Of a stretch of 64,000 nucleotides of DNA, positions 1-64,000 are shown one piece after another. The position numbers were made by a program, and so were the translations under genes. How positions within the stretch are numbered: the stretch's first letter is position 1; each line of letters opens with the position of its first letter. The notes below the pieces were generated by a model. It was not told the DNA's origin and did no database searches. It was given only the letters and a program-made list of their open reading frames with translations. Source of the stretch: a virus (taxonomy: Duplodnaviria; Caudoviricetes). The DNA lies in the IMG/VR virus record IMGVR_UViG_3300047551_002158; one strand, 5' to 3'.

Positions 1-659
1 CAAAGTTGGATGGCACTCTTCGTGCTTTATATACTAGTATGAGTGGTATTAAATATGGATCTGTTAAATTAATAACAACCGAAGAGCAGATTGAAAGATA
101 TCAATCTCAATTAGAAGATGAAGGAATAGTTATAGAAGTTCCTGTATCAGAAATTAAAGACTACAACGATTACAATCATTATGTAATCTACAATCTTGGA
201 AATCATATAGAAACATCCCACTGTCTACTAGTGCAGCCAGATGGATTTGTTCTCTTTCCAGAAAAGTGGGATAATACTTGGTTGGAATATGATTATATTG
301 GAGCACCTTGGGCATATGTAGAGGATGCTTATGTTGATCCTTTTGGTAATCATCATCGGGTTGGTAATGGTGGTTTTTCTCTAAGGAGTAAAAAGTTTCT
401 TGATGTTCCAACAAAGGTAGAAGTTCCTTGGGAGACTAATAATAGTGACTTCTATTGGATGCCAGAAGGTGTTGTGAATTATCACGAAGATGGAAATGTG
501 TGCGTTCATAATAGACATATTTTTATTGAACAAGGATGTAAATATGCTCCAGTAGAAGTTGCTGTTAGATTTTCACAAGAGACAAGAGTTCCTGAATGTG
601 AGGGAATAACCCCATTTGGATTTCATTATCGTTTACCCCCAGGACTTGAATTAGAATGA
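1..659 (+). CDS. DUF5672-like glycosyltransferase-associated protein, 5' end probably outside the window
   Basis: Reading frame is open from the window edge; HCLLVQPDGFV, YDYIGAPW, VGNGGFSLRSKK and HEDGNVC motifs; first gene of an ATGA-coupled operon. Confidence 0.7.
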   Translation, partial: KLDGTLRALYTSMSGIKYGSVKLITTEEQIERYQSQLEDEGIVIEVPVSEIKDYNDYNHYVIYNLGNHIETSHCLLVQPDGFVLFPEKWDNTWLEYDYIGAPWAYVEDAYVDPFGNHHRVGNGGFSLRSKKFLDVPTKVEVPWETNNSDFYWMPEGVVNYHEDGNVCVHNRHIFIEQGCKYAPVEVAVRFSQETRVPECEGITPFGFHYRLPPGLELE

Positions 660-1459
660 TTGGACATAATCACATAGGAAAAAATGGAAGGTTTGGTAAT
701 CAAATGTTCCAATATGCGGCAACTAGAGGTATTGCTGCTGCTCGCGGATATGACTTTACTATTCCCGATGGTCCTAGAATTGATGAAGAGTTTTATGATG
801 AAGAGAAGCAACATAAACTCTTTATGGCATTTAAGATGACTGGTCTTAAAAATATTGGTATGTTAGATGCGGGATATAAACAAGAAAGTTCTTTTAGGTA
901 TGATGATGAACTGGTGAATACTTGTCCCAACAATGTAAATCTATATGGATATTTTCAGTCGGAAAAGTATTTCGCCCATATAGAAGATGAAATTCGTCAA
1001 GACTTTACTTGGCGTGATGGTGTTAGGAATATGTGCAACGAAATTTTTGATAATATTATCCCAGAAGGCAATGCTATTTCACTACACGTTCGTAGAACAG
1101 ACCATCTTGTAAAGTCTTCTTTCCACCCAGTTCTTCCTTTGAGTTATTATGGGGAAGCATTATCTAAATTTGATAAGTCTCTTCCTGTTCTTGTTTTTTC
1201 TGATGATCCAAAATGGTGTAATGAGCAAGAGTTCTTTGGTGATGATAGATTTCTAATTTCTGAGGGTGGCGATAATATTACTGATATGTGTATGATGAGT
1301 ATGTGCCAGTATCAGATTATTGCAAATTCTACTTTCTCTTGGTGGGGTGCTTGGTTATCTAAGTCTGAAAATGTCATTGCCCCAAAACTATGGTTTGGTC
1401 CTGATGGAGAAGATCCAACTGATATCTATGTTGATCGTTGGGAGTATCTAGATGTCTGA
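656..1459 (+). CDS. GT11 alpha-1,2-fucosyltransferase-like protein (copy 1)
   Basis: GRFGNQMFQYA, GYFQSEKYF, HVRRTD, IIANSTFSWWGAWL motifs. Confidence 0.88.
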   Translation: MIGHNHIGKNGRFGNQMFQYAATRGIAAARGYDFTIPDGPRIDEEFYDEEKQHKLFMAFKMTGLKNIGMLDAGYKQESSFRYDDELVNTCPNNVNLYGYFQSEKYFAHIEDEIRQDFTWRDGVRNMCNEIFDNIIPEGNAISLHVRRTDHLVKSSFHPVLPLSYYGEALSKFDKSLPVLVFSDDPKWCNEQEFFGDDRFLISEGGDNITDMCMMSMCQYQIIANSTFSWWGAWLSKSENVIAPKLWFGPDGEDPTDIYVDRWEYLDV

Positions 1460-2216
1460 AATTTCTTTATGTATACCCACCTATGAATACAAAGGTGAAG
1501 GTGTAAAATATCTTGACGAATTATTTAAGTCTCTATCAACACAAACCTTTCAGGATTTTGATATTGTGATATCGGATCATAGTCAAGATCAGTCAATTAT
1601 GAATTACTGTAGAGACACTGAGTATGACTTTGAGATTACTTATATTCAAAACCCAAGTGGTAGAGGATATCAATCAACAAATACCAATTGTGCTTTAGAA
1701 AATGCTGAAAGTAAAATTTTAAAAATCATCTATCAAGATGATGTATTTGTAGATGACCAAGCTTTAGAAAAAATAAAGAATACCTTTGATGAAACAAATT
1801 GTAAGTGGATGTTTCACGGATTTACGCATACAACTGATGGAATAGAAACTCATAGAGATTGTGTTCCCAGATGGACTGATATGATGCTTGAAGGTAGAAA
1901 TTTATTGGGAAGTCCATCTTGTGTTGCGATGCTAAATGAATGTAAACTGTATATGGATGAAAATATAAAACTCCTAATTGATACCGAGTTGTATCATAGA
2001 ATGCGGATGGAGCACGGAGCACCTGAAATAATTTCTGATATCTTAATCGCAAATAGAGAGCATTCTGGAAGAACAAGTTCCAGCGGTATTAACTATGACG
2101 CTCAAATAGATCATCCTGAAGGTGGGTGGTTAGTTAATAGATCTGAACTGGAATATATTGAAGCAAAACATAAAACCTTTTGTAAGGGTGGGAGAAAATA
2201 TCCAGATGAAAATTGA
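1452..2216 (+). CDS. GT2 family glycosyltransferase
   Basis: ISLCIPTY start, IVISDHS, YQDD (DxD-like), GSPS motifs. Confidence 0.8.
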   Translation: MSEISLCIPTYEYKGEGVKYLDELFKSLSTQTFQDFDIVISDHSQDQSIMNYCRDTEYDFEITYIQNPSGRGYQSTNTNCALENAESKILKIIYQDDVFVDDQALEKIKNTFDETNCKWMFHGFTHTTDGIETHRDCVPRWTDMMLEGRNLLGSPSCVAMLNECKLYMDENIKLLIDTELYHRMRMEHGAPEIISDILIANREHSGRTSSSGINYDAQIDHPEGGWLVNRSELEYIEAKHKTFCKGGRKYPDEN

Positions 2217-3018
2217 TTTATCAGAAGCAACTTTTATTATTCCAATTCGTATTGAATCGCAAGATAGACTGCGTAATGTAATTACTACAACAGCATTTCT
2301 TTTAGAAAATTTTGATACCAATATTATTATTAAAGAGGTAGATTATGAGTCTATCTTTATTAGAGATGTTGTTCCTGTTCTAAAAGATTTCTTTGATGTT
2401 GATACTCATATCTATCATATCTTTGAAAAAAGTGATGAGACTCTCTTTCATCGACAAAGAGTTTTAAATGAAATGCTTGCGGAAACAAAAACTGAAGTTG
2501 TAGTCAATTATGATTGTGATGTTCTTCTTCCTTTAGACTCTTATCACGAAGCATATCAATCAGTTTTACTTCATACTCAAGATGTGATTTATCCTTATGG
2601 TCAAGGGATGTATCAGCAACAAGTACAAGCAACTGATGAAATAGTCTCTCATTTTCTACAAACAGGAGACTTTGATTATCTTGAGAAGCATTCAAAACTT
2701 CATACTTCAGATTTTGGATGGGTTCAATTCTTCAATAAAAAAGTTTATATTGAAGGTGGTATGGAGAATGAAAATTTCAAAGCTTATGCTCCCGAAGATA
2801 AAGAAAGGTTTTACAGATTCACTACATTGGGTTATAATGTAGGACGTATCAATGATTATGTTTATCATCTAGAACATTCAAGAGGACAGAATTCTTGGTT
2901 CAGTAATCCATATATGAAAAGTAATATGGAGGAATGGGAAAAGATTCGGAAGATGAATAAAGAAAAATTATTAGAATATTATTCAAATCAAAATTATCTT
3001 AAAAAGTATTTACTATGA
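2206..3018 (+). CDS. Glycosyltransferase with GT2/GT7 C-terminal (galactosyltransferase-like) domain
   Basis: FIIPIR...RLRN, YDCDV DxD motif, GGMENENFKAYAPEDKER, YHLEH; ATG at 2206 chosen over the ORF-track start. Confidence 0.75.
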   Translation: MKIDLSEATFIIPIRIESQDRLRNVITTTAFLLENFDTNIIIKEVDYESIFIRDVVPVLKDFFDVDTHIYHIFEKSDETLFHRQRVLNEMLAETKTEVVVNYDCDVLLPLDSYHEAYQSVLLHTQDVIYPYGQGMYQQQVQATDEIVSHFLQTGDFDYLEKHSKLHTSDFGWVQFFNKKVYIEGGMENENFKAYAPEDKERFYRFTTLGYNVGRINDYVYHLEHSRGQNSWFSNPYMKSNMEEWEKIRKMNKEKLLEYYSNQNYLKKYLL

Positions 3019-3608
3019 CTAAGAAAAAAATTATCATCGATAAGAATTTTCTACTATCATCTGCCTATGAAGAGTATGAATATCTTCTTGAATTTATGAA
3101 TTGTAAAGGAAATTACAATAAACCGGGAATTAGTGATTATCCTTTTTATGCATATTTTTCGACATTAGTTGATAATACTACTATTTTAGAAATAGGAACC
3201 TCCGAAGGTGGATCTGCAATTATGATGTCCCATAACCAAAAAAATAAAATTATTAGTTATGATGTTGTTAAGCAAGATACAGTTCCTGATGGTAATTTGA
3301 GAGGAATCGATTTTCGTATTGGTAATTTCATGTCTGATAAAATTGATTATAGTCAAATTGACTTAATTACTATCGATGCTGCTCATAATGGAGTGGAAGA
3401 AATAGAGATGGTAAAACATCTCCAAAAAAATTGGAGAGGTGGTCTTTTATTTTTGGATGACATTAATTTGAGTCAAATGCGTGTATTTTGGGAAAGCATT
3501 GATAAAGATCGGCATGAAGTTTTTGATATTTCAGATATTGCTCACGGGCATCATGGAAGTGGATTAGTTAATTTTAATAGGTACTTTGATTTGACCATTA
3601 AAGAGTAA
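3015..3608 (+). CDS. Class I SAM-dependent methyltransferase (Methyltransf_24-like)
   Basis: ILEIGTSEGGS, DLITIDAAH, GGLLFLDD motifs. Confidence 0.75.
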   Translation: MTKKKIIIDKNFLLSSAYEEYEYLLEFMNCKGNYNKPGISDYPFYAYFSTLVDNTTILEIGTSEGGSAIMMSHNQKNKIISYDVVKQDTVPDGNLRGIDFRIGNFMSDKIDYSQIDLITIDAAHNGVEEIEMVKHLQKNWRGGLLFLDDINLSQMRVFWESIDKDRHEVFDISDIAHGHHGSGLVNFNRYFDLTIKE

Positions 3609-3612
3609 ATTT

Positions 3613-4470
3613 ATGTTGGCATTTAATCAAATTGGAAATCTTGGTAGACTCGGAAATCAAATGTTCGAGTATGCTGCTTTGCGAGGAATTGCTTTCTATC
3701 ACGGATACGATTGGTGTATTCCTCCTTATAGTAAAAAGGGTATTGAAAATTACAGTCTTCATTACTGTTTTAAGTTAGAATCTGTGCAGGAAGATAATCT
3801 AAATTATCTTGATCATTATCAGTATGTACAAGAAAGGTTTTTTCATTTTGATGAAGAACTTTTTGAAAACTGTCCAGACAATGTAAGTCTTCATGGATTC
3901 TTTCAATCGGAAAAATACTTCAAACATATTTCTGATGAAATTCGTAAAGACTTTACCTTTCACGATGAGCATTTGGGACCGTGTAAAGAGATGATGGATA
4001 CCATAGAAGGACAAGAACCAATTATGCTTCACGTTCGTCGTGGTGATCCAAATCTAGTTGACCCTCGTGGATTTAAATGGAGTTATACTCAATGCGGAGA
4101 TCAACATCCAGTTCAACCTCTTGAATATTATGAAAAGGCTTTATCTGAGTTTGATGATAGTCAACCAGTAGTTGTATTTTCAGATTCTCCTGAGTGGGTT
4201 AAAGAACAAGAATTCTTTTCTAGCGATAGGTTCTTAATTTCAGAACCACAAGAAAAATATGATGATGGATCATATACTCCATATTCAGATTTGTGCTTGA
4301 TGTCTTTATGCTCTCATGCTATTATTGCTAATAGTAGTTTAAGTTGGTGGGGTGCTTGGTTGATTTCAAATCCAAACAAAAAAGTCATTGCTCCCAAAAT
4401 GTGGTTTGGTCCTGCATATGCTGATAAAGATACAAAAGACCTTTATTGTTCAGATTGGAAAGTGTTATGA
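3613..4470 (+). CDS. GT11 alpha-1,2-fucosyltransferase-like protein (copy 2)
   Basis: GRLGNQMFEYA, HVRRGD, IANSSLSWWGAWL motifs. Confidence 0.9.
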   Translation: MLAFNQIGNLGRLGNQMFEYAALRGIAFYHGYDWCIPPYSKKGIENYSLHYCFKLESVQEDNLNYLDHYQYVQERFFHFDEELFENCPDNVSLHGFFQSEKYFKHISDEIRKDFTFHDEHLGPCKEMMDTIEGQEPIMLHVRRGDPNLVDPRGFKWSYTQCGDQHPVQPLEYYEKALSEFDDSQPVVVFSDSPEWVKEQEFFSSDRFLISEPQEKYDDGSYTPYSDLCLMSLCSHAIIANSSLSWWGAWLISNPNKKVIAPKMWFGPAYADKDTKDLYCSDWKVL

Positions 4471-5294
4471 ATAGAATTACAAATTACGAAGAGTTAAAAA
4501 ATAAAATTACTGGTTGGATTGGGGATTACATTTTACAGAATCCAAGTATTAAATCTCTAGTTGTTGGTGTTTCTGGTGGTATTGATTCTGCAGTAGTTTC
4601 TACTCTTTGTGCAGAGACTGGACTACCTACTTATGTTTTATCTATGCCTCTTCATTCTATTTCTAAGAATGATGCTCTGTCCGATGATTATACGGATTAC
4701 CTTGAGAAAAAGTATGATAATGTAACAAAGATTAGAATTGATCTGACCTCAGTTTATGATCAACTAATCAGTTCTTTTGATTACTGGACTGGTAGTGGAA
4801 AATTAACTTTAAACAATCTAGCAAATGCCAATACAAAGTCACGTATTCGTATGGTAACTTTGTATCAGGTTGCTGGTAATGTTAGTGGTATCGTTGTAGG
4901 TACTGGTAATAAAGTTGAAGATTACGGTGTAGGATTTTATACTAAATATGGTGATGGTGGAGTTGATATTGCTCCTATCGCAGATCTCTATAAAACTGAA
5001 GTATGGGAACTTGGAAAACATCTTGGGGTAGATCAACGTATTATTGACGCACCTCCCACAGATGGACTATGGGAAGATAGCCGAACTGATGAAGATCAGA
5101 TTGGTGCTTCTTATGAACTTCTTGAATGGGTTATGGAATCGAGAATTATTGATTCTTCTTATGATTCTGAAGCATTGACTATGTGGATGGACAAAGAATT
5201 AACAGAAGAACAGAAGTCTGCGATTAAGCAATACAAAAAATTCAACACACAAAACAAACATAAAATGATATCTATTCCTACATTTAAACTATGA
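4467..5294 (+). CDS. nadE: NH3-dependent NAD+ synthetase
   Basis: GVSGGIDS PP-loop, NTKSRIRM, GTGNKVE, GFYTKYGDGG, PIADLYKTEV, PTDGLW, DEDQIG; ATG overlaps the upstream TGA. Confidence 0.92.
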   Translation: MNRITNYEELKNKITGWIGDYILQNPSIKSLVVGVSGGIDSAVVSTLCAETGLPTYVLSMPLHSISKNDALSDDYTDYLEKKYDNVTKIRIDLTSVYDQLISSFDYWTGSGKLTLNNLANANTKSRIRMVTLYQVAGNVSGIVVGTGNKVEDYGVGFYTKYGDGGVDIAPIADLYKTEVWELGKHLGVDQRIIDAPPTDGLWEDSRTDEDQIGASYELLEWVMESRIIDSSYDSEALTMWMDKELTEEQKSAIKQYKKFNTQNKHKMISIPTFKL

Positions 5295-6433
5295 AAATTG
5301 GAGTAATCGGAGCTGGGAGACTTGGAATTTGTTTTGCTCTCCTTTGCGAACAAGCGGGTTATGATGTAGTTGTATCTGATATTAGAGAAGACTATATTCA
5401 AGATCTCAAAAATAAAAAGATTTCTACTAATGAACCTGAGGTTCAAGAACTTCTTTCTAAGAGTACAAAACTAAAAGCAACTATAAGTAATCTAGATGTA
5501 ATTGATGAGTGTGATCTAATTTATACTTTAGTTGCCACTCCATCTCTACCATCTGGAGATTATGATGTAAGTGCTGTTTGGAAAGTTGTAAATGATGTAC
5601 AATCAGCACCAAATGTTAAAGGTAAAACCTTTGTTGTTGGATGTACTACCAATCCTGGAGACTGTGAGTTATTCCAAAAACAATTAGAACCTTATGGAGT
5701 TGATGTGTTTTATAATCCAGAGTTTATCGCACAGGGATCCATCATCCGAGATTTGAGACGTGCTGATATGGTCTTGATAGGTGGAAAGAGAAATGAAGTT
5801 TATTATCAACTTTGTGAACTTTATAATAAAATTCAAGAAACTCCACCGAGTATTAATATTATGTCTACCACTGCTGCTGAACTTGTGAAGTTGGCAGTGA
5901 ACTGTTTCCTCACAACTAAAATTAGTTATGCTAATATGGTCGGTGAAGTTATGACTTTGGCAGGTCTAGAGGATGAAATCTCCACTGTTCTTGGAGCAAT
6001 TGGTGATGATAGTAGAGTTGGTAGAAAATATCTTAATTATGGATATGGGTTTGGTGGTCCGTGCTTACCAAGAGACAATCGTTCTTTTGCTGCTTATGCA
6101 AAAAAACTTGGATTAGAATATAATCTTGGAAAAACAACAGATGATTTTAATAATGAACACGCTAAGTTTTTGAAAGATTATTTCATTAAAAAGAATGATA
6201 GAAAACTTCCTTTTGCTTTTCATTACATTTCTTATAAGGAAGGGACAGACATTCTCGCAGAAAGTCAACAATATCGCCTTTGTTTAGATTTTCTTAATGA
6301 AGGGTATAAAGTTTATATCTTAGATAATCTTGCTATTCTTGAGCAAGTAAGAGACTACTTAGAAAAAAAATATGAAGATTTAGTAATTGTTAATGGAATT
6401 CCTAATGAAGAAGTTTATTGGATTGAATTATGA
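5291..6433 (+). CDS. ugd: UDP-glucose/GDP-mannose 6-dehydrogenase family protein
   Basis: GAGRLG Rossmann motif, YNPEFIAQG, AELVKLAVN, GFGGPCLPRD catalytic Cys motif. Confidence 0.88.
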   Translation: MKIGVIGAGRLGICFALLCEQAGYDVVVSDIREDYIQDLKNKKISTNEPEVQELLSKSTKLKATISNLDVIDECDLIYTLVATPSLPSGDYDVSAVWKVVNDVQSAPNVKGKTFVVGCTTNPGDCELFQKQLEPYGVDVFYNPEFIAQGSIIRDLRRADMVLIGGKRNEVYYQLCELYNKIQETPPSINIMSTTAAELVKLAVNCFLTTKISYANMVGEVMTLAGLEDEISTVLGAIGDDSRVGRKYLNYGYGFGGPCLPRDNRSFAAYAKKLGLEYNLGKTTDDFNNEHAKFLKDYFIKKNDRKLPFAFHYISYKEGTDILAESQQYRLCLDFLNEGYKVYILDNLAILEQVRDYLEKKYEDLVIVNGIPNEEVYWIEL

Positions 6434-7236
6434 ACGAATTAATAGACAAAAATAAATCTACATATAAACTTAAAAATATTGGTCCAATATATTATTTGAA
6501 TCTTGATGGTCAACCAGAGAGACGAAAATATATGGAAGACCAATTTAAATATTGGGAAATTGAAAATTATACTCGCATATCTGCATATGATGGTCGTGAA
6601 GATGACTTGAGTGATATTATTGTTGGTCGTTATCCCGAAATGATGACTTCCGGAGAAGTTGGTTGTATTACTTCTCACTTAAAGGCAATTAAACATTGGT
6701 ATGAAACTTCTAATAGTCCATATGTGATTATTATGGAAGATGATTGCAATCTTGATCTTGTAAAGTATTGGAACTTTACCTGGTCAGATTTTTATGCACA
6801 TATTCCATATGATTGGGACGTAGTTCAAATTGCAATTATTTGTACTGGAGATATTCACGTTAAATTGCATAAGAGATTTGTTAATGATTTTTCAACTGCT
6901 TGTTATTTAATTAATAGACATCACGCAGAAAAACTTTTAAAATTTCACGTTCGTGGTGATAAGTATAAACTTGATAATGGTGTCAAACCTCGTCCAGTTG
7001 CAGATGATTTAATTTATAATTCTGGCAATACTTATTCAATCCCTCTTCTTTTGTATAGGATTGAACTTGGATCGTCTATCCATCCAGAACACGTTGACAT
7101 TTATCATAAGGCAAATTTCAATGCGTTGAGTGAGTTTTGGCAGCAAAATGGTGCTCAGATTGATATTAAAGAGTATATGGACTATGATCCTTACCTTGGT
7201 AGAATAACTGAACCATCAAATCAACAAACCTCTTGA
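6430..7236 (+). CDS. GT25 family glycosyltransferase
   Basis: YYLNLD..PERR, RISAYDG, GEVGCITSH, IIMEDD, STACYLI motifs. Confidence 0.85.
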   Translation: MNELIDKNKSTYKLKNIGPIYYLNLDGQPERRKYMEDQFKYWEIENYTRISAYDGREDDLSDIIVGRYPEMMTSGEVGCITSHLKAIKHWYETSNSPYVIIMEDDCNLDLVKYWNFTWSDFYAHIPYDWDVVQIAIICTGDIHVKLHKRFVNDFSTACYLINRHHAEKLLKFHVRGDKYKLDNGVKPRPVADDLIYNSGNTYSIPLLLYRIELGSSIHPEHVDIYHKANFNALSEFWQQNGAQIDIKEYMDYDPYLGRITEPSNQQTS

Positions 7237-7266
7237 CAACCTTTCAAGTCTCCTCTATACTAAATA
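7233..7266 (+). promoter_or_regulatory. sigma70-type promoter overlapped by a T4-like late promoter, upstream of the porin
   Basis: TTGACA 7233-7238, 17-bp spacer, TATACT 7256-7261, overlapping CTAAATA 7260-7266. Confidence 0.8.
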
Positions 7267-7329
7267 AGTACTTAAGAATTCAGTTGTAATTCTTAACATT
7301 TGTCCTATAGTACAAAATAAAACAAACTT

Positions 7330-8802
7330 ATGAAACTCAAACAACTGATGCTTGCACCTGTTGCTCTGGGAATGGTTGCTCCTGTTGCTGCGAATGCGGC
7401 AGATCTTAATATTGCAGCAGTCAACCAGTATTCTTCTGAACAGGTCACAAGTGTCTCTCAGTTCTCTGATGTAAAGCCCACTGACTGGGCATATCAAGCA
7501 CTCAGCAATCTCGTAGAGCGTTATGGTTGCGTTGCTGGTTATCCTAATGGAACCTATGGTGGTGGCAAGGCAATGACCCGCTATGAAGCAGCAGCACTAC
7601 TGAATGCCTGTCTTGATCGTGTAACAGAAGTTACCGATGAACTGAAGCGTCTCCAAGCAGAATTTGCTCAGGAACTTGCTGTTCTTCGTGGTCGTGTTGA
7701 TGCTGCTGAGGCACGCATCGGTCAACTGGAAGCAACTCAATTCTCCACCACTACCAAACTGCGTGGTGAAACGACTTTCGTTCTGGGTGGTGTTCCTGGT
7801 TATGATACCAAGGATGATGTAAGCACTCGTACTGCTTTCAACTACGATGTTCGTCTGAACTTCGATACTTCGTTTACTGGTTCGGATCTGCTTCGTACCC
7901 GTCTTCGTTCCTCTAACTTCAGTGCTGATCCTTTCGGTTCTTCTTCTTCCCTGTTCAAACTGGACAAGGCAGACAACTTCTCCAGTGCTAATGGTGATAA
8001 TGTAGTCCTTGACCGTCTGTACTATCAGTTCCCTGCATTCAATAACCGTGCAACCCTGACTGCTGGTGCTAAGGTTCGTAACACCGAAATGGCATGGATT
8101 CCTTCTGCATACAAGTCTGAGGTTCTGGACTTCTTTGCTGTTGCTGGTGCTCCTGGTGTTTATAACAAGGCAACTGGTGCTGGTTTCGGTGCTCTCTGGA
8201 GTCAAGGTAAGACTGGTCTCGTTGCTGGTGTAAACTATGTGGCACAGTCTGGTTCCGATTCCTCCAAAGGTGAGTTTGATGAGACTGGTGCTCTGAACAC
8301 TCTGGCACAAATCGGTTATCGTGGTACTAACTACGGTATTGCATTCGGTTATCGTTATGGTACTGAAGGCACCCGTGTTCGCACCTACAACGGTCTGAAC
8401 GGTGCTTCTGGTACTCTGGTTCCTGGTCAAACCTCCAACGGTTATGCTATCAACGCATACTGGCAACCCAAGCAATCTGGTTGGGTTCCTTCGGTCTCTG
8501 CTGCCTATGGTTGGAACACCGTAAGTGGTACTGAGAGTGCTGCTACCGATAGTCAATCCTGGTTCGCTGGTCTCCAGTGGGCAGATGTGTTTGCTAAAGG
8601 TAATTCTGCTGGTATTGCTGTGGGTCAGGCACCTACGGGTCAAGATCTGGAGTCTGCAACGATGCTTGAAATCTTCTACAAGTATCAAGTTTCGGACAAT
8701 ATCAGCATCACTCCTGCAATCTTCTATGCAAGTGATAATCAGCGCCTGATCGGTGATGCCTCCAAGTGGGGTGGTGTTATCCAGACTAAGTTTACTTTCT
8801 GA
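7330..8802 (+). CDS. som: Cyanobacterial outer-membrane porin (Som/OprB-like, N-terminal SLH domain)
   Basis: Signal peptide; SLH block FSDVKPTDWAYQAL..RYGCVAGYP..TRYEAAALLNACLD; coiled coil; QFSTTTKLRGE barrel start; C-terminal Phe (TKFTF). Confidence 0.93.
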   Translation: MKLKQLMLAPVALGMVAPVAANAADLNIAAVNQYSSEQVTSVSQFSDVKPTDWAYQALSNLVERYGCVAGYPNGTYGGGKAMTRYEAAALLNACLDRVTEVTDELKRLQAEFAQELAVLRGRVDAAEARIGQLEATQFSTTTKLRGETTFVLGGVPGYDTKDDVSTRTAFNYDVRLNFDTSFTGSDLLRTRLRSSNFSADPFGSSSSLFKLDKADNFSSANGDNVVLDRLYYQFPAFNNRATLTAGAKVRNTEMAWIPSAYKSEVLDFFAVAGAPGVYNKATGAGFGALWSQGKTGLVAGVNYVAQSGSDSSKGEFDETGALNTLAQIGYRGTNYGIAFGYRYGTEGTRVRTYNGLNGASGTLVPGQTSNGYAINAYWQPKQSGWVPSVSAAYGWNTVSGTESAATDSQSWFAGLQWADVFAKGNSAGIAVGQAPTGQDLESATMLEIFYKYQVSDNISITPAIFYASDNQRLIGDASKWGGVIQTKFTF

Positions 8803-8825
8803 TAATCTGAAAGTGTGGTAAACTT

Positions 8826-8851
8826 GGAGGGGATAAAACCCCTCCTTTTTA
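8826..8851 (+). terminator. Rho-independent terminator
   Basis: GGAGGGG-ATAAAA-CCCCTCC followed by a T tract. Confidence 0.85.
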
Positions 8852-8866
8852 ATGTGGAGAAATTAA

Positions 8867-9142
8867 ATGTATGATTATTGGGTTGTAACAGAAAGGTCTA
8901 CTGGGAGAGTAATTGCTCATTGTGGTGAAGAAAGAGATGCAATTATGATGTATGAATTTGATACTAATAATAGAAGTTATAGAAAACAGAAGTTCATTAT
9001 GGATCAAGTAATTGATATTACTTCTACTTACGATAAACAACTTCCAGGACAAATTGGGCTTCCTGAAGGTGAAGTAAATCAACTTCAAGAGTTCAAGGTC
9101 AAACTTCCTGAAGGTGAAGGACAACCTGTTAATATCAGGTAA
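8867..9142 (+). CDS. Hypothetical protein
   Basis: 91-aa ORF with GGAG RBS, between porin and pstS. Confidence 0.7.
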   Translation: MYDYWVVTERSTGRVIAHCGEERDAIMMYEFDTNNRSYRKQKFIMDQVIDITSTYDKQLPGQIGLPEGEVNQLQEFKVKLPEGEGQPVNIR

Positions 9143-9149
9143 TTAAAAC

Positions 9150-9179
9150 CTTAACCTTCTCTTAGTTGATTTTTACTTT
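9150..9179 (+). promoter_or_regulatory. Putative cyanobacterial Pho box (SphR/PhoB site)
   Basis: CTTAACCT-tct-CTTAGTTG-att-TTTACTTT: three 8-mers at 11-bp period matching YTTAAYYW at 8/8, 6/8 and 7/8, about 40 bp upstream of pstS. Confidence 0.5.
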
Positions 9180-9217
9180 TATCTCTTTTAGAATTTCTTT
9201 GTAGTTATTCACTTTTT

Positions 9218-10183
9218 ATGAAACTCAAATACATTTTTGCTATTGGTCTGCTTGCTGCTCCTGTTGCTGCTATTGCTGGACCTGCTCTAAATGGTACAGG
9301 TGCCACCTTCCCTGCACCTCTTTATCAACGTTGGTTCCAAGATTATGCACGAACTTCTGGGAGTAGGGTTAATTATCAGTCCGTTGGTTCTGGTGCTGGT
9401 GTTCGTCAATTCCTTGCGGGCACGGTTGACTTCGGAGCAACCGACGAAGCAATCAAACCATCAGAAGCAGCAAAGGTGAAACGTGGTGTCGTTCAAATTC
9501 CTATGATTGGTGGAACGATTGCTGTTGCTTATAACAAACCTGGATGCTCCCTGAAACTCACTCAGAAGCAAACTGTAGACATCTTTGCTGGTCGTATTAA
9601 AGATTGGAGCAAACTACCGAACTGTGGTAATGGTCCTATTCGGGTTGTTCATCGGTCTGATGGTTCTGGAACTACCTTTGCATTCACTAACTCTCTGGAA
9701 GCATTTGGTGGTTGGACTTATGGTGTGAATAAGGCAGTTAAGTGGCCTGTTGGTGTTGGTGGTAAGGGCAATGAAGGTGTTTCTGGAACCATCCGTAACA
9801 CTCCTGGTTCTATCGGTTATGTGAATACTGGATTTATCAAAGCAAACAAACTCCAGGCAGCAGCAATCCAAAATAAGGCAGGCAAGTTCGTTCTTCCTTC
9901 TGCTACCTCTGGTGCTGCTGCTCTGAATAGTATTGCACTTGATAGTAACCTTGCTGGCGAAAATCCCAATCCTTCTGGTGCTGGTGCATATCCTATTTCC
10001 ACTCTGACTTGGGTTCTTGCTTATAAGACTGGTAATGGTGCTAAGGCAGATGATATTCGCAAGGCACTTAACTATGCTCTGAGTTCCAAGGCACAAATGA
10101 TTGCTGATGATTTGGGTTATGTTCCTCTTGCAGGAAGCATTCTCAACAAGGCACGTATCGCTGTGAACCGTATTGGTCAGTAA
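9218..10183 (+). CDS. pstS: Phosphate ABC transporter substrate-binding protein
   Basis: Signal peptide; GTGATFPAPLY, YQSVGSGAG, DFGATD, RSDGSGTT, AYPISTLTW motifs. Confidence 0.95.
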   Translation: MKLKYIFAIGLLAAPVAAIAGPALNGTGATFPAPLYQRWFQDYARTSGSRVNYQSVGSGAGVRQFLAGTVDFGATDEAIKPSEAAKVKRGVVQIPMIGGTIAVAYNKPGCSLKLTQKQTVDIFAGRIKDWSKLPNCGNGPIRVVHRSDGSGTTFAFTNSLEAFGGWTYGVNKAVKWPVGVGGKGNEGVSGTIRNTPGSIGYVNTGFIKANKLQAAAIQNKAGKFVLPSATSGAAALNSIALDSNLAGENPNPSGAGAYPISTLTWVLAYKTGNGAKADDIRKALNYALSSKAQMIADDLGYVPLAGSILNKARIAVNRIGQ

Positions 10184-10223
10184 ACTGTAAGCATTTATAC
10201 TTAGAAAGTTAAGGAATTCTGAC

Positions 10224-10261
10224 AAAAGGGGCTTGACGCCCCTTTCTTTTTGCTATATAAT
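10224..10261 (+). terminator. Terminator hairpin with an embedded sigma70 promoter for hli
   Basis: AAAGGGGC-TTGAC-GCCCCTTT stem-loop plus T tract; TTGACG 10233-10238, 17 bp, TATAAT 10256-10261. Confidence 0.8.
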
Positions 10262-10288
10262 TGTGTAACAAATCTTAATGAATTTCAA

Positions 10289-10498
10289 ATGACTGTAACG
10301 AAAAACGAATTCGGACAAATGAATATGTGGGCAAAAGAACCCTCTATGTATATGACCAAAGAAGACCTTGAGCGTTACGGCATTGAACCTTATGCAGTAA
10401 AAGCAGAGAAAGCAAATGGGCGCTGGGCAATGGTCGGTTTTATTGTTGGTGTTATTTCTTATTCTATCACTGGCAACTTCTTCTTCGGGATCTTCTGA
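10289..10498 (+). CDS. hli: High-light-inducible protein
   Basis: AEKANGRWAMVGF chlorophyll-binding motif; start taken at ATG 10289. Confidence 0.9.
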   Translation: MTVTKNEFGQMNMWAKEPSMYMTKEDLERYGIEPYAVKAEKANGRWAMVGFIVGVISYSITGNFFFGIF

Positions 10499-10584
10499 TG
10501 ACTGAAGTAATCTTTACCCTCACAGGGGTTGCATTTTTGGTACTTCTCAGTTATTCTGTGGAGAAACTCTGCGAGACTTACTGA
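10498..10584 (+). CDS. Small membrane peptide (28 aa, MTEVIFTLTGVAFLVLLSYSVEKLCETY)
   Basis: Read by hand; TGATG-coupled at both ends; one hydrophobic helix. Confidence 0.65.
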   Translation: MTEVIFTLTGVAFLVLLSYSVEKLCETY

Positions 10585-10856
10585 TGAGTGCTGATATGCT
10601 TGGGCAATTTGCAATTGCTCTTGAAAAACTTGAATGGTCTAATGATGATGAAATCGTAGTTGAAATTGGTGGTGTAGCGGTCACAGGAACTGCAACTCAT
10701 CCAGATGCAAATCCAAAATGGGCAAAACCCTGCGGAACTGTAACTTATCAAAATGATGCTTTCATCATTATTAAAAATAAATCAAGGAACCCTGTAGTTC
10801 CTTCTCAACCTAATCCTGAACTTAAACAACAACATTCTTATAAAGGAGAAAACTAA
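10584..10856 (+). CDS. Hypothetical protein
   Basis: Coupled ORF inside the hli operon. Confidence 0.7.
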   Translation: MSADMLGQFAIALEKLEWSNDDEIVVEIGGVAVTGTATHPDANPKWAKPCGTVTYQNDAFIIIKNKSRNPVVPSQPNPELKQQHSYKGEN

Positions 10857-10975
10857 TGGAAAAACTCTTTACTGAAAAAGCTGAGCGTATTAACGGTTGG
10901 GCTGCGATGATTGGTTTCGTTGCTGCTACTGGTTCTTACCTGATTACTGGTCAAATCATTCCTGGTGTGTTCTGA
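10856..10975 (+). CDS. hli: High-light-inducible protein (39 aa, MEKLFTEKAERINGWAAMIGFVAATGSYLITGQIIPGVF)
   Basis: Read by hand, absent from the ORF track; AERINGWAAMIGF motif, TGQIIPG C-terminus, AAGGAG RBS. Confidence 0.9.
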   Translation: MEKLFTEKAERINGWAAMIGFVAATGSYLITGQIIPGVF

Positions 10976-10986
10976 TGGAGGTTACT

Positions 10987-11514
10987 ATGCGTAAAGAAGG
11001 ATACGAAATTCCCAACGTTGAGTTTGTGTTCCGTGAGGGTGGTGAGTTTGTAACTCGTACTTCCTCTGAAATGTTTAAGGGTAAGCGAGTTGTAATTTTC
11101 TCTCTTCCTGGTGCATTCACTCCTACTTGTAGTGCCTATCAACTGCCTGGTTTTGAAGAAAAGTATGATGACTTCAAGAACCTTGGAATTGATGAAATCT
11201 ATTGCATCTCTGTGAATGATGGTTTTGTAATGAATGCTTGGGCACAAGACCAAAATATTCAAAACGTAAAACTGATCCCTGATGGAAATGCTTACTTCAC
11301 ACGTTCAATGGGTATGCTCGTCAATAAGTCGAACCTTGGGTTCGGTGAGCGCAGTTGGCGTTACGCTGTTGTGGTAAAGGACGGCATTATTGAAAAACTG
11401 TTTGTTGAAGCAGGACAACGCGATAATGCTGATACGGATCCTTATGAGGCAACAACTCCAGATAATGTTCTGAGTTATGTGCGATCTAACGTTCTTGAAC
11501 TAGAACTTGTTTGA
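10987..11514 (+). CDS. Type II peroxiredoxin (PRX5-like)
   Basis: FSLPGAFTPTCS active site, SVNDGFVMNAW, RSWRY; alternative start at 10975. Confidence 0.92.
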   Translation: MRKEGYEIPNVEFVFREGGEFVTRTSSEMFKGKRVVIFSLPGAFTPTCSAYQLPGFEEKYDDFKNLGIDEIYCISVNDGFVMNAWAQDQNIQNVKLIPDGNAYFTRSMGMLVNKSNLGFGERSWRYAVVVKDGIIEKLFVEAGQRDNADTDPYEATTPDNVLSYVRSNVLELELV

Positions 11515-11518
11515 TTTG

Positions 11519-11543
11519 GGGAGGGGTAAAACCCTCCTTTTTT
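11519..11543 (+). terminator. Rho-independent terminator
   Basis: GGAGGG-GTAAAA-CCCTCC plus T6; nearly the same as the hairpin at 8826. Confidence 0.85.
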
Positions 11544-11574
11544 AATAAATAAATTTACTGTATGGTTGGAAACG

Positions 11575-12273
11575 ATGCGAGTAGATTTACATAACTTTTT
11601 TAAACATTATGATGAGAACAATCCGAAACACGTTGCTGCTGTAGAGCAACTTGAGGTTGATCTTGCAATTAAGAACCCAGATTTAATTGATGATACTGCC
11701 AACTGGGTTAAGATTTATAGAACAAAACCATCAGTTCCTGGAGTTCTTCCTGTTCCTTTTTATCCTCAAACTGATAATTATAGAGACGCACAAAGAACTT
11801 GTAACTCATCTGCCTGTGCGATGTGTATAGAGTATTTTAAACCAGGCACACTACAAGGAGCAAAAGGCGATGATGCCTACGTTCAAAAAGTATTTGCAAT
11901 CGGGGATTCGGTTGATCACACCGTTCAGACAAAAGTTCTGGATGGTTATGGTGTTAAGTCACACTTTAGTTACAATCTTGGGTTTGCTGATCTTGATCGT
12001 GAGCTTGCCGCTGGGAGACCTGTTGTTATCGGGATCTATCATAGGGGCACTCTATCTGCACCTACTGGTGGGCACATGGTTGTAGTTATTGGTAAGAAAG
12101 GAGAAGACTATGTTGTTAATGATCCTTATGGTTCTCTTAACGATGGTTATACTGGACCTGTAACAAATGGTAGGGGTGCTCTTTACAAAAAATCCGATCT
12201 TACTTATCGTTGGTTAGAGAAAGGAAAAGATAAGACTGGATGGGGTAGAACATTTGATGTAAAAAAGTCTTGA
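11575..12273 (+). CDS. Peptidase C39-like protein
   Basis: QTDN..RTCNSSAC (Cys), GRPVVIGI, GGHMVVVIG (His), VNDPYG (Asp). Confidence 0.82.
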   Translation: MRVDLHNFFKHYDENNPKHVAAVEQLEVDLAIKNPDLIDDTANWVKIYRTKPSVPGVLPVPFYPQTDNYRDAQRTCNSSACAMCIEYFKPGTLQGAKGDDAYVQKVFAIGDSVDHTVQTKVLDGYGVKSHFSYNLGFADLDRELAAGRPVVIGIYHRGTLSAPTGGHMVVVIGKKGEDYVVNDPYGSLNDGYTGPVTNGRGALYKKSDLTYRWLEKGKDKTGWGRTFDVKKS

Positions 12274-12749
12274 ATTCTATTCCTTTATCTGCAGGAATAG
12301 AATTGATTAAAGAATTTGAAGATTGTATATTAACTGCATATAAAGATCCTCATACTGGAAATCTTCCGATTACAATAGGATGGGGAAGCACTAAAGATTT
12401 TGATGGGAAACCATTCAAAATGGGAAGAAAGATTACTCAACAATATGCCGATGATCTATTCATACATCAAATTGAAAATCAATTTCTTCCAACTCTCAAA
12501 AAAATCCCCTACTGGAGTGAGATGAATGAAAATCAACAAGGCGCAATTCTTAGCTTTGCTTATAATCTTGGTGCTAATTTTTATGGAAGCCCTGACTTTA
12601 GCACGATAACTAAAGTTCTTAAGAATAAGGAATGGGATAAAGTTCCTTATACTCTTTATCTTTATCGCAATCCAGGAACTAAGGTAGAAGCAGGTTTAGT
12701 AAGAAGAAGAAAAGCAGAAGGAGACCTTTGGAAAAAACAATGGAAATAG
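12270..12749 (+). CDS. GH24 phage lysozyme (endolysin)
   Basis: IKEFE..AYKD..ITIGWG E-D-T triad, AILSFAYNLG, GLVRRRKAE; TTG start. Confidence 0.9.
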   Translation: MNSIPLSAGIELIKEFEDCILTAYKDPHTGNLPITIGWGSTKDFDGKPFKMGRKITQQYADDLFIHQIENQFLPTLKKIPYWSEMNENQQGAILSFAYNLGANFYGSPDFSTITKVLKNKEWDKVPYTLYLYRNPGTKVEAGLVRRRKAEGDLWKKQWK

Positions 12750-13060
12750 ACAGAAGTTTAAGAACAGTAGTGGATCAATATCATTTCACTAAAGTTACTT
12801 TTTCGGTTGATGGCGAACCAAAAGTAATTGGAAGACTTTTAGATATTAGTGATTATGGATTTTGTATTACAATAAAGCAAATGATATCTAAATTTGAAGT
12901 TGAGGATAGGGGTCTTTTGAGTTTAGAAAAGGATGGAAAAGTAATCAAAATACCTGTAACCTTAAAGTGGATAGATCCAACAGATGCCACTCTAAGGTGT
13001 ATAGGTTTTCAGAGTAAATATAATCTAACCTTTTCGGAATTAGGTTCTTATATTAAATAA
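12740..13060 (+). CDS. PilZ-like domain protein
   Basis: DRSLR near the N-terminus, LLDISDYGF (DxSxxG), then V.LKW and IGFQ beta-strands typical of PilZ. Confidence 0.6.
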   Translation: MEIDRSLRTVVDQYHFTKVTFSVDGEPKVIGRLLDISDYGFCITIKQMISKFEVEDRGLLSLEKDGKVIKIPVTLKWIDPTDATLRCIGFQSKYNLTFSELGSYIK

Positions 13061-13389
13061 GGTTCAGCAATACCCTCATTCAACATTCTTTCGTTGACTG
13101 TGACTGGATCGCCAACAAGATAAAGAACTCCAAGTATTCTTCCATACTTGTCTTCTTTAAATGTTTCAATAATCCACTCTCCTTCACGGGAGAGTTCTTT
13201 TTCTAACCATAATCTTGCTTCAATTCCTTTTTTCTTTTCCTCTATATTTAAAGTTCTTGTTTCTGCAGCATTAATATCTTTCAGACGAACTCTGTGAGAA
13301 ACAGTCATCCAAAAACCTAAATCAATATCAAGATCAACAGTGTCGCCATCAATTACTCTATTGATCTTTTTTATTTTGTACTGGTACAT
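13048..13389 (-). CDS. Thermonuclease (SNase-like) family protein
   Basis: RVIDGDTV, RVRLKDINAAE, DKYGRILG motifs. Confidence 0.88.
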   Translation of the reverse strand: MYQYKIKKINRVIDGDTVDLDIDLGFWMTVSHRVRLKDINAAETRTLNIEEKKKGIEARLWLEKELSREGEWIIETFKEDKYGRILGVLYLVGDPVTVNERMLNEGIAEPYLI

Positions 13390-13586
13390 TGAGTTTCCTT
13401 TAGTGTTCTTTTCTTTGTAACTGTTTTATATATTTCTATTCGGTCTCCAACTTGCCAATCAGAAAATCCATTACACCGAACACCACATTCAAATCCTGCT
13501 GATACTTCTTTTACATCTTTATCGCCACGACGAAGGGAATCTAAATTTCCTTCAAAAACAATTTCTTCCTTTTTATTTTTCTTCAT
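13371..13586 (-). CDS. Stand-alone fragment of the translation initiation factor IF2 C-terminal (C2) domain, 71 aa
   Basis: VFEGNLDSLRRGDKDVKEVSAGFECGVRCNGFSDWQVGDRIEIYKTVTKKRTL aligns by eye with the last ~55 aa of bacterial IF2; start taken at ATG 13586. Confidence 0.8.
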   Translation of the reverse strand: MKKNKKEEIVFEGNLDSLRRGDKDVKEVSAGFECGVRCNGFSDWQVGDRIEIYKTVTKKRTLKETQCTSTK

Positions 13587-13692
13587 TTTGCACCTCATCG
13601 AAGGATAACTTAAGTATGTAGTAAATGACCCAAGCAACTCCAACAAGTCCAATACCTAATAATATATTTACACTCCAAACTACATTATTCAT
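13573..13692 (-). CDS. Small membrane protein (39 aa, MNNVVWSVNILLGIGLVGVAWVIYYILKLSFDEVQNEEK)
   Basis: Read by hand; ATGA overlap with the upstream gene; one transmembrane helix. Confidence 0.7.
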   Translation of the reverse strand: MNNVVWSVNILLGIGLVGVAWVIYYILKLSFDEVQNEEK

Positions 13693-13889
13693 TTTTTCTC
13701 TACAGCGTCAAGAATTCTATCCAGTTTTCTTTCTTGTTCTTCTTTAACTTCTTGTAAAGTTTTTTCTATCTGGATAATTTTTTGTTCTTGAATGGTAGTC
13801 TTCTGCTGTAATCCCCAGAAGCTAGTGAAACCACCAATGATGGCAGCACCAAGTAATGAAGTTGCTATAGTTCCCATATTAAGTTCCAT
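13689..13889 (-). CDS. Small membrane-anchored coiled-coil protein (possibly holin-like)
   Basis: N-terminal hydrophobic helix followed by a charged heptad region. Confidence 0.55.
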   Translation of the reverse strand: MELNMGTIATSLLGAAIIGGFTSFWGLQQKTTIQEQKIIQIEKTLQEVKEEQERKLDRILDAVEKK

Positions 13890-13896
13890 TTTAATT

Positions 13897-14091
13897 TTAG
13901 TATCTACCCTCTTGTTTATGTATCCAAGTTTTGAGTTCGTGGAGATAGTTTCTCAACATATCTGCTTTTTGTAGATGCCAAACATCACCACTCTTGAAGT
14001 ATTCTTGAGTGTGGTTATCTATTGCTTTGAGAATGTTATGTATCGGTGCGTTCCAAGGTTCACGCTTGGGTGTGTTCCATTCTCTTGGCAT
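13897..14091 (-). CDS. Hypothetical protein of cyanophage type
   Basis: MPREWNTPKREPWNAPIHNILKAIDNH; compact ORF within the minus-strand operon. Confidence 0.75.
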   Translation of the reverse strand: MPREWNTPKREPWNAPIHNILKAIDNHTQEYFKSGDVWHLQKADMLRNYLHELKTWIHKQEGRY

Positions 14092-14094
14092 ATA

Positions 14095-14196
14095 TCACTT
14101 TTTCTTACCTCCGTTCTTTGCCTTTTTCGCAGTCGCATTACCTTGATTTTGTTTTGAAGGTCCTTTCTTACCCTTCTTGTTTGGCGACTTAGACAT
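14095..14196 (-). CDS. Small Lys/Gly-rich basic peptide (33 aa, MSKSPNKKGKKGPSKQNQGNATAKKAKNGGKKK)
   Basis: Read by hand; AAGGA RBS and CTAAATA late promoter upstream; stop 3 nt before the next ATG. Confidence 0.7.
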   Translation of the reverse strand: MSKSPNKKGKKGPSKQNQGNATAKKAKNGGKKK

Positions 14197-14267
14197 TGGT
14201 AGTCCTTATTTGTTATCAATATATTTAGTTTGGTAGTTAAATAAATACTTTAAAATGTAAATAAAAA

Positions 14268-14600
14268 ATGGCAGTTCCTGCAGTTAATATAACAATTCAA
14301 AAAGGTACTGACTTTCAAAACGTCTACACGATTAGTAATCCGGATGGAAGTCCATTAGATTTAACTGGATATAGTGGCGTTGCTAAGATTAAAAAGTTTC
14401 CGGAATCAACAACTTCATCTTCATTTACTGTAGGAATTGTTTCTACTGCTGGCCAAGTAGTATTATCAATGGCAAGTACTGTAACAAGTCAATTGGGATC
14501 AGGAAGACATTATTATGATATTTTATTAACATCACCTTCAAGTAAAAAGGATAGAACTTTTGAGGGAATGGCTTTAGTAACTTCAACAGTATCGGTATAA
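14268..14600 (+). CDS. Virion structural protein preceding the fibre gene (BppU-like N-terminal fold)
   Basis: NITIQKGTDF..DGSPLDLTGY, GRHYYDILL motifs; TAAATA late promoter upstream. Confidence 0.6.
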   Translation: MAVPAVNITIQKGTDFQNVYTISNPDGSPLDLTGYSGVAKIKKFPESTTSSSFTVGIVSTAGQVVLSMASTVTSQLGSGRHYYDILLTSPSSKKDRTFEGMALVTSTVSV

Positions 14601-14607
14601 GAATACA

Positions 14608-17600
14608 ATGCCTAATGTATCAATAGGAAGTACAAATTATAACGTAACTGTTGGTTATAGTCCTTCAGTAAAGGTTGTAAGAGAAGCAACAGGACTTACT
14701 GGATCTCAGGGACTTCAAGGACTTCAGGGTTCTGGTGGATCGCAAGGAACTGCTGGATATATTGGATTGGATGGTGCTCAAGGAGCAATTGGATCTCAAG
14801 GAACTCAAGGAATAATAGGATCTCAGGGAATACAAGGTCTTCAAGGAGTTCAGGGTCTTGATGGTGCTTTTGTTGCTCAAGGTATCCAAGGTTCTATTGG
14901 TTCTCAAGGTACTCAAGGAATTACAGGTTCTCAAGGACTTCAGGGAACTCAGGGTATTTCTGTTCAAGGTTCTACTGGTCCCCAAGGACTTCAAGGAACT
15001 CAAGGTATTATAGGGTCTCAGGGTGTTACTGGAATTCAAGGACTTCAGGGAATTCAAGGTATTTCCGTTCAAGGATCCATAGGTTCTCAAGGAATTCAGG
15101 GATCTATTGGATCTCAGGGTATTCAAGGTTTTGTAGGTTCTCAGGGTACTCAAGGAACTACAGGTTCTCAAGGTACTCAAGGAATTTCTGTTCAAGGCAC
15201 TCAAGGAACTACAGGGTCTCAAGGAACTCAAGGTATTTCAATTCAGGGAACTCAAGGCACTATAGGTTCTCAAGGCATTCAAGGTTTTGTGGGTTCTCAA
15301 GGACTTCAAGGAACTCAAGGTATATCTGTCCAAGGTTCTATTGGTCCTCAAGGTATCCAGGGAATTACAGGGTCTCAAGGCACTCAAGGTATTTCTGTTC
15401 AAGGTACTCAAGGAACCCAAGGTATTTCTGTTCAGGGAACTACGGGTTCTCAAGGCATTCAAGGAACTACTGGCACTCAAGGAACTCAGGGTATTTCTAT
15501 TCAAGGAACTACGGGTTCTCAGGGCATTCAAGGAACTACGGGTTCTCAAGGAACCCAAGGTATTTCTGTTCAGGGAACTACTGGTTCTCAAGGTATCCAG
15601 GGAACTACTGGTACTCAAGGAACCCAAGGTATTTCTGTTCAGGGAACTACAGGATCTCAAGGTACTCAAGGAATTATAGGGTCTCAAGGTACTCAGGGAA
15701 CTACAGGTACTCAAGGAACTCAAGGTATTTCTGTTCAAGGTACTCAAGGAACTCAAGGTATTTCTGTTCAAGGAACTACGGGTACTCAAGGAACTCAAGG
15801 CATTTCTGTTCAAGGAACTACAGGGTCTCAAGGTACTCAAGGAATTACAGGTTCTCAAGGTATTCAAGGCATTTCCGTTCAAGGTACTCAAGGAACTCAA
15901 GGAATTTCTGTTCAAGGAACTACTGGCACTCAAGGTGCTCAAGGAACTACAGGTACTCAAGGAACTGGTGGTGTTCAAGGTTCTACTGGTTCAGGTTCTC
16001 AGGGTATTCAAGGTATTACTGGAACACAAGGAACTGATGGTATTCAGGGTACTACAGGTGCTGGTTCTCAAGGGCTTCAAGGAATTCAAGGAAATACTGG
16101 TATTGCCGGAGTTTCTGCATCTGGTCGTATTTGGTATTTCTCTCAAATCAATAGTGATATTTCTGGATATGAAAGTTTAATTCCTGATATTCTTGATGGA
16201 TCTCCTCAGGATGATATGGTTGGTATTTGTAGTGCTGCTTCTGGGGAAGTATTAATTGAAGAATTTGCTACAGAGGTGGGTGATCCTGGAATTACAGAAT
16301 TGCCTCCTGGAGAATATGAAATTCGTTTCTGGGGATATGTAAGCGAATCAGTCGGAGTTACCTCACTTAGATTTAAGAACTATGCTTATAATAATGGAAA
16401 CGAAACTTTATTATTCCAATTAACAACAGGAGATATTAATGCTCTTGTTCCAACTTATTATACTCAACTTGGAATTTTAACTGGACCTGTTGCAATTGCT
16501 GCAAGTGACCGTATTGTTACCAAAGTTTATTGTTTAACTGATAATGTAGGAGTTATAACTGCACACTTTGTACATTCTGGAGCAACTCCGTCAAATTGGA
16601 GAACTGCAATTACACAGGGTTATGTTGGTCCTCAAGGATTAACAGGTGCTCAGGGTATCCAAGGAATTACTGGAACCCAAGGTGCTATAGGAATTCAAGG
16701 TTTTGATGGTGTTCAAGGTATTCAGGGGATCACTGGAGCAGGTACTCAAGGTATAACAGGATCTCAAGGTACTCAAGGAATTTCTATTCAGGGTACACAA
16801 GGTATTACAGGTTCTCAAGGTACTCAAGGAATTTCTGTTCAGGGTACTCAAGGTATAACAGGATCACAAGGTACTCAGGGAACTACAGGTTCTCAAGGTA
16901 TTCAAGGAATTTCTGTTCAGGGTACTCAAGGTATAACAGGATCACAAGGTACTCAGGGAACTACAGGTTCTCAAGGTATTCAAGGAATTTCTGTTCAGGG
17001 TACTCAAGGTATAACAGGATCACAAGGTACTCAGGGAACTACAGGTTCTCAAGGTACTCAAGGAATTTCTGTTCAGGGTACTCAAGGTATAACAGGATCT
17101 CAAGGTACTCAAGGAATTTCTATTCAGGGTACTCAAGGTATAACAGGATCACAAGGTACTCAGGGAACTACAGGTTCTCAAGGTACTCAAGGAATTTCTG
17201 TTCAGGGTACTCAAGGTATCACTGGATCTCAAGGTACACAAGGAATTTCTGTTCAAGGTACTCAGGGAACTACAGGTACTCAAGGTACTCAAGGTATTTC
17301 TGTTCAGGGTACTCAAGGTATCACTGGATCTCAAGGTACACAAGGAATTTCTATTCAGGGTACACAAGGTATTACAGGTTCTCAAGGTACACAAGGTATT
17401 TCTGTTCAGGGAACTCAAGGTATCACTGGATCTCAAGGTACACAAGGTATCACAGGTTCAGGATCTCAAGGTACTCAAGGTATCACAGGTTCAGGATCTC
17501 AAGGTACTCAAGGAACTGAAGGTTCTCAAGGCACTCAAGGAATTTCAGTTCAGGGTACACAAGGTATCACTGGATCTCAAGGAGCATCTGGTGGCGGCGG

Positions 17601-18492
17601 AGGTCCTGGTGGCTCACTATCAGTCAATGATGATACTGCATCAACCACACCAATTTATGTTGCATTATCAACTGCAACTTCAGGACCAGTAGGATTTTTA
17701 ACAGTATCCTCAACCAAATTTACATTCATTCCATCATCTGGAAATCTTGGTATAGGAACAACTAATCCACTTTATAAACTTACTGTTACAAACAGCACAA
17801 CTCCAACACCTTCATTACCAAATGCAATAGCAGACTTTACAAGTAATGTTGCTGGATATTCTCAAATTAATATTAGAAATACTTCTAATAATGCTAATGC
17901 TTCAAGTGATGTTGTAGTTACTGCAGATACTGGAACAGATACAATTAACTATATTGACCTTGGAATTAATAACAGTAATTATTCTTCTGGAACTTGGACA
18001 ATTAATGGTCCATTAGATGGATACTTATATTCTATTGATACTAATCTTTCTATTGGTGTTGCTGGACCAACAAAATATCTTTCACTGTTTGCTGGCGGAA
18101 CGTTATCAAATAATGAGATTGTAAGAGTAAATTCTACTGGAGTTGGTATAGGAACTACAAATGTATTATCAACATTAACTGTAAAACCAATATCAACAAC
18201 TTCTATTGTTGGTTTATTTACTGGAACAACTTCAACTGACCTTGTTAGAATTACTCAAGATGGAGTTGGAAATGCACTAAGAGTTGATGACCAGGCAGGA
18301 GGAACCACTCCATTTATTGTTGATAATGTAGGAAGAGTTGGTATCAATACTATTACTGCAACATCAAATCTTACTGTTCACGGAAGTGCGACTGTAACCG
18401 GAATCACAACATCTCAATATTTGGATGGAATTGCAATTCAAACTTTAAGAGGTTCTATTCTTGCTATTTCTTATAATATGTCTATGCCTTAA
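14608..18492 (+). CDS. Collagen-like tail fibre/whisker protein
   Basis: Two long Gly-X-Y tracts (GTQ/GSQ/GIT/GTT) separated by a ~170-aa globular insert; C-terminal GIGTTNP fibre repeats. Confidence 0.85.
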   Translation: MPNVSIGSTNYNVTVGYSPSVKVVREATGLTGSQGLQGLQGSGGSQGTAGYIGLDGAQGAIGSQGTQGIIGSQGIQGLQGVQGLDGAFVAQGIQGSIGSQGTQGITGSQGLQGTQGISVQGSTGPQGLQGTQGIIGSQGVTGIQGLQGIQGISVQGSIGSQGIQGSIGSQGIQGFVGSQGTQGTTGSQGTQGISVQGTQGTTGSQGTQGISIQGTQGTIGSQGIQGFVGSQGLQGTQGISVQGSIGPQGIQGITGSQGTQGISVQGTQGTQGISVQGTTGSQGIQGTTGTQGTQGISIQGTTGSQGIQGTTGSQGTQGISVQGTTGSQGIQGTTGTQGTQGISVQGTTGSQGTQGIIGSQGTQGTTGTQGTQGISVQGTQGTQGISVQGTTGTQGTQGISVQGTTGSQGTQGITGSQGIQGISVQGTQGTQGISVQGTTGTQGAQGTTGTQGTGGVQGSTGSGSQGIQGITGTQGTDGIQGTTGAGSQGLQGIQGNTGIAGVSASGRIWYFSQINSDISGYESLIPDILDGSPQDDMVGICSAASGEVLIEEFATEVGDPGITELPPGEYEIRFWGYVSESVGVTSLRFKNYAYNNGNETLLFQLTTGDINALVPTYYTQLGILTGPVAIAASDRIVTKVYCLTDNVGVITAHFVHSGATPSNWRTAITQGYVGPQGLTGAQGIQGITGTQGAIGIQGFDGVQGIQGITGAGTQGITGSQGTQGISIQGTQGITGSQGTQGISVQGTQGITGSQGTQGTTGSQGIQGISVQGTQGITGSQGTQGTTGSQGIQGISVQGTQGITGSQGTQGTTGSQGTQGISVQGTQGITGSQGTQGISIQGTQGITGSQGTQGTTGSQGTQGISVQGTQGITGSQGTQGISVQGTQGTTGTQGTQGISVQGTQGITGSQGTQGISIQGTQGITGSQGTQGISVQGTQGITGSQGTQGITGSGSQGTQGITGSGSQGTQGTEGSQGTQGISVQGTQGITGSQGASGGGGGPGGSLSVNDDTASTTPIYVALSTATSGPVGFLTVSSTKFTFIPSSGNLGIGTTNPLYKLTVTNSTTPTPSLPNAIADFTSNVAGYSQINIRNTSNNANASSDVVVTADTGTDTINYIDLGINNSNYSSGTWTINGPLDGYLYSIDTNLSIGVAGPTKYLSLFAGGTLSNNEIVRVNSTGVGIGTTNVLSTLTVKPISTTSIVGLFTGTTSTDLVRITQDGVGNALRVDDQAGGTTPFIVDNVGRVGINTITATSNLTVHGSATVTGITTSQYLDGIAIQTLRGSILAISYNMSMP
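14690..17590 (+). repeat. Coding tandem repeats of the collagen-like tracts, including three near-perfect 78-bp copies at 16828-17061
   Basis: Unit GISVQ-GTQ-GIT-GSQ-GTQ-GTT-GSQ-GIQ starts at 16828, 16906 and 16984. Confidence 0.9.
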
Positions 18493-18531
18493 TACATAAC
18501 ATATATAAAATAAAAAAGAAGGATTTAATAA

Positions 18532-18996
18532 ATGGCGATCACTACTTTAAATACTGCACCAATTTTTACAGGAACACCTGATGTTAATTTTACAAGAATA
18601 ACTGCAGCACAGAACAACTCACAAGGTAATGGAACAGTTGGAACTGATATTTTCCTTGCATTCAGTGCAGGAGCAAGTGGAAGTTATTTGCAAAAAGTTA
18701 GATTTACTTTAACTGGTGCGACGGCAAACACTGCATCTACTGCTGCAGTATTGAGAATTTATTTGTCTACTGTAAACACAGGTTCTACTACGTCTTCTAA
18801 TACGTTTTTAATTCAAGAAGTGACTGCAGCTGCACAAACACCTAACGTAGTTACTACATTAACTGGCGCAACATATCCAATTGATGTCCCACTTAACTTT
18901 GCAATCCCTAGTGGATATTATCTTTTAGTTGGTATAAGTGCTGTTGCTGGTGCTAACTCTGTTTGGGTTGCATCTGTATATGGAGGAGATTACTGA
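18532..18996 (+). CDS. Putative fibre-associated virion protein
   Basis: Thr/Ala/Gly-rich beta-type ORF directly after the fibre gene. Confidence 0.6.
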   Translation: MAITTLNTAPIFTGTPDVNFTRITAAQNNSQGNGTVGTDIFLAFSAGASGSYLQKVRFTLTGATANTASTAAVLRIYLSTVNTGSTTSSNTFLIQEVTAAAQTPNVVTTLTGATYPIDVPLNFAIPSGYYLLVGISAVAGANSVWVASVYGGDY

Positions 18997-19148
18997 TGGA
19001 AACTATTGTAAAAATTAACTTTAATGAAGGTCCGATTGCAACTGGATTTATTCATCTAAATGAAAATCACGAAATTACACTATTCACTGATGAGAATGGA
19101 AATGAACTTACAGAGTATGCATCTTGGTATGTTCCAGAGGAAGTATAA
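18996..19148 (+). CDS. Small hypothetical protein
   Basis: TGATG-coupled, GGAGG RBS; METIVKINFNEG... Confidence 0.65.
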   Translation: METIVKINFNEGPIATGFIHLNENHEITLFTDENGNELTEYASWYVPEEV

Positions 19149-20074
19149 TGCTTGATCTACTACATTTACCAAAACCACAAAATGGTTATATTGATTATTA
19201 CATAGGAAAATCTGGATCTTTAGGTGGTACTTGGGAAATCTGGGAAAAACCTAGAGGTATTAATATGATCCGAATTACCACTATTGGTGGTGGATCTGGT
19301 GGGGGGAGGGGTTTTGGTGGTTCGAATACTACTGCAAGAGGCGGTGGAGCTGGCGGAAGTTGTGGAGGTTATACTTCAGTTCTTCTTGCAGCATTTCATC
19401 TACCAGATCGTCTTTATGTTTCTGCTGGTAGGGGTGGTGCTGGAGGTAATGTCAGTGTCAGTAGTGGTACTCCGGGTATTGGTTCTTATGTTGCGATTGC
19501 ACCTTATACTACATTAACAGGTATCTATACAGTCTGTTATGCACTTTCTGGTGGAGCTGGATCTGGTGGCGGCAACGCTGCAACTGCTACTGGAGGTTCG
19601 GCACCTCTCGCTGCCACTATTGCCAACACCCTTGTTGCAGGATTGGGAGTATTCACTGCTATTGCTGGACAAGCAGGGGTTAATGGTGGTGTAATTGGTG
19701 GCGGTGCTGGACAATCTGTAACTTATCCAACATCAGGACTTCTACTTTCTGGTGGTGCTGGAGGTGGTGGTGGTGCTGGATTTGCTGGAGGAAACGTAAC
19801 TGCTCCAACTCAAGCAACACTTTCATTATTTACTACAAGAAATGGTGGTGCAGGAACTGGTGTTCCTGGAGATGCTGGAGTTCAATTATATCAACCTTTA
19901 CTTTCTACTGGTGGTGCTGGAGGTGGTACTTCTGCTGATGGAACCGCCTTAGGTGGTGAAGGTGGGGGAGGTGGATTTGGTTCTGGCGGCGGCGGTGGTG
20001 GTGCTGGAGGTACTACTGGTGGGGGTGATGGTGGTGCTGGTGGTGCTGGATTAGTAATCATTCATTCCTGGTAA
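19148..20074 (+). CDS. Glycine-rich putative adhesin/fibre-tip protein, paralog 1
   Basis: WEKPRGINMIRIT.IGGG.GGG N-terminus, polyglycine runs, GLVIIHSW C-terminus. Confidence 0.75.
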   Translation: MLDLLHLPKPQNGYIDYYIGKSGSLGGTWEIWEKPRGINMIRITTIGGGSGGGRGFGGSNTTARGGGAGGSCGGYTSVLLAAFHLPDRLYVSAGRGGAGGNVSVSSGTPGIGSYVAIAPYTTLTGIYTVCYALSGGAGSGGGNAATATGGSAPLAATIANTLVAGLGVFTAIAGQAGVNGGVIGGGAGQSVTYPTSGLLLSGGAGGGGGAGFAGGNVTAPTQATLSLFTTRNGGAGTGVPGDAGVQLYQPLLSTGGAGGGTSADGTALGGEGGGGGFGSGGGGGGAGGTTGGGDGGAGGAGLVIIHSW

Positions 20075-20146
20075 TTATGTTAGACTTAAATCAATACTTC
20101 TATATAATAATAAAATTAAATTTCTGGTTAATAATGGAGAAATATA

Positions 20147-21082
20147 GTGCTTGATTTACTACATTTACCAAAACCACAAAATGGTTATATTGATTATTAC
20201 ATAGGAAAATCTGGATCTTTAGGTGGTACTTGGGAAATCTGGGAGAAACCCAGAGGTATCAATATGATCCGAATTATCACTATCGGTGGAGGTGGTGGAG
20301 GAGCAAGTGGATTTCCTTCAGCAACCACCAACGCAAGAGGTGGTGGCGGCGGAGGTGGTTCTGGAGGATATACCTCAGTCATTATTCCTGCAATTTATCT
20401 TCCCGACCGTCTTTATGTTTCTGCTGGTAGGGGTGGAACAGGTGGTGCAACATCAACCACAGTAGGTAATGCTGGTGGTTTGGGATTTGGTTCTTATGTT
20501 GCTATTGCACCTTATACTACATTAACAGGTATATATACTGTTTGTTATGCAAACGCAAGTACAACTGCACCCACTGCACCAACTGCTGCTGTCGTTGGTG
20601 GTGCTGGTGCTGGTGCTGCTGTTGCTACTATTGCTAACACCCTTGTTGCTGGATTAGGGTTATTTACTGCTTATGGTGGTGTTAATGGAGCCGGCGGTGG
20701 TGCTGTTGCTAACGGTACTGGTGGTTCTATTAACTACCCAACATCAGGACTTCTACTTTCTGGTGGTGCTGGTGGTGGAGGAGGTATTGGTGCTGGAGGA
20801 AACGTTACTGCACCAGCTCAAGCATCTTATGTTTATTTCACTACAAGAAATGGTGGTGCAGCAACCAGTGTTCCTGGAGATGCTGGAGTTGAATTGCAAC
20901 AACCTTTACTTTCTACTGGTGGTGCTGGTGGTGGTTCATCTTCAGGAAATACTTTAGGTGGCGAAGGTGGTGAAGGTGGATTTGGTTCTGGTGGTGGAGG
21001 AGGTGGTGCTGGTGGTACTACTGGCGGTGGTGGTGCTGGTGGTGATGGTGGTCCCGGATTAGTAATCATTCACTGCTGGTAA
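20147..21082 (+). CDS. Glycine-rich putative adhesin/fibre-tip protein, paralog 2
   Basis: GTG start; first ~40 aa identical to paralog 1. Confidence 0.75.
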   Translation: MLDLLHLPKPQNGYIDYYIGKSGSLGGTWEIWEKPRGINMIRIITIGGGGGGASGFPSATTNARGGGGGGGSGGYTSVIIPAIYLPDRLYVSAGRGGTGGATSTTVGNAGGLGFGSYVAIAPYTTLTGIYTVCYANASTTAPTAPTAAVVGGAGAGAAVATIANTLVAGLGLFTAYGGVNGAGGGAVANGTGGSINYPTSGLLLSGGAGGGGGIGAGGNVTAPAQASYVYFTTRNGGAATSVPGDAGVELQQPLLSTGGAGGGSSSGNTLGGEGGEGGFGSGGGGGGAGGTTGGGGAGGDGGPGLVIIHCW

Positions 21083-21084
21083 TT

Positions 21085-22017
21085 ATGTTAGACCTAAATC
21101 ATCTTACTTTACCAACAACTGGAAGAACTGATTACTTTTATGGTAAGTCATCAACTCTAGGTGGAACTTGGGAAATCTGGGAGAAACCCAGAGGTATCAA
21201 TATGGTTCACATCACTTGTATTGGTGATGGTGGTGGAGGTGGAGGTGGAGCATCAAACAACTCAACTACTGCTAGAGGTGGTGGTGCTGGTGGAAGTTCT
21301 GGAGGATTTACTTCTCTTTCAATTCCTGCAATATTTCTTCCTGATGTTCTTTATGTCTCAGTTGGTTCTGGTGGAAGAGGTGGTGCTCCAGGAAACCCAG
21401 CATCACTTGGAACTGCTGGCGTTGGTTCTTATGTTACGATTGCACCTTATACCGCATTAACTGGTATCTATACTGTTTGTTATGCAAATGGTGGAACTGT
21501 TTCTGCAGTTCAAGCAAGTAGCACTGCAACTTCTACTGCTCCTGGTGCCGTTGCTGCTGCGACAATTGCGAATATGTTAATTGCTGGACTTGGAAACTTT
21601 TCTGCTCTTGCTGGACAAGTTGGTGGTGCTGGTGGTGCGTTTAATAATGGTGTTGGTGGCGTAGTCAATTATCCAACGACAGGACTTTTACTTTGTGGTG
21701 GTGGAGGTGGTGGAGGAGGTTCTTCTGCTGGGAGTGGTAATACTGTACCTACTCAAGCAACTTATGTTTATTTTACGGCAATAGCAGGAGGAGCGGCAGG
21801 AAACCCAGCACTTGATGGTAGAAGTGGATATCAAATTCAACAACCATTATTATCTTTAGGTGGTACTGGCGGTGGTGCTGGATCTAACAATAATGCTGTT
21901 GCTGGAAATGGAAGACCTGGAGCAATTGGATGTGGTGGTGGAGGAGGTGGTGGTGGTGCTACTGGAGGAACTGGTGGTGATGGTGGACCTGGATTGGTAA
22001 TTATTCAGTCTTGGTGA
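21085..22017 (+). CDS. Glycine-rich putative adhesin/fibre-tip protein, paralog 3
   Basis: Same conserved blocks (APYT.LTGIYTVCYA, YPT.GLLL, QPLLS.GG), more diverged. Confidence 0.75.
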   Translation: MLDLNHLTLPTTGRTDYFYGKSSTLGGTWEIWEKPRGINMVHITCIGDGGGGGGGASNNSTTARGGGAGGSSGGFTSLSIPAIFLPDVLYVSVGSGGRGGAPGNPASLGTAGVGSYVTIAPYTALTGIYTVCYANGGTVSAVQASSTATSTAPGAVAAATIANMLIAGLGNFSALAGQVGGAGGAFNNGVGGVVNYPTTGLLLCGGGGGGGGSSAGSGNTVPTQATYVYFTAIAGGAAGNPALDGRSGYQIQQPLLSLGGTGGGAGSNNNAVAGNGRPGAIGCGGGGGGGGATGGTGGDGGPGLVIIQSW

Positions 22018-22071
22018 TTTTGACTTTATTGTAATCATCAAGTAAAATAAATATTAGAAAAATCCATAAGA

Positions 22072-23730
22072 ATGAATAGATATTCAAAGATTTTACATCA
22101 TATTGGTTCTAACAAAACTAAAACTCCCAAAAGTTCTTCAGGTAAGAAAAGAACTTTTGAGGAGTATGAAGCAGAGCAGAAAAAAACTGATGTTGATAGA
22201 TTAAAAGAACAAACACAAGAACTCACTGAGAACATCGAGTTCCTACAAAATCTTGTCGTCAATCAGCACGATGAGGTTTATGAACTTCGTCAGCAACTGA
22301 AGAATACTCCAATTCCTCAACCAAAAAAGCAACTAACTGAAGGTTTATTGAATGAACCTCCAAGTATGAAGAACAGTGACCCACTCACGCCACTGGATCA
22401 AAAGTATGTAACTTTTCAACAGTTAAGTGATCACTATCGTCTCTTTACTAATCGTGTGCTGGAGCAAATGGCAACGGTTGGTGGTGGTGGTGAAACGCAA
22501 TTTAAGTTTCTTGATGATGTTAGAAACTTTATTTTTGTTGGAACAAAGAATGATTTACCTCCAGCAGTGAATGGAGTAATCACTCTTAAAGATAACTATA
22601 CTTATTTCTTTACTACTACTGTTGATCTGGAGGGAGACTGTTTAGTTGCTGGGGATAATACTACAATTCTTGGTGGTTCATCCGAGAACTGTAGAATTAA
22701 ATCCACAGGTATCAGTACAACTACCGCACTCTTAAGTAGTGCTTATTCTCTTCCACTTCGCAATATTACTCTTGAAGCACCATTTGCGATTAATCTTGTA
22801 GCATCAAATCCTGCTGTACACGCACTGGATTGGTTCGGTGTAAACTTTACTAATTGTGCAAGGGTTGGAATTATTTCAAGTTACAATAACTTTATTATGC
22901 TTGATGGTGCTTTCATCGGTGCTCAAGATTTAACCTTTGATGGAACAACGGGTACTGTTGGATTTAACCAGTGTTTATTCACAGGACAATTTCCTCCAGG
23001 CAATCCTTCTGGTAAATCTATTTTGAAGTTCCCAAGTACTTTTAATTGTACCAGAAGAATTCGTGTTACTGTTTGTTCGTTTATTGTTCCTCCAGGTTAT
23101 ACAGGAATTACTGTCCAGGATGGAGCTGTATTTTCACAATCAGAAAGTTTTATTCTACAAACCTGTAACTTCTCTGGACCAGGAACTAAAGTTGGCGTAA
23201 GCACTCATACGGATATTAATGGTAGAGATACCTTTTTTGAAGGAAATCGTGGTATTGATAATACATATCCTTCTGGACAATATTATATGTCTAATAATTC
23301 CACAGTAACATCTGTGGGAGGAACTGATGTTTGGACAAAAGTTGCTGGAATAACAACTACTGATGGTTCTATTAATTCCAAATTCACAGCAACTGATAAC
23401 AGACTGACTTATGATGTTGCAATTGATAGAAGATTTTTATCTCAAGCAACTGTTACCTTCACTCAAGATGCTCCTGCTTCAGGTCCATTTGTTGACTTTG
23501 ATGTAGAAGTGGGAATTCTTGATTATGATGTAGCAGCAGGAATAGGTACAGTTCTTAAGTCATCGAGAACTTTAGTTAAGAATACTACCTATGGACAATA
23601 TTATACTCTTCATTTAACTGATATTCATAACCACAAACAAAATGATTATGTTGAGATTTATATTCGTAATAAGAACACTGATACTGGTATCTTAGTTACT
23701 GATATGAGTATGCTTGTAACTTCTATCTAA
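22072..23730 (+). CDS. Putative virion protein: N-terminal coiled coil, GGGG linker, C-terminal beta-rich domains
   Basis: Coiled coil at about aa 25-85; LTPLDQKYVTF..MATVGGGGE linker; beta-helix-like and jelly-roll-like C-terminal part; TAAATA upstream. Confidence 0.55.
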   Translation: MNRYSKILHHIGSNKTKTPKSSSGKKRTFEEYEAEQKKTDVDRLKEQTQELTENIEFLQNLVVNQHDEVYELRQQLKNTPIPQPKKQLTEGLLNEPPSMKNSDPLTPLDQKYVTFQQLSDHYRLFTNRVLEQMATVGGGGETQFKFLDDVRNFIFVGTKNDLPPAVNGVITLKDNYTYFFTTTVDLEGDCLVAGDNTTILGGSSENCRIKSTGISTTTALLSSAYSLPLRNITLEAPFAINLVASNPAVHALDWFGVNFTNCARVGIISSYNNFIMLDGAFIGAQDLTFDGTTGTVGFNQCLFTGQFPPGNPSGKSILKFPSTFNCTRRIRVTVCSFIVPPGYTGITVQDGAVFSQSESFILQTCNFSGPGTKVGVSTHTDINGRDTFFEGNRGIDNTYPSGQYYMSNNSTVTSVGGTDVWTKVAGITTTDGSINSKFTATDNRLTYDVAIDRRFLSQATVTFTQDAPASGPFVDFDVEVGILDYDVAAGIGTVLKSSRTLVKNTTYGQYYTLHLTDIHNHKQNDYVEIYIRNKNTDTGILVTDMSMLVTSI

Positions 23731-23771
23731 TTGATATAGAATAAATACCATTAAGAAAACATAATGTCTTT

Positions 23772-24746
23772 ATGAACTTCGTTAAACTTGCTTTGGAGAA
23801 TGGTGGTAGCATTAAACCATTACTTATACATCCTGAAGATTTGTCTGGACCATCCCTTACAAATCCATCAGTTCTTGTAATTAATGATAAGATTTTAGTT
23901 AATATTAGAAACGTCAATTATACTCTTTATCATTCAGAGCTCAACAAATTTGAGCATATGTGGGGTCCTCTTTCATACATTCATCCAGAGAATGATATGC
24001 ACTTGAGGACTGTAAATTATATTGCAGAGTTGGACGATAATTTAGATGTTGTTCATTATGCAAAGATTGATACTTCTCAATTTGATACATATCCTCCTCA
24101 ATGGGAATTTGTTGGACTTGAGGATGTCCGTCTCATTCAATGGGAAGGTAAGATTTATGGAATTGGTGTAAGAAGAGATTTGGATACAATTGGAACTGGA
24201 AGAATGGAACTTTCAGAATTTGACTTCACTGATACTGAAGTTAAAGAAGTTTCAAGATATCGTATTCCAGGACCTCCTCCTGATAATGAGTACTGTATGA
24301 AAAACTGTACTCCAATTGAAGGCAAATCATTTCATCTATTGAAGTGGACAAATCCTACTGCACTGATGAAGTTTGATCCAAATGGAGGGGAAACAGAAGT
24401 TTTTGAGACCACGGAATATAATTCAAAACTTAAAGATATGAGAGGTGGTTCTCAAGTTATTAAATATGATGGTGGATATTTAACACTCATTCACGAAACA
24501 GAATTGTATAACAGTGAGCAAGGAAGAAAGAATGCAACATATCGTCATCGGTTTATTGTTTGGGATAAAGATTTTAAAAATCAAAAAGTTTCTCCTTTGT
24601 TCTCATTTATGAATATGAAAATTGAGTTTTCTTGTGGTCTTGCACAATACAAAGATGATTTACTGATTACCTTTGGAGCACAAGATAACGCTGCTTATAT
24701 TCTCAAAATTTCTAAATCTTTTGTGGAGGATTTTATCAATGAATAA
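23772..24746 (+). CDS. Putative beta-propeller glycoside hydrolase/phosphorylase-like protein
   Basis: NPSV, GLEDVRL, MKNCTP, RGGSQ, YRHRF, EFSCGL motifs resembling GH130-like propellers. Confidence 0.55.
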   Translation: MNFVKLALENGGSIKPLLIHPEDLSGPSLTNPSVLVINDKILVNIRNVNYTLYHSELNKFEHMWGPLSYIHPENDMHLRTVNYIAELDDNLDVVHYAKIDTSQFDTYPPQWEFVGLEDVRLIQWEGKIYGIGVRRDLDTIGTGRMELSEFDFTDTEVKEVSRYRIPGPPPDNEYCMKNCTPIEGKSFHLLKWTNPTALMKFDPNGGETEVFETTEYNSKLKDMRGGSQVIKYDGGYLTLIHETELYNSEQGRKNATYRHRFIVWDKDFKNQKVSPLFSFMNMKIEFSCGLAQYKDDLLITFGAQDNAAYILKISKSFVEDFINE

Positions 24747-26787
24747 GTTAGAAGGTCTTCCAAGAATTCATTATATTAGTTTAGAGGAAAGTATAGAAAG
24801 AAGAACTAATTTAGAAAATTGGTTTAAAAAATACAACATTATGGATTATGTTCCTCATCTATTCAAAAGATTTGAAGAATATGATTATAAACTTGTTGGA
24901 CCTTATGTTAATTCTTTAGCACCACATTCTAAAGGACCAATTACTTCCCATTTTACTTTACTGAAACATTGGTATGAAACCACAGATGAATCTTATACTC
25001 TTATTGTTGAGGATGATTTATCTTTAGCACCTGTCGATTATTGGAATTTTACTTGGAAAGATTTTTTTGAAAGTCTTCCAGAAGATTGGAATTGTGTACA
25101 ATTAGTTCTTGTGAGGGAACACTTATGTGAAAATTATTCTTTTGAAAAAAGAAGAGAAAGAGATTGGTGTGCAGCAGCCTTTTTAATTAAGAGGGAATAT
25201 GTCAAACTTCTTTTAGACTCTTATTATTTTGATGATTATTTTAACTTAGATATCAAAGGTCTTGAATACCCACCAGTTATTGAACATCTTTTGTTTACAA
25301 ATAAACCAGGTGTTTACTGTTTTCCTCTTTTTGCGGAGGATTGTTATAATACTCAGTCGAGTTTACTGCCAGAAAATGCTCACGCAGAATTAATAAATGG
25401 TCAGGGACCAATGCATCATTTTTCATATGACTGTGTGATGAATTGGTGGAAAACTAAAGGAAAGTCTTTGAATATTAATCAAATATTTGAAGAAGATTTG
25501 CCTTTTAATTATAAAAATTTAAAGAAAAAATATAATTTAAACATCAACGGAATCATACACGTTGGTGCTCATTATGGAGAAGAAGTCTCCGATTACATTG
25601 AAAGTGGGGTACAGGATATAATTTTATTTGAACCATTGCAAGATAATTTCAATGTTCTTTCGAATAGAATGAAAAATTTAAATGCAAATATTTTATTGCA
25701 TAATGTTGCATTGGGATCTATTCTTCAAAAATCTATAATGTATGTAAGTGATAATGAAGCACAAAGTAGTTCTATTTTAGTACCAAATGTTCATTTAACT
25801 CATCATCCAAATGTAAACTTTCCGGATATTGAAGAAGTTTCTGTAGATGTTTTAGATAATTTTGATTGTGGCAATTCCAATTATCTTCATATGGATGTTC
25901 AAGGATATGAACTGGAAGTGTTAAAAGGTGCAACAGAAACTCTAAAGCACATTGATTATGTTTTATGCGAAGTAAATCGGGATGAACTTTATGAAGGAAA
26001 TGCGTATGTTGAAGAAATAGATGAATTTCTAAAACAATATGGTATGGAGAGAGTTGAAACCTATTGGATGGGGGATATTTGGGGAGATGCTTTGTATATA
26101 AAAAAGAATGCATATGATGTCTCCAAAACTTGTCAAATTCAAAATTTAAGTTCAATCTATCAAAAATATTTTGGATATCCATATAACGGATTTTTTATTG
26201 AGGTTGGTGCTTATGATGGAGAAAGTTTTTCAAATACTTCGTGCCTTGCCGATTGTGGGTGGAAAGGAATTTATGTAGAGCCAATATCTAAATTTTATTC
26301 TCAATGTTTAGAGAGGCACAAAAATAATGATGTTTTAGTTGTTCAATGTTCGATTGGTAGCGAAGAAAAAGAATCTGATATTTATGTGTGTGAAGGACTT
26401 ACTACATCAAATGAAAAATTGGTGGAAATGTATTCTGAAATAGACTGGTCTAAAGATTATGTTTTTTATAAAGACAAATGTAATCAGATAAGATTAGAAA
26501 CTCTTCTTCAAAATCAACAAGTAAATCCAGAATTTGATTTACTTGTTGTTGATGTTGAAGGCAATGAAGAAAGTGTTTTCAATTCTTTTGATTTGGAATA
26601 CTGGTCTCCAAAAATGTTGATAGTTGAATTGATTGATGAGCATCATTCCTTTCAAAAATATTCTGATCACATTGAAAGTAATAAAAATTTGAGAAGTAAA
26701 ATATTGAGTTATAATTATATTGAAGTTTACAAAGATGAGATTAATACTATCTTTGTAAAAAAAGATCTATATAATAAAAATAATTAG
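24739..26787 (+). CDS. Fusion protein: GT25-like glycosyltransferase plus two FkbM-family methyltransferase domains
   Basis: YISLEESIERR..IVEDD; IHVGAHYGEE..MDVQGYELEVLKG; FIEVGAYDGE..VVDVEGNE. Confidence 0.8.
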   Translation: MNKLEGLPRIHYISLEESIERRTNLENWFKKYNIMDYVPHLFKRFEEYDYKLVGPYVNSLAPHSKGPITSHFTLLKHWYETTDESYTLIVEDDLSLAPVDYWNFTWKDFFESLPEDWNCVQLVLVREHLCENYSFEKRRERDWCAAAFLIKREYVKLLLDSYYFDDYFNLDIKGLEYPPVIEHLLFTNKPGVYCFPLFAEDCYNTQSSLLPENAHAELINGQGPMHHFSYDCVMNWWKTKGKSLNINQIFEEDLPFNYKNLKKKYNLNINGIIHVGAHYGEEVSDYIESGVQDIILFEPLQDNFNVLSNRMKNLNANILLHNVALGSILQKSIMYVSDNEAQSSSILVPNVHLTHHPNVNFPDIEEVSVDVLDNFDCGNSNYLHMDVQGYELEVLKGATETLKHIDYVLCEVNRDELYEGNAYVEEIDEFLKQYGMERVETYWMGDIWGDALYIKKNAYDVSKTCQIQNLSSIYQKYFGYPYNGFFIEVGAYDGESFSNTSCLADCGWKGIYVEPISKFYSQCLERHKNNDVLVVQCSIGSEEKESDIYVCEGLTTSNEKLVEMYSEIDWSKDYVFYKDKCNQIRLETLLQNQQVNPEFDLLVVDVEGNEESVFNSFDLEYWSPKMLIVELIDEHHSFQKYSDHIESNKNLRSKILSYNYIEVYKDEINTIFVKKDLYNKNN

Positions 26788-26792
26788 ATGCG

Positions 26793-27587
26793 ATGATATC
26801 AATGAATTGTATGGGTTCCATCGGCAGATTGGGGAACCAGATGTTTCAATATGCTGCATTAAGGAGCATATCAAAGAAGTTTAATTATGAGTATTGTCTT
26901 CCTGTGGTTAATTTCAAATGTTTTGATGCTCTTGGAAATCCAGAGGATTTAAATTTATTTGAATGTTTCGAACTAAATGATGAAGAAAGAAAAAATACGG
27001 ATTTATATCCTATTAAATTAGAAACCTTTGGATTTGATGATAATGTTTTTTATAAATGTCCAGATAATGTTGATCTGCACGGATATTTTCAAGACGTAAA
27101 ATACTTTGAAAATAATGCAGAAGATATTAGAAAATCTTTTGTCTTTAAAAAGAATCATTCAGATGTTGCTCATCAACAGTTTTATTCATCATTTCCAAAC
27201 CAAGAGGTAATTTCTCTTCATATTAGAAGAGGTGATTATTCTCATCAGTCTCATCATCCAGTTCAATCACTTGAATATTATGCGAAGGCATTAAAATTTT
27301 TTAATAAAGATTTAAAGGTATTAATATTCAGTGATGATGTTGATTGGGCAGAAAGGCAAGAAATTTTTCAATCGGAAAGATTTTTGTTTTCAAGAAATAA
27401 TAACTCTGCAGTTGATCTTTGTATGCAAACTTTTTGCAAGTATCATATTATTGCAAATAGCACTTTTAGTTGGTGGGGTGCTTGGTTGGCCAATAGTAAA
27501 AAAGTAGTAAAACCAAAATTATGGTTTGGTCCACCATTAGATAACTATAAAAATTTTTTAGATGTAAAGGGTTGGATAGCATTATAA
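26793..27587 (+). CDS. GT11 alpha-1,2-fucosyltransferase-like protein (copy 3)
   Basis: GRLGNQMFQYA, HIRRGD, IIANSTFSWWGAWL. Confidence 0.9.
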   Translation: MISMNCMGSIGRLGNQMFQYAALRSISKKFNYEYCLPVVNFKCFDALGNPEDLNLFECFELNDEERKNTDLYPIKLETFGFDDNVFYKCPDNVDLHGYFQDVKYFENNAEDIRKSFVFKKNHSDVAHQQFYSSFPNQEVISLHIRRGDYSHQSHHPVQSLEYYAKALKFFNKDLKVLIFSDDVDWAERQEIFQSERFLFSRNNNSAVDLCMQTFCKYHIIANSTFSWWGAWLANSKKVVKPKLWFGPPLDNYKNFLDVKGWIAL

Positions 27588-27623
27588 TAATTTAAATACA
27601 TACTACAAAGGATGAAATGACTT

Positions 27624-28868
27624 ATGAATGAACTGAATGAATTTAGTTTAGATACTGAAAACGGAGAAAAGAATTATAATCTCGCAGTTTGGTATGAAAA
27701 TCAAGGACATACTGCACCAGCACATACTTATTACTTAAGAGCAGCAGAGAGAACAGAAGATAATCTCCTTTCTTATCGAGCATTAATTCGTGCTTCTTTT
27801 TGTTATAAGTCCCAAGGTTCAAGAGATGGGACTGAAAAGGTTCTTCTTGAAAATGCATTGATGCTTATTCCAGAAAGACCAGAAGCTTATTATTTTCTTT
27901 CTCTCCTCTACGAAAAGAAAAGTGAGTGGCAAAATTCTTACATTTATGCAACGATAGGACTTCATTGTTACAAACAAAATGTTGAAGTCATTGATCTACC
28001 GGAGTATCAAGGAAAGCATTTACTGATCTTTCAAAAAGCAATTTCTGCTTGGTGGTGGGGTAAAAGTCAAGAAAGTAGAGGTTTATTTCAATTACTTGCA
28101 ACTGATTATTGGAATGTTTTGGATAAAAAGCATCAGCAATCTGTTGAAGATAACATTAGCCGTTTAGGATTAACATCACAATCGCAGGGAGAAATTGTCT
28201 ATACGAAAGAAAGTCACAACTCCTTGAGATTTAAGTTTGATGGGTCTGAGAAGATTGAAAGAAGTTACTCTCAAATTCTTCAAGATATTTTTATTCTTTC
28301 TGTTCTGAATGGAAAGAAAGAAGGTAAGTTCTTAGAAGTTGGTGGAGCAAGACCTTTTGAGAGAAACAATACTGCTTTGTTAGAACAATCTTTTGGTTGG
28401 ACTGGAGTTTCAATCGAACTCAATCCAGATTTTGCAAATGAATATATCAATGCAAGAAAGAATACAAAAGTTTTTTGCACCGATGCATTAAATGTTGATT
28501 ATAATAAGATATTGAATGAAGAATTTGATACTCAGGTTATTGATTATCTTCAGTTAGATATTGAACCAGCAAAGAATACTTTTGAAGTTCTATTATCCAT
28601 ACCTTTTGAGAAGTATAAGTTTGCAGTCATAACTTATGAACACGATTATTATGTTGACATAAGTAAGTCATATCGTGACAAGTCAAGACGATATTTGCAA
28701 GTAATGGGTTATGAACTTCTGGTAAGTGACTTATCTCCAGATGGTGTAAGTAATTTTGAGGATTGGTGGGTTCATCCGGATCTTATTGACGAACAAATTA
28801 AAAATACTATGAGAGACGCATCCTCTAAGATTAAAAATGTAAAAGATTATATGTTTACTAACAAATGA
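27624..28868 (+). CDS. TPR-like helical domain fused to an FkbM-type methyltransferase
   Basis: PERPEAYY helical repeats; SQILQD, FLEVGGA, GVSIE, IDYLQLDIEP, ITYEHD. Confidence 0.72.
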   Translation: MNELNEFSLDTENGEKNYNLAVWYENQGHTAPAHTYYLRAAERTEDNLLSYRALIRASFCYKSQGSRDGTEKVLLENALMLIPERPEAYYFLSLLYEKKSEWQNSYIYATIGLHCYKQNVEVIDLPEYQGKHLLIFQKAISAWWWGKSQESRGLFQLLATDYWNVLDKKHQQSVEDNISRLGLTSQSQGEIVYTKESHNSLRFKFDGSEKIERSYSQILQDIFILSVLNGKKEGKFLEVGGARPFERNNTALLEQSFGWTGVSIELNPDFANEYINARKNTKVFCTDALNVDYNKILNEEFDTQVIDYLQLDIEPAKNTFEVLLSIPFEKYKFAVITYEHDYYVDISKSYRDKSRRYLQVMGYELLVSDLSPDGVSNFEDWWVHPDLIDEQIKNTMRDASSKIKNVKDYMFTNK

Positions 28869-29557
28869 GTACTTTTAGTTTTTCTACTATGAATGATAGT
28901 GGATACACCAAACAAACTGACTTGGGATATAACCAAGTGTATGTAAAGAATAAATCTGAAAATACTTTTAATGTCAATAGAAACTCTAAATCAACATCTT
29001 GGATTGTAGATAGTTTTTATGAAGATCCAGATGCTGTAAGAGAGTTTGCATTGCAGCAAGACTATCTTGAAGGTGGAATTGGTAGAGGATTTATTGGAAG
29101 AAGAACTCATCAACAATTTTTATTCCCAGGTCTCAAAGAAAGATTTGAAGAGATTATGGGAAGAAAGATTACGAAATGGGAAGAACACGGAATGAATGGA
29201 CGTTTCCAAATCTCTTGGTCTGGAGAACCATTGGTGTATCATTGTGATAGTCAAAAGTGGGGTGGAATGTTATATCTTACTCCTAATGCACCTTATCAGT
29301 GCGGAACTACTTTATATGCAAATAAAAAGACCAGAGCAAGAACTTATTATGATAAAGGTTGGGACGCTGCTTGGGTAGATGTTCCTGGTGATTGTCACTT
29401 GGATGGAACACCATTTGAACCAGTGGATGTTCTTGGAAATGTCTATAATCGTCTGGTAATTTTTGATGCAAGTGCTATTCATTCTGCATCAGAATATTTT
29501 GGGACAGTCAAAGAGAATGCGAGAATGTGGCAGATGTTTTTCTTTGATACCGACTGA
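28865..29557 (+). CDS. 2OG-Fe(II) oxygenase superfamily protein (DUF6445-like)
   Basis: VYHCD (HxD), LYLTP, NVYNRLVIFD..IHSA, distal Arg (RMWQMFFF). Confidence 0.75.
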   Translation: MSTFSFSTMNDSGYTKQTDLGYNQVYVKNKSENTFNVNRNSKSTSWIVDSFYEDPDAVREFALQQDYLEGGIGRGFIGRRTHQQFLFPGLKERFEEIMGRKITKWEEHGMNGRFQISWSGEPLVYHCDSQKWGGMLYLTPNAPYQCGTTLYANKKTRARTYYDKGWDAAWVDVPGDCHLDGTPFEPVDVLGNVYNRLVIFDASAIHSASEYFGTVKENARMWQMFFFDTD

Positions 29558-29562
29558 GGGGC

Positions 29563-29597
29563 TTGACAAGCAGGTAAAGAACTGTTATGATAAATAC
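29563..29597 (+). promoter_or_regulatory. sigma70 promoter plus late promoter of psbA
   Basis: TTGACA 29563-29568, 17 bp, TATGAT 29586-29591, overlapping ATAAATA. Confidence 0.8.
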
Positions 29598-29641
29598 ATC
29601 AACGGGTTAAGAAATGTAACGGTTCTTAATCTTTGTCCTCT

Positions 29642-29740
29642 TCCTAACCGAGACCTATGGGGAGGTTAAACACAGTCTCTCATACCCACAGTGGAGGGTG
29701 CTGTGGGGGTATACTCGTAACGGTTCGTCCCCCCGAACTT
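29642..29740 (+). ncRNA. Structured psbA 5' leader, probably the PhotoRC-II RNA motif
   Basis: GAGAC/GTCTC helix, ATACC-CACAG/CTGTG-GGTAT hairpin, GTTCG/CGAAC hairpin; position upstream of a cyanophage psbA fits the known motif (assignment from memory). Confidence 0.55.
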
Positions 29741-29759
29741 TTATCTAACTCTCTTAAAA

Positions 29760-30839
29760 ATGACTGCTACAATTTCACAACAACGACAACTTAATACTTG
29801 GGATCAATTCTGCGACTGGATTACTTCAACCAACAATCGTCTTTATGTTGGTTGGTTTGGAACTCTGATGATTCCTACCCTGCTTGCGGCAACTATTTGC
29901 TTCATCGTTGCCTTCATCGCTGCTCCTCCTGTGGACATCGATGGTATTCGTGAACCAGTTGCTGGTTCTCTGATGTACGGAAACAACATCATCTCTGGTG
30001 CTGTTATTCCTTCTTCTAATGCAATCGGTCTTCACTTCTATCCTATTTGGGAAGCTGCTTCTCTTGATGAGTGGCTATATAATGGTGGTCCTTACCAACT
30101 GGTAGTCTTCCACTTCCTGATTGGTGTCTTCTCTTATATGGGTCGTGAATGGGAACTTAGTTACCGACTGGGTATGCGTCCTTGGATTTGTGTTGCTTAC
30201 TCAGCCCCTGTTGCCGCTGCTACTGCTGTTTTCCTGGTCTACCCCTTCGGACAGGGTTCATTCTCTGATGGTATGCCGCTTGGGATTTCTGGCACTTTTA
30301 ACTACATGCTTGTATTCCAGGCAGAACACAACATTCTTATGCATCCTTTCCACATGCTGGGAGTTGCTGGGGTCTTCGGTGGTTCTCTTTTCTCTGCTAT
30401 GCACGGATCTCTTGTCACCTCTTCTCTTGTCCGTGAGACTACAGAGAATGAGTCACAGAACTATGGATACAAGTTCGGACAAGAAGAAGAAACATACAAC
30501 ATCGTAGCTGCACACGGTTACTTTGGTCGCCTTATTTTCCAATACGCTTCCTTCAATAACTCACGTTCACTGCACTTCTTCCTTGCTGCTTGGCCTGTTG
30601 TAGGCATCTGGTTCACTGCTCTTGGTGTTTCTACGATGGCCTTCAATTTGAATGGATTCAACTTTAATCAATCTATCGTTGACTCTCAGGGTCGTGTGCT
30701 CAATACTTGGGCAGACGTTCTGAACCGTGCTGGACTGGGAATGGAAGTTATGCATGAACGTAATGCTCACAATTTTCCGTTAGACCTGGCTGCTGCCGAG
30801 TCAACCCCTGTTGCTCTGACTGCACCTGCTATCGGTTGA
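29760..30839 (+). CDS. psbA: Photosystem II D1 protein, intron-free
   Basis: [37 protein letters not shown]; continuous 359-aa frame. Confidence 0.99.
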
Positions 30840-30858
30840 TAAAAACTCAATAGTTTTT

Positions 30859-30887
30859 AAGACCTCCTTCGGGAGGTCTTTTTTTTT
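30859..30887 (+). terminator. Rho-independent terminator
   Basis: AAGACCTCC-TTCG-GGAGGTCTT plus T tract; C(UUCG)G tetraloop. Confidence 0.92.
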
Positions 30888-30927
30888 ATGCTATAATGCA
30901 TAAATAATAATGCACGAAGAATGAACA

Positions 30928-31365
30928 ATGCCCAGACCTATACAAACAACAGGGACAAAAATCTGCACCACTTGCGGAATAGAAAAGGATATTAATGATT
31001 TTTATTTTAGGGGTGGGAAGTATTCTCCTAATAGTCGCAAATCAAAATGTAAAGAATGTGACAAAAAAAGACTTGCAGAAAATCACGACCCTATTAAATA
31101 TCGTGAACAACATCTTAAAAGAATGTATGGCATCACTCAACAAGATTATGATATAATGCTCACAGAACAAAATAACCAGTGTGCTATTTGTGAGACAATT
31201 GAGCCTGGTGGTAGGCATACGAGTAATTATTTTGTTGTAGACCACTGCCATACAACTGGTAAAGTAAGAAAACTTTTATGCCATCACTGCAACACTGCAC
31301 TTGGGCTTGTAGGAGACAATATCAGCACTCTTCAAAAAATGATAGAATACTTGCAGACCAGTTGA
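30928..31365 (+). mobile_element. Free-standing endonuclease VII-family homing endonuclease (F-CphI-like)
   Basis: N-terminal CxxC..CxxC; YGIT, QNNQCAIC, VVDHCH..GKVRKLLCHHCN..LG; directly downstream of psbA. Confidence 0.82.
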
Positions 31366-31434
31366 GAAACTGTCTACCTTATGAACCACTCCACACAAAT
31401 CTGCTCTATAATGTTCTTGTAATCAATCAACGTT

Positions 31435-32013
31435 ATGACTAAACCAATTCTTACTCCAACTGAATATGATGCTCTCTGTAATATTTTAGAATGGGCGTGG
31501 GAAGTAGTTCGTTGTGAACCAGAACTTTGTTTGAAAGACGTTAATTATTCGTCTGCTTCCAAAGTTGTTTCTGAAACCAGAAGTGAAACTGGACTTTCGG
31601 TTGAATATGAACCGACTGGTGTAGATCCAATTAAAACTGGAGAATGTGGTCTTGGTCTTGCAGAAGCATTTGAATACACACTTGATGAACCAAATGCGGA
31701 AAATATTCATACTATGATTACTAATTTGATGTATAAGTTGAATTGTAATCCAATTCTTGCAAATGGTCTTGGTAATAGTTGGGAAACCCTTTCACCTCTT
31801 GTAGATAATAAAGAGCGTGATCGTTTGGAAGATAGTAATGACGACCAAGATGCTACAACTCAAACACTTGAAGGATATGTTATTGAGCATATTAGTTTGA
31901 AAAACAAAGTTGCCAGACTTCAAGAACATTATGATAATGTTAATGAAATTGGATATATTCAAGTGGATGATAATCTTTGGATTGATGGTGGAAATTCTGA
32001 CATTCTTCCTTGA
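31435..32013 (+). CDS. Acidic hypothetical protein
   Basis: 192-aa ORF preceded by TATAAT (31407-31412). Confidence 0.75.
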   Translation: MTKPILTPTEYDALCNILEWAWEVVRCEPELCLKDVNYSSASKVVSETRSETGLSVEYEPTGVDPIKTGECGLGLAEAFEYTLDEPNAENIHTMITNLMYKLNCNPILANGLGNSWETLSPLVDNKERDRLEDSNDDQDATTQTLEGYVIEHISLKNKVARLQEHYDNVNEIGYIQVDDNLWIDGGNSDILP

Positions 32014-32038
32014 TAACAACTGAATAACTGATATAATT

Positions 32039-32064
32039 AAGAGGGTATAACAACCCTCTTTTTT
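32039..32064 (+). terminator. Rho-independent terminator
   Basis: AAGAGGGT-ATAACA-ACCCTCTT plus T tract. Confidence 0.8.
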
Positions 32065-32187
32065 ATGTCTCATAATAATCAACACGAACCTATGGAGCCT
32101 TGGGTATTCTGGGCGGGAATGGGTATTATGATATTTACAGTTATTATTTTTGTTGTATTTACTCTTTCAGTGATGTATTGGGGATAA
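32065..32187 (+). CDS. Small membrane protein (40 aa)
   Basis: Read by hand: MSHNNQHEPMEPWVFWAGMGIMIFTVIIFVVFTLSVMYWG. Confidence 0.6.
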   Translation: MSHNNQHEPMEPWVFWAGMGIMIFTVIIFVVFTLSVMYWG

Positions 32188-32263
32188 TATGTTCAATTCA
32201 TAACAAAACCTTATCAACTGAAATAGAACTCCTTATAATTACTAAGGAGTTCTTTCTTTTTAT

Positions 32264-32923
32264 ATGAAGATCTTTTTAGATACGGCAGATGTTTCATTAA
32301 TTGGACCAGCATACGACACAGGATTATTAGATGGTGTCACTACAAATCCCACTCTAATCCTCAAAAGCGGTAGACAACTTCAAGAAGTTATTACAGAAAT
32401 CGCAAATACATTTACAGAGTTAGAAAGCATCTCTGCAGAAGTTGTTGTAGATACAGCAGAGGAAATGCTTACAGAAGCAAAGAATTATTATTCAATTTCT
32501 CCAAGTGTTACAATCAAAGTTCCTTGTACTGTTGAAGGATTGAAGGCTTGTAAGTTTCTTTCTGGACAAGGAATTAAAACAAATGTAACTTTGGTGTTTT
32601 CCGTTGCTCAGGCAATTCTTGCATCTAAAGCAGGAGCAACATTCATCTCACCATTTGTAGGTCGTTGGATGGATAATTCAGTTGATGGAATTGAACTACT
32701 CAAGAACATTCGTAAGGCATTTGATTATTCTGGAACATCAACTCAAATTCTTGCAGCATCTCTTCGTGATGTTAGACAAGTTGAACAATCTGCACTGTAT
32801 GGTGCAGATGTAATTACAATCCCACCAATCGTATTTTGGTCAATGTATAAAAACATTATGACCGAAAAAGGACTGGAGTTGTTCCAGAAAGATTGGAATG
32901 AAGTTCTTAAATCAAAAGAATGA
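32264..32923 (+). CDS. talC: Transaldolase (TalC/FSA family)
   Basis: IFLDTAD, GVTTNPT, TIKVPCT (Schiff-base Lys), NVTLVFS, SPFVGR, ILAASLR. Confidence 0.95.
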   Translation: MKIFLDTADVSLIGPAYDTGLLDGVTTNPTLILKSGRQLQEVITEIANTFTELESISAEVVVDTAEEMLTEAKNYYSISPSVTIKVPCTVEGLKACKFLSGQGIKTNVTLVFSVAQAILASKAGATFISPFVGRWMDNSVDGIELLKNIRKAFDYSGTSTQILAASLRDVRQVEQSALYGADVITIPPIVFWSMYKNIMTEKGLELFQKDWNEVLKSKE

Positions 32924-33126
32924 AAAAGGAGCATCAGTGTTGGAATTTTATAATGTCATCATTCGCAAGATCATACGGGGTAAATAGAGTGATGATTGAA
33001 CAGAAATTTCACGAAATTGCATTAGAATGGTGTGATGAGCACGATTACATTTGTGATGTTGAACTTGAAAGTTTATCTAAAGTTGATTTGTATTTTAGAA
33101 ACATTTACGAAAACTGGGAGAAATAA
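32920..33126 (+). CDS. Hypothetical protein
   Basis: ATGA-coupled between talC and gnd. Confidence 0.7.
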   Translation: MKKEHQCWNFIMSSFARSYGVNRVMIEQKFHEIALEWCDEHDYICDVELESLSKVDLYFRNIYENWEK

Positions 33127-34152
33127 ATGAAAGTTGGATTAATTGGACTTGGACGAATGGGAGAAGGAATGTCCCGTCGTATGATGAAAGCAGGTATCGA
33201 AGTATGGGGATATCGTAGAAATTATGAAAAGGCAAGTGAAGCATATGAGAAAGGTTATGTAAATGGAGTTGCTACAACCATCGAAAATCTTGTCAGAATA
33301 GTTAAACAAAGTGGATCACAACCAGGAATTTTTCAAATGGTTGTACCAGCAGAAACAGTAGAGGAAACGATCAATGAGTTACTACGATTTTGTGGTGAGG
33401 GAGATATTATTATTGATCATGGCAATAGCAATTTTAAAGACAGTCGGAAGAGAGCAGAACGTCTGGCAAAGATGGGTATCCAATATATTGATTGTGGCAC
33501 TAGCGGTGGTGTTTACGGTCTGGATCGTGGATACTGTCTTATGGTTGGTGGTGGAGATACTGCAGTCGCCACTTGCAAAAGCATTTTTAATGCCCTCTCT
33601 CCAGACATCCACTCTGCCCCAAGGACTGATGCCTGCGACAACGTAACATCAGCAGAGCACGGTTGGTTGCACTGTGGTGGTCCAGGAGCAGGACATTTTG
33701 TTAAGATGGTGCATAATGGTATTGAATATGGTATGATGCAGGCGTATGCCGAAGGTTTTAACATTCTAAAGAGTGCAAACAATGGAGCACAATACGTCAA
33801 AGAAGGAGATGCAGAGGTCGCACCTATGGCAGATCCAGAAAGTTACTGCTATGATATTGATGTTGCTGAAGTTGCTGAGTTATGGCGTCGTGGTAGCGTT
33901 GTTAGTAGCTGGTTACTTGACCTTACTGCTGATGTGTTGCGCGGCAGCCCACAGCTTTCTAACTTCTCTGGAGGAGTATCCGACAGTGGTGAAGGTCGGT
34001 GGACGGTTAATGCTGCTGTGGATCTGGGGGTTCCCGCTCCTGTCATCACCACTGCTCTTTATGAAAGATTTAATTCACGCAATCTGGGCACTTTCGCAGC
34101 CAAGATTCTAAATGGTATGAGATACATGTTTGGAGGACATCACGTTCGATGA
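33127..34152 (+). CDS. gnd: 6-phosphogluconate dehydrogenase (short, decarboxylating type)
   Basis: GLGRMG, IDHGNS, DCGTSGG, GAGHFVKMVHNGIEYG, DSGEGRWT, MRYMFGGH. Confidence 0.95.
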   Translation: MKVGLIGLGRMGEGMSRRMMKAGIEVWGYRRNYEKASEAYEKGYVNGVATTIENLVRIVKQSGSQPGIFQMVVPAETVEETINELLRFCGEGDIIIDHGNSNFKDSRKRAERLAKMGIQYIDCGTSGGVYGLDRGYCLMVGGGDTAVATCKSIFNALSPDIHSAPRTDACDNVTSAEHGWLHCGGPGAGHFVKMVHNGIEYGMMQAYAEGFNILKSANNGAQYVKEGDAEVAPMADPESYCYDIDVAEVAELWRRGSVVSSWLLDLTADVLRGSPQLSNFSGGVSDSGEGRWTVNAAVDLGVPAPVITTALYERFNSRNLGTFAAKILNGMRYMFGGHHVR

Positions 34153-34259
34153 TTACGACTGAGACACCTTATAAACTGGCTGAGATCATTCGTGATACTT
34201 GGCCAGGTCTTTATAGACCTCCAGCAAAAGTTAACAAATCAACTCAAAAAACTAAATAA
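34149..34259 (+). CDS. Small hypothetical protein (36 aa)
   Basis: Read by hand: MITTETPYKLAEIIRDTWPGLYRPPAKVNKSTQKTK; ATGA overlap with gnd. Confidence 0.65.
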   Translation: MITTETPYKLAEIIRDTWPGLYRPPAKVNKSTQKTK

Positions 34260-34287
34260 TACTTAGATGTAATTGGAGATTTTGGTA

Positions 34288-35583
34288 ATGGAAGAACTGC
34301 AACTTGAAGAACAACAAAGAACTAATCAGCAGGCACAGGATCGTACTCCATATGATCCTAATGCTGCTGATCGTTTTGCAGAAGGTTATACTCCAGTGGG
34401 AGAGGGGAGAGATAATACTCCAGTAGAACAAGTAAATCCTGTTCGTGTTGGTGAAGTTGAAGCAACTACCGAAATAAACTCTGATCTTGGTATTAATAAT
34501 CCACAGGATCTTGCTTCTGGTGGAAGTGATTTTGCTTTGAATGAAAGAGTTCCCAATCAAAATAATATTAACTCAGAAGTTCCATTCAACGATCCATTAA
34601 GACCACTAAATGTCAATGCTAATAACTTACCTGACACTGCTAATATCCCTGTCAGTGTCAGCAATAGTCCTGAGGTTCCTGATAGACAAGTTCCACAAGA
34701 ACCTGTAACTCCTACTCCAGAACCTCCTATAAATCCCCCTGATCCTCCAGTAGATCCTCCAGTTGATCCACCCGTAGATCCTCCAGTAGATCCTCCAGTG
34801 GACCCACCTGTTGATCCTCCAGTAGATCCTCCAGTAGATCCTCCAGTTGATCCTCCAGTAGATCCTCCAGTTGATCCTCCAGTTGATCCTCCAGTTGATC
34901 CTCCAGTTGATCCTCCAGTAGATCCTCCAGTGGACCCACCTGTTGATCCTCCAGTAGATCCACCCGTAGATCCTCCAGTTGATCCTCCAGTTGATCCTCC
35001 AGAAGACCCTGAAGATCCAGAAGACCCTGAAGATCCAGAAGACCCTGAAGATCCAGAAGACCCTGAAGATCCAGAAGACCCTGAAGATCCAGAAGACCCT
35101 GAAGATCCAGAAGACCCTGAAGATCCAGATAAAGGAAATAATGGATTTGGTAATGGAGATCAGGATGCTCCAGGTGGTTCAGGCCCTCATAACAACGCAG
35201 AAAATGACCAAACTCCAGGAGAGCAAGGTAACTCTCATCAAGATAATAATAATAATGGAGGAGGTGGAGGAAACTCAGATAGTAAAGGCAATAATGGGTG
35301 GGGAAATGGAGACCAGGATGCTCCAGGTGGTTCAGGACCTCATAACAACGCTGAAAATGATGAAACTCCTAATGGACATACTGCTGACCTTGTAGATAAG
35401 TTCCTCACAGAAAATCCAGTAGATCATTCAGACGACCATAATCCACAATTTGATATTCCAAATCAGGATACAGAGCATTCAGATCATTCAAATTATTCTG
35501 ATTATGTAAGTGTAGAAGTTTATGACGTTCACAGTACTGATTTTGTAGATCATCACTATAATGATCATCATAATGAATTTTAA
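34288..35583 (+). CDS. Acidic Pro/Asp-repeat protein with a His-rich C-terminus
   Basis: CTAAATA late promoter and GGAG RBS; (DPPV)21, (DPE)13, two KGNNG[FW]GNGDQDAPGGSGPHNNAEND motifs. Confidence 0.8.
   Translation: MEELQLEEQQRTNQQAQDRTPYDPNAADRFAEGYTPVGEGRDNTPVEQVNPVRVGEVEATTEINSDLGINNPQDLASGGSDFALNERVPNQNNINSEVPFNDPLRPLNVNANNLPDTANIPVSVSNSPEVPDRQVPQEPVTPTPEPPINPPDPPVDPPVDPPVDPPVDPPVDPPVDPPVDPPVDPPVDPPVDPPVDPPVDPPVDPPVDPPVDPPVDPPVDPPVDPPVDPPVDPPVDPPEDPEDPEDPEDPEDPEDPEDPEDPEDPEDPEDPEDPEDPEDPDKGNNGFGNGDQDAPGGSGPHNNAENDQTPGEQGNSHQDNNNNGGGGGNSDSKGNNGWGNGDQDAPGGSGPHNNAENDETPNGHTADLVDKFLTENPVDHSDDHNPQFDIPNQDTEHSDHSNYSDYVSVEVYDVHSTDFVDHHYNDHHNEF
34741..35127 (+). repeat. Coding tandem repeats: 12-bp DPPV units followed by perfect 18-bp GACCCTGAAGATCCAGAA units
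   Basis: Counted directly: 21 DPPV units from 34741; 6.5 copies of the 18-mer at 35005-35121. Confidence 0.95.
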
Positions 35584-35634
35584 AATAATAATTAATTTTT
35601 TTTATAAATTAATATATAATTACATTGCATTTTA

Positions 35635-35877
35635 TTGACTATGAAATTTACAGTTTATTCGAAAGATGGATGTCCTTATTGCACTAAGGTTGAGCAAGTG
35701 CTACAATTAGCAAATCTTGAGCACGTTGTATACAAACTTGGAACTAATTTTGACAGAGATCAGTTTTATGCAGAGTTTGGGCAAGGATCTACCTTTCCTC
35801 AAGTGATTGTGGATGATAAACACATTGGTGGTTGCACTGATACTGTACAATATCTTAAGGAGCAAAAATTAGTTTAA
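35635..35877 (+). CDS. nrdC: Glutaredoxin
   Basis: GCPYC, TFPQV, IGGCTD. Confidence 0.92.
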   Translation: MTMKFTVYSKDGCPYCTKVEQVLQLANLEHVVYKLGTNFDRDQFYAEFGQGSTFPQVIVDDKHIGGCTDTVQYLKEQKLV

Positions 35878-36236
35878 TGGAAACGACATTTCACGAAGTT
35901 TATAATGATGTTGAAAAGGCAATTGATTATGCTTTTAATGGTAAATTTGTTTTAAATTTTTATGATTATTTAAAAGTTCGTGGAACAAGAAAATTGGAAG
36001 TTGAAGAATTTATTGAAAGTTCTACTGCTAATGAACTTAGCAATCTTGTAATGGACTTGGATGATTACCTTGAAGGTGGTTCTGATGAAATTCATAGACA
36101 ACTTAGAGAAGGTTATGGTCACATTCCAAAACCACAAGCAAGAAAAATAAGAAATTACCTTTATGGTATTCTTGAAGATGCCTGGAGATATAATCATGAT
36201 AAACGACCAGGAAGGAGAAAAAAGAAAACTAAATAA
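35877..36236 (+). CDS. Conserved hypothetical phage protein
   Basis: Coupled ORF in the T4-like cyanophage core region. Confidence 0.75.
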   Translation: METTFHEVYNDVEKAIDYAFNGKFVLNFYDYLKVRGTRKLEVEEFIESSTANELSNLVMDLDDYLEGGSDEIHRQLREGYGHIPKPQARKIRNYLYGILEDAWRYNHDKRPGRRKKKTK

Positions 36237-36402
36237 GTCAGAACCTCAAATTAACAGAGGTGTTGAGTTATTACTTAGGAATAGAAGGAGGAGATCATCA
36301 AAACCAAAAACTTTTCAAGTGAAGTTTGGTAAAATGATTTCTCTATTCCGTAGAGAGTTTCATTTTTTTATAGAATTTCACTTTGATATAAGGAAAAAAT
36401 AA
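36196..36402 (+). CDS. Hypothetical basic protein
   Basis: GGAG 8 nt upstream of ATG 36196; INRGVELLLRNRRR. Confidence 0.6.
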   Translation: MINDQEGEKRKLNKSEPQINRGVELLLRNRRRRSSKPKTFQVKFGKMISLFRREFHFFIEFHFDIRKK

Positions 36403-36421
36403 ACTCTCTGGAGAAAGGAAA

Positions 36422-36655
36422 ATGGAAACAGCATATGTAATAACATTCTCAGTAATGTTCACGTTGCTCTTTTTTATGGTTGGGGGTATAATAGGTTGGT
36501 TGACATATAGACACCTAATAGAAAATAGACCTCCTTATTTGCATCCAGAGTTCTTTGATGAAAATGGGCAGGTGATACCTGACGAAATAGTTGCAGTAAC
36601 ATTTGAAAATAACGATTACGATTATGACGACTACGAAGACGAGGAAGAAGACTGA
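36422..36655 (+). CDS. Small membrane protein with an acidic tail
   Basis: N-terminal transmembrane helix, HPEFFDENG, AAGGA RBS. Confidence 0.75.
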   Translation: METAYVITFSVMFTLLFFMVGGIIGWLTYRHLIENRPPYLHPEFFDENGQVIPDEIVAVTFENNDYDYDDYEDEEED

Positions 36656-37190
36656 AGAATTAGTAGTATCTCTTCCGACAAATCCTTTTATATTTGAAAT
36701 CTTAGAACTTGTTTCTAAGCAAAGATCAAATGCAAAAAAAGTTGAAGTTTTAAAGACTTATGAGCATGATGCTCTTAAAACAATTTTTATTTGGAATTTT
36801 GATGATAGTGTAATTTCCCTTCTCCCAGAAGGTGAAGTTCCTTACGGAGACGTAAAGGATCAGAATGTTTATTCTGGAACCCTCTCAGAAAATCTCTCCA
36901 GAGAAGCAGTTGGTGGAGAAGCAGCTACTCTTCAAGATCTTCAAGGAAGAGACCGCACATCTATTCGTAAAGAATATCAAAATTTTTATCACTACGTTCA
37001 GGGTGGCAACAATACTCTGTCATCTATTCGTAGAGAAATGATGTTCATAAATTTACTTCAAGGACTTCATCCCAAGGAAGCAGAAGTAGTAGTTCTTACA
37101 AAGGATAAAAAACTTCAAACTAAATACAAAATAACTCACGAAAATGTTAAGGAAGCATATCCTGATATCAAGTGGGGAGGTCGTTCATGA
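36624..37190 (+). CDS. Conserved hypothetical phage protein (DUF6433-like)
   Basis: LLPEGEVPY, RREMMFINLLQGLHPKEAE motifs. Confidence 0.7.
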   Translation: MTTTKTRKKTEELVVSLPTNPFIFEILELVSKQRSNAKKVEVLKTYEHDALKTIFIWNFDDSVISLLPEGEVPYGDVKDQNVYSGTLSENLSREAVGGEAATLQDLQGRDRTSIRKEYQNFYHYVQGGNNTLSSIRREMMFINLLQGLHPKEAEVVVLTKDKKLQTKYKITHENVKEAYPDIKWGGRS

Positions 37191-37525
37191 CGGCAACAAT
37201 AGGAGCGAAGAAAAAAATGGCAGAATCTACAAAAAAAGAAAAGCAAATTCTGCCCCATGAATATGGATGTCAAATCCTTTTGGAAAAAACTACATTAGAA
37301 AAAGCAAAAGATACTTCATTCCCAAATGATGCATATTTGATTTGGTATGTTGAAAATGGGAAGCAGCATATTGATTTAACTCGCTGTCATAAAAGAGTTC
37401 AATTGTTTGATATGTATTATGATAAGTATGGTCCAGGAGCAGTTCAAAAAATTGATTTTGGATATGGTAGAGTAAATCCCAGACTTTGGGGAGTAAAACA
37501 ACCTGAGAAAAAGAAGAGAAAATGA
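37187..37525 (+). CDS. Conserved hypothetical phage protein
   Basis: GGAGG RBS, ATGA overlap; FDMYYDKYG..GYGRVNPRLW. Confidence 0.75.
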   Translation: MTATIGAKKKMAESTKKEKQILPHEYGCQILLEKTTLEKAKDTSFPNDAYLIWYVENGKQHIDLTRCHKRVQLFDMYYDKYGPGAVQKIDFGYGRVNPRLWGVKQPEKKKRK

Positions 37526-37734
37526 GTTCTGGATTTGGTGGTCAAGGAAAAGAAAATAGAGTTGGTAAAGATGCCAATATTACTATTGATTTAGACAATA
37601 TAGATATAGTTCTAAAACAATATAAAAAAATTAAAAAATATCAAAAGTCATCTCTGTTCGCTATCAAAACAATGGACGGCACAGAAGAGATTGTGAGTTC
37701 ATTGATTAAGGAAGCGGAGGAAAATCCACTGTAA
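37522..37734 (+). CDS. Hypothetical protein
   Basis: Coupled ORF. Confidence 0.65.
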   Translation: MSSGFGGQGKENRVGKDANITIDLDNIDIVLKQYKKIKKYQKSSLFAIKTMDGTEEIVSSLIKEAEENPL

Positions 37735-37735
37735 A

Positions 37736-38062
37736 ATGGGGAAGCATTATTTACTTAACTTGTATGGATGCTCGTTTGTCCTTTTGGACGACGAGCGTTG
37801 TCTTATAGACCTATTAGAGTGTGCAGCAGAAGCAAGCGGTGCTACTGTGGTTCAAACTATCTCAAAAAAGTTTGAACCACAAGGAGTAACCGTTATTTGT
37901 TTGCTTTCTGAAAGTCATATTAGTATTCATACTTGGCCAGAAGAAGGTAAGGCAGCAGTGGATGTATATACCTGTGGAGATTGTAATCCAAAGATCGGGT
38001 GTGATATGATTATCCATCAACTCTTTGCTACTAATCATACGTTGAGTTACATAGAACGGTAA
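37736..38062 (+). CDS. speD: S-adenosylmethionine decarboxylase proenzyme
   Basis: MGKHYLL, FEPQGVT, ESHISIHTWPE (pyruvoyl cleavage site), DVYTCG. Confidence 0.93.
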   Translation: MGKHYLLNLYGCSFVLLDDERCLIDLLECAAEASGATVVQTISKKFEPQGVTVICLLSESHISIHTWPEEGKAAVDVYTCGDCNPKIGCDMIIHQLFATNHTLSYIER

Positions 38063-38072
38063 CAAAAGTTAC
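38059..38072 (+). promoter_or_regulatory. NtcA binding site
   Basis: GTA-ACAAAAGT-TAC is a perfect GTA-N8-TAC; it overlaps the expected -35 region of a TAATAT -10 at 38085-38090. Confidence 0.7.
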
Positions 38073-38096
38073 AAAATAAAAATCTAATATATTATA

Positions 38097-38191
38097 CGTT
38101 CATCCCTTTGGGACGGAAGTAAGTTGACGCGGAACGGATCGTTCATTCGCTATTCTCAAATAGCGAACGCAACCGCCGACTGAAGGAACGC
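38097..38191 (+). ncRNA. Glutamine riboswitch (glnA/type I-like) with an enlarged P3
   Basis: P1 CGTTC/GAACG, P2 TCCC/GGGA, CGGAAGTAAG and TGAAG E-loop strands, P3 AGTTG..GCGG/CCGC-CGACT; upstream of a DUF4278-like gene. Confidence 0.8.
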
Positions 38192-38221
38192 TCTTTAACC
38201 TCAAAATTAAGGAGAACCCTA

Positions 38222-38359
38222 ATGTCAAAAGTAGTATATCGTGGTGTCGAATATGACACTCAAAAGCGTCTTGAATATCAACAACAGATGATGCAACAAC
38301 CTCAACAATACAATGAAACCTATCGTGGTGTTAAATTTGTAAAAGAGGGGCATAAGTGA
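38222..38359 (+). CDS. DUF4278-like small protein (45 aa, MSKVVYRGVEYDTQKRLEYQQQMMQQPQQYNETYRGVKFVKEGHK)
   Basis: Read by hand, absent from the ORF track; two YRGV motifs; AAGGAG RBS. Confidence 0.85.
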   Translation: MSKVVYRGVEYDTQKRLEYQQQMMQQPQQYNETYRGVKFVKEGHK

Positions 38360-38360
38360 A

Positions 38361-38462
38361 ATGAATACTTACTTTGTTCGTTATCTTAAGAAAAAAGCAA
38401 AGAAGGAACAACTCCTTCATAATGCACAACTGAATATGGCAAAGCAACCTCAAGTTGCTTAA
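38361..38462 (+). CDS. Small basic peptide (33 aa, MNTYFVRYLKKKAKKEQLLHNAQLNMAKQPQVA)
   Basis: Read by hand; starts 1 nt after the DUF4278-like gene stop and lies before the terminator. Confidence 0.6.
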   Translation: MNTYFVRYLKKKAKKEQLLHNAQLNMAKQPQVA

Positions 38463-38468
38463 TATTTC

Positions 38469-38507
38469 AAAGAGGGTCTTGACTGACCCTCTTTTTTTAT
38501 GTATAAT
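38469..38507 (+). terminator. Terminator whose loop is the -35 hexamer of the next promoter
   Basis: AAAGAGGGTC-TTGACT-GACCCTCTTT plus T tract; TTGACT 38479-38484, 17 bp, TATAAT 38502-38507. Confidence 0.85.
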
Positions 38508-38530
38508 TACCTTTGTGAGGGTTGATAAAA

Positions 38531-38773
38531 ATGGATAAAGAAAAGCTTAAACTCATCATAAGAAACTTAGAGTCTCTTGTAGACTGTCTTAAATCAGAAG
38601 TTTATTCTGATGTAGATTCATATAAACCAGAAACTCAATATGAAGATATTGCTCCTTATATTGACGATTATGATGAGGTCTTCTATGATGAGGAAGATGA
38701 TGAGATCTATGGACCAGTAAAAGTAAACAAGAAATACAAACTAACCAATGATGATGATGGAGATGGACTGTGA
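38531..38773 (+). CDS. Acidic hypothetical phage protein
   Basis: MDKEKLKLIIRNLESLVDCLKSEVYSD. Confidence 0.75.
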   Translation: MDKEKLKLIIRNLESLVDCLKSEVYSDVDSYKPETQYEDIAPYIDDYDEVFYDEEDDEIYGPVKVNKKYKLTNDDDGDGL

Positions 38774-39492
38774 AAGAAATGTTTGATGAATTTGAATTTA
38801 TGAAACCAGAAGTTAAACTTGTTTCAGTGACGCCAGATGCAGAAAAACATATGGCATATTGTGCAAGGGTTTCAAATCCAAAAAATCAAGACAATGAAAG
38901 TTTTGAAGGACTTCTTAAGTATTGTATTAAACATCAACACTGGAGTATTTTTGAGCAAGCAAGTCTAACAGTAGAGATTAATACAACCAGAGGTATTGCT
39001 GCTCAGATTTTGCGACATAGGAGTTTTACTTTTCAAGAGTTTTCCCAAAGGTATGCTGACACAAATCTGTTGAATGAAACTATTCCTCTTCCAGAACTTC
39101 GTAGACAGGACAATAAGAATCGTCAGAACAGTATTGATGACCTTCCGGAGTATCTGAAACTGACTCTGTTAGAAGATATTAGAATGCATTTTGAGCAGTC
39201 TCAGAGGATCTACAACCGCCTTCTGGACAAAGGTGTGGCAAAGGAGTGTGCAAGGTTCGTATTGCCCTTAGCGACGCCTACACGCCTTTATATGACTGGT
39301 TCTGTAAGGTCTTGGATACACTATATTGATCTTCGTTCGGCTCATGGAACTCAAAAGGAACATATGGATATTGCTGAGGCAATTCGTTGTATTTTTACTT
39401 GTCAATTCCCAGCAGTTTCTACTGCTCTTGGTTGGACTCGTGATAACTGTGATGATTGTGAAAGTATCCAACCATCAGTTCGTATAGACTAA
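38770..39492 (+). CDS. thyX: FAD-dependent thymidylate synthase
   Basis: HWSIFEQ, QILRHRSFTFQEFSQRY signature, KECARFVLP. Confidence 0.96.
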   Translation: MKEMFDEFEFMKPEVKLVSVTPDAEKHMAYCARVSNPKNQDNESFEGLLKYCIKHQHWSIFEQASLTVEINTTRGIAAQILRHRSFTFQEFSQRYADTNLLNETIPLPELRRQDNKNRQNSIDDLPEYLKLTLLEDIRMHFEQSQRIYNRLLDKGVAKECARFVLPLATPTRLYMTGSVRSWIHYIDLRSAHGTQKEHMDIAEAIRCIFTCQFPAVSTALGWTRDNCDDCESIQPSVRID

Positions 39493-39521
39493 ATATTCTC
39501 ATATAAAATGGAGGCATAAAT

Positions 39522-39770
39522 TTGGCAACGTACCCCGTTATCAATCAACAAACTGGTGAGCAAAAAGAAGTAACGATGTCTGTTACTGAATGGGACCAGT
39601 GGAAAGTGGATAATCCAGACTGGACAAGAGATTGGAGTGATCCATCTACTTGTCCTTCGGCAGGAGAGATTGGGGAAGTCTACGATAGACTTAAGAAGTC
39701 TCATCCAGGATGGAACGATGTTCTTCGTGCTGCATCAAAAGCACCAGGCTCAAAAGTAAAACCAGTTTAA
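39522..39770 (+). CDS. Conserved hypothetical phage protein
   Basis: TTG start with GGAGG RBS and CTAAATA upstream; GWNDVL..SKAPGS. Confidence 0.75.
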   Translation: MATYPVINQQTGEQKEVTMSVTEWDQWKVDNPDWTRDWSDPSTCPSAGEIGEVYDRLKKSHPGWNDVLRAASKAPGSKVKPV

Positions 39771-39781
39771 ATTTTTTTTAT

Positions 39782-40537
39782 ATGGCAAGAAGAAAAAGAG
39801 TAGACGATCAACCAATTGGTGTTGGAATGACTGCTAAACAAATGAAACGCAAGAAACCAATTGGTCTGGATTTGATGAGAGATATTGAACCTCTCACGGA
39901 TAATCAAAAACTTTTATATCAAGCATACGAAAAAGGACAAAATATTGTTGCTTATGGGTGTGCTGGAACAGGTAAAACGTTTATCACTCTTTATAATGCT
40001 CTTCAAGATGTTTTAGATGAAAGAAGTCCTTATGAAAAAATTTATATTGTAAGGTCTCTTGTTGCAACTCGTGAAATTGGTTTTCTTCCTGGAGACCACG
40101 AAGATAAATCATCACTTTATCAAATTCCTTATAAGAATATGGTAAAGTATATGTTCTCAATGCCAGATGACGCATCATTCGAAATGCTTTATGGGAACCT
40201 CAAACTTCAAGGAACTATTAGTTTTTGGAGTACTTCTTTTATTCGCGGAACTACTCTGGACAATGCTATCATTATCGTAGATGAGTTTCAAAACTTGAAC
40301 TATCACGAACTTGATAGTATAATTACCCGTGTAGGCGAGAACAGTAAAATTATGTTCTGTGGTGATGCCACTCAAACTGATTTGATTAAAACAAATGAGA
40401 GAAATGGTATCATTGATTTTATGAAAGTTCTTCGTATTATGCCTTCAATTGATATTATTGAATTTGGAGTTGATGATATTGTTCGCTCTGGATTAGTGAA
40501 AGAATATATCCTTGCGAAAATGGAAGTTGGTGTATGA
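39782..40537 (+). CDS. phoH: PhoH-like ATPase
   Basis: GCAGTGKT Walker A, GFLPG, IRGTTL, IVDEFQN, CGDATQTD, DIVRSG. Confidence 0.95.
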   Translation: MARRKRVDDQPIGVGMTAKQMKRKKPIGLDLMRDIEPLTDNQKLLYQAYEKGQNIVAYGCAGTGKTFITLYNALQDVLDERSPYEKIYIVRSLVATREIGFLPGDHEDKSSLYQIPYKNMVKYMFSMPDDASFEMLYGNLKLQGTISFWSTSFIRGTTLDNAIIIVDEFQNLNYHELDSIITRVGENSKIMFCGDATQTDLIKTNERNGIIDFMKVLRIMPSIDIIEFGVDDIVRSGLVKEYILAKMEVGV

Positions 40538-41214
40538 GTTTTATTCATTGTAATTTTTTAGGTGATCTTGAATTAGAAAAGAAAGAACAAAATGGCATCC
40601 GTCTGTACCATCTCCCCGATGGGCAGTGGGTGCCTTCAATTACTTCAGTTACTTCTTTCTACAATCGTCAGATCTTTATTGATTGGAGAAAGCGTGTAGG
40701 ACTTGAAGAAGCAAATCGTATCACAAAAAGAGCAACAGCAAGAGGAACTGACTTTCACCAAGTCTGTCAGGACTATCTTGAAAATAAAGAACTTGTCTGG
40801 GATGATTACCAACTCCTGACAAAACATATGTTTCATCACGCGAAACCTTATCTTGATAAGATAAATAATATTCACGCGATTGAACGAACTCTCTATTCTG
40901 AATACCTTGGACTTGCAGGACGAGTTGATTGTATTGCTGAATATGAAGGAGAGTTGGCAGTCATTGACTTCAAAACATCAGATAAAATTAAACCTGAGCA
41001 GTGGATTGAAAATTACTTCGTTCAAGAAACATTCTACGCAGCTGCTTACTACGAACTGACAGGAAAAGTTGTTAAAAAACTCATTACGTTAATGGTTACT
41101 CCTGGTGGAGAAGTCAAAGTATTTGACAAAAGAAACAAAGGGGATTATATTAAACTACTAGTTCGTTATATTAAAGAATTTGTACATCACAATACTGGGT
41201 CAGATGGAGAATGA
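40534..41214 (+). CDS. PD-(D/E)XK exonuclease
   Basis: PSITSV, RGTDFH, AGRVDC, VIDFKTS, QETFYA. Confidence 0.85.
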   Translation: MSFIHCNFLGDLELEKKEQNGIRLYHLPDGQWVPSITSVTSFYNRQIFIDWRKRVGLEEANRITKRATARGTDFHQVCQDYLENKELVWDDYQLLTKHMFHHAKPYLDKINNIHAIERTLYSEYLGLAGRVDCIAEYEGELAVIDFKTSDKIKPEQWIENYFVQETFYAAAYYELTGKVVKKLITLMVTPGGEVKVFDKRNKGDYIKLLVRYIKEFVHHNTGSDGE

Positions 41215-41461
41215 ATTAGAAAAAGCATTAGAAAATAAGTTCTTTTGTCCATCACGTTTCGCACAAGAGATTGAAAATCTTGTGCAAGTCAATGTGGAAA
41301 TGAATTACATCGATGCTATTATTCATTTCTGCGAAAACAATAATATTGATTTGGAGTCCGTTCCGAAACTGATTTCAAAACCACTGAAGGAAAAGATTAA
41401 GTATGAAGCAATGGAACTTAACTTCCTTAAGAAGACTTCCAGAGCAAAATTGGTCTTTTAA
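41204..41461 (+). CDS. gp33: Late transcription coactivator gp33
   Basis: MNYIDAIIHFCE, ISKPLKEKIKYEA..LN; position before gp59/gp32. Confidence 0.88.
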   Translation: MENELEKALENKFFCPSRFAQEIENLVQVNVEMNYIDAIIHFCENNNIDLESVPKLISKPLKEKIKYEAMELNFLKKTSRAKLVF

Positions 41462-41516
41462 TCCATTTTTGGGCGAAAAAAATCCCGGCAAAAATTTCCC
41501 TATATTACTTTTTTGA

Positions 41517-42113
41517 ATGATGCCTTACGATGCCTATCGAGAATATCTTGCTCTGAAAAATCATTTTACGAAAGATAACTACGATTATTTTAAGTATAAT
41601 AAAAAAGTAAGAGCAACTGTTCAATCTTTCTATAAACGAAAGGATAGAATGTGGTTTGAAAAAATCTCAAGACAAAAATCAGACAAAGAAGTTGTAGATT
41701 TTTTTGTTTCTAATTTTGTGTCTTGTCCAGATCCAGAGACCCTTTGGATTGGTGAAATGATTAAAGAAGGTGAAGGAAGATATCAACAATGGCAGAAGAA
41801 AATTCAATCTCTTTCATACTTCTTTAAAGAGGAAAGTCAATCACTATTCGGTGAAAATAAATTTCAAGATGTATTCAAATGTTCAAAAGGACATCCTGTT
41901 CTCTTAAAAAAACATTTGAGTGGTCAAGTATCTCTTGAAACGATGGTACTTTTAGACAAAGTATTTGCTTATTCAAAGAATTTTGATAAAAAACTCCAAG
42001 ATCCAGTGTGGGAAACCGTCAGTCGTAGAGTTAAAAAATATAATCCATTTCTAAATATTGATGTACTTAGTTATCGTAAAATTTTGAAAGAGATCATTCT
42101 GGAGGATCAATGA
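41517..42113 (+). CDS. gp59: Helicase loader gp59
   Basis: YLALKNHF..YDYFKY, KRKDR, SLETM; T4 gene order. Confidence 0.88.
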   Translation: MMPYDAYREYLALKNHFTKDNYDYFKYNKKVRATVQSFYKRKDRMWFEKISRQKSDKEVVDFFVSNFVSCPDPETLWIGEMIKEGEGRYQQWQKKIQSLSYFFKEESQSLFGENKFQDVFKCSKGHPVLLKKHLSGQVSLETMVLLDKVFAYSKNFDKKLQDPVWETVSRRVKKYNPFLNIDVLSYRKILKEIILEDQ

Positions 42114-42454
42114 GTTTTTTTAGTTCCGAAGTCGTCCGTGCAGAGATGACTGAAATTGCAGAACTTCAGGAACAAATCTACGGAAATATTTTTAAATTTC
42201 CTACGATGAGTAAAGAAGAAAAAATTGAGCACGTTGAAGTTCTTGAACGACTTTTGGATAAACAAAAAGTTCTTTATACAAGAATGAGTTTGTCTGATGA
42301 TCCCGAAGCAAGAGAAATGAAGGAGCGTATTATGAGCTCTGCAATTATGATGGGTATGCCCCCAAACACTGATATGAATATTATTTTTAACAATATGTCC
42401 AGAATGCTGGATGTAATGAAAGAACAGATTGACAAAATGGGTTCAGACCTGTAG
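42110..42454 (+). CDS. Conserved cyanophage protein (DUF1825-like)
   Basis: MSFFSSEVVRAEM..LYTRMSLSDDPEA. Confidence 0.7.
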   Translation: MSFFSSEVVRAEMTEIAELQEQIYGNIFKFPTMSKEEKIEHVEVLERLLDKQKVLYTRMSLSDDPEAREMKERIMSSAIMMGMPPNTDMNIIFNNMSRMLDVMKEQIDKMGSDL

Positions 42455-42503
42455 AATAACGAAGTACACAAAGGCCAAATCCTACTAATACGAGGTAATC
42501 CGA

Positions 42504-43448
42504 ATGTCTTTTGAAGCACTTAAAAAGCAATCCAAACTGGGTTCTCTGACTTCTAAACTGGTAAAAGAAGTTGAGAAGATGAGTACCGCAAGCAGTGGAG
42601 AAGATGATCGTCTCTGGAAACCTGAGATGGACAAAACTGGAAACGGTTTTGCTGTTATTCGTTTCCTTCCTGCCCCTGAAGGCGAAGAACTTCCTTGGGC
42701 AAAGATGTATTCTCACGCTTTCCAAGGTCCTGGTGGTTGGTATATTGAGAACTCTCTGACTACGATTGGTCAGAAAGATCCTCTTGGTGAACACAACCGC
42801 GAACTTTGGAATACTGGTTCTGAAACGAACAAAGAAATTGTTCGCAAGCAAAAGCGTAAACTGTCTTATTACAGCAATATCTACGTTGTAAAAGATCCCA
42901 CAAACCCTCAAAACGAAGGTAAAGTTTTTCTCTACAAGTATGGTAAGAAAATCTTTGACAAGATTATGGAAGCAATGCAACCTGAGTTTGAGGATGAAAC
43001 TCCTATCAATCCTTTTGACTTCTGGCAGGGTGCGAATTTCAAACTCAAGATCGTAAAGAAAGATGGGTATTGGAATTACGACAAGTCAGAATTTGGTTCT
43101 GTTGAACCACTACTGGATGATGACGATGCTCTGGAAACCATCTGGAAGAAAGAGTATTCTCTGACTGCAATTACTGCTCCCGACCAGTTCAAGTCTTATG
43201 AAGAACTTGAGCGTCGTATGAATATGGTTCTGGGTCTGAAGACTGCTTCTCCAACTCGCTCTCGTGCAGTTGTGGAACAGGAAGATGAACTTGAAGAGTA
43301 TACTTCTACTCCTTCTGCTCAAGATCGTGTTGTGGAAGAACTGGAGCAATCTTATGCTCGCTCTAAGTCTCCTTCACTTCCCAAGATCACTCAGGATGAT
43401 GATGAAGATGATGCTCTCTCCTACTTCCAAAAACTGGCAGAGGATTGA
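42504..43448 (+). CDS. gp32: Single-stranded DNA-binding protein gp32
   Basis: DDRLWK..GNGFAVIRFLP, WYIENSL, GKKIFDKI, acidic C-terminal tail. Confidence 0.95.
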   Translation: MSFEALKKQSKLGSLTSKLVKEVEKMSTASSGEDDRLWKPEMDKTGNGFAVIRFLPAPEGEELPWAKMYSHAFQGPGGWYIENSLTTIGQKDPLGEHNRELWNTGSETNKEIVRKQKRKLSYYSNIYVVKDPTNPQNEGKVFLYKYGKKIFDKIMEAMQPEFEDETPINPFDFWQGANFKLKIVKKDGYWNYDKSEFGSVEPLLDDDDALETIWKKEYSLTAITAPDQFKSYEELERRMNMVLGLKTASPTRSRAVVEQEDELEEYTSTPSAQDRVVEELEQSYARSKSPSLPKITQDDDEDDALSYFQKLAED

Positions 43449-44141
43449 TCAAGAATAAAGTCTGATATTATCAGCACGTTTAAGGGTCTCAGTCTTATAT
43501 TGACTGGACCCTTCTTTATATCTCATCATATTATCTGTATCATCGAGAATAATATTCAAGTATCTTGGTTTGAGTACGAATATATTTCTTTTTGCGTCTT
43601 CAAGTTTTTCTTCGTATTCGTAGTTGGTGACTGGAACTGCAATATTTCCACTATCTATTTGTTCACGCATTGAGTAATCATAAAAACTAACAGAATAAGT
43701 TGAAGGAACTTGAAGTCCAGCGGGAAGTATTGTTACACCTCTGCTATTTTTAACTTCTGTTGTTTCATAATGGTGTACACCATTGTAAATGTTATTATAA
43801 ATTTCTTCTTCTGTAGATAATCCAACACCATATTTTTCTTTCAAATATTCATCAAATGAATTTTGTGTCATTGGCCATTCAGTTTGAATATTTGTAATAT
43901 TATTAGATAGAAGGATTATCCAATCAAATTTGGGATCTTCATAAACTTTATATGAAACATTATCGGGTCTTTCATTACCGATAATTTTATACTTTTCAAA
44001 AAAGGCAACATTTTCAAAAATGTCTGGACGAATTTTTCCTCTTTTGAAAAGGTTTTTTACTTGAATATAATCGGATATCTTAGCATCAGGAAGTCTACTG
44101 ACATATTCAAATGATGGAAGTTTTTTGAAATATGAAGACAT
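43449..44141 (-). CDS. gp53: Baseplate wedge subunit gp53
   Basis: ERPDNVS..Y..DWIILLSNNI, WPM, HHYET. Confidence 0.88.
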   Translation of the reverse strand: MSSYFKKLPSFEYVSRLPDAKISDYIQVKNLFKRGKIRPDIFENVAFFEKYKIIGNERPDNVSYKVYEDPKFDWIILLSNNITNIQTEWPMTQNSFDEYLKEKYGVGLSTEEEIYNNIYNGVHHYETTEVKNSRGVTILPAGLQVPSTYSVSFYDYSMREQIDSGNIAVPVTNYEYEEKLEDAKRNIFVLKPRYLNIILDDTDNMMRYKEGSSQYKTETLKRADNIRLYS

Positions 44142-44142
44142 T

Positions 44143-45504
44143 TTAGTAACCTACATTTAGGATTTGATCTGGACTTTCGTTGCCATATTCATCATCAAAT
44201 ACTGGTTCAAGTTCTTGGAACTGTAGAGAAATACTATAAGAAATCATAGATCTTTCATCTGGTTTTGAACCCATATATGTCATATATTGACCTTCTGGAG
44301 TATAGTCAACATTAAATCCAGTTAATGCACACTCTTTAAATTTATTTAAGTAAGGGTGTTGTTTGTTTGAAGTTAGATAAGAAATAGCAAAAGTATGTGG
44401 AGATTTGAGAAGAAGAGATGTTTTGCTTCTTTTAACTGACATTGCTTGTTTAAAGAAGCGAATAATTTTCATAATATTTTTTGCTTCTATAGGATTTCTT
44501 GGTGATAATTTAAATGTGAATGAAAAACTTCTGAGAGAAGGACTAGTAAAAAGTAATTCTAAGTTATTATTGAAGATCGAACCATACGCTCTTTGTTGTA
44601 ATTTATCACTGCCAACAGCAAAACTTGCTATTTTTCCAGCAAGGCCTTGCTGCAATTCTCCACTTTTTATTCCACCTGCTGCTTGTTCTCCTGCTTTAGT
44701 TACCGCACCCTCAGCTTCTTTTGCTCCTCCAACTACAAATCTTGAGGCAATATCTCCTGCAGCTTTTTGCAAATCATTTATAGTATCTTCTTGCCAACTG
44801 ACTTGGTTACTATCATTAATGCCAGCAGGAATTGGAAGAGTTATTGTGCCTAAAATTTCTTTTCCTATTGTTGGATTTCCTTTTGCATCAATTGTTACTG
44901 CTCTTGATACTCCAGAAGATGAACTTCCAGATGATCTAGAAGTTGCCGATGCTAGAGATGGTCTATATTTTAAAATTGAAAATTTAATACAGTCTTGATA
45001 TTTTACTGATAAATCTTCTGGGTATTTAACATCTCCATATTTAAGTCTTGTATTTTCTTTGAAAGAATTATTTTCTTCGTTAAATTCTTTCTTTGCTTTA
45101 TCATCAGCAGGTTTTCCACCCTCACCATCTTTTGCTTCTGGTTTTGTTGCTTGATTTGCTTTTCCTGCGGATTTATTTAAGGCTTCTTTTTGTTGTGCCG
45201 TTCCTCCAGTTGCTCCAAAAAAATCATCTTCCGTTGATTGAACTTGCTGCCTTCTAACTTGATTGAGTTGTGAATTTGGATCGGCAAGAAGTTGCTGCTC
45301 TTCTGCAGTTGCATTTGTTGTGTTTATTTCTGTAGAAGTTGTAGTACCCGCACCACCATATCCTGCTATGGGAACTTCATTTCCTCCATTCGCATCAGTT
45401 CTGAATAAAGTAGATCCATAAGTTCCATCGCCATTATCTACTACTTTTGTTCTATAGTAGTTATCTCCTACTTTGCTAGCATCACTTACTACAGATTGAG
45501 CCAT
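44143..45504 (-). CDS. gp48: Baseplate tail-tube cap gp48
   Basis: ITLPIP, ELLFTSPSLRSFSFTFKL.P, KECALT..VDYTP, FQELEP. Confidence 0.85.
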   Translation of the reverse strand: MAQSVVSDASKVGDNYYRTKVVDNGDGTYGSTLFRTDANGGNEVPIAGYGGAGTTTSTEINTTNATAEEQQLLADPNSQLNQVRRQQVQSTEDDFFGATGGTAQQKEALNKSAGKANQATKPEAKDGEGGKPADDKAKKEFNEENNSFKENTRLKYGDVKYPEDLSVKYQDCIKFSILKYRPSLASATSRSSGSSSSGVSRAVTIDAKGNPTIGKEILGTITLPIPAGINDSNQVSWQEDTINDLQKAAGDIASRFVVGGAKEAEGAVTKAGEQAAGGIKSGELQQGLAGKIASFAVGSDKLQQRAYGSIFNNNLELLFTSPSLRSFSFTFKLSPRNPIEAKNIMKIIRFFKQAMSVKRSKTSLLLKSPHTFAISYLTSNKQHPYLNKFKECALTGFNVDYTPEGQYMTYMGSKPDERSMISYSISLQFQELEPVFDDEYGNESPDQILNVGY

Positions 45505-45519
45505 TAGATACAGCGTTTT

Positions 45520-45906
45520 TTATTTATTTAGACGGAATTTTGCATAAGGTATGGAAAGCATTTCATCGAGTTCATCATATTCTACAACGTGAAGTTTGCC
45601 TGCAACTTCTTCCCAAGTATATTGTCTACCTTCTCTCCAATGAAAATTAATTGCCTTAAATCCCCACCTTTCTAAAGAAGTGCAAGCAATTAATGGGTGT
45701 TGATCGTATTCAATCTCAGGTGTCTTTGGATTGTAAATAAATGTATAAAACTTTCCTGGTTCTGGATATAATACTTCTTTTTTTAATACATCCATAATAA
45801 TAAGCATCAAGTCTTCTGGATCGTTTATATTTGCAGTATCAATTCTTTTCCTCAATTCTCGCATTCTTGGTGGAACGTTTGTGTATTTTCCAAAACCTTC
45901 TGCCAT
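45520..45906 (-). CDS. gp2: DNA end protector gp2-like protein
   Basis: PGKFYTFIYNPK, YDQHPLI, GFKAINFHW. Confidence 0.75.
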   Translation of the reverse strand: MAEGFGKYTNVPPRMRELRKRIDTANINDPEDLMLIIMDVLKKEVLYPEPGKFYTFIYNPKTPEIEYDQHPLIACTSLERWGFKAINFHWREGRQYTWEEVAGKLHVVEYDELDEMLSIPYAKFRLNK

Positions 45907-46349
45907 TATTTGATACCTAATTCATTTTCGGTGATTACTTTAAACTCTAACATTCTATCAGCACACCATTCTTTAGCAGCAGACCACTTTGCCTGATTGA
46001 CTGCATATGTTCTACATTCGTGCAAATATGATTTGGTCACTCTTGACTTTTGTTTTGGTGGGATTGTTTGTTTTTGTGGTTTAACTTCAATCACATATGT
46101 CTTAATATTTCCTGATTGTTCTTTAACTTTAATAAGATAATCTGGAAAGTATCTATGAACTCTACCATCAACTGGAGACACATAAGGAACGGAAAATTCT
46201 TCCGATGCCCAAGATATTATACTTGGGTTGTGATCGCACCAATAACAGAAACGCCTTTCCCAACTACTTCTGCAGATTATATTGTTGGCATCACCTTGAT
46301 ATTTTGCTGGATATGATGGTTTGTATTTACTCTTAATACTTTCTGCCAT
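45906..46349 (-). CDS. gp4: Head completion nuclease gp4
   Basis: RSSWERRF, WASEE..PY, HRYFPDY, IEVKP, VNQAKW. Confidence 0.9.
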   Translation of the reverse strand: MAESIKSKYKPSYPAKYQGDANNIICRSSWERRFCYWCDHNPSIISWASEEFSVPYVSPVDGRVHRYFPDYLIKVKEQSGNIKTYVIEVKPQKQTIPPKQKSRVTKSYLHECRTYAVNQAKWSAAKEWCADRMLEFKVITENELGIK

Positions 46350-46382
46350 TATCCTTACTACATAATATATACGCTCAAAAAG

Positions 46383-46390
46383 TATTTATA
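46383..46390 (-). promoter_or_regulatory. T4-type late promoter TATAAATA
   Basis: Perfect consensus upstream of gp4; related NTAAATA boxes at 39489, 45525 (minus), 47328, 56645, 58073, 60107 and 63878 precede late genes. Confidence 0.8.
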
Positions 46391-46391
46391 A

Positions 46392-47321
46392 ATGCCTAAG
46401 GCAAGAACTATAGCGGATATCAAATCGAAGTTATTGCATCCTGCACTGACTTCTCATTTTGAAGTAACCATTCCAGTTCCTACTGGATTGCAGGGTAGTG
46501 GTGGACAACAATATTTTGCAGCAAATGGAATTTCTCAATTTACTGGTATTAATCAAGATACCTTAAATCTTCTTTGTTGCGATACAGTTCTTCCTGGTTC
46601 TAATATTGGTACTATGGATATTACTGGTGATTACCACGGCGTCACTGTGAGACACGCAAATCGTAGAATTTATGATGATAGAATTGATATGACTTTTTAT
46701 GTTGATGCTGAAAATTATTTACCAATTAGATATTTTGAAACTTGGATAAAATATATTGTTGGCGAAAGTATGTCTGAAACTGGTAATAGACCAGGATCAA
46801 AAAAACCTAATTATTTTTATAGATTAAACTATCCAGATCTTTATATTGCAAAGCAAGGTCTATCTGTGACTAAGTTTGAAAGAACTGGATCCAAATCTTC
46901 TTATACTGGGAAAACCTTAACGTATCAATTTGTAAATGCTTTTCCAATTTCGATTACATCAATGCCCGTTTCTTATGAAACATCTTCATTATTAAAATGC
47001 ACTGTTTCATTTTCATATATTAGGTATTATGTGGAACCCACTTCATCAAATGATCCACCACCTGCAGATGGTAGTTCTGGAGAAAAATCTCCTGCAGTCG
47101 GAGATCCATCAAGTCCAGCAAATCAAGCAGCATTTAATAATCCTCAATTTACTGTCGCTTCAGATAATTTAAATTTACCTGGTCTTGAAGGTGCTGGAGC
47201 ATTAAATACTGGCGGAATACCTCAATCTGCAGCAAATGCTTCTGGTAATACTGTAAAAGGAGTAACCCAATCAGATCTTAATTCTGCTCTCGCTGCGGAG
47301 AGAGCATTATTGAATCGATAA
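46392..47321 (+). CDS. Baseplate tail-tube initiator (gp54/gp19-like)
   Basis: LLCCDTVLPG, TFYVD, FETWI, FVNAFPISI, CTVSFSY. Confidence 0.72.
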   Translation: MPKARTIADIKSKLLHPALTSHFEVTIPVPTGLQGSGGQQYFAANGISQFTGINQDTLNLLCCDTVLPGSNIGTMDITGDYHGVTVRHANRRIYDDRIDMTFYVDAENYLPIRYFETWIKYIVGESMSETGNRPGSKKPNYFYRLNYPDLYIAKQGLSVTKFERTGSKSSYTGKTLTYQFVNAFPISITSMPVSYETSSLLKCTVSFSYIRYYVEPTSSNDPPPADGSSGEKSPAVGDPSSPANQAAFNNPQFTVASDNLNLPGLEGAGALNTGGIPQSAANASGNTVKGVTQSDLNSALAAERALLNR

Positions 47322-47362
47322 TACCATCTAAATAATCACACCTGAATTTTCTATAAGACATT

Positions 47363-48082
47363 ATGCCTTTACCTAAGATTTCTACGCCGACTTATGAACT
47401 TGAATTGCCTTCAACTGGAAAGACAATTCGTTATAGACCCTTCTTAGTGAAGGAAGAAAAACTGTTAGTAATTGCTTTAGAGAGTGAAGATAATAAGCAA
47501 ATTACTAATGCTATTAAAGCAGTCATTAAGAACTGCATTTTAACAAAAGATATTAAAGTAGAAACTTTACCAACTTTCGATATTGAATATTTGTTCTTAA
47601 ATATTCGTGGAAAATCTGTTGGTGAAGAAGTAGAAGTTAATATTATTTGTCCTGATGATAATGAAACAAATGCTACAGTTAGTATCAATTTAGATGATAT
47701 TAAAGTTCAGAAGAACGAGGAGCATACAAATAAAATTAAAGTAGATGATAGTATTATGATGGAAATGAAATATCCATCACTTGAGCAATTTATTAAAACA
47801 AACTTTGATTTTAAAAATGAGAATGCTATGGACCAGTCTTTTGATCTGATTGCATCTTGTATTGATAAGATTTATACCGAGGATGAGGTATGGTCTACTG
47901 CAGATGTTACTAAAAAAGAACTGACTGAATTTTTAGATCAAATGAATTCATCTCAATTCAAGCAAATTGAGAAGTTCTTTGAAACAATGCCAAAACTGTC
48001 TCATAAGATTACTGTTAAAAATCCAAAAACGGAAGTGGAGAGTGAGGTTGTTCTCGAAGGGTTAGCGTCTTTTTTCGCATAG
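47363..48082 (+). CDS. gp26: Baseplate hub subunit gp26
   Basis: MPLPKISTPTYELELP, YRPFLVKEEK, FLNIRGKSVGE, LEGLASFF. Confidence 0.92.
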   Translation: MPLPKISTPTYELELPSTGKTIRYRPFLVKEEKLLVIALESEDNKQITNAIKAVIKNCILTKDIKVETLPTFDIEYLFLNIRGKSVGEEVEVNIICPDDNETNATVSINLDDIKVQKNEEHTNKIKVDDSIMMEMKYPSLEQFIKTNFDFKNENAMDQSFDLIASCIDKIYTEDEVWSTADVTKKELTEFLDQMNSSQFKQIEKFFETMPKLSHKITVKNPKTEVESEVVLEGLASFFA

Positions 48083-48084
48083 GA

Positions 48085-48267
48085 ATGGTCCATATGGACC
48101 TTGAAAACTATTTCAGATTGAACTTTGCTTTGATGCAGTACCATAAATATTCATTATGGGAAATTGAAAGTATGATGCCTTGGGAAAGAGACATTTATGT
48201 TGGTCTCCTGGAGCAACACCTTGAAGAAGAAAGAATGAAGCAACAACAGCAAAGTTCACAACTCTGA
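48085..48267 (+). CDS. gp51: Baseplate hub assembly catalyst gp51
   Basis: NFALMQYHKYSL.EIESMMPWERDIY. Confidence 0.88.
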   Translation: MVHMDLENYFRLNFALMQYHKYSLWEIESMMPWERDIYVGLLEQHLEEERMKQQQQSSQL

Positions 48268-48278
48268 AGTAAAGTAAG

Positions 48279-50648
48279 ATGGCAGTAAATCAGCAAAAAT
48301 TGATGGGCAGAACATCAACAGTTCAATCTGCTGCCATTGCTCCTCAACAACAACTTGTTGCTTCTCCTGCTGATACTGCACTTCTAAAAGATATATCAAA
48401 GTCCCTTACAAATATTATTCAACTTCTTTCTCAGCAGAATGTTCAAACAAAAAGAGATGCTGACGAAACAAGAAAAACGCAAGAAAGAAGTAGAAGACAA
48501 GGAATAGAAACTGGATTAGAGAAAACATTTGCAACAGTTAAGAATGTAGCAAGTGCAGTTGTTGCTCCTGTTAAGAGTATATTAGATCAAATTATACAGT
48601 TTTTTGTAACTGTATTCCTTGGTAGAGCACTTATATTATTGTTGAATTGGTTTGCTGACGAAAATAATAGAAGCAAGGTTCGCTCTATAATGAGGTTCCT
48701 GCAAGATTGGTGGCCTTCTCTTGTTGCTGGTTATATTTTATTTGGAACTGGATTTGGTAGAGTAGTAAGAAAAGTTGCTGGAGTTGCGATAGGAGCAACA
48801 GCAAGACTTGCTGTAATTGCTGCAAGACTTGTAAAAGCAATTGCAACTGGAAAAGGATTAAAAGGTGCTGCTGCGGCATTTTCTGGTGGTGGTAAACTTG
48901 GTGGATTAAAAGGTTTTGCTCTTAGAGGTGGTATTGCTGCGGCAGCAACAATTGGTACTGGATTTGCAATTAATAGAATGATGGGAGGTGGTGAAGAACA
49001 AGCACCGCAAATTAATGTTCCCGAAGCACCAGCAGTTCCTGCTCTTGGAGCATCTACTGGTGGATTAGCAAATTTAAAAGACTTATTTAATAATTCAACC
49101 TCTGGATTAAGTTCTAAGTTTAATCCTTTTACATCATTCTTCTCTTCTGGTGGTCTTGCAAGTTTGATGCAAGGAATGAATGGAGTTGTTTCTGGACCTA
49201 AAGGAATTGATAAAGTCCCTGCGATGCTTACTGATGGTGAGTTTGTTATGTCTCGTGGAGCAGTACAAAAGTTTGGAGTTAGCACTCTTCAATCTATGAA
49301 TGCTGCTGGTGGCGGAACAAATCAACCAAAAATTATTCGCGGTGTTCCTCACGCTGCTGGTGGTGGATTGATTGGTGGTGTTGATGAGTTGCGTCAGAAG
49401 TATGATGCAAAACACGGTGCAGGTACATATGATAAAGAAAGTGCAAGGAGAAGAGCATCTTTAGCACAAGAAGATGCTGCAGCGGAAGCAAAGAAAGGTA
49501 AAAAACCAACTTATGTTCAAAGTGATTATGTTAGACAATTAAAAGAAAGAGCAAGAACTCAAGGAAATACAAACTACACATCAGTAAATGGAATTAGAAT
49601 ACCTGGTGTTAAATTTGATCCAAAAATGCTTTCATCAAAACCAGGATCTATTTCGGGAGATCAGATAGCAAATAGTGCCTCATCAAAGGCTAAAAATCTT
49701 TTTGGATCTGTTAGTGCAGCAACTGGAATTGGTAGTGGAAAATTAACGGCAGAACAACAGAGAAGAATTAATGCAGATAATGCACAAAGAAACTCTATAA
49801 TGCAACAGAGGCAACAAAGAAGAGATGCTTCAAAAGAGGCAAGAGCAGAATATTTAAAGATTTTGAGAGATCAAAGTCATCCTCTTCACGATCAAGCTGC
49901 TTTTGGTAATTTAACTCTTAGTGAATTTAAGAAAAACTATAAACCAACAATTACTGCACCAACTACACCTGCAGCAACAGGTTCTAAACCTGGAATGGGA
50001 TATACTCCATATCAATCTAAATTTGCAGGTGCTCGTGATGCTGCATTTGCAAAAGCAAGAACAATGGGTGGTAGTCCTGCATTTAAATCACAAGATTATT
50101 ATAAAGCAAATACTGCTGCAAGAGAAAAGCAATTGAGTGGTCTTACTTCTCAGCAGAGATTGAATGCATTAAGTCTTGAAGGAAAAAATCCAAGAGGATC
50201 AAAAGGAAAAAGATTTGATGCTCAGTCAAAAGCACAATCTGCAGAAACTGCAAGTCGTGGTGGTATGATGGGGCAACTTGGAAGATCTTTCACTAAGATG
50301 TTTGGTAGTGAAAAAGATAAGGCAAGAGTAGTATCACAAGATAAAGCATCGGATGCAAGAGTGAAGCAAGCAGGTGCTGCTTCTATTGGACGCTATTATT
50401 CCTCATCTGATGGAAAGTATTATGCAAATTTTGCTGCGGCAAATAAAGCAAGGATCGCAAGACAAAAACCAAAAGCAAGAGGTATAACTCCTACACCTAA
50501 ACCAAAACCAAAAGTAGTAACAAAACCAATCGGATCTGGTAAGGGGGGTGGACTATCAAAACCAAGAGGAGGTAAACCTTCAACACCTAAATTTAATGCA
50601 TCTAGTGGATCTAATAGAAAGTCTGCGAATATTTACGGCATTAAGTGA
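48279..50648 (+). CDS. Tape-measure/hub-like protein 1
   Basis: Helical N-terminus, GPKGIDKVPAMLTDGEFVM motif, Lys/Ala-rich low-complexity C-terminus. Confidence 0.65.
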   Translation: MAVNQQKLMGRTSTVQSAAIAPQQQLVASPADTALLKDISKSLTNIIQLLSQQNVQTKRDADETRKTQERSRRQGIETGLEKTFATVKNVASAVVAPVKSILDQIIQFFVTVFLGRALILLLNWFADENNRSKVRSIMRFLQDWWPSLVAGYILFGTGFGRVVRKVAGVAIGATARLAVIAARLVKAIATGKGLKGAAAAFSGGGKLGGLKGFALRGGIAAAATIGTGFAINRMMGGGEEQAPQINVPEAPAVPALGASTGGLANLKDLFNNSTSGLSSKFNPFTSFFSSGGLASLMQGMNGVVSGPKGIDKVPAMLTDGEFVMSRGAVQKFGVSTLQSMNAAGGGTNQPKIIRGVPHAAGGGLIGGVDELRQKYDAKHGAGTYDKESARRRASLAQEDAAAEAKKGKKPTYVQSDYVRQLKERARTQGNTNYTSVNGIRIPGVKFDPKMLSSKPGSISGDQIANSASSKAKNLFGSVSAATGIGSGKLTAEQQRRINADNAQRNSIMQQRQQRRDASKEARAEYLKILRDQSHPLHDQAAFGNLTLSEFKKNYKPTITAPTTPAATGSKPGMGYTPYQSKFAGARDAAFAKARTMGGSPAFKSQDYYKANTAAREKQLSGLTSQQRLNALSLEGKNPRGSKGKRFDAQSKAQSAETASRGGMMGQLGRSFTKMFGSEKDKARVVSQDKASDARVKQAGAASIGRYYSSSDGKYYANFAAANKARIARQKPKARGITPTPKPKPKVVTKPIGSGKGGGLSKPRGGKPSTPKFNASSGSNRKSANIYGIK

Positions 50649-53600
50649 TGGCGAAAATAACTTCACCATTTACATTAACATTTAAGTCTCTCAAGAAGCA
50701 ATTTATTACAAAAGAGAAACTTGTCAAGTCCTCATTGGTTATTCAAAAAAAGAACATTGAGGATAAAAGAAAAAATTCAGAAAGAGAAAGTAGAATTAGT
50801 TATGAAAATAAATTAGAAAGAACTTTAAGTTTTCTTGGAAGACCTGTAAAAACTGTTGGAAAAAAACTTGGATTTCTTGATTCTATAAGACAATTTATAG
50901 TGAATGTGTTATTAGGTTTTATAGCAGTTCGTCTTTTGAAGTATCTTCCGCAATTGATGAATGTCTTTAAAGTTATGTTGAAAGTTGGTGACTTTATACT
51001 TGATATGAGCGGAAAGTTACTAAATGGATTGGTTACTTTTGTTGATAAAGGATATCAAGCTGCTGATAATGCAAGAAAGTTAGTTGGTAAAATTGGAGGA
51101 GAAAAGGCAATTAATGCTCTTGATGAAGCAAGCAATCAAACGAATTCTTTACTGAATTCAATTGCAATTGCTGGAATGTTGTTCAGTGATTTTGGTGGTA
51201 TTGGTATGGGTTCTATTGCTTCTGGGAAAGCAATAGATGCTGGAGTTGATATTATTGAAGATCAAGTAAAGAAACAAGCAGTTCAGCAAGCAGCAAATCA
51301 AGCAGCAAAGCAAGGTCTAAGAGCAGCAGTTGGTCCTATGGGTGCAACTGCAATTGTTATTGGGGCAGGATTGCTTGCATCTGCTGTGGGTGAAGGTGCT
51401 TTCCAGATTAAAAAACTTGGTAGAGGATTGCAGGGATGGATTGTTGGAAAACTAACAGAGTCTTCTCAAGATAAAAATCCTGTTACAAGATTTCTAAAGA
51501 AAGGATTTTTTGGTTGGATGAATGCAACACTTGGACCTGCGATATGGTTATTGAATGGAACAGGAGTTTTGTTTGATGTTGTTGGTGCCCCATTCAGATA
51601 TGGTATTGAATTAATTCGTGCCGCAGTTATGAAATTAAATGATGATCGTAAAGGTCTTGAGGAGCAGAATAAAAATCTTGGGAAGTTTGATGCAAGAGTT
51701 CGTGATGGTATTCGAGAACATTTTTCTGTACTTTCACCTTTGTTTAACCTTATGGGTATGAAAGGAGTTTCTCAAAAACTACAAACTCCAGGTTCTTTTG
51801 GAAGTCTTTATGGAGAAAAAGCGGCGAGAGATATTGGATATTATCGTGGAGGAGTGGTTAAGAAGTTTGCTGGTGGTGGATATACAAGAAGTGTTGGAGA
51901 TGAAAATAAAAAAGCAGAGATACCAAGAACTTTTAATGCTTCTATGGGTGGTATAGATCCTGGTTCTGCAGTCGGTGGATCCTTTGTGGTTACAAAAGTA
52001 TTTCCATACCAAGACAAAAATGGAGTAATGGATCAATATAGTTATTTAAAATCTTCTTATGGGGAGTTTGGGCAAGTGAATTCTTTGGGATCTTTAATGC
52101 AGTTGACTACAAAAGTTGTACTTGGGGATAAAATAACCGATAAAGATTATTCAAATATAGGTGATTCTTTATCTATCTTTTTATTGAATGGTATTAAAGA
52201 AGAAAATCCTCAAGCATTTAATCAAATAAGTTCTGTTTTAGGAACTGATAAATTGGGAGGTATTATTAAGGGAGAACTTGTAAAAATTTTAAACGACAAA
52301 TTTAATCAAATACAAGGTCAATTGAGGTTGCAGTTAGGATTAAAAGAACTAAAATCATCGGAGGGATTTTCTCCTACCAGTGAAGATTGTGCTTGTCCAG
52401 AATCTGATCAACAATTTGTTGCAACTGGAAATCAATATGAAAAAGCACTTTTGGAGACTATCTCTCAAGTTGAGGGAACATCAGGACCCGATGGATATAG
52501 AACAATGTTTGGTGGTGGAAAGTTTCAAGCACCTCCTTGGAGACATCCTGATACTGTTGTTAGATCTGGTGGTTATGCGTCAGCGGCTGCAGGTAAGTAT
52601 CAATTTATGCCAGGAACTTGGGCAAATGCAGCAAAAGCATTAGGTCTTTCTGATTTTTCTCCAGCTAATCAAGATAAAGCTGCTTTATGGTTAGCAAAGG
52701 GTCGTGGTGTTAATCCTTCTGCACAACTTACTGTTGCTGATTTTGAAAAGTTGGGTAGAGAGTGGGCTGGATTATCTCCGCATTATGGGCAAACTTCAAG
52801 AACGGCATCTCAGAGTTATAACATTTATCTCGAAAAACTTAAAAGTTCTGGAGCAACTTCCACTACTGCTAAAATTTCTCCAAGTTCTCCTGCTGCTAAT
52901 GTCTCTGATTGTGTTTGTGATCCTGAAGTTCCTGATGCTACTAATATTGGAGGTCAAGTCCAACCTGCGGGAGAGACTGCAGGAGCAACTGTTAGTGGAT
53001 ATCCAATTACTTCGAGGTTTGGATGGAGGTGGGGAAGAAATCACGGGGGTATTGATGTTGGTGCTCCTTCAGGAAAACCAATAGCAATTAGAGCACCTGG
53101 AGAAGTTGTATTTGCTGGATATGCTGGCGGATATGGAAATGTTGTTGATATTTGGGTTCCATCTTTACGACAGATGTTTAGAATGGCTCATATGAGAGAT
53201 ACTCCATCAGTAAAAACAGGACAAACAACTGCGGCTGGACAACTTCTTGGTTATGTTGGAAGTACTGGAAATTCAACAGGTCCTCACGTTCACTTCGAAT
53301 CTCACGATACCAAAACAACTGCGTATGGAAATAAAGATCCTATGCCCTATATAAACTATTTGACAATAGGTAGAGAGTATGGTGGTCCAACACTCTCTGG
53401 TGGCATTAGACTTCTTCACAAAGGTGAGTATGTGATTGATAAGGACTCCGTAGATTTGTTTGGTGGAATTCCATTCTTCAGTTTAATTAATAATGTTGAA
53501 AATGAAAGTCAAAGAGCACAAAAATCTTCTCAACTTATACAACATTTGAGTAAATATACCGGAAGAAAAATAGATCAAAGACCAGAGGTGATTGTTGAAA

Positions 53601-53716
53601 ATGATGAAGATACTGTAGTAATGTCTCCTCCAGTATATGTTCAATCACCTTCTTCCGGTTCTTATGGGGGAGAAACTCCTAATTATGAACAAGATATGTG
53701 CTATGCAAGAGGATAA
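50645..53716 (+). CDS. Tape-measure-like protein 2 with lambda-type lysozyme and M23 peptidase domains
   Basis: ISQVEG..YRTMFGG..AAGKYQF..QD (muramidase); HGGID..GYGN..HM..STGPHVHFE (M23). Confidence 0.8.
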   Translation: MMAKITSPFTLTFKSLKKQFITKEKLVKSSLVIQKKNIEDKRKNSERESRISYENKLERTLSFLGRPVKTVGKKLGFLDSIRQFIVNVLLGFIAVRLLKYLPQLMNVFKVMLKVGDFILDMSGKLLNGLVTFVDKGYQAADNARKLVGKIGGEKAINALDEASNQTNSLLNSIAIAGMLFSDFGGIGMGSIASGKAIDAGVDIIEDQVKKQAVQQAANQAAKQGLRAAVGPMGATAIVIGAGLLASAVGEGAFQIKKLGRGLQGWIVGKLTESSQDKNPVTRFLKKGFFGWMNATLGPAIWLLNGTGVLFDVVGAPFRYGIELIRAAVMKLNDDRKGLEEQNKNLGKFDARVRDGIREHFSVLSPLFNLMGMKGVSQKLQTPGSFGSLYGEKAARDIGYYRGGVVKKFAGGGYTRSVGDENKKAEIPRTFNASMGGIDPGSAVGGSFVVTKVFPYQDKNGVMDQYSYLKSSYGEFGQVNSLGSLMQLTTKVVLGDKITDKDYSNIGDSLSIFLLNGIKEENPQAFNQISSVLGTDKLGGIIKGELVKILNDKFNQIQGQLRLQLGLKELKSSEGFSPTSEDCACPESDQQFVATGNQYEKALLETISQVEGTSGPDGYRTMFGGGKFQAPPWRHPDTVVRSGGYASAAAGKYQFMPGTWANAAKALGLSDFSPANQDKAALWLAKGRGVNPSAQLTVADFEKLGREWAGLSPHYGQTSRTASQSYNIYLEKLKSSGATSTTAKISPSSPAANVSDCVCDPEVPDATNIGGQVQPAGETAGATVSGYPITSRFGWRWGRNHGGIDVGAPSGKPIAIRAPGEVVFAGYAGGYGNVVDIWVPSLRQMFRMAHMRDTPSVKTGQTTAAGQLLGYVGSTGNSTGPHVHFESHDTKTTAYGNKDPMPYINYLTIGREYGGPTLSGGIRLLHKGEYVIDKDSVDLFGGIPFFSLINNVENESQRAQKSSQLIQHLSKYTGRKIDQRPEVIVENDEDTVVMSPPVYVQSPSSGSYGGETPNYEQDMCYARG

Positions 53717-53720
53717 GTAA

Positions 53721-56645
53721 ATGGCATATATACAACCCAAAAATTTAACATTAAATTTAATAAAAAAACAGACTGTTAAAGTAGAGAAACTTGTAGGAGA
53801 AAAATATAAAATCAAAGATACTTCTATTAAGAAGCAAAGATTCTTAAATGAACGAAAAAGATTTGAAGATAAAGAAAGAAAAATTGAGGATAGGGGTGAT
53901 AGTGATGAAAAACAAGTCTCAAATAAGATGCCAGTTCCAAAACTGGGATTTCTTGATGTAGTTAAAAATTTCTTATTTAAAGTTTTATTAGGTGCTTTTG
54001 CTATTAAGTTGTTACCACAGTTACCAAAACTAAAGGGGCTGCTGATTGGTGCAATGAAGTTTAGTGAATTTATTCTTCAGTTTGCTGGTTCATTATTAAA
54101 TGCTTTAGTGACTTTTGTTGATAAAGTATATAAAATTGTTGATTTTGGAAAGCAGCAAGCAAAACTTTTGGGTGGTGATGCTGGATTAAAGAATTATAAT
54201 AAAACTCTTGATTTAGCAAATAAGGTAATGAATTCTATGTTCATTGCTGGTATGCTGTTCTCTGATCTTGTTGAAAGTGATGCGAAAGGATCAGTGATGC
54301 AACAAGGAGTTGATGCTATAAAGGATAGAGTAATTCAGCAAGGAGCACAAAGAGCAGCACAACAAGCAGCAATAAGAGGTGCTGCACAATTTGGTGCTCG
54401 TGCTGCTGCTGGAACTATTGCTGGTGTTGGTTTAATATCTTCTGCTTTGGGTGAAGGGGCATTTCAACTTAGAAAGTTTACACTAAAAATTCAAAAGGAT
54501 GCAGATGAAGCTTATGTTGAAGCATTGAAAGATAAAAATCCATTTATGAGATTTATTAAGAGTGCGTTTTATGGTGGTTTTGTGAGACCTGGAATGATGT
54601 TTACCAATTACTTATTGAATGGATTGGGAACATTATTGGATGTTGTAGGTGCCCCATTTAGATATGCCGTAGAATTGATTAATTATGGTATTATGTTATT
54701 GACTGGCGATGCTGAAGGAATAAAAAAACAAAGAGAAAATCTTGGCAAATTTGATGCAAGAATTCGTGAACAAATAAGAGAGATGGTGAATACTCTTAGT
54801 TTTGGAACTCTTGCAAAAGAAAGAGGATCATTTGGAAGTTTGTTTGGTAGTGATGCAACAAAGGCAATGGGTTATGCTCAAGGTGGTGAAGTTAGTCGTG
54901 GTGGTGTTTATGCTGGAGCAGTTACGCGAACAGTTGGAAAGACTGCAAAAGCAAAAAGAGTTGTTTCGGTTCCAACTGCACCATTGCAACCAGGATCTGA
55001 TGTTGGTGGAACACTTCCATATGGACAAGAGAAGGTATCAAAAATAGAAACATTTTATCCAAATCCAACTGATCCCGGAACAGTCAGTTCTTACAGATAT
55101 TTGAAAAGTGCATATGATATTGCTGGTGCCACTAAGTTTCTTCATCCATTACTTGAAATAACTATCAAAGTTTTATTTGGAGACAAACCACCAGAAAGTG
55201 ATTTTAAAGCAGTTGGTGCTGGATTAAACAATTTTATAAATGATATTTTAGATACAACTAAAGTTCCTGGAAAAGATATTTCGATAAGTGATCAAACTGG
55301 ACCTGTTGATATTTCAAATTGGGTTTCCAGTATTGCAAAAAGTTCTATGATGAATCCTATAAATTCCATCTTATCTAATTTAATAGTGCAACTTACTCTT
55401 AAGAAGAGTAGTGCGACTGGCAAAGAACAAAAACAGCAGACTGGTGGTGGAGGTGGAGGAACTGAAAATCCTTTAGCACAATTTGGAGGAGAAGCACAAT
55501 TTGTAATTGGTGATAGTATTGCTCACGGATTTGCTGGAAGATCTGGTAGTGGATCCGAAAGTGGAGATACAATGGTTGGTAGAAATGCTGCTGCAGTGCT
55601 TGCAATTTTAAAAGCAAAAGGTGATGCATTAAAGGGTGCTTTGATTGATCTATCAACAGGTATTGCAAATTCAACAGCAGATTTTAATTCGGTTGAGGAG
55701 CAATTAAAGTACTTAAAGTCTATTGGAGTAAGAGCTAGAATTCTTGGTGTTGGTAATGAATTTAGTAAATCAAAAGGTGGAATTAATGAAAAACTTGCAC
55801 AACTTGCAAGTAAGTATGGATTCTACTTTTATGGTGGGTATAAGGGAGGAAAAGATAAGCTCCACGGAACTGATGAAGATTATACTAATTTGAAATCGAA
55901 GAGAGAAAAAGAAACTGCTGCTGGTCTAAAAGCAGGTTCAATCCCACAAGGAAACATCAGTATGTCTCAATTAGTTCAACTTGCAACTGCTGCTGGATTT
56001 GCTCAAAATGAAATACCAACAATGGTGGCAATTGCAATGGCAGAATCTGGAGGAAATTCCAGAGCACATAATCCTGTTCCTCCTGATAATTCTTATGGAT
56101 TGTGGCAGATTAATATGATTGATACTCTGGGTCCTGATAGAAGAAAAAGATATGGACTTTCTTCTAATGAAGAACTTTTTGATCCTGCAACTAATGCCAG
56201 AGTTGCAAAAAGGATTCGTGACGAACAAGGATTGACTGCTTGGACAACCTATTCTGGTGGTGCTTATAAGAAGTTTTTATCTATGGTACAAATGCCATCT
56301 AAACAACAAGGTGGTCCAGTTTATAAAACTGAAGAAGTATTAACTCATCCAGGAGAATATATCATTGATGCTGATTCTGTAAAACTTTTTGGAATTAATT
56401 TTTATGATATTATTAATAAAGTAGAAACAGCATCTCAAAGAAAGAACGCCGCAGATTCTTTGGTTTCTATTCTCAGTCAATATACTGAGGATGGATATCC
56501 AGAAACTGAAGATGATTATACTTATGAGGTTCCTGAAAGTTCAACTGTAACTGTTATCCCGCCAGAGATTATTCCTATAAGTGGTGGATCTTCTGGATTT
56601 GGTGGAGGTGGAGAAGATCCATCTCAAGATGGACTTTATATGTAG
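53721..56645 (+). CDS. Tape-measure-like protein 3 with SGNH-like and lytic transglycosylase domains
   Basis: VIGDSIA..STG.AN..DKLH (SGNH-like); AIAMAESGG, YGLWQIN, FDPATNA, AWTTY (SLT). Confidence 0.78.
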   Translation: MAYIQPKNLTLNLIKKQTVKVEKLVGEKYKIKDTSIKKQRFLNERKRFEDKERKIEDRGDSDEKQVSNKMPVPKLGFLDVVKNFLFKVLLGAFAIKLLPQLPKLKGLLIGAMKFSEFILQFAGSLLNALVTFVDKVYKIVDFGKQQAKLLGGDAGLKNYNKTLDLANKVMNSMFIAGMLFSDLVESDAKGSVMQQGVDAIKDRVIQQGAQRAAQQAAIRGAAQFGARAAAGTIAGVGLISSALGEGAFQLRKFTLKIQKDADEAYVEALKDKNPFMRFIKSAFYGGFVRPGMMFTNYLLNGLGTLLDVVGAPFRYAVELINYGIMLLTGDAEGIKKQRENLGKFDARIREQIREMVNTLSFGTLAKERGSFGSLFGSDATKAMGYAQGGEVSRGGVYAGAVTRTVGKTAKAKRVVSVPTAPLQPGSDVGGTLPYGQEKVSKIETFYPNPTDPGTVSSYRYLKSAYDIAGATKFLHPLLEITIKVLFGDKPPESDFKAVGAGLNNFINDILDTTKVPGKDISISDQTGPVDISNWVSSIAKSSMMNPINSILSNLIVQLTLKKSSATGKEQKQQTGGGGGGTENPLAQFGGEAQFVIGDSIAHGFAGRSGSGSESGDTMVGRNAAAVLAILKAKGDALKGALIDLSTGIANSTADFNSVEEQLKYLKSIGVRARILGVGNEFSKSKGGINEKLAQLASKYGFYFYGGYKGGKDKLHGTDEDYTNLKSKREKETAAGLKAGSIPQGNISMSQLVQLATAAGFAQNEIPTMVAIAMAESGGNSRAHNPVPPDNSYGLWQINMIDTLGPDRRKRYGLSSNEELFDPATNARVAKRIRDEQGLTAWTTYSGGAYKKFLSMVQMPSKQQGGPVYKTEEVLTHPGEYIIDADSVKLFGINFYDIINKVETASQRKNAADSLVSILSQYTEDGYPETEDDYTYEVPESSTVTVIPPEIIPISGGSSGFGGGGEDPSQDGLYM

Positions 56646-56672
56646 TAAATAGTATATAAGACAAAGTAAGAT

Positions 56673-58067
56673 ATGGCTAATACACCAATCACTGCTGCCC
56701 AATCTAAAGACTATAATATTGCAAAGTGTCTTATTACTTCAAATGACCAGAAGAATAAGAAAGATATATCGACAATCATCAGTGATTTGTACTATTATGA
56801 AAGTATATTGAGTCCAAATATAAAAGTTGATTTGATTTATGTTGAAACTGGTAAAACTGTTGAAGCGGATGGGGGACTTAAAACTTTAATTGAGGGAATG
56901 CCATTGGTTGGAACTGAAAAAACCGAACTTAAAATATCAGATCCAAATGAAGAAGAAATTGAAGTTGAATTATATGTCGATAATATAAAACCATTGACGC
57001 AAGATACACAGAAAACTGCTGTTGGATTGAAATTAGTTTCTAAAGAATCTATATTAAATTATAAAACAGTCTTAAACACCAGATTTGATGGAAAAATATC
57101 AGATCATATTAAAAAAATATTGACAGAACAAACTTATCTTGGAACTAAAAAAGAATTGGATATTGAAGAAACAGAGAATAATTATAACTTTATAGGAAAT
57201 AATCGTAGACCATTTTATGTTTTGCTTTGGTTAGCAAGAAAATCTGTACCAAAAACACAAAAAGCAAAGGGAAATAGTGCGGGATTTTTCTTTTTTGAAA
57301 CTTCTCAGGGATTTAAATTCAAATCAATAGAAGGTCTTCTATCAGAAACTGATCCCAGTGGTGGGAAGAAGGAGTATAAAAGTTTTGTAAATAACCAAAC
57401 ACCTGATGGTAGAGGTGCAACAATTCCTGAAGGATATTCGGGAAAGGTATTGGAACATAATGTTGAGACTGCTACCGGAGATGTTCAATCTAAGTTAGAG
57501 ATTGGAACATATTCCACCAGAACTATTTTATTTGATCCATTTACGGGTTATTATGAAGTTGTTACGCCAAATGCAAGTGCTGATGGAGGAAAACCTGGAG
57601 CAGAAAGCAATCTCCAAAAAGCAGGAAAAGAACTTCCAAAGTATAATAAAGAGTTTAATCGAACAGAAAATAATAAGGATTTTTCCAGAACTCAATATAT
57701 GCTAATTGATAAAGGTTCTCTTCCAACAGGAGACACTCAACAACAGATTGAAAAGTCAAAAGAAGAAAACTTTGATCCAAAAAATGTTTTGAATCAATCT
57801 GTAATGAGATACAATCAATTCTTCTCAACCAAAGTTACTATCACAATTACGGCAGACTTTAGTTTACACGCAGGAGATTTAATTTTCGTAGATTCTCCTG
57901 AGTTGTCCAACAAAGATACTCAAGAATACAACCAACAATTTGGTGGATTTTATGTAATTGCAGAACTATGTCATTACATAAGTTTATCTCAAGGTGGATA
58001 TACAAAACTAACTTTAGTCAGAGATTCTGTTGGAAAGAAGGGAACTCCAAATTATAATGCAATATAA
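56673..58067 (+). CDS. Baseplate hub/tail protein (gp27-like)
   Basis: YYESILSP, FFFFETSQGFKFKSI, LHAGDLI, GGFYVIAELCH; position before gp5. Confidence 0.62.
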   Translation: MANTPITAAQSKDYNIAKCLITSNDQKNKKDISTIISDLYYYESILSPNIKVDLIYVETGKTVEADGGLKTLIEGMPLVGTEKTELKISDPNEEEIEVELYVDNIKPLTQDTQKTAVGLKLVSKESILNYKTVLNTRFDGKISDHIKKILTEQTYLGTKKELDIEETENNYNFIGNNRRPFYVLLWLARKSVPKTQKAKGNSAGFFFFETSQGFKFKSIEGLLSETDPSGGKKEYKSFVNNQTPDGRGATIPEGYSGKVLEHNVETATGDVQSKLEIGTYSTRTILFDPFTGYYEVVTPNASADGGKPGAESNLQKAGKELPKYNKEFNRTENNKDFSRTQYMLIDKGSLPTGDTQQQIEKSKEENFDPKNVLNQSVMRYNQFFSTKVTITITADFSLHAGDLIFVDSPELSNKDTQEYNQQFGGFYVIAELCHYISLSQGGYTKLTLVRDSVGKKGTPNYNAI

Positions 58068-58104
58068 AGTTGTTAAATAGTAGTATCAAATAATAACGCT
58101 AACT

Positions 58105-58317
58105 ATGGACAGCGTAGAAAAGCATATTGAACACGATAAACAAATTCTTGATGATCCATTGGTATCCTCTCAAGCAAGAAGACATACTCAAGAAGAATTA
58201 GAGGCACTTGAAAGATGGGTAGAAACTCATCCAGAAGATCATCACGATCCAACTTCTCTGGAATTATATTGCAATGATAATCCAGATGCCCTTGAATGTA
58301 GAATGTATGACGATTAA
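58105..58317 (+). CDS. cp12: CP12 Calvin-cycle inhibitor
   Basis: C-terminal LELYCNDNPDALECRMYDD; lacks the N-terminal Cys pair, like picocyanobacterial and phage CP12. Confidence 0.9.
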   Translation: MDSVEKHIEHDKQILDDPLVSSQARRHTQEELEALERWVETHPEDHHDPTSLELYCNDNPDALECRMYDD

Positions 58318-60110
58318 TGACTGAAGGAACTTTATTTAACTCAGGTTTTCTTGGCGCAAGTTTTAGTTGGTGGATTGGACAGATTGCTGCCGATTCCACT
58401 TGGCGAGATAATATGCTTGCCGGAAAATTTGAAAGTAAAGATCAAATTCCCGGATGGGGTCGTCGTTATAAAGTTCGCATCATAGGTCTTCACGATCAAG
58501 GAGAAACTGAAGTTCCTTCAGATCAACTTCCTTGGGCTCAATTGATGTATCCTGTGACCGCTGGTGGTGGTCAAACAAATGCGGGTGCAACACCAAACCT
58601 AAGACAAGGAATGTTTGTCTTTGGTTTCTTCCTTGATGGACAGGAGCAACAAGTTCCTGTGATTATGGGAGTTCTTGGGAATAATGCTCAGACAGAACTT
58701 GCAACGAAGATTGGTGATAACCGAGTAACGAATACTCAACCAGGAAGTCTTGCAACAAGTGGATATGCAACTCCTGCAGATGGAAATAAGGATCCAAATG
58801 CAAAAGTTCCTGATGATGGACTTGTAATTAATAAACCAAAATCTAAAGAACAATCTGAAGAATGTGCTCCTGCACCACCTGGGGTGTCTACAAATGAGTT
58901 TGGATTAAGAGCAGACAAATCTTTAACCTCAACTCAATTCAGAGATCAGCAAAGTGCTATTGCAGAAGCAGAGGCAAGAGGTCTAACTGGTACTGAAAGA
59001 AGTAATTTTATACAACAATCAGTTGCTTCGGGAATTAAAGCAAGGTGTCAGGAAGCAAATTCTCCAACTTCCCCATCTCAACCTGGAGCAACAAAAGAAA
59101 ATGTTGATGCAGTTCACGAGCAATCAAAAGCAGATGTAACCAGAAACGATTATTATAGTAAAAAGACTGTAATGATGTCTCCTTGTGATGTACCGGGTTC
59201 TGCATTAAAAGGTGTTCAAACTGCTATTGAAAATCTTACGAAGGATATTGATAAAATTCTGAATGCTGCTGAAAGTTATGTTGATGCAGTTTCGAATACT
59301 TTGGGTGGTGACATTGATGCTTTGATCGGAAAATTTTCAAAGGAAATTTCCAAGTATATGAAAGTAGTCTTTGATAAGATTATGGAATTTACCACAAAAT
59401 TAATTAATAAAGCAATTGCCCCAACAGTGGATTTAATTCCACCAAATATGAGGAACAGACTTTTTGATGTTAAGACAAAGATAACCGAATTGATATCTTG
59501 TTTGTTTAGTAAAATAACAAATGCATTGGGTGGACAAATACAAGGATTGTTGAATGATCAATTAAGCAAAGAACTGCCACCAAAAGAAGATTCTCCCAGT
59601 GGTAATCCAATTGCTAAAACTCCAACCACTCCAATTTGTTCTGTTGAAAAACTAACAGGTGATTTAATCTCATTAAATTTAAATGATATAACTACTGGAG
59701 TAGATGGCATAGTAAATAATGTAAATAATTTACTCAAAGATATTCAATCCGAAATAGGGGAAGTTAGTGATGCTGTATCCTCTGCCACAAGTATGATTGG
59801 AGATATTAGTGGAAGCATTACTTCTGCATTAAGTTTTGAAAATCTTACATTAAATATATTTGGTTGTGATCTGAAACCAAATTGTCCCGCATCTGATTTT
59901 TATACTCTTCAAACTGGAAGTGGTGCTGCAGAAGATCCACAACAACCAAGACCTGCAGAAGTTGATAAAGCAGCACAACAACCAACAGCACCAGTTCAAT
60001 CAACTGAAACTCCTTATGCTCCACCAAGTCAAAATCAACCAGATGTTGACTTTGGAACAAGAGAAGAAGCGGTACAGGCAGTTCAGTCTGGTCAGGTATC
60101 CTTTTACTAA
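58317..60110 (+). CDS. gp5: Baseplate hub/puncturing protein gp5-like (N-terminal OB fold, no recognisable lysozyme domain)
   Basis: WWIGQI, RYKVRIIGLH, LPWAQLMYP, VFGFFLDG..QVPVIMG. Confidence 0.82.
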   Translation: MTEGTLFNSGFLGASFSWWIGQIAADSTWRDNMLAGKFESKDQIPGWGRRYKVRIIGLHDQGETEVPSDQLPWAQLMYPVTAGGGQTNAGATPNLRQGMFVFGFFLDGQEQQVPVIMGVLGNNAQTELATKIGDNRVTNTQPGSLATSGYATPADGNKDPNAKVPDDGLVINKPKSKEQSEECAPAPPGVSTNEFGLRADKSLTSTQFRDQQSAIAEAEARGLTGTERSNFIQQSVASGIKARCQEANSPTSPSQPGATKENVDAVHEQSKADVTRNDYYSKKTVMMSPCDVPGSALKGVQTAIENLTKDIDKILNAAESYVDAVSNTLGGDIDALIGKFSKEISKYMKVVFDKIMEFTTKLINKAIAPTVDLIPPNMRNRLFDVKTKITELISCLFSKITNALGGQIQGLLNDQLSKELPPKEDSPSGNPIAKTPTTPICSVEKLTGDLISLNLNDITTGVDGIVNNVNNLLKDIQSEIGEVSDAVSSATSMIGDISGSITSALSFENLTLNIFGCDLKPNCPASDFYTLQTGSGAAEDPQQPRPAEVDKAAQQPTAPVQSTETPYAPPSQNQPDVDFGTREEAVQAVQSGQVSFY

Positions 60111-60132
60111 ATATCAATAACTAAAAGGGAAT

Positions 60133-63100
60133 ATGTCTTTTAATTTATCAGCAGCACCTATTAAAGAAGACATTAAGGTTGGATACATTGATCCAGTCTT
60201 AGGATATGTTGATGGTGTTACTATTTGCGAAGCAAATCAATATGCTAAAGATAATCCTGGAACTACTTTTATTTTTAAAAATGGAGATAATAATCTTCAG
60301 TATTTGAATATTAATGAGGTTAATCAATTAACTCCAAAAGATTTATTTTCCACAAAGTCTGATGAGTGTGGTGGAATTCAGCAATACAAAGAGTGTGGTC
60401 CTCCCAGAGTTCAGTTTTTTGGTGGAGGTGGAGTTGGAGCAGTAGGAAATCCTGTAGTGGGTTTAGATGGTTCTCTACTTGCTGTTGATCTTGTGAGTGG
60501 TGGAAATGGATATCAGTATCCTCCACTTGTTGCTGCAAGAGATGATTGTCAGTTTGGAAATGGTGCAGTTCTCAAATCTGTTTTGGGAGAAACTCCAGAT
60601 CAAACTGAAGTTTATGAGGGAGAAGAAGACTTTGAAGAATATGAATTATGTGATAATGCTGAGGTTAGTTTTGGACTTAAGTATGGTGCTGATGGAGAAC
60701 CTATAGGTGAATGGGATCCAGACGCTTATACTCAGGAACCCAATGCAGATCCTATACAAAGAGAAATTGAAATATTTCAAAAGGTTTTAGAAAGACCATT
60801 TTGGACTACAAGAAAAAAACAGCCAGATAGAATTAATGCTGAAAATAAGCAGTATGAAAGATCATATAAAGTAACTCATCCAGAATGGAATGAGTTTATG
60901 AATGAATATGCAGTTTCTCCAGTCAAACCCTCAGAAACAACGGGAACTGATGAGGCTGGTAAAGTTTTTACTATAGAGTGGGAACATAATTTTCCTATAA
61001 CAGGAGAATATATTTTTAGAGGTCTTTGTGACAACAAGGCAGAAGTTTTTATTGATGATGCTAAAGTTGGAGATTTAAAACCATTTAATCAGGATCCAAA
61101 ACCATTCCAATCAACAATTCAGGAAGGGAATCATATTATTAAAGTGGAGTTATTTAACACTCCAGATGAGGTCAATTCTGGTTCTGGATCTTTGCCTGCT
61201 AAGTTTATCATTCAAAATTCTGTTGCCTATTTGCAAGTTGATGGTACTGGAACTGGACAAGTATCCTTTTCAATGAATGTTGATGACAACCCAAATATTG
61301 CTGGACTTGCTGCTAAAGAAGTTGTTATTCCTTCAGATAGTGGAAATATTTCATTAAGAAGAGACATATCAAAAGAAAAAGATAGTGATAGTGGTTCTGG
61401 AACCTTTACTGGTGGTAAGACGTATGGACCAATTCAGATTATAGGTGCTGCATCTGGTGCTCAAAGTCCAATTATTAGTAAGAGTGGTGCAAATACTCTT
61501 GCATTAAGAGATTCTGATGGAGACGATGAGAATATTACGATTACAGTATCTTCAGTATCTTCAGTTACTTCGTCTACAGAAAAAGTAATATCTCCAAAAT
61601 CTTGGCAAGAAAATCCTATGGGTGTTTCTATGATTATAGAACCACCAGAACCAACTGTTCCCCAGGAACAACCACCAGAGCAAACTGGAAAGTGTCCTCC
61701 AAATCCGATTTGGTCTACCAGATTTCCTGGATCTTCTGAAAAGTGGTATCCTGTAAGGTATACTCGCTATGAATTCAGGCAAGGACCAAATGATACAAAT
61801 CCTGGAGTATTGGGGGCAACTGCGATTAATAATGCTCTTTCGGATGGATTGACTACTGAACAAATTAGGGCAGAAGCGGAAAAACAAGGACTTAAATTTA
61901 ATGAAAATGCATCATCAATTCTGAGTGCAACTCCTTCTGCTTCAACATCTTCCAATAGTTCTGGCGGAGTGTGGAGTGATTTTATGAATCGATATGCACT
62001 ATCACCAGTTCTTCCGCTTGACACTCCAGGGAGTGATTCTTCTGGAGTTACTTTTACAAACTCTTGGGACATTGATCTTCCCTATGCTGGATTTTATGGC
62101 GTCAAAGGTGCGATAGACAATACTGGAAGAGTATTAATTGATGGAGTAGAAATATCTAAATTAGACAATCCATCTTCCGATAATCCAGAAATAACGAAAG
62201 TCCCTTTAACCAAAGGAAAACATACAATAACAATAGAGGTATCAAATAATCCAGTTGAGACTCAATCCAAAATAACCAATAAAATTTTTAATACTAAGGA
62301 TTGGAGAGTTGCATCTCCTTCTTCTTCATCTTCTTTAACCGCCAAATTTATTATTCAAAATTCGAATGCTTACTTACAAGTTGATGGAACTGGATCTGGT
62401 GAAATATCTCTTTCAATGGATGTTGATGATAATCCAAATATTGCTGGACTTGCCGCTAAAGAAATTATAATTCCTGCAGATAATGGTAGCATAAGTTTAA
62501 AAAGAGATGAACTTAAGCAAAAAGATAATTCTAACGGAACTGGAACTTTTACTGCTGGTAAGAAATATGGACCAATTCAAATTATAGGTGCTGGTCCTGC
62601 TGCCAGAGGTCCAATTGTTAGTAGCTCAAACCGATTGGGTATTAGAGATGCTGATGGTGACGATGAAAATATAAAGATTACGATTGGTAGTATAACTTCA
62701 TCTTCCCCATCAACACAGACATCTCAAAGTCCAACAAAAAATGGTGTTACTTATGAGGGACCAACTATCTTTGGTTGGACTGATAGTAGGTGGAGCAAAT
62801 TTATGAATAATGCTTCAGTATCTCCGAAGGTTTTTGGTTCCACAGGTGATCCTGATGAAAGAGTTGTTGGAAAATATACTTTAGCGTGGAAAAATGTAAA
62901 TTTTCCAGAAACTGGAATTTATAAATTTGCATTCCAAGCAGATAACGTCGCATCATTTTCTGTAGGTGGAAAGAAAATTTATGAGACAACTGACTTTATT
63001 GGAGACAAAGTTCAATATACATTCAACATCACGCAAGGGAAATATGATATTGTAATCGAATTGGAGAACAAAAAGACTGATAAAGGCGGTGATGATGATT

Positions 63101-63864
63101 TTACGTTCTCGAAAAATCCTATGGGGGTTGCTCTTTCTATTACCAGAGACACTCTTGTTGGTGATAGCGGAAAAACTTCTTGGAAAGTTAACCCTATGGC
63201 AATTTCTGCCATTCTTATTCCACCTCCTTGTGCCAAAAAAATTGGAGGTAAGGGTGTAGTTGAAAAAGTAATTGTTGAGGATCCTGGGAATGGATATTTA
63301 CCACCACAAGGTAATGGATATCCTGCAACTCTTGTCCTGGATCAAGTAATTGTAGAGAATCCCGGAATTAATTATAGTTGTGGGCAAGATCAAATAAGAA
63401 TTGTTCCAAGCAATGGGGCGGAGCTTTCTTATAATTGCGATTCTTTTGGTAGAATTAATTCTGTAAATGTATTAAATCCAGGCGTTGGATTTAACATCTA
63501 TCCTGAAATTAGTCTTCCATCAGAGACTGGAGTGAATGCATCTTTTAGACCAGTATTTCGTGTTGTTAGAGATCCACTTCTTCCTCCAGATAAACTTATT
63601 CAAGTTGTTGACCTGGTTGGTCTTAAGCAAACTGGATATGTGGATGGAAGAGCATACTATGGTGCTGTTTACTATGATCAAGGTATTCCATATGCAGGAT
63701 ATTATAAGACTGCTGGAACTCAGGTAAGAGTTTATGCAACTCTTCAAGAAAGTATTACGGCTCAGGTCACTACTCCTGCGAGTGCTATTCAGAGATCTGG
63801 TACTGATATTACAAGTAACGATCCAAGACTTAATATTCCAGGAACTCCAGAGTCAACAACATAA
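60133..63864 (+). CDS. Large virion structural protein with PA14-like domains
   Basis: FPITGEYIF..CDN..VFID..GNHIIKVEL-type repeats; internal duplication; CTAAATA upstream. Confidence 0.7.
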   Translation: MSFNLSAAPIKEDIKVGYIDPVLGYVDGVTICEANQYAKDNPGTTFIFKNGDNNLQYLNINEVNQLTPKDLFSTKSDECGGIQQYKECGPPRVQFFGGGGVGAVGNPVVGLDGSLLAVDLVSGGNGYQYPPLVAARDDCQFGNGAVLKSVLGETPDQTEVYEGEEDFEEYELCDNAEVSFGLKYGADGEPIGEWDPDAYTQEPNADPIQREIEIFQKVLERPFWTTRKKQPDRINAENKQYERSYKVTHPEWNEFMNEYAVSPVKPSETTGTDEAGKVFTIEWEHNFPITGEYIFRGLCDNKAEVFIDDAKVGDLKPFNQDPKPFQSTIQEGNHIIKVELFNTPDEVNSGSGSLPAKFIIQNSVAYLQVDGTGTGQVSFSMNVDDNPNIAGLAAKEVVIPSDSGNISLRRDISKEKDSDSGSGTFTGGKTYGPIQIIGAASGAQSPIISKSGANTLALRDSDGDDENITITVSSVSSVTSSTEKVISPKSWQENPMGVSMIIEPPEPTVPQEQPPEQTGKCPPNPIWSTRFPGSSEKWYPVRYTRYEFRQGPNDTNPGVLGATAINNALSDGLTTEQIRAEAEKQGLKFNENASSILSATPSASTSSNSSGGVWSDFMNRYALSPVLPLDTPGSDSSGVTFTNSWDIDLPYAGFYGVKGAIDNTGRVLIDGVEISKLDNPSSDNPEITKVPLTKGKHTITIEVSNNPVETQSKITNKIFNTKDWRVASPSSSSSLTAKFIIQNSNAYLQVDGTGSGEISLSMDVDDNPNIAGLAAKEIIIPADNGSISLKRDELKQKDNSNGTGTFTAGKKYGPIQIIGAGPAARGPIVSSSNRLGIRDADGDDENIKITIGSITSSSPSTQTSQSPTKNGVTYEGPTIFGWTDSRWSKFMNNASVSPKVFGSTGDPDERVVGKYTLAWKNVNFPETGIYKFAFQADNVASFSVGGKKIYETTDFIGDKVQYTFNITQGKYDIVIELENKKTDKGGDDDFTFSKNPMGVALSITRDTLVGDSGKTSWKVNPMAISAILIPPPCAKKIGGKGVVEKVIVEDPGNGYLPPQGNGYPATLVLDQVIVENPGINYSCGQDQIRIVPSNGAELSYNCDSFGRINSVNVLNPGVGFNIYPEISLPSETGVNASFRPVFRVVRDPLLPPDKLIQVVDLVGLKQTGYVDGRAYYGAVYYDQGIPYAGYYKTAGTQVRVYATLQESITAQVTTPASAIQRSGTDITSNDPRLNIPGTPESTT

Positions 63865-63906
63865 TAAATTAAAGTGATTAAATAGTAGTATATTGATTTT
63901 TCAATA

Positions 63907-64000
63907 ATGGCGACTGCTCAAAATAGTAATAATACAAAACTTGGAACTCCACCGAAGGCGGGTAGGGAAGAACTTGCTGCTGGAAATGTTTCTGGAAATA
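63907..64000 (+). CDS. Start of the next late gene (truncated by the window end)
   Basis: MATAQNSNNTKLGTPPK...; TTAAATA upstream. Confidence 0.6.
   Translation, partial: MATAQNSNNTKLGTPPKAGREELAAGNVSGN

Follow-up and report, generated by a model that had tools for sequence, protein, structure and literature searches.

Why would a lytic cyanophage carry a full-size porin of the bacterial outer membrane next to its gene for the phosphate-binding protein PstS? Among auxiliary metabolic genes, phage pstS is a textbook case; the preceding step, the entry of phosphate into the periplasm of the infected cell, has to our knowledge hardly been considered so far. The locus lies in a 64-kb stretch of DNA (the window, by which we mean the whole stretch analysed) that comes from a T4-like freshwater cyanomyovirus and holds phage marker genes for a baseplate hub, a tail tube cap, fibres, hli and psbA. 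The initial annotation of this DNA had proposed that the porin and PstS form a two-membrane phosphate-capture module or, alternatively, that the porin remodels the cell surface for superinfection exclusion.

The porin gene occupies positions 7330-8802 (plus strand, as for all features described below) and encodes 490 aa; it is the full-length SLH-porin with signal peptide and terminal Phe that had been described. Reading the translation directly, we assign the signal peptide to residues 1-23 (the N-terminus is MKLKQLMLAPVALGMVAPVAANA, followed by AD); there follow an SLH domain at 45-88, a coiled-coil stalk at ~101-138 and a 16-strand beta-barrel at 141-489, and the chain ends in ...TKFTF, in which F488 and F490 are invariant across a 30-sequence alignment. 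Pfam returns SLH (residues 45-88, 36.6 bits against a cutoff of 20.8) and OprB (residues 104-490, 55 bits against 22.9) as its only families, with no match to Phage_OMP (PF24653), and the NCBIfam profile NF033921 (por_somb) reaches 295 bits (cutoff 100), its positions 1-485 of 485 aligning with residues 39-490. The AlphaFold2 model has 16 strands within residues 141-489, with barrel pLDDT mostly ~85-95, and a helix at 103-136; the best Foldseek matches of the model are OprB (4GEY), OmpF and OmpM1 (8BYM), with probability 1.00, and the SLH-stalk part of OmpM1 also matches in sequence (E = 3e-14). Profile score, SLH domain and stalk, 16-strand barrel, and signal peptide with C-terminal beta-signal all agree with membership in the Som-type family (NF033921), and the predicted product is an intact Som-type copy of the host's major outer-membrane porin.

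Downstream, pstS (9218-10183) encodes a periplasmic phosphate-binding protein of 321 aa with a signal peptide, assigned to its family both by TIGR00975 (267.5 bits against a cutoff of 205) and by PHROG (phrog_5385). Alignment with its closest solved structures, 7XG8 and 7XG7, shows the GATFP, SVGSGAG, DFGATD and RSDGSGTT motifs to be conserved. The Pho-box-like repeat that had been noticed before pstS is present at 9150-9179, where three 8-nt units recur with an 11-nt period (CTTAACCT-tct-CTTAGTTG-att-TTTACTTT), and a -10 hexamer, TAGAAT (9189-9194), lies 9 nt downstream of it. Scoring 21/24, it is the single top site on the plus strand of the whole window (one minus-strand site ties); almost every related phage locus keeps the motif at -68 to -82 of pstS, and host pstS genes have similar sites at about -80. 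Equivalog score, phosphate-binding motifs and upstream Pho box thus all place the protein in TIGR00975. The one small ORF reported to separate porin from pstS (8867-9142, 91 aa) has no Pfam, PHROG or NCBIfam match, and of 80 related loci only three (L002, L030 and L065) have it; it is a sporadic insert, outside the conserved porin-pstS pair. An intrinsic terminator follows pstS at 10225-10250, its loop and 3' arm overlapping the -35 hexamer of the promoter (TTGACG-17-TATAAT, 10233-10261) of hli, the next gene.

The signals around the porin gene are of a different kind. Its sigma-70-type promoter (7233-7261) consists of TTGACA (7233-7238), a 17-nt spacer and TATACT (7256-7261), which is 11 of 12 consensus matches and makes the promoter near-perfect, rather than perfect as first described. 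The -10 hexamer is overlapped by the late promoter motif that had been pointed out, TAAATA (7261-7266), a T4-type box that we take to be a late promoter from what is known of T4-like phages. Both motifs recur among related phages: of 60 distinct regions upstream of the porin, 45 retain TTGAC (background 9%), and TAAATA occurs at -115 to -25 in 46 (background 5%), some of them from loci where the porin lies inside a tRNA array. The gene also has its own intrinsic terminator (8826-8850), as annotated, with a GGAGGGG-ATAAAA-CCCCTCC hairpin at 8826-8845 followed by TTTTT. No Pho box was found upstream of the window porin, where no three-unit site scores above 17/24, which is commonplace in the window, nor upstream of the pstS-linked host porins, which score 12-14/24. 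Judged by these motifs, the porin would be driven by a constitutive-type promoter together with a late-type box. Of two features of a Pho-regulon porin in the sense of PMM0709, SYNW2224 or E. coli PhoE, the gene thus has the genomic linkage to phosphate-uptake genes and lacks a PhoB/SphR site at its promoter.

Porin relatives are found on at least 294 IMG/VR contigs, and on the 80 of these that were fetched they are 79-94% identical to the window porin; the cultured isolate S-SRM01 has the porin as well. It is absent from PHROGs v4, and the literature searched yielded no discussion of it, only an annotation line in the S-SRM01 record. The conserved gene order is GT25-porin-(pstS)-hli-orf90-peroxiredoxin-C39 peptidase-lysozyme. 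Among 70 loci found via the neighbouring glycosyltransferase gene (GT25), and so sampled without regard to the porin, 38 have a full porin and 18 have pstS, which in 17 of the 18 lies directly behind a full porin. The association gives a Fisher p of 6e-5, uncorrected for relatedness, and a phylogenetically independent test, underpowered with 5 pairs, gives p about 0.5. When the porin itself is the anchor, pstS lies directly downstream in 31 of 80 viral loci.

The porin tree and the PstS tree both bear on where these genes came from. The phage porins of the main clade form a monophyletic group (SH-aLRT 99) that branches from within the picocyanobacterial porins, and the nearest host porins (L083, L085-L087) lie directly upstream of a pstS gene, which begins 170-280 nt downstream of them. 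The best identity of the phage porin to any host protein found is 58%. In one viral contig (L253), the closest relatives of both the porin (60-64% identity) and PstS (72-74%, clade support 98) are found in the host pair L085-L087, indicating that porin and pstS can travel together as one cassette. The PstS proteins of freshwater phages group in a separate clade (support 100); they share no more than 58.5% identity with PstS from GenBank cyanophage records, and 66-70% with that of freshwater hosts. In the PstS tree the main phage clade does not group specifically with the host PstS that is linked to a porin. Composition had been described as host-like in codon use, unlike the AT-rich flanks. 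The GC content is indeed raised (porin 0.48, pstS 0.45, flanks about 0.33), but GC3 reaches only 0.375 in the porin and 0.289 in pstS, against about 0.2 in the flanks, and related host porin genes have 54-69% GC overall; the genes are therefore partly ameliorated, not host-like.

The linkage is far from obligatory, and a first alternative is that the phage carries a general-purpose or iron-related porin that sustains the host's main inorganic-ion channel, with pstS as unrelated cargo in a variable slot. The NCBI name of family NF033921 is 'iron uptake porin', the porin has no Pho box, and pstS is absent from 21 of the 38 full-porin loci, from which it follows that the porin has value on its own; in some other phages it sits inside a tRNA array, apart from pstS. 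Along the GT25 tree there are at least 12 changes of state for the porin and at least 15 for pstS, and the GT25-hli slot also takes other cargo, e.g. an AdoHcy hydrolase in L216. Unrelated cargo would not, however, be expected to leave just one of 18 pstS genes in this slot without a porin, nor does it account for closest host porins that are themselves pstS-linked or for the joint transfer of the pair seen in L253, and we consider this explanation unlikely.

Selection on the porin bears on two further alternatives. Purifying selection acts on the main phage clade: dN/dS is about 0.2, with values of 0.08-0.29 across SLH, stalk, strands, turns and pooled loops, and phage porins are ~40 residues shorter than host porins, nearly all of the missing residues falling in predicted extracellular loops. 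Porins are common phage receptors, and the porins of lambdoid prophages (Lc/NmpC) alter the porin make-up of the host surface; a loop-trimmed phage porin, made from a conserved late-type promoter box, might thus replace receptor porins and block superinfection or the adsorption of progeny to infected cells and debris. This second proposal of the initial annotation gained no support: the predicted external loops have a pooled dN/dS of 0.20, with only L4 (0.43) and the 2-residue L6 higher, which is not the diversification of an arms race. An added porin would moreover leave the pre-existing host porins in the membrane, and we know of no receptor for these phages, so that surface remodelling seems to us improbable.

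We give a similarly small chance to envelope stabilisation, in which the SLH tether between outer membrane and peptidoglycan is what is selected, keeping the envelope intact until lysis, and the pore is incidental. The SLH domain is the most constrained part of the porin (dN/dS 0.08), and OmpM1 (8BYM), called an 'outer membrane attachment porin' in its PDB entry, ranks with the best structural matches. In related phages this slot can hold an SLH protein whose C-terminal barrel is only small, a hint that anchoring and not the pore may be the selected function; the L213 version has 293 aa and comprises a signal peptide, SLH, stalk and a short C-terminal stretch with Phe as its last residue, and S-PM2 p170 and S-CREM1_199 are similar genes. 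If only the tether mattered, however, purifying selection on the full 16-strand barrel, the constriction loop L3 and the other loops would be unexpected, and the link between porin and pstS would be left unexplained. That the locus is a chimeric host-phage assembly or freshly captured, functionless host DNA, as the GC of both genes above that of the flanks might suggest and as the initial annotation had allowed for, can be dismissed, since dozens of independent contigs, drawn from many studies, and cultured S-SRM01 all have the same genes in the same order, host identity reaches only 58%, GC3 is far below host values at a dN/dS of about 0.2, and the promoter-type motifs upstream are conserved across phage loci.

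The reading that we favour, at somewhat better than an even chance, is that porin and pstS are a host-derived nutrient-uptake cassette of a lytic freshwater T4-like cyanomyovirus, serving consecutive steps under separate regulation, with the porin useful also alone. The two-membrane phosphate module originally proposed is thereby retained in part; the intact and conserved genes, the host synteny, the L253 pair and the Pho box of pstS speak for it, and the porin without a Pho box and the 21 of 38 loci without pstS speak against a dedicated phosphate function. Both the timing of expression and the path of the protein are inferred here from its signals and domains: the porin would be made from its constitutive-type promoter early and from the late-type promoter afterwards, be exported and inserted into the outer membrane by the Sec and BAM machineries of the host, and be anchored to peptidoglycan by its SLH domain. 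With host gene expression shut down, it would then replace or supplement the major porin of the host, and small solutes including phosphate could keep diffusing through its channel into the periplasm. In a phosphate-starved host, PhoR/PhoB would switch on phage pstS via the Pho box, and the phage PstS would pass periplasmic phosphate to the host PstCAB importer, with a possible gain in phosphate uptake. The phage porin thus probably keeps nutrients, phosphate included, entering the infected cell.

With 38 of 70 loci, a full-size porin of host type ranks among the more frequent accessory genes that freshwater T4-like cyanophages carry, and S-SRM01 with its Synechococcus host offers a testable system for viral effects on outer-membrane permeability and on the phosphorus cycling of lakes. 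A wider claim, that freshwater cyanomyoviruses routinely equip the host outer membrane with a loop-trimmed major porin of their own and that picocyanobacteria and their phages trade porin-pstS cassettes as units, we advance tentatively, at somewhat less than an even chance. If it is true, viruses would directly set the outer-membrane permeability and the phosphate flux of infected lake cells. The results also show that picocyanobacterial major porins pass between hosts and phages, which bears on porin evolution and on the reading of 'host' porin genes in metagenomes.

Several known systems resemble parts of this locus. Lc of PA-2 and NmpC are porins of lambdoid coliphages and prophages that are inserted into the host outer membrane as phage-encoded general porins; they belong to the OmpC family and are expressed from the prophages of temperate phages (lysogenic conversion), whereas the window porin is an SLH/OprB-family protein of a lytic T4-like phage, with a linked gene for nutrient uptake. 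OmpM1 of Veillonella parvula (8BYM/8BYS), a trimeric porin anchored through SLH, is alone among solved structures in having the SLH-stalk-16-strand-barrel layout, matching the window porin by sequence in SLH and stalk and by fold in the barrel; it is from a diderm Firmicute, has about 13% barrel identity and is not phage-borne. Family and architecture are shared with the Som (SLH-OprB, NF033921) porins of picocyanobacteria, such as two marine members beside P genes that respond to P stress: SYNW2224 Som of Synechococcus WH8102, up 2.1 fold at low phosphate (PMC3865332), and PMM0709 'phoE' of Prochlorococcus MED4, up 10-700 fold (PMC5451487). Unlike the host porins, the window copy belongs to a lytic phage; it shares no more than 58% identity with any host protein found, is shorter in the external loops by the ~40 residues noted above, has AT-shifted codons and its own early and late promoter-type motifs, and lacks a Pho box.

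A further parallel is found in marine cyanomyoviruses. The window PstS shares its family (phrog_5385), phosphate-binding motifs and upstream Pho box with cyanophage PstS under host PhoB control, as in P-SSM2 (7XG7/7XG8), although its lineage is separate from the marine phage genes; the title of a preprint on P-SSM2 PstS reports its integration into the cyanobacterial phosphate uptake system (10.1101/2021.07.20.453049). An outer-membrane protein cooperating with phage PstS is not a new idea, since P-SSM2 gp247 has been proposed to be porin-like and to help phosphate cross the outer membrane with the neighbouring phage PstS (bioRxiv 10.1101/2021.07.20.453049). The family of gp247, Phage_OMP (PF24653, formerly DUF680), resembles the window porin in lying immediately upstream of phage pstS and in having a signal peptide and an outer-membrane, beta-barrel-like character; it is an unrelated family of about 120 aa without SLH, in contrast to the 490 aa and 16 strands of the porin, which may work like Phage_OMP though not a member of PF24653. 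If our wider claim holds, it would mean, together with the marine Phage_OMP-pstS pair, that the pairing of PstS with an outer-membrane protein is found in phages of both habitats. Besides P-SSM2 gp247, small ORFs of L281 match PF24653, and in L281 and L239 the Phage_OMP-pstS version occupies the same slot between GT25 and hli.

The porin and pstS form a real cassette of host origin, which on occasion moves as a unit. The window is part of a T4-like cyanomyovirus; besides the pair it carries hli, psbA and genes for a baseplate hub and tail lysozyme, a tail tube cap and tail fibres. Among cultured phages the closest relative is S-SRM01 (Kyanoviridae), a freshwater Synechococcus phage with about 75% nucleotide identity across the porin. 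The features described in the initial annotation are confirmed in the window: the porin promoter TTGACA-17-TATACT at 7233-7261, which matches at 11 of 12 positions; the porin ORF of 490 aa (7330-8802, + strand); a terminator consisting of a GC-rich hairpin and then a T run (8826-8845); a 91-aa ORF with no family match (8867-9142); a triple 8-nt repeat of 11-nt period, i.e. a Pho box (9150-9179); and pstS (9218-10183, + strand). A TAAATA box (7261-7266) also stands upstream of the porin, and a second terminator follows pstS (10225-10245). The hairpin of this second terminator, AAAGGGGC-TTGAC-GCCCCTTT, contains in its loop most of the -35 hexamer of the hli promoter (TTGACG-17-TATAAT, 10233-10261), so that terminator and promoter are interleaved (10225-10261). 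An Rfam hit to the 'freshwater-2' RNA motif (8796-8869) covers the porin terminator; at 24.9 bits (E = 0.83) it falls below the gathering score of 49.9 and probably arose by chance.

The porin has a typical N-terminal signal peptide, Pfam SLH (residues 45-88) and OprB (104-490) domains, and a C-terminus ending ...KFTF, and it scores 295 bits against NCBIfam NF033921 (por_somb; cutoff 100); no PHROGs v4 family matches it. With 30 phage and host sequences as input, AlphaFold2 predicts a 16-strand barrel spanning residues 141-489 (pLDDT mostly 85-95), and the SLH domain and stalk are modelled poorly as a monomer. Foldseek groups the barrel with OprB (4GEY), OmpF and the SLH-anchored porin OmpM1 (8BYM), the last of which is also the best PDB sequence match, covering the SLH-stalk part.

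The window's PstS passes the TIGR00975 equivalog cutoff, belongs to phrog_5385 and keeps the phosphate-binding motifs of 7XG8 and 7XG7. A scan of every window position for three PyTTAAPyPy(T/A) units joined by 3-nt linkers gave position 9150 the single highest + strand score (21/24; one - strand site ties); the box ends 9 nt before a TAGAAT hexamer. The motif CTTAACC..CTTAGTGG..TTTAAG recurs 68-82 nt upstream of pstS in almost all related phage loci, and host pstS genes have similar sites at about -80. A Pho box at the porin promoter was rejected, the best score there being 17/24 in the window and 12-14/24 upstream of the pstS-linked host porins; the TTAA-containing repeats that follow the porin -10 hexamer pair with each other as an inverted repeat (arms at 7272-7280 and 7288-7296) and are not direct repeats spaced by 11 nt. 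What is conserved instead among 60 distinct porin upstream regions is TTGAC at the -35 position (45 regions; background 9%) and TAAATA (46 regions; background 5%), both across otherwise dissimilar sequences and both persisting where the porin follows a tRNA. Going by what is known of T4-like phages, these motifs would be an early, host-sigma promoter and a late promoter, and the upstream sequences indicate that the porin is regulated independently of phosphate.

The inverted repeat in the porin 5' leader (7272-7296: TTAAGAATT, a 7-nt loop, AATTCTTAA) is replaced in other leader classes by different hairpins at the same place; folding z-scores for a conserved RNA element are weak (-1.2, +0.2 and -2.2), and an Rfam search for a porin 5'-UTR element returned nothing above threshold. 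One freshwater metatranscriptome, an RNA library that may contain DNA, yielded identical contigs for parts of three genes: the porin (three pieces), pstS (one) and the neighbouring glycosyltransferase gene, GT25 (one). No contig was identical to intergenic parts. Very deep riverine RNA contigs at 8140-8390 match at 90-95% and have GC-rich continuations, and they are therefore probably host porin transcripts.

Searched against one genome per prokaryote species (about 186,000 species), the porin finds its best host matches in Synechococcus and Cyanobium from fresh and brackish water (42-58% identity). A tree of 155 porins unites the 80 phage sequences in a single clade (SH-aLRT 99). The host group L084-L088 is its sister, and L083 (Synechococcus GFB01) branches off one step further out; the porin of L083, L085, L086 and L087 is followed at 170-280 nt by pstS. 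When divergent porins from the GT25-anchored loci described below were added in a quick tree, the main phage clade widened to include S-SRM01-like sequences, the porins of phage loci L216 and L253 fell within the L084-L088 host clade, and those of L224 and L252 grouped with L158, another host porin. These separate groupings reject the idea that all phage porins stem from one acquisition; porins thus entered, or left, these phages more than once. With L085-L087, L253 shares 60-64% identity in the porin and 72-74% in the PstS encoded downstream, and the four PstS proteins make up a clade (support 98); porin and pstS were thus transferred together between host and phage. Identity between the window and L253 is 57% for the porin and 59% for PstS. 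The PstS of the main freshwater phage clade (support 100) is distinct from marine cyanophage PstS and 66-70% identical to freshwater host PstS; in a PstS tree searched for its donor the clade sits beside a broad host group, not specifically beside porin-linked host PstS. The porin has a GC3 of 0.375 and pstS one of 0.289. Neighbouring phage genes have about 0.2, and the values for the pair resemble those of the window's psbA, hli and peroxiredoxin genes; on this sequence evidence the porin and pstS are old, partly ameliorated acquisitions. An assembly chimera or raw host DNA is rejected by the gene order shared among many contigs and S-SRM01, host identity of at most 58% and dN/dS near 0.2, and the phage-borne status of the pair stands.

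At least 294 IMG/VR contigs encode a relative of the porin, and identity to the window's protein is 79-94% in the 80 retrieved. Most have the order GT25, porin, (pstS), hli, orf90, peroxiredoxin, C39-like peptidase, lysozyme. Porin GC is 44-51% in the retrieved loci, between flanks of 30-40% everywhere except in viral contig L013, where the flanks are a GC-rich tRNA array. To avoid selecting loci by the porin, we anchored on GT25 and obtained 70 loci whose slot is closed by hli: 31 have neither gene, 21 a full porin only, 17 porin and pstS, and one pstS only. The association, strong in the raw counts (Fisher p = 6e-5), is suggestive, not proven, because the loci are related to each other and an independent-pairs test (p about 0.5) has only 5 usable pairs. 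In the slot, 17 of 18 pstS genes are accompanied by a full porin, and 21 of 38 full-porin loci lack pstS. At least 12 state changes for the porin and at least 15 for pstS on the GT25 tree mark the GT25-hli slot as a hot spot where cargo turns over. In a further set of viral contigs (L006, L013, L016, L031, L046, L061, L068; e.g. L046 7798-9927) the porin sits inside a phage tRNA array, between tRNA-Gly(tcc) and tRNA-Val(tac), so the gene has moved among two or more hot spots of the phage genomes; the TAAATA box alone was noted as retained upstream in this group. ARAGORN calls a permuted tmRNA-like gene at 6427-6898 within the 15-tRNA array of L013 (porin flanks 53% GC), which may be a false call. 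In L216 a full S-adenosyl-L-homocysteine hydrolase gene (7489-8742) lies directly 3' of the divergent phage porin, at the usual pstS position.

OprB-family porins adjoining phosphate genes respond to phosphate stress in marine picocyanobacteria (PMC5451487, PMC3865332): PMM0709 'phoE' rises 10-700 fold (PMC5451487) and has a predicted SphR site (PMC1906773), and the Som protein SYNW2224 goes up 2.1 fold when phosphate is low (PMC3865332). A small signal-peptide protein regularly precedes pstS in marine cyanomyoviruses; for that of P-SSM2, gp247, a porin-like nature and a role in phosphate entry have been proposed (10.1101/2021.07.20.453049), and gp247 matches PF24653, 'Cyanophage outer membrane protein like beta barrel domain'. 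The window has the same design, an outer-membrane protein and then PstS, but its outer-membrane protein is unrelated and is a bona fide full-size porin, so the arrangement is a second, unrelated solution. The marine-type pair also occurs in the GT25-hli slot, where L281 (6045-7975) and L239 (5884-6734) carry two tandem Phage_OMP (PF24653) genes and then a pstS 84% identical to that of marine phage S-SM1; the slot therefore holds alternative 'outer-membrane protein plus pstS' pairs. Among GenBank phage records only S-SRM01 has a Som-type porin, which the S-SRM01 paper does not mention, and we found no discussion of such a porin in a cyanophage in the literature searched.

The two-membrane phosphate-capture module proposed initially is partly supported. 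The host-derived cassette speaks for it, and consecutive steps, porin and then PstS, are the best reading; against it, the porin appears to be regulated independently of phosphate and often occurs without pstS. Three rival readings are possible. One takes the SLH tether as the selected function, and it is hinted at by proteins of about 290 aa in the same slot (L213 5898-6779, L220, L223, L230, L231, L243, L254), which have a signal peptide, SLH and stalk and only about 150 C-terminal residues ending ...GFKF, and which look like SLH-anchored mini-barrels rather than full porins; genes of this type in S-PM2 (p170, L284 2432-3271) and S-CREM1 (S-CREM1_199, L285 2435-3313) are labelled 'putative S-layer protein' or 'iron uptake porin' in GenBank. 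A second rival is a general or iron porin. The third, surface remodelling, offered earlier as superinfection exclusion, draws no support from the selection pattern, with dN/dS of 0.20 in the predicted external loops. Across 79 relatives, each compared with the window's porin gene, the median dN/dS is likewise 0.20, with 0.08 in SLH, 0.29 in the stalk, 0.16 in strands and 0.17 in periplasmic turns; only loop L4 (0.43) and the 2-residue L6 rise above the other loops. Compared with host porins, those of the phages are shorter by about 40 residues, and nearly all of this difference lies in the external loops. In one phage-porin subclade (L008, L028-L030, L040, L041, L047, L065, L073; e.g. L008 4044-4139) the N-terminus differs (MFKSAFAATLAATPLVAGAAFAEPYGPYV...) and similarity to the window's porin does not start before residue 34-38, which suggests a swap of the signal-peptide region.

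Follow-up and report, generated by a model that had tools for sequence, protein, structure and literature searches.

A small cyanophage gene, designated mini-IF2 here, encodes the C-terminal half of a single domain, the C2 domain, of bacterial translation initiation factor IF2. This is a genuine phage gene of host origin that has been neo-functionalized. The DNA analyzed, called the window below, is the whole 64,000-nt stretch of IMG/VR record IMGVR_UViG_3300047551_002158, and mini-IF2 occupies nucleotides 13371..13586 on its minus strand. What is new is an IF2 half-domain among the host-derived accessory genes of cyanophages and in the viral tinkering with translation. A separately encoded and selected IF2 half-domain, or a phage IF2 fragment, was encountered neither in the literature searched nor in PHROGs nor among 50,697 phage genomes.

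Structure of the Mini-IF2 Gene

Mini-IF2 was recognized from the list of ORFs and the similarity to IF2. The ORF encodes 71 residues (P0001) and starts with the ATG at 13586. A Shine-Dalgarno-like sequence, GAGGTG (13591..13596, minus strand), lies 4 nt from the ATG when counted from the hexamer and 6 nt when counted from its GAGG core. The window offers two alternative starts: a TTG leading to a 93-aa version, and an in-frame ATG 4 codons upstream of 13586. Relatives have an in-frame stop codon directly before their Met-Lys start, indicating that 13586 is the conserved start.

The 3' end is less uniform. The proteins of relatives end with KKRTLKK, and the closest relative (P0002, 97% identical) ends with KENK at the start of the nuclease gene. 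The last 9 residues of the window protein are a window-specific extension into the nuclease gene. In the corresponding stretch (13371-13400, minus strand), the window copy lacks the ancestral stop codon after KRTLK.

Mini-IF2 overlaps both of its neighbors, as the original prediction had noted. Upstream, the stop of a gene for a 39-aa membrane peptide (13573..13692, minus strand; phrog_814, E = 1.4e-10) overlaps the start of mini-IF2 by 14 nt. Downstream, the start of a gene for a 113-aa homologue of staphylococcal nuclease (SNase; 13048..13389, minus strand; Pfam SNase, E = 2.4e-10; phrog_452, E = 6.6e-34) overlaps the 3' end of mini-IF2 by 19 nt. Farther upstream, on the same strand, are a 66-aa membrane/coiled-coil ORF (13689-13889), a 64-aa protein called PREWNTP here (13897-14091), and a Lys-rich 33-aa ORF (14095-14196). 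These genes form a tightly packed minus-strand cassette (13048-14196) between lysozyme/PilZ genes and fiber genes. A scan for sigma-70 promoters before the cassette revealed no convincing site; a TAAATA-like box noticed merely by eye upstream of 14196 is not put forward as a promoter.

Similarity to the C-Terminal End of IF2

The IF2-homologous core comprises residues 8-62 (13401..13565, minus strand), which correspond to the strands beta4, beta5, and beta6 and the basic tail of C2. In a phmmer search against PDB sequences, 16 of the 17 matches are the extreme C-terminus of IF2, and the remaining one is a chance match (E = 0.99). The best match is to residues 785-839 of 840 in 7uiu_x (E = 5.6e-11). 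The isolated C2 domain of Geobacillus stearothermophilus (1d1n) is matched at residues 46-92 of 99 (E = 1.1e-9), and residues 835-889 of the 890 residues of Escherichia coli IF2 are aligned with residues 8-62 of mini-IF2. Among 185,579 species genomes, the closest sequences are IF2 proteins of Cyanobium, Synechococcus, and Prochlorococcus, with 56-64% identity. The E values of tblastn against cyanobacterial genomes go down to 3e-22, far beyond chance. The Pfam profile PF03144 (GTP_EFTU_D2) is matched with 17.6 bits (E = 0.0054), below its curated cut-off of 30.3 bits, and only at profile positions 28-71 of 73.

The rest of IF2 is not there. When six full-length host IF2 proteins were searched by tblastn against the window and 14 related phage loci, other parts of IF2 were absent, and only the last 50-73 residues were matched. 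The N-terminal half of C2 was not detected in the window or the related phage loci by HMM either (best E = 6.2), so no separately encoded complement was found in this DNA. Pfam revealed no GTP-binding domain, and the G2 GTPase and C1 domains of IF2 are missing. The product of mini-IF2 is neither an IF2 nor a complete barrel of the EF-Tu-D2 type, and it has no intact fMet pocket.

These results bear out several claims made from the DNA sequence in the original prediction: the core matches the extreme C-terminus of IF2, the upstream DNA encodes the membrane peptide of phrog_814 and no remainder of IF2, and about half of the C2 barrel is covered (the last 62 of ~111 alignment columns). A stand-alone, translationally coupled mini-gene for the C-terminal half of C2 only is supported.

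Gene Family and Purifying Selection

A length-restricted search of 5.8 billion proteins yielded 28 clusters of proteins of 62-70 aa, 77-97% identical to the query. All of them have the same Lys-rich start and end near KKRTLKK. Several members are automatically annotated by JGI as "translation initiation factor IF-2". In an exhaustive phmmer search, the family is found as one 50%-identity representative (E = 2e-29), and the next match has an E value of 7e-16. Other short IF2-like matches of phmmer were considered as independent mini-gene families. The 16 inspected are most likely fragments instead, among them gene calls that begin with a Met or Val codon inside IF2 and others whose start looks chimeric. 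By tblastn, no cyanophage was matched among the 50,697 phage records of INPHARED, where the matches are only bacterial infB in contaminated or prophage-type records. PHROGs contain no family for mini-IF2.

Selection was analyzed with ten distinct DNA sequences over a gap-free core of 54 codons. The median of pairwise dN/dS is 0.12, with dS ranging from 0.09 to saturation. The maximum likelihood codon model gives omega = 0.054, with lnL of -701.9 versus -800.0 (omega fixed at 1, kappa fixed at 2). These values show that mini-IF2 is a genuine gene under strong purifying selection, not debris. The same truncation is thus shared by 28 clusters at a low omega, rather than confined to a single genome with dN/dS near 1. 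The earlier description of mini-IF2 as an integrated operon member agrees with the conserved family, the strong selection, and the start/stop overlaps.

The opposite reading would be that mini-IF2 is not used as a protein, but is either the decaying 3' end of an infB gene acquired by transduction or recombination, or a duplicate of a host gene end of the attP type. It is in fact a truncated piece of a host gene, and prophages can sit beside infB, as in one contig (L100) where the infB 3' end is followed by an integrase gene. However, the low omega is accompanied by saturated synonymous change, and the start, the ribosome-binding site, and the length are conserved across the 28 clusters. The composition is fully ameliorated, and the DNA identity to hosts is at most ~76% over ~100 nt. 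No integrase is seen among the ORFs checked around the gene, and the closest cultured relatives are T4-like Kyanoviridae. The debris reading is effectively refuted, with hardly any probability left to it. An attP-type copy was rejected, as there is neither a nearby integrase among the ORFs around the gene nor a near-identical stretch of host DNA.

DNA nearly identical to mini-IF2 is present in sequencing runs from 14 studies, mostly of freshwater. Contigs covering the gene were found in three metatranscriptome libraries from two studies, one of them with a single mismatch over 145 nt. This is a weak sign that the mini-gene is transcribed: the RNA evidence consists of assembled contigs with small shares, DNA carry-over is possible, gaps in the coverage carry no meaning, and strand, transcript ends, and level are not readable from it.

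Carriers and Origin

The window also carries psbA (Photo_RC, E = 7e-91), a PstS-like gene, and genes for peroxiredoxin and gnd. Its nearest relatives at the DNA level are the freshwater Kyanoviridae S-SRM01 and DSL-LC02/03. Metagenomic contigs with the mini-gene carry psbA and T4 gp9/10-like, SegE-type, and lysozyme genes. The content of psbA and T4-type genes and the kinship to Kyanoviridae indicate that the carriers are T4-like freshwater cyanophages.

In the phylogenetic tree, all 29 phage sequences fall into one clade (support 100/100) on a stem of 0.6 changes per site. This clade is nested in the Cyanobium/Synechococcus group of IF2 (97/91), apart from high-light Prochlorococcus, with the limited resolution of a segment of ~66 residues. 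The GC content of mini-IF2 is 32% (GC3 15%), and that of the phage is 37% overall, whereas the infB 3' ends sampled from Cyanobium and Synechococcus have GC contents of 58-65% and GC3 of 73-89% (80-89% in Cyanobium). When compared with 80 host infB ends, mini-IF2 reaches a DNA identity of 72-76% at best, over 108-138 nt. The composition is ameliorated relative to host infB, implying that the capture is old.

Judged from these sequence comparisons, mini-IF2 is shown to descend from one capture of the last ~60 codons (55-60) of a Cyanobium/Synechococcus-type infB. The long stem, the shift from acidic to basic, and the rewiring of a loop described below show a period of rapid change after the capture, followed by tight constraint. 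All features expected of a host-derived accessory gene, namely the phage context, the nesting in a host lineage, and the purifying selection, are found.

Retained and Lost Parts of the C2 Domain

The C2 domain is a six-stranded barrel, and fMet-tRNA binds near its beta1-beta2 and beta4-beta5 loops (PMC4611024). The fMet pocket consists of R654, Q655, F657, G667, and E713 in the numbering of G. stearothermophilus (PMC4611024). On its own, the C2 domain equals native IF2 in the strength with which it binds the acceptor end (PMC4611024). In E. coli, R847, which corresponds to R700 of G. stearothermophilus, is needed for high affinity, and the substitution R847G strongly lowers the affinity for fMet-tRNA (PMC8709274). 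The roles of residues below are taken from the review PMC4611024 and from PMC8709274.

Of the 112 alignment columns that host C2 occupies, mini-IF2 covers columns 51-112. The alignment of the phage protein starts inside the third strand region, and continues through beta4, the beta4-beta5 loop, beta5, beta6, and the basic tail. In the model of host C2, the strands are at residues 12-29, 32-45, 49-54, 57-69, 76-78, 82-87, and 98-107, and the homologous core begins at the fourth of them. Only strands 4-6 of the six-stranded barrel are therefore encoded by mini-IF2, and the complete barrel is not present. The Lys-rich leader lines up with the basic "RVxRGK" turn of the host, suggesting that the leader may have been retained in diverged form and not added.

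All of the 16 IF2-universal positions in this segment are retained. R20 (codon 13527..13529, minus strand), equivalent to R847 of E. coli and R700 of G. stearothermophilus, is invariant in all 65 aligned sequences. E33-C34-G35 (codons 13482..13490, minus strand), equivalent to E713-C714-G715, are also invariant. R654, Q655, F657, G667, and C668 were lost with the N-terminal half. Accordingly, one of the five fMet-pocket residues is present, E33 at the place of E713.

The most characteristic change is at G21-D22-K23 (codons 13518..13526, minus strand), where the beta4-beta5 loop is rewired from x-K-D of hosts to G-[D/N]-K of the phage family. In IF2, the invariant Arg is followed by a Lys with 89-100% conservation. 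In the phage family it is replaced by D or N, and the Lys is shifted by one position. This replacement indicates that the tRNA-binding loop is altered. Other changes fixed in the family are G37 to Q/K/R, R/K40 to G, E46 to V/I, and A52 to I, and two positions have larger hydrophobic residues. The second Cys of "ECG..C" is seen in 85% of picocyanobacteria and in 40% across all cyanobacteria sampled, and is invariant in the phage family. The core has a pI of 8.0 in the phage, compared with 4.9 in Cyanobium-type hosts and 6.4 in the sampled AT-rich Prochlorococcus, and the whole phage proteins, with their Lys-rich ends, have pI values of 8.6-9.6.

The original prediction described mini-IF2 as the fMet-tRNA-contacting tip of IF2. 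That the SLRR and ECG segments are implicated in fMet-tRNA binding is supported (PMC8709274, PMC4611024), and both the Arg of SLRR (R20) and the Glu of ECG (E33) are present. The description is nevertheless overstated, because four of the five fMet-pocket residues are missing and the Lys after the Arg is replaced. With most of the pocket missing, mini-IF2 is not a simple module for fMet recognition.

AlphaFold2 predicted the whole host C2 domain with a pLDDT of 85.3 and a pTM of 0.72 from 34 sequences. For the mini-protein, the pLDDT is 58.7 and the pTM 0.28, despite a deeper alignment of 65 sequences. This difference suggests that the half-barrel probably needs to be completed by a partner or by self-association. 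The prediction of a two-copy complex scored 0.39 relative to a mark of 0.42, and weighs neither for nor against dimerization. Foldseek found no PDB match to the monomer, which is expected and uninformative for a model of such low confidence (pLDDT 59). In the ESM Atlas, the family member P0009 is found only with unnamed small clusters.

Gene Order around Mini-IF2

In 13 of the 14 loci, the genes are on one strand in the order of the Lys-rich ORF, PREWNTP, the membrane peptide, Lipase_3, mini-IF2, a 70-81-aa membrane-anchored protein, and SNase, with the membrane peptide, Lipase_3, and the membrane-anchored protein present in some loci only. The exception is contig L014, in which mini-IF2 lies behind a lysozyme gene and is convergent to the nuclease gene on the opposite strand. 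The upstream neighbor is thus variable (the membrane peptide, Lipase_3, or the lysozyme of L014), and its stop overlaps the start of mini-IF2 each time. This shows that mini-IF2 is always translationally coupled to whichever gene lies upstream. In the clade of the window, the 70-81-aa ORF is missing and the nuclease is short and divergent (112-113 aa). Other carriers have a 137-aa nuclease (e.g., L007:6407-6820) preceded by the 70-81-aa ORF.

The phage DSL-LC02 has the complete cassette without mini-IF2, and its membrane-peptide gene leads directly into the 70-aa gene. This phage has the PREWNTP and Lys-rich ORFs as well. The cassette without the mini-gene and the variation of neighbors between loci indicate that mini-IF2 is an independently selected insertion and not a fixed partner of the nuclease. 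The suggestion that mini-IF2 guides the adjacent nuclease is weakened by DSL-LC02, and also by L014 with its nuclease gene on the opposite strand. The insertion site is a recombination-prone accessory region.

The genomic context is relevant to another possibility, that mini-IF2 is a re-used scaffold unrelated to translation. Here, the beta-hairpin piece would bind a partner from the cassette or some other target, and the IF2-type residues would be kept only to hold the small beta-sheet together. Candidate partners are the membrane peptide, the 70-aa membrane-anchored protein, the nuclease, and lysis proteins. In favor of this reading, the gene is always in the same accessory region, where genes for small membrane proteins, lysozyme, lipase, or SNase are its neighbors. 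The clade has a long stem branch (0.6), changes are fixed in the functional loop, and the mini-protein is not predicted to fold alone. On the other hand, the immediate neighbors vary between loci so that none of them is evident as a fixed partner. The cassette of DSL-LC02 is complete even though mini-IF2 is absent, and the residues R20 and E33, which are on the surface, are invariant. A re-used scaffold is considered unlikely, but it deserves some weight.

Several features of the region were observed besides. The PREWNTP/Lys-rich stretch (13897-14196, minus strand; L101, L102) is the only part of the region conserved at the DNA level in cultured Kyanoviridae, and is shared by S-SRM01, DSL-LC02/03, S-RIM4, S-H35, and S-B64. 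Neither the PREWNTP protein nor the Lys-rich ORF belongs to any Pfam or PHROG family. In the window, an ORF with a PilZ domain (12728-13060, plus strand; Pfam E = 7.3e-6) follows the lysozyme gene and is convergent on the nuclease gene, and the mini-IF2 of L014 occupies the position of this PilZ ORF behind lysozyme. In one sub-lineage (L002, L010, L012, L013, and L103), a gene for a ~198-aa Lipase_3 protein, absent from the window, is directly upstream of mini-IF2 with a start/stop overlap.

Possible Functions

It can be tentatively proposed, at somewhat less than an even chance, that mini-IF2 is a small basic RNA- or ribosome-binding modulator acting at the ligand of the IF2 C2 domain. The small basic protein would keep the surface of IF2 C2 around the beta4-beta5 loop and the ECG strand. 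Its ligand might be the 3' acceptor end of initiator tRNA, which is single-stranded, or the site where C2 docks on the ribosome. In an infected cell, mini-IF2 would either compete with host IF2 or shield or hold the end of the tRNA, and modulate translation initiation in this way. Since the half-barrel is unlikely to be stable alone, its fold would probably be completed by self-association or on the ligand.

The invariant features are the Arg/ECG surface and the hydrophobic and Gly residues of the local beta structure, and the protein has gained positive charge and ends rich in Lys. Plain recognition of fMet is disfavored by the rewired loop and by the missing pocket. Further points against the proposed modulator are that the conserved residues may be kept for folding instead of ligand binding, and that the mini-gene is absent from the close relatives DSL-LC02, DSL-LC03, and S-SRM01, which do without it. 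That the half-barrel represents a new kind of viral translation factor is a possibility that we regard as doubtful. If it does, the infecting phage could use it to protect or sequester initiator tRNA, to re-route this tRNA, or to prevail over host IF2 in competition, and mini-IF2 would be the first virus-encoded IF2 derivative, a functional half-domain evolved from an essential host protein.

The retained surface could also be understood as a mimic. Mini-IF2 might imitate the exposed C-terminal end of host IF2 and absorb a factor that modifies, cleaves, or recognizes it, such as a sensor of host defence, a protease, a kinase, or a modifier carried by a phage. What is retained is exactly the most conserved surface segment of IF2, in a host-derived sequence under strong selection, and phages target initiation factors, as exemplified by the T7 kinase that phosphorylates IF1-3 (PMC6375957). 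A good mimic should stay near the host sequence, however, while the mini-IF2 family is only ~60% identical to it, with reversed charge and a rewired loop, and no candidate partner gene is linked to mini-IF2. The literature search revealed no defence or modification system that acts on the C2 domain of IF2, and we know of none. Such a decoy is improbable.

Comparison with Known Systems

The nearest known structure is the C2 domain of IF2 itself (PDB 1D1N, 3JCJ, and 7UIU). The homology extends over residues 8-62 with E values of 5.6e-11 to 1e-9, the universal residues of the segment, including the equivalent of R700/R847 and E-C-G, are kept in the phage protein, and its nearest relatives are the IF2 proteins of picocyanobacteria. 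The phage protein differs in consisting only of beta4-beta6, with no G, C1, or N-terminal C2 part. It is basic and not acidic, has the rewired beta4-beta5 loop, and is a separate protein of 62-71 aa.

E. coli produces IF2-beta and IF2-gamma, N-terminally shortened isoforms translated from internal starts of infB, which have complete G, C1, and C2 domains and remain initiation factors. They are similar to mini-IF2 in being shorter IF2-derived proteins from a start inside the IF2 reading frame. Unlike these isoforms with their complete G, C1, and C2, the phage protein keeps less than 7% of IF2.

Phages carry whole host-like genes, tRNAs, ribosomal proteins, and peptide deformylase. The host-derived accessory genes of T4-like cyanophages include psbA, hli, pstS, gnd, and peptide deformylase, some of them shortened compared with those of hosts. 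Mini-IF2 resembles these genes in its picocyanobacterial origin, ameliorated composition, and purifying selection, and in its location in an accessory-gene-rich region of a cyanomyovirus beside psbA, the PstS-like gene, peroxiredoxin, and gnd. As the phage peptide deformylase shows, the fMet end of translation is already a target of cyanophages (PMC6375957). These accessory genes encode whole domains or enzymes, whereas mini-IF2 encodes half of one domain of an essential translation factor and cannot perform the host function as such.

If mini-IF2 acts on initiator tRNA or the ribosome, it would be a new viral hold on translation initiation, and a natural minimal fragment for dissecting how IF2 C2 recognizes the tRNA end. 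If its function is another one, it would be a clean case of a fragment of an essential protein gaining a new function. In either case, the capture was single and datable, with a burst of change after it and tight constraint on the gene since then. The mini-gene is abundant in freshwater metagenomes, and the protein is small and biochemically accessible.

Rearranged and Unrelated Loci

The JGI contig L103 (1-1430) contains Lipase_3, an intact mini-IF2 (221-400) ending with KKGV and not KKRTLKK, and a Methyltransf_24 gene inserted at the 3' end of this mini-IF2. These are followed by an SNase-like N-terminus fused to the 3' half of mini-IF2 (1073-1237, P0038), and then by the 70-aa gene. The arrangement has the appearance of a gene insertion in which ~120 nt of the target were duplicated, and it is a further example of the plasticity of the region. 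In a metagenomic contig from the sequencing run X19, the start of the nuclease gene is connected to the membrane-peptide gene by 168 other letters, which replace the 231 nt with the mini-gene (window 13390-13622). In this relative, the 168 letters represent either an allele that is shorter or strongly divergent, or another insert. The contig L100 (1-1416; IMG/VR 3300023300_000450) has the 3' end of a non-cyanobacterial infB at its edge, and a tyrosine integrase gene is present ~130 nt downstream of it on the other strand. It appears to be a prophage integrated beside infB, unrelated to the cyanophage mini-gene.
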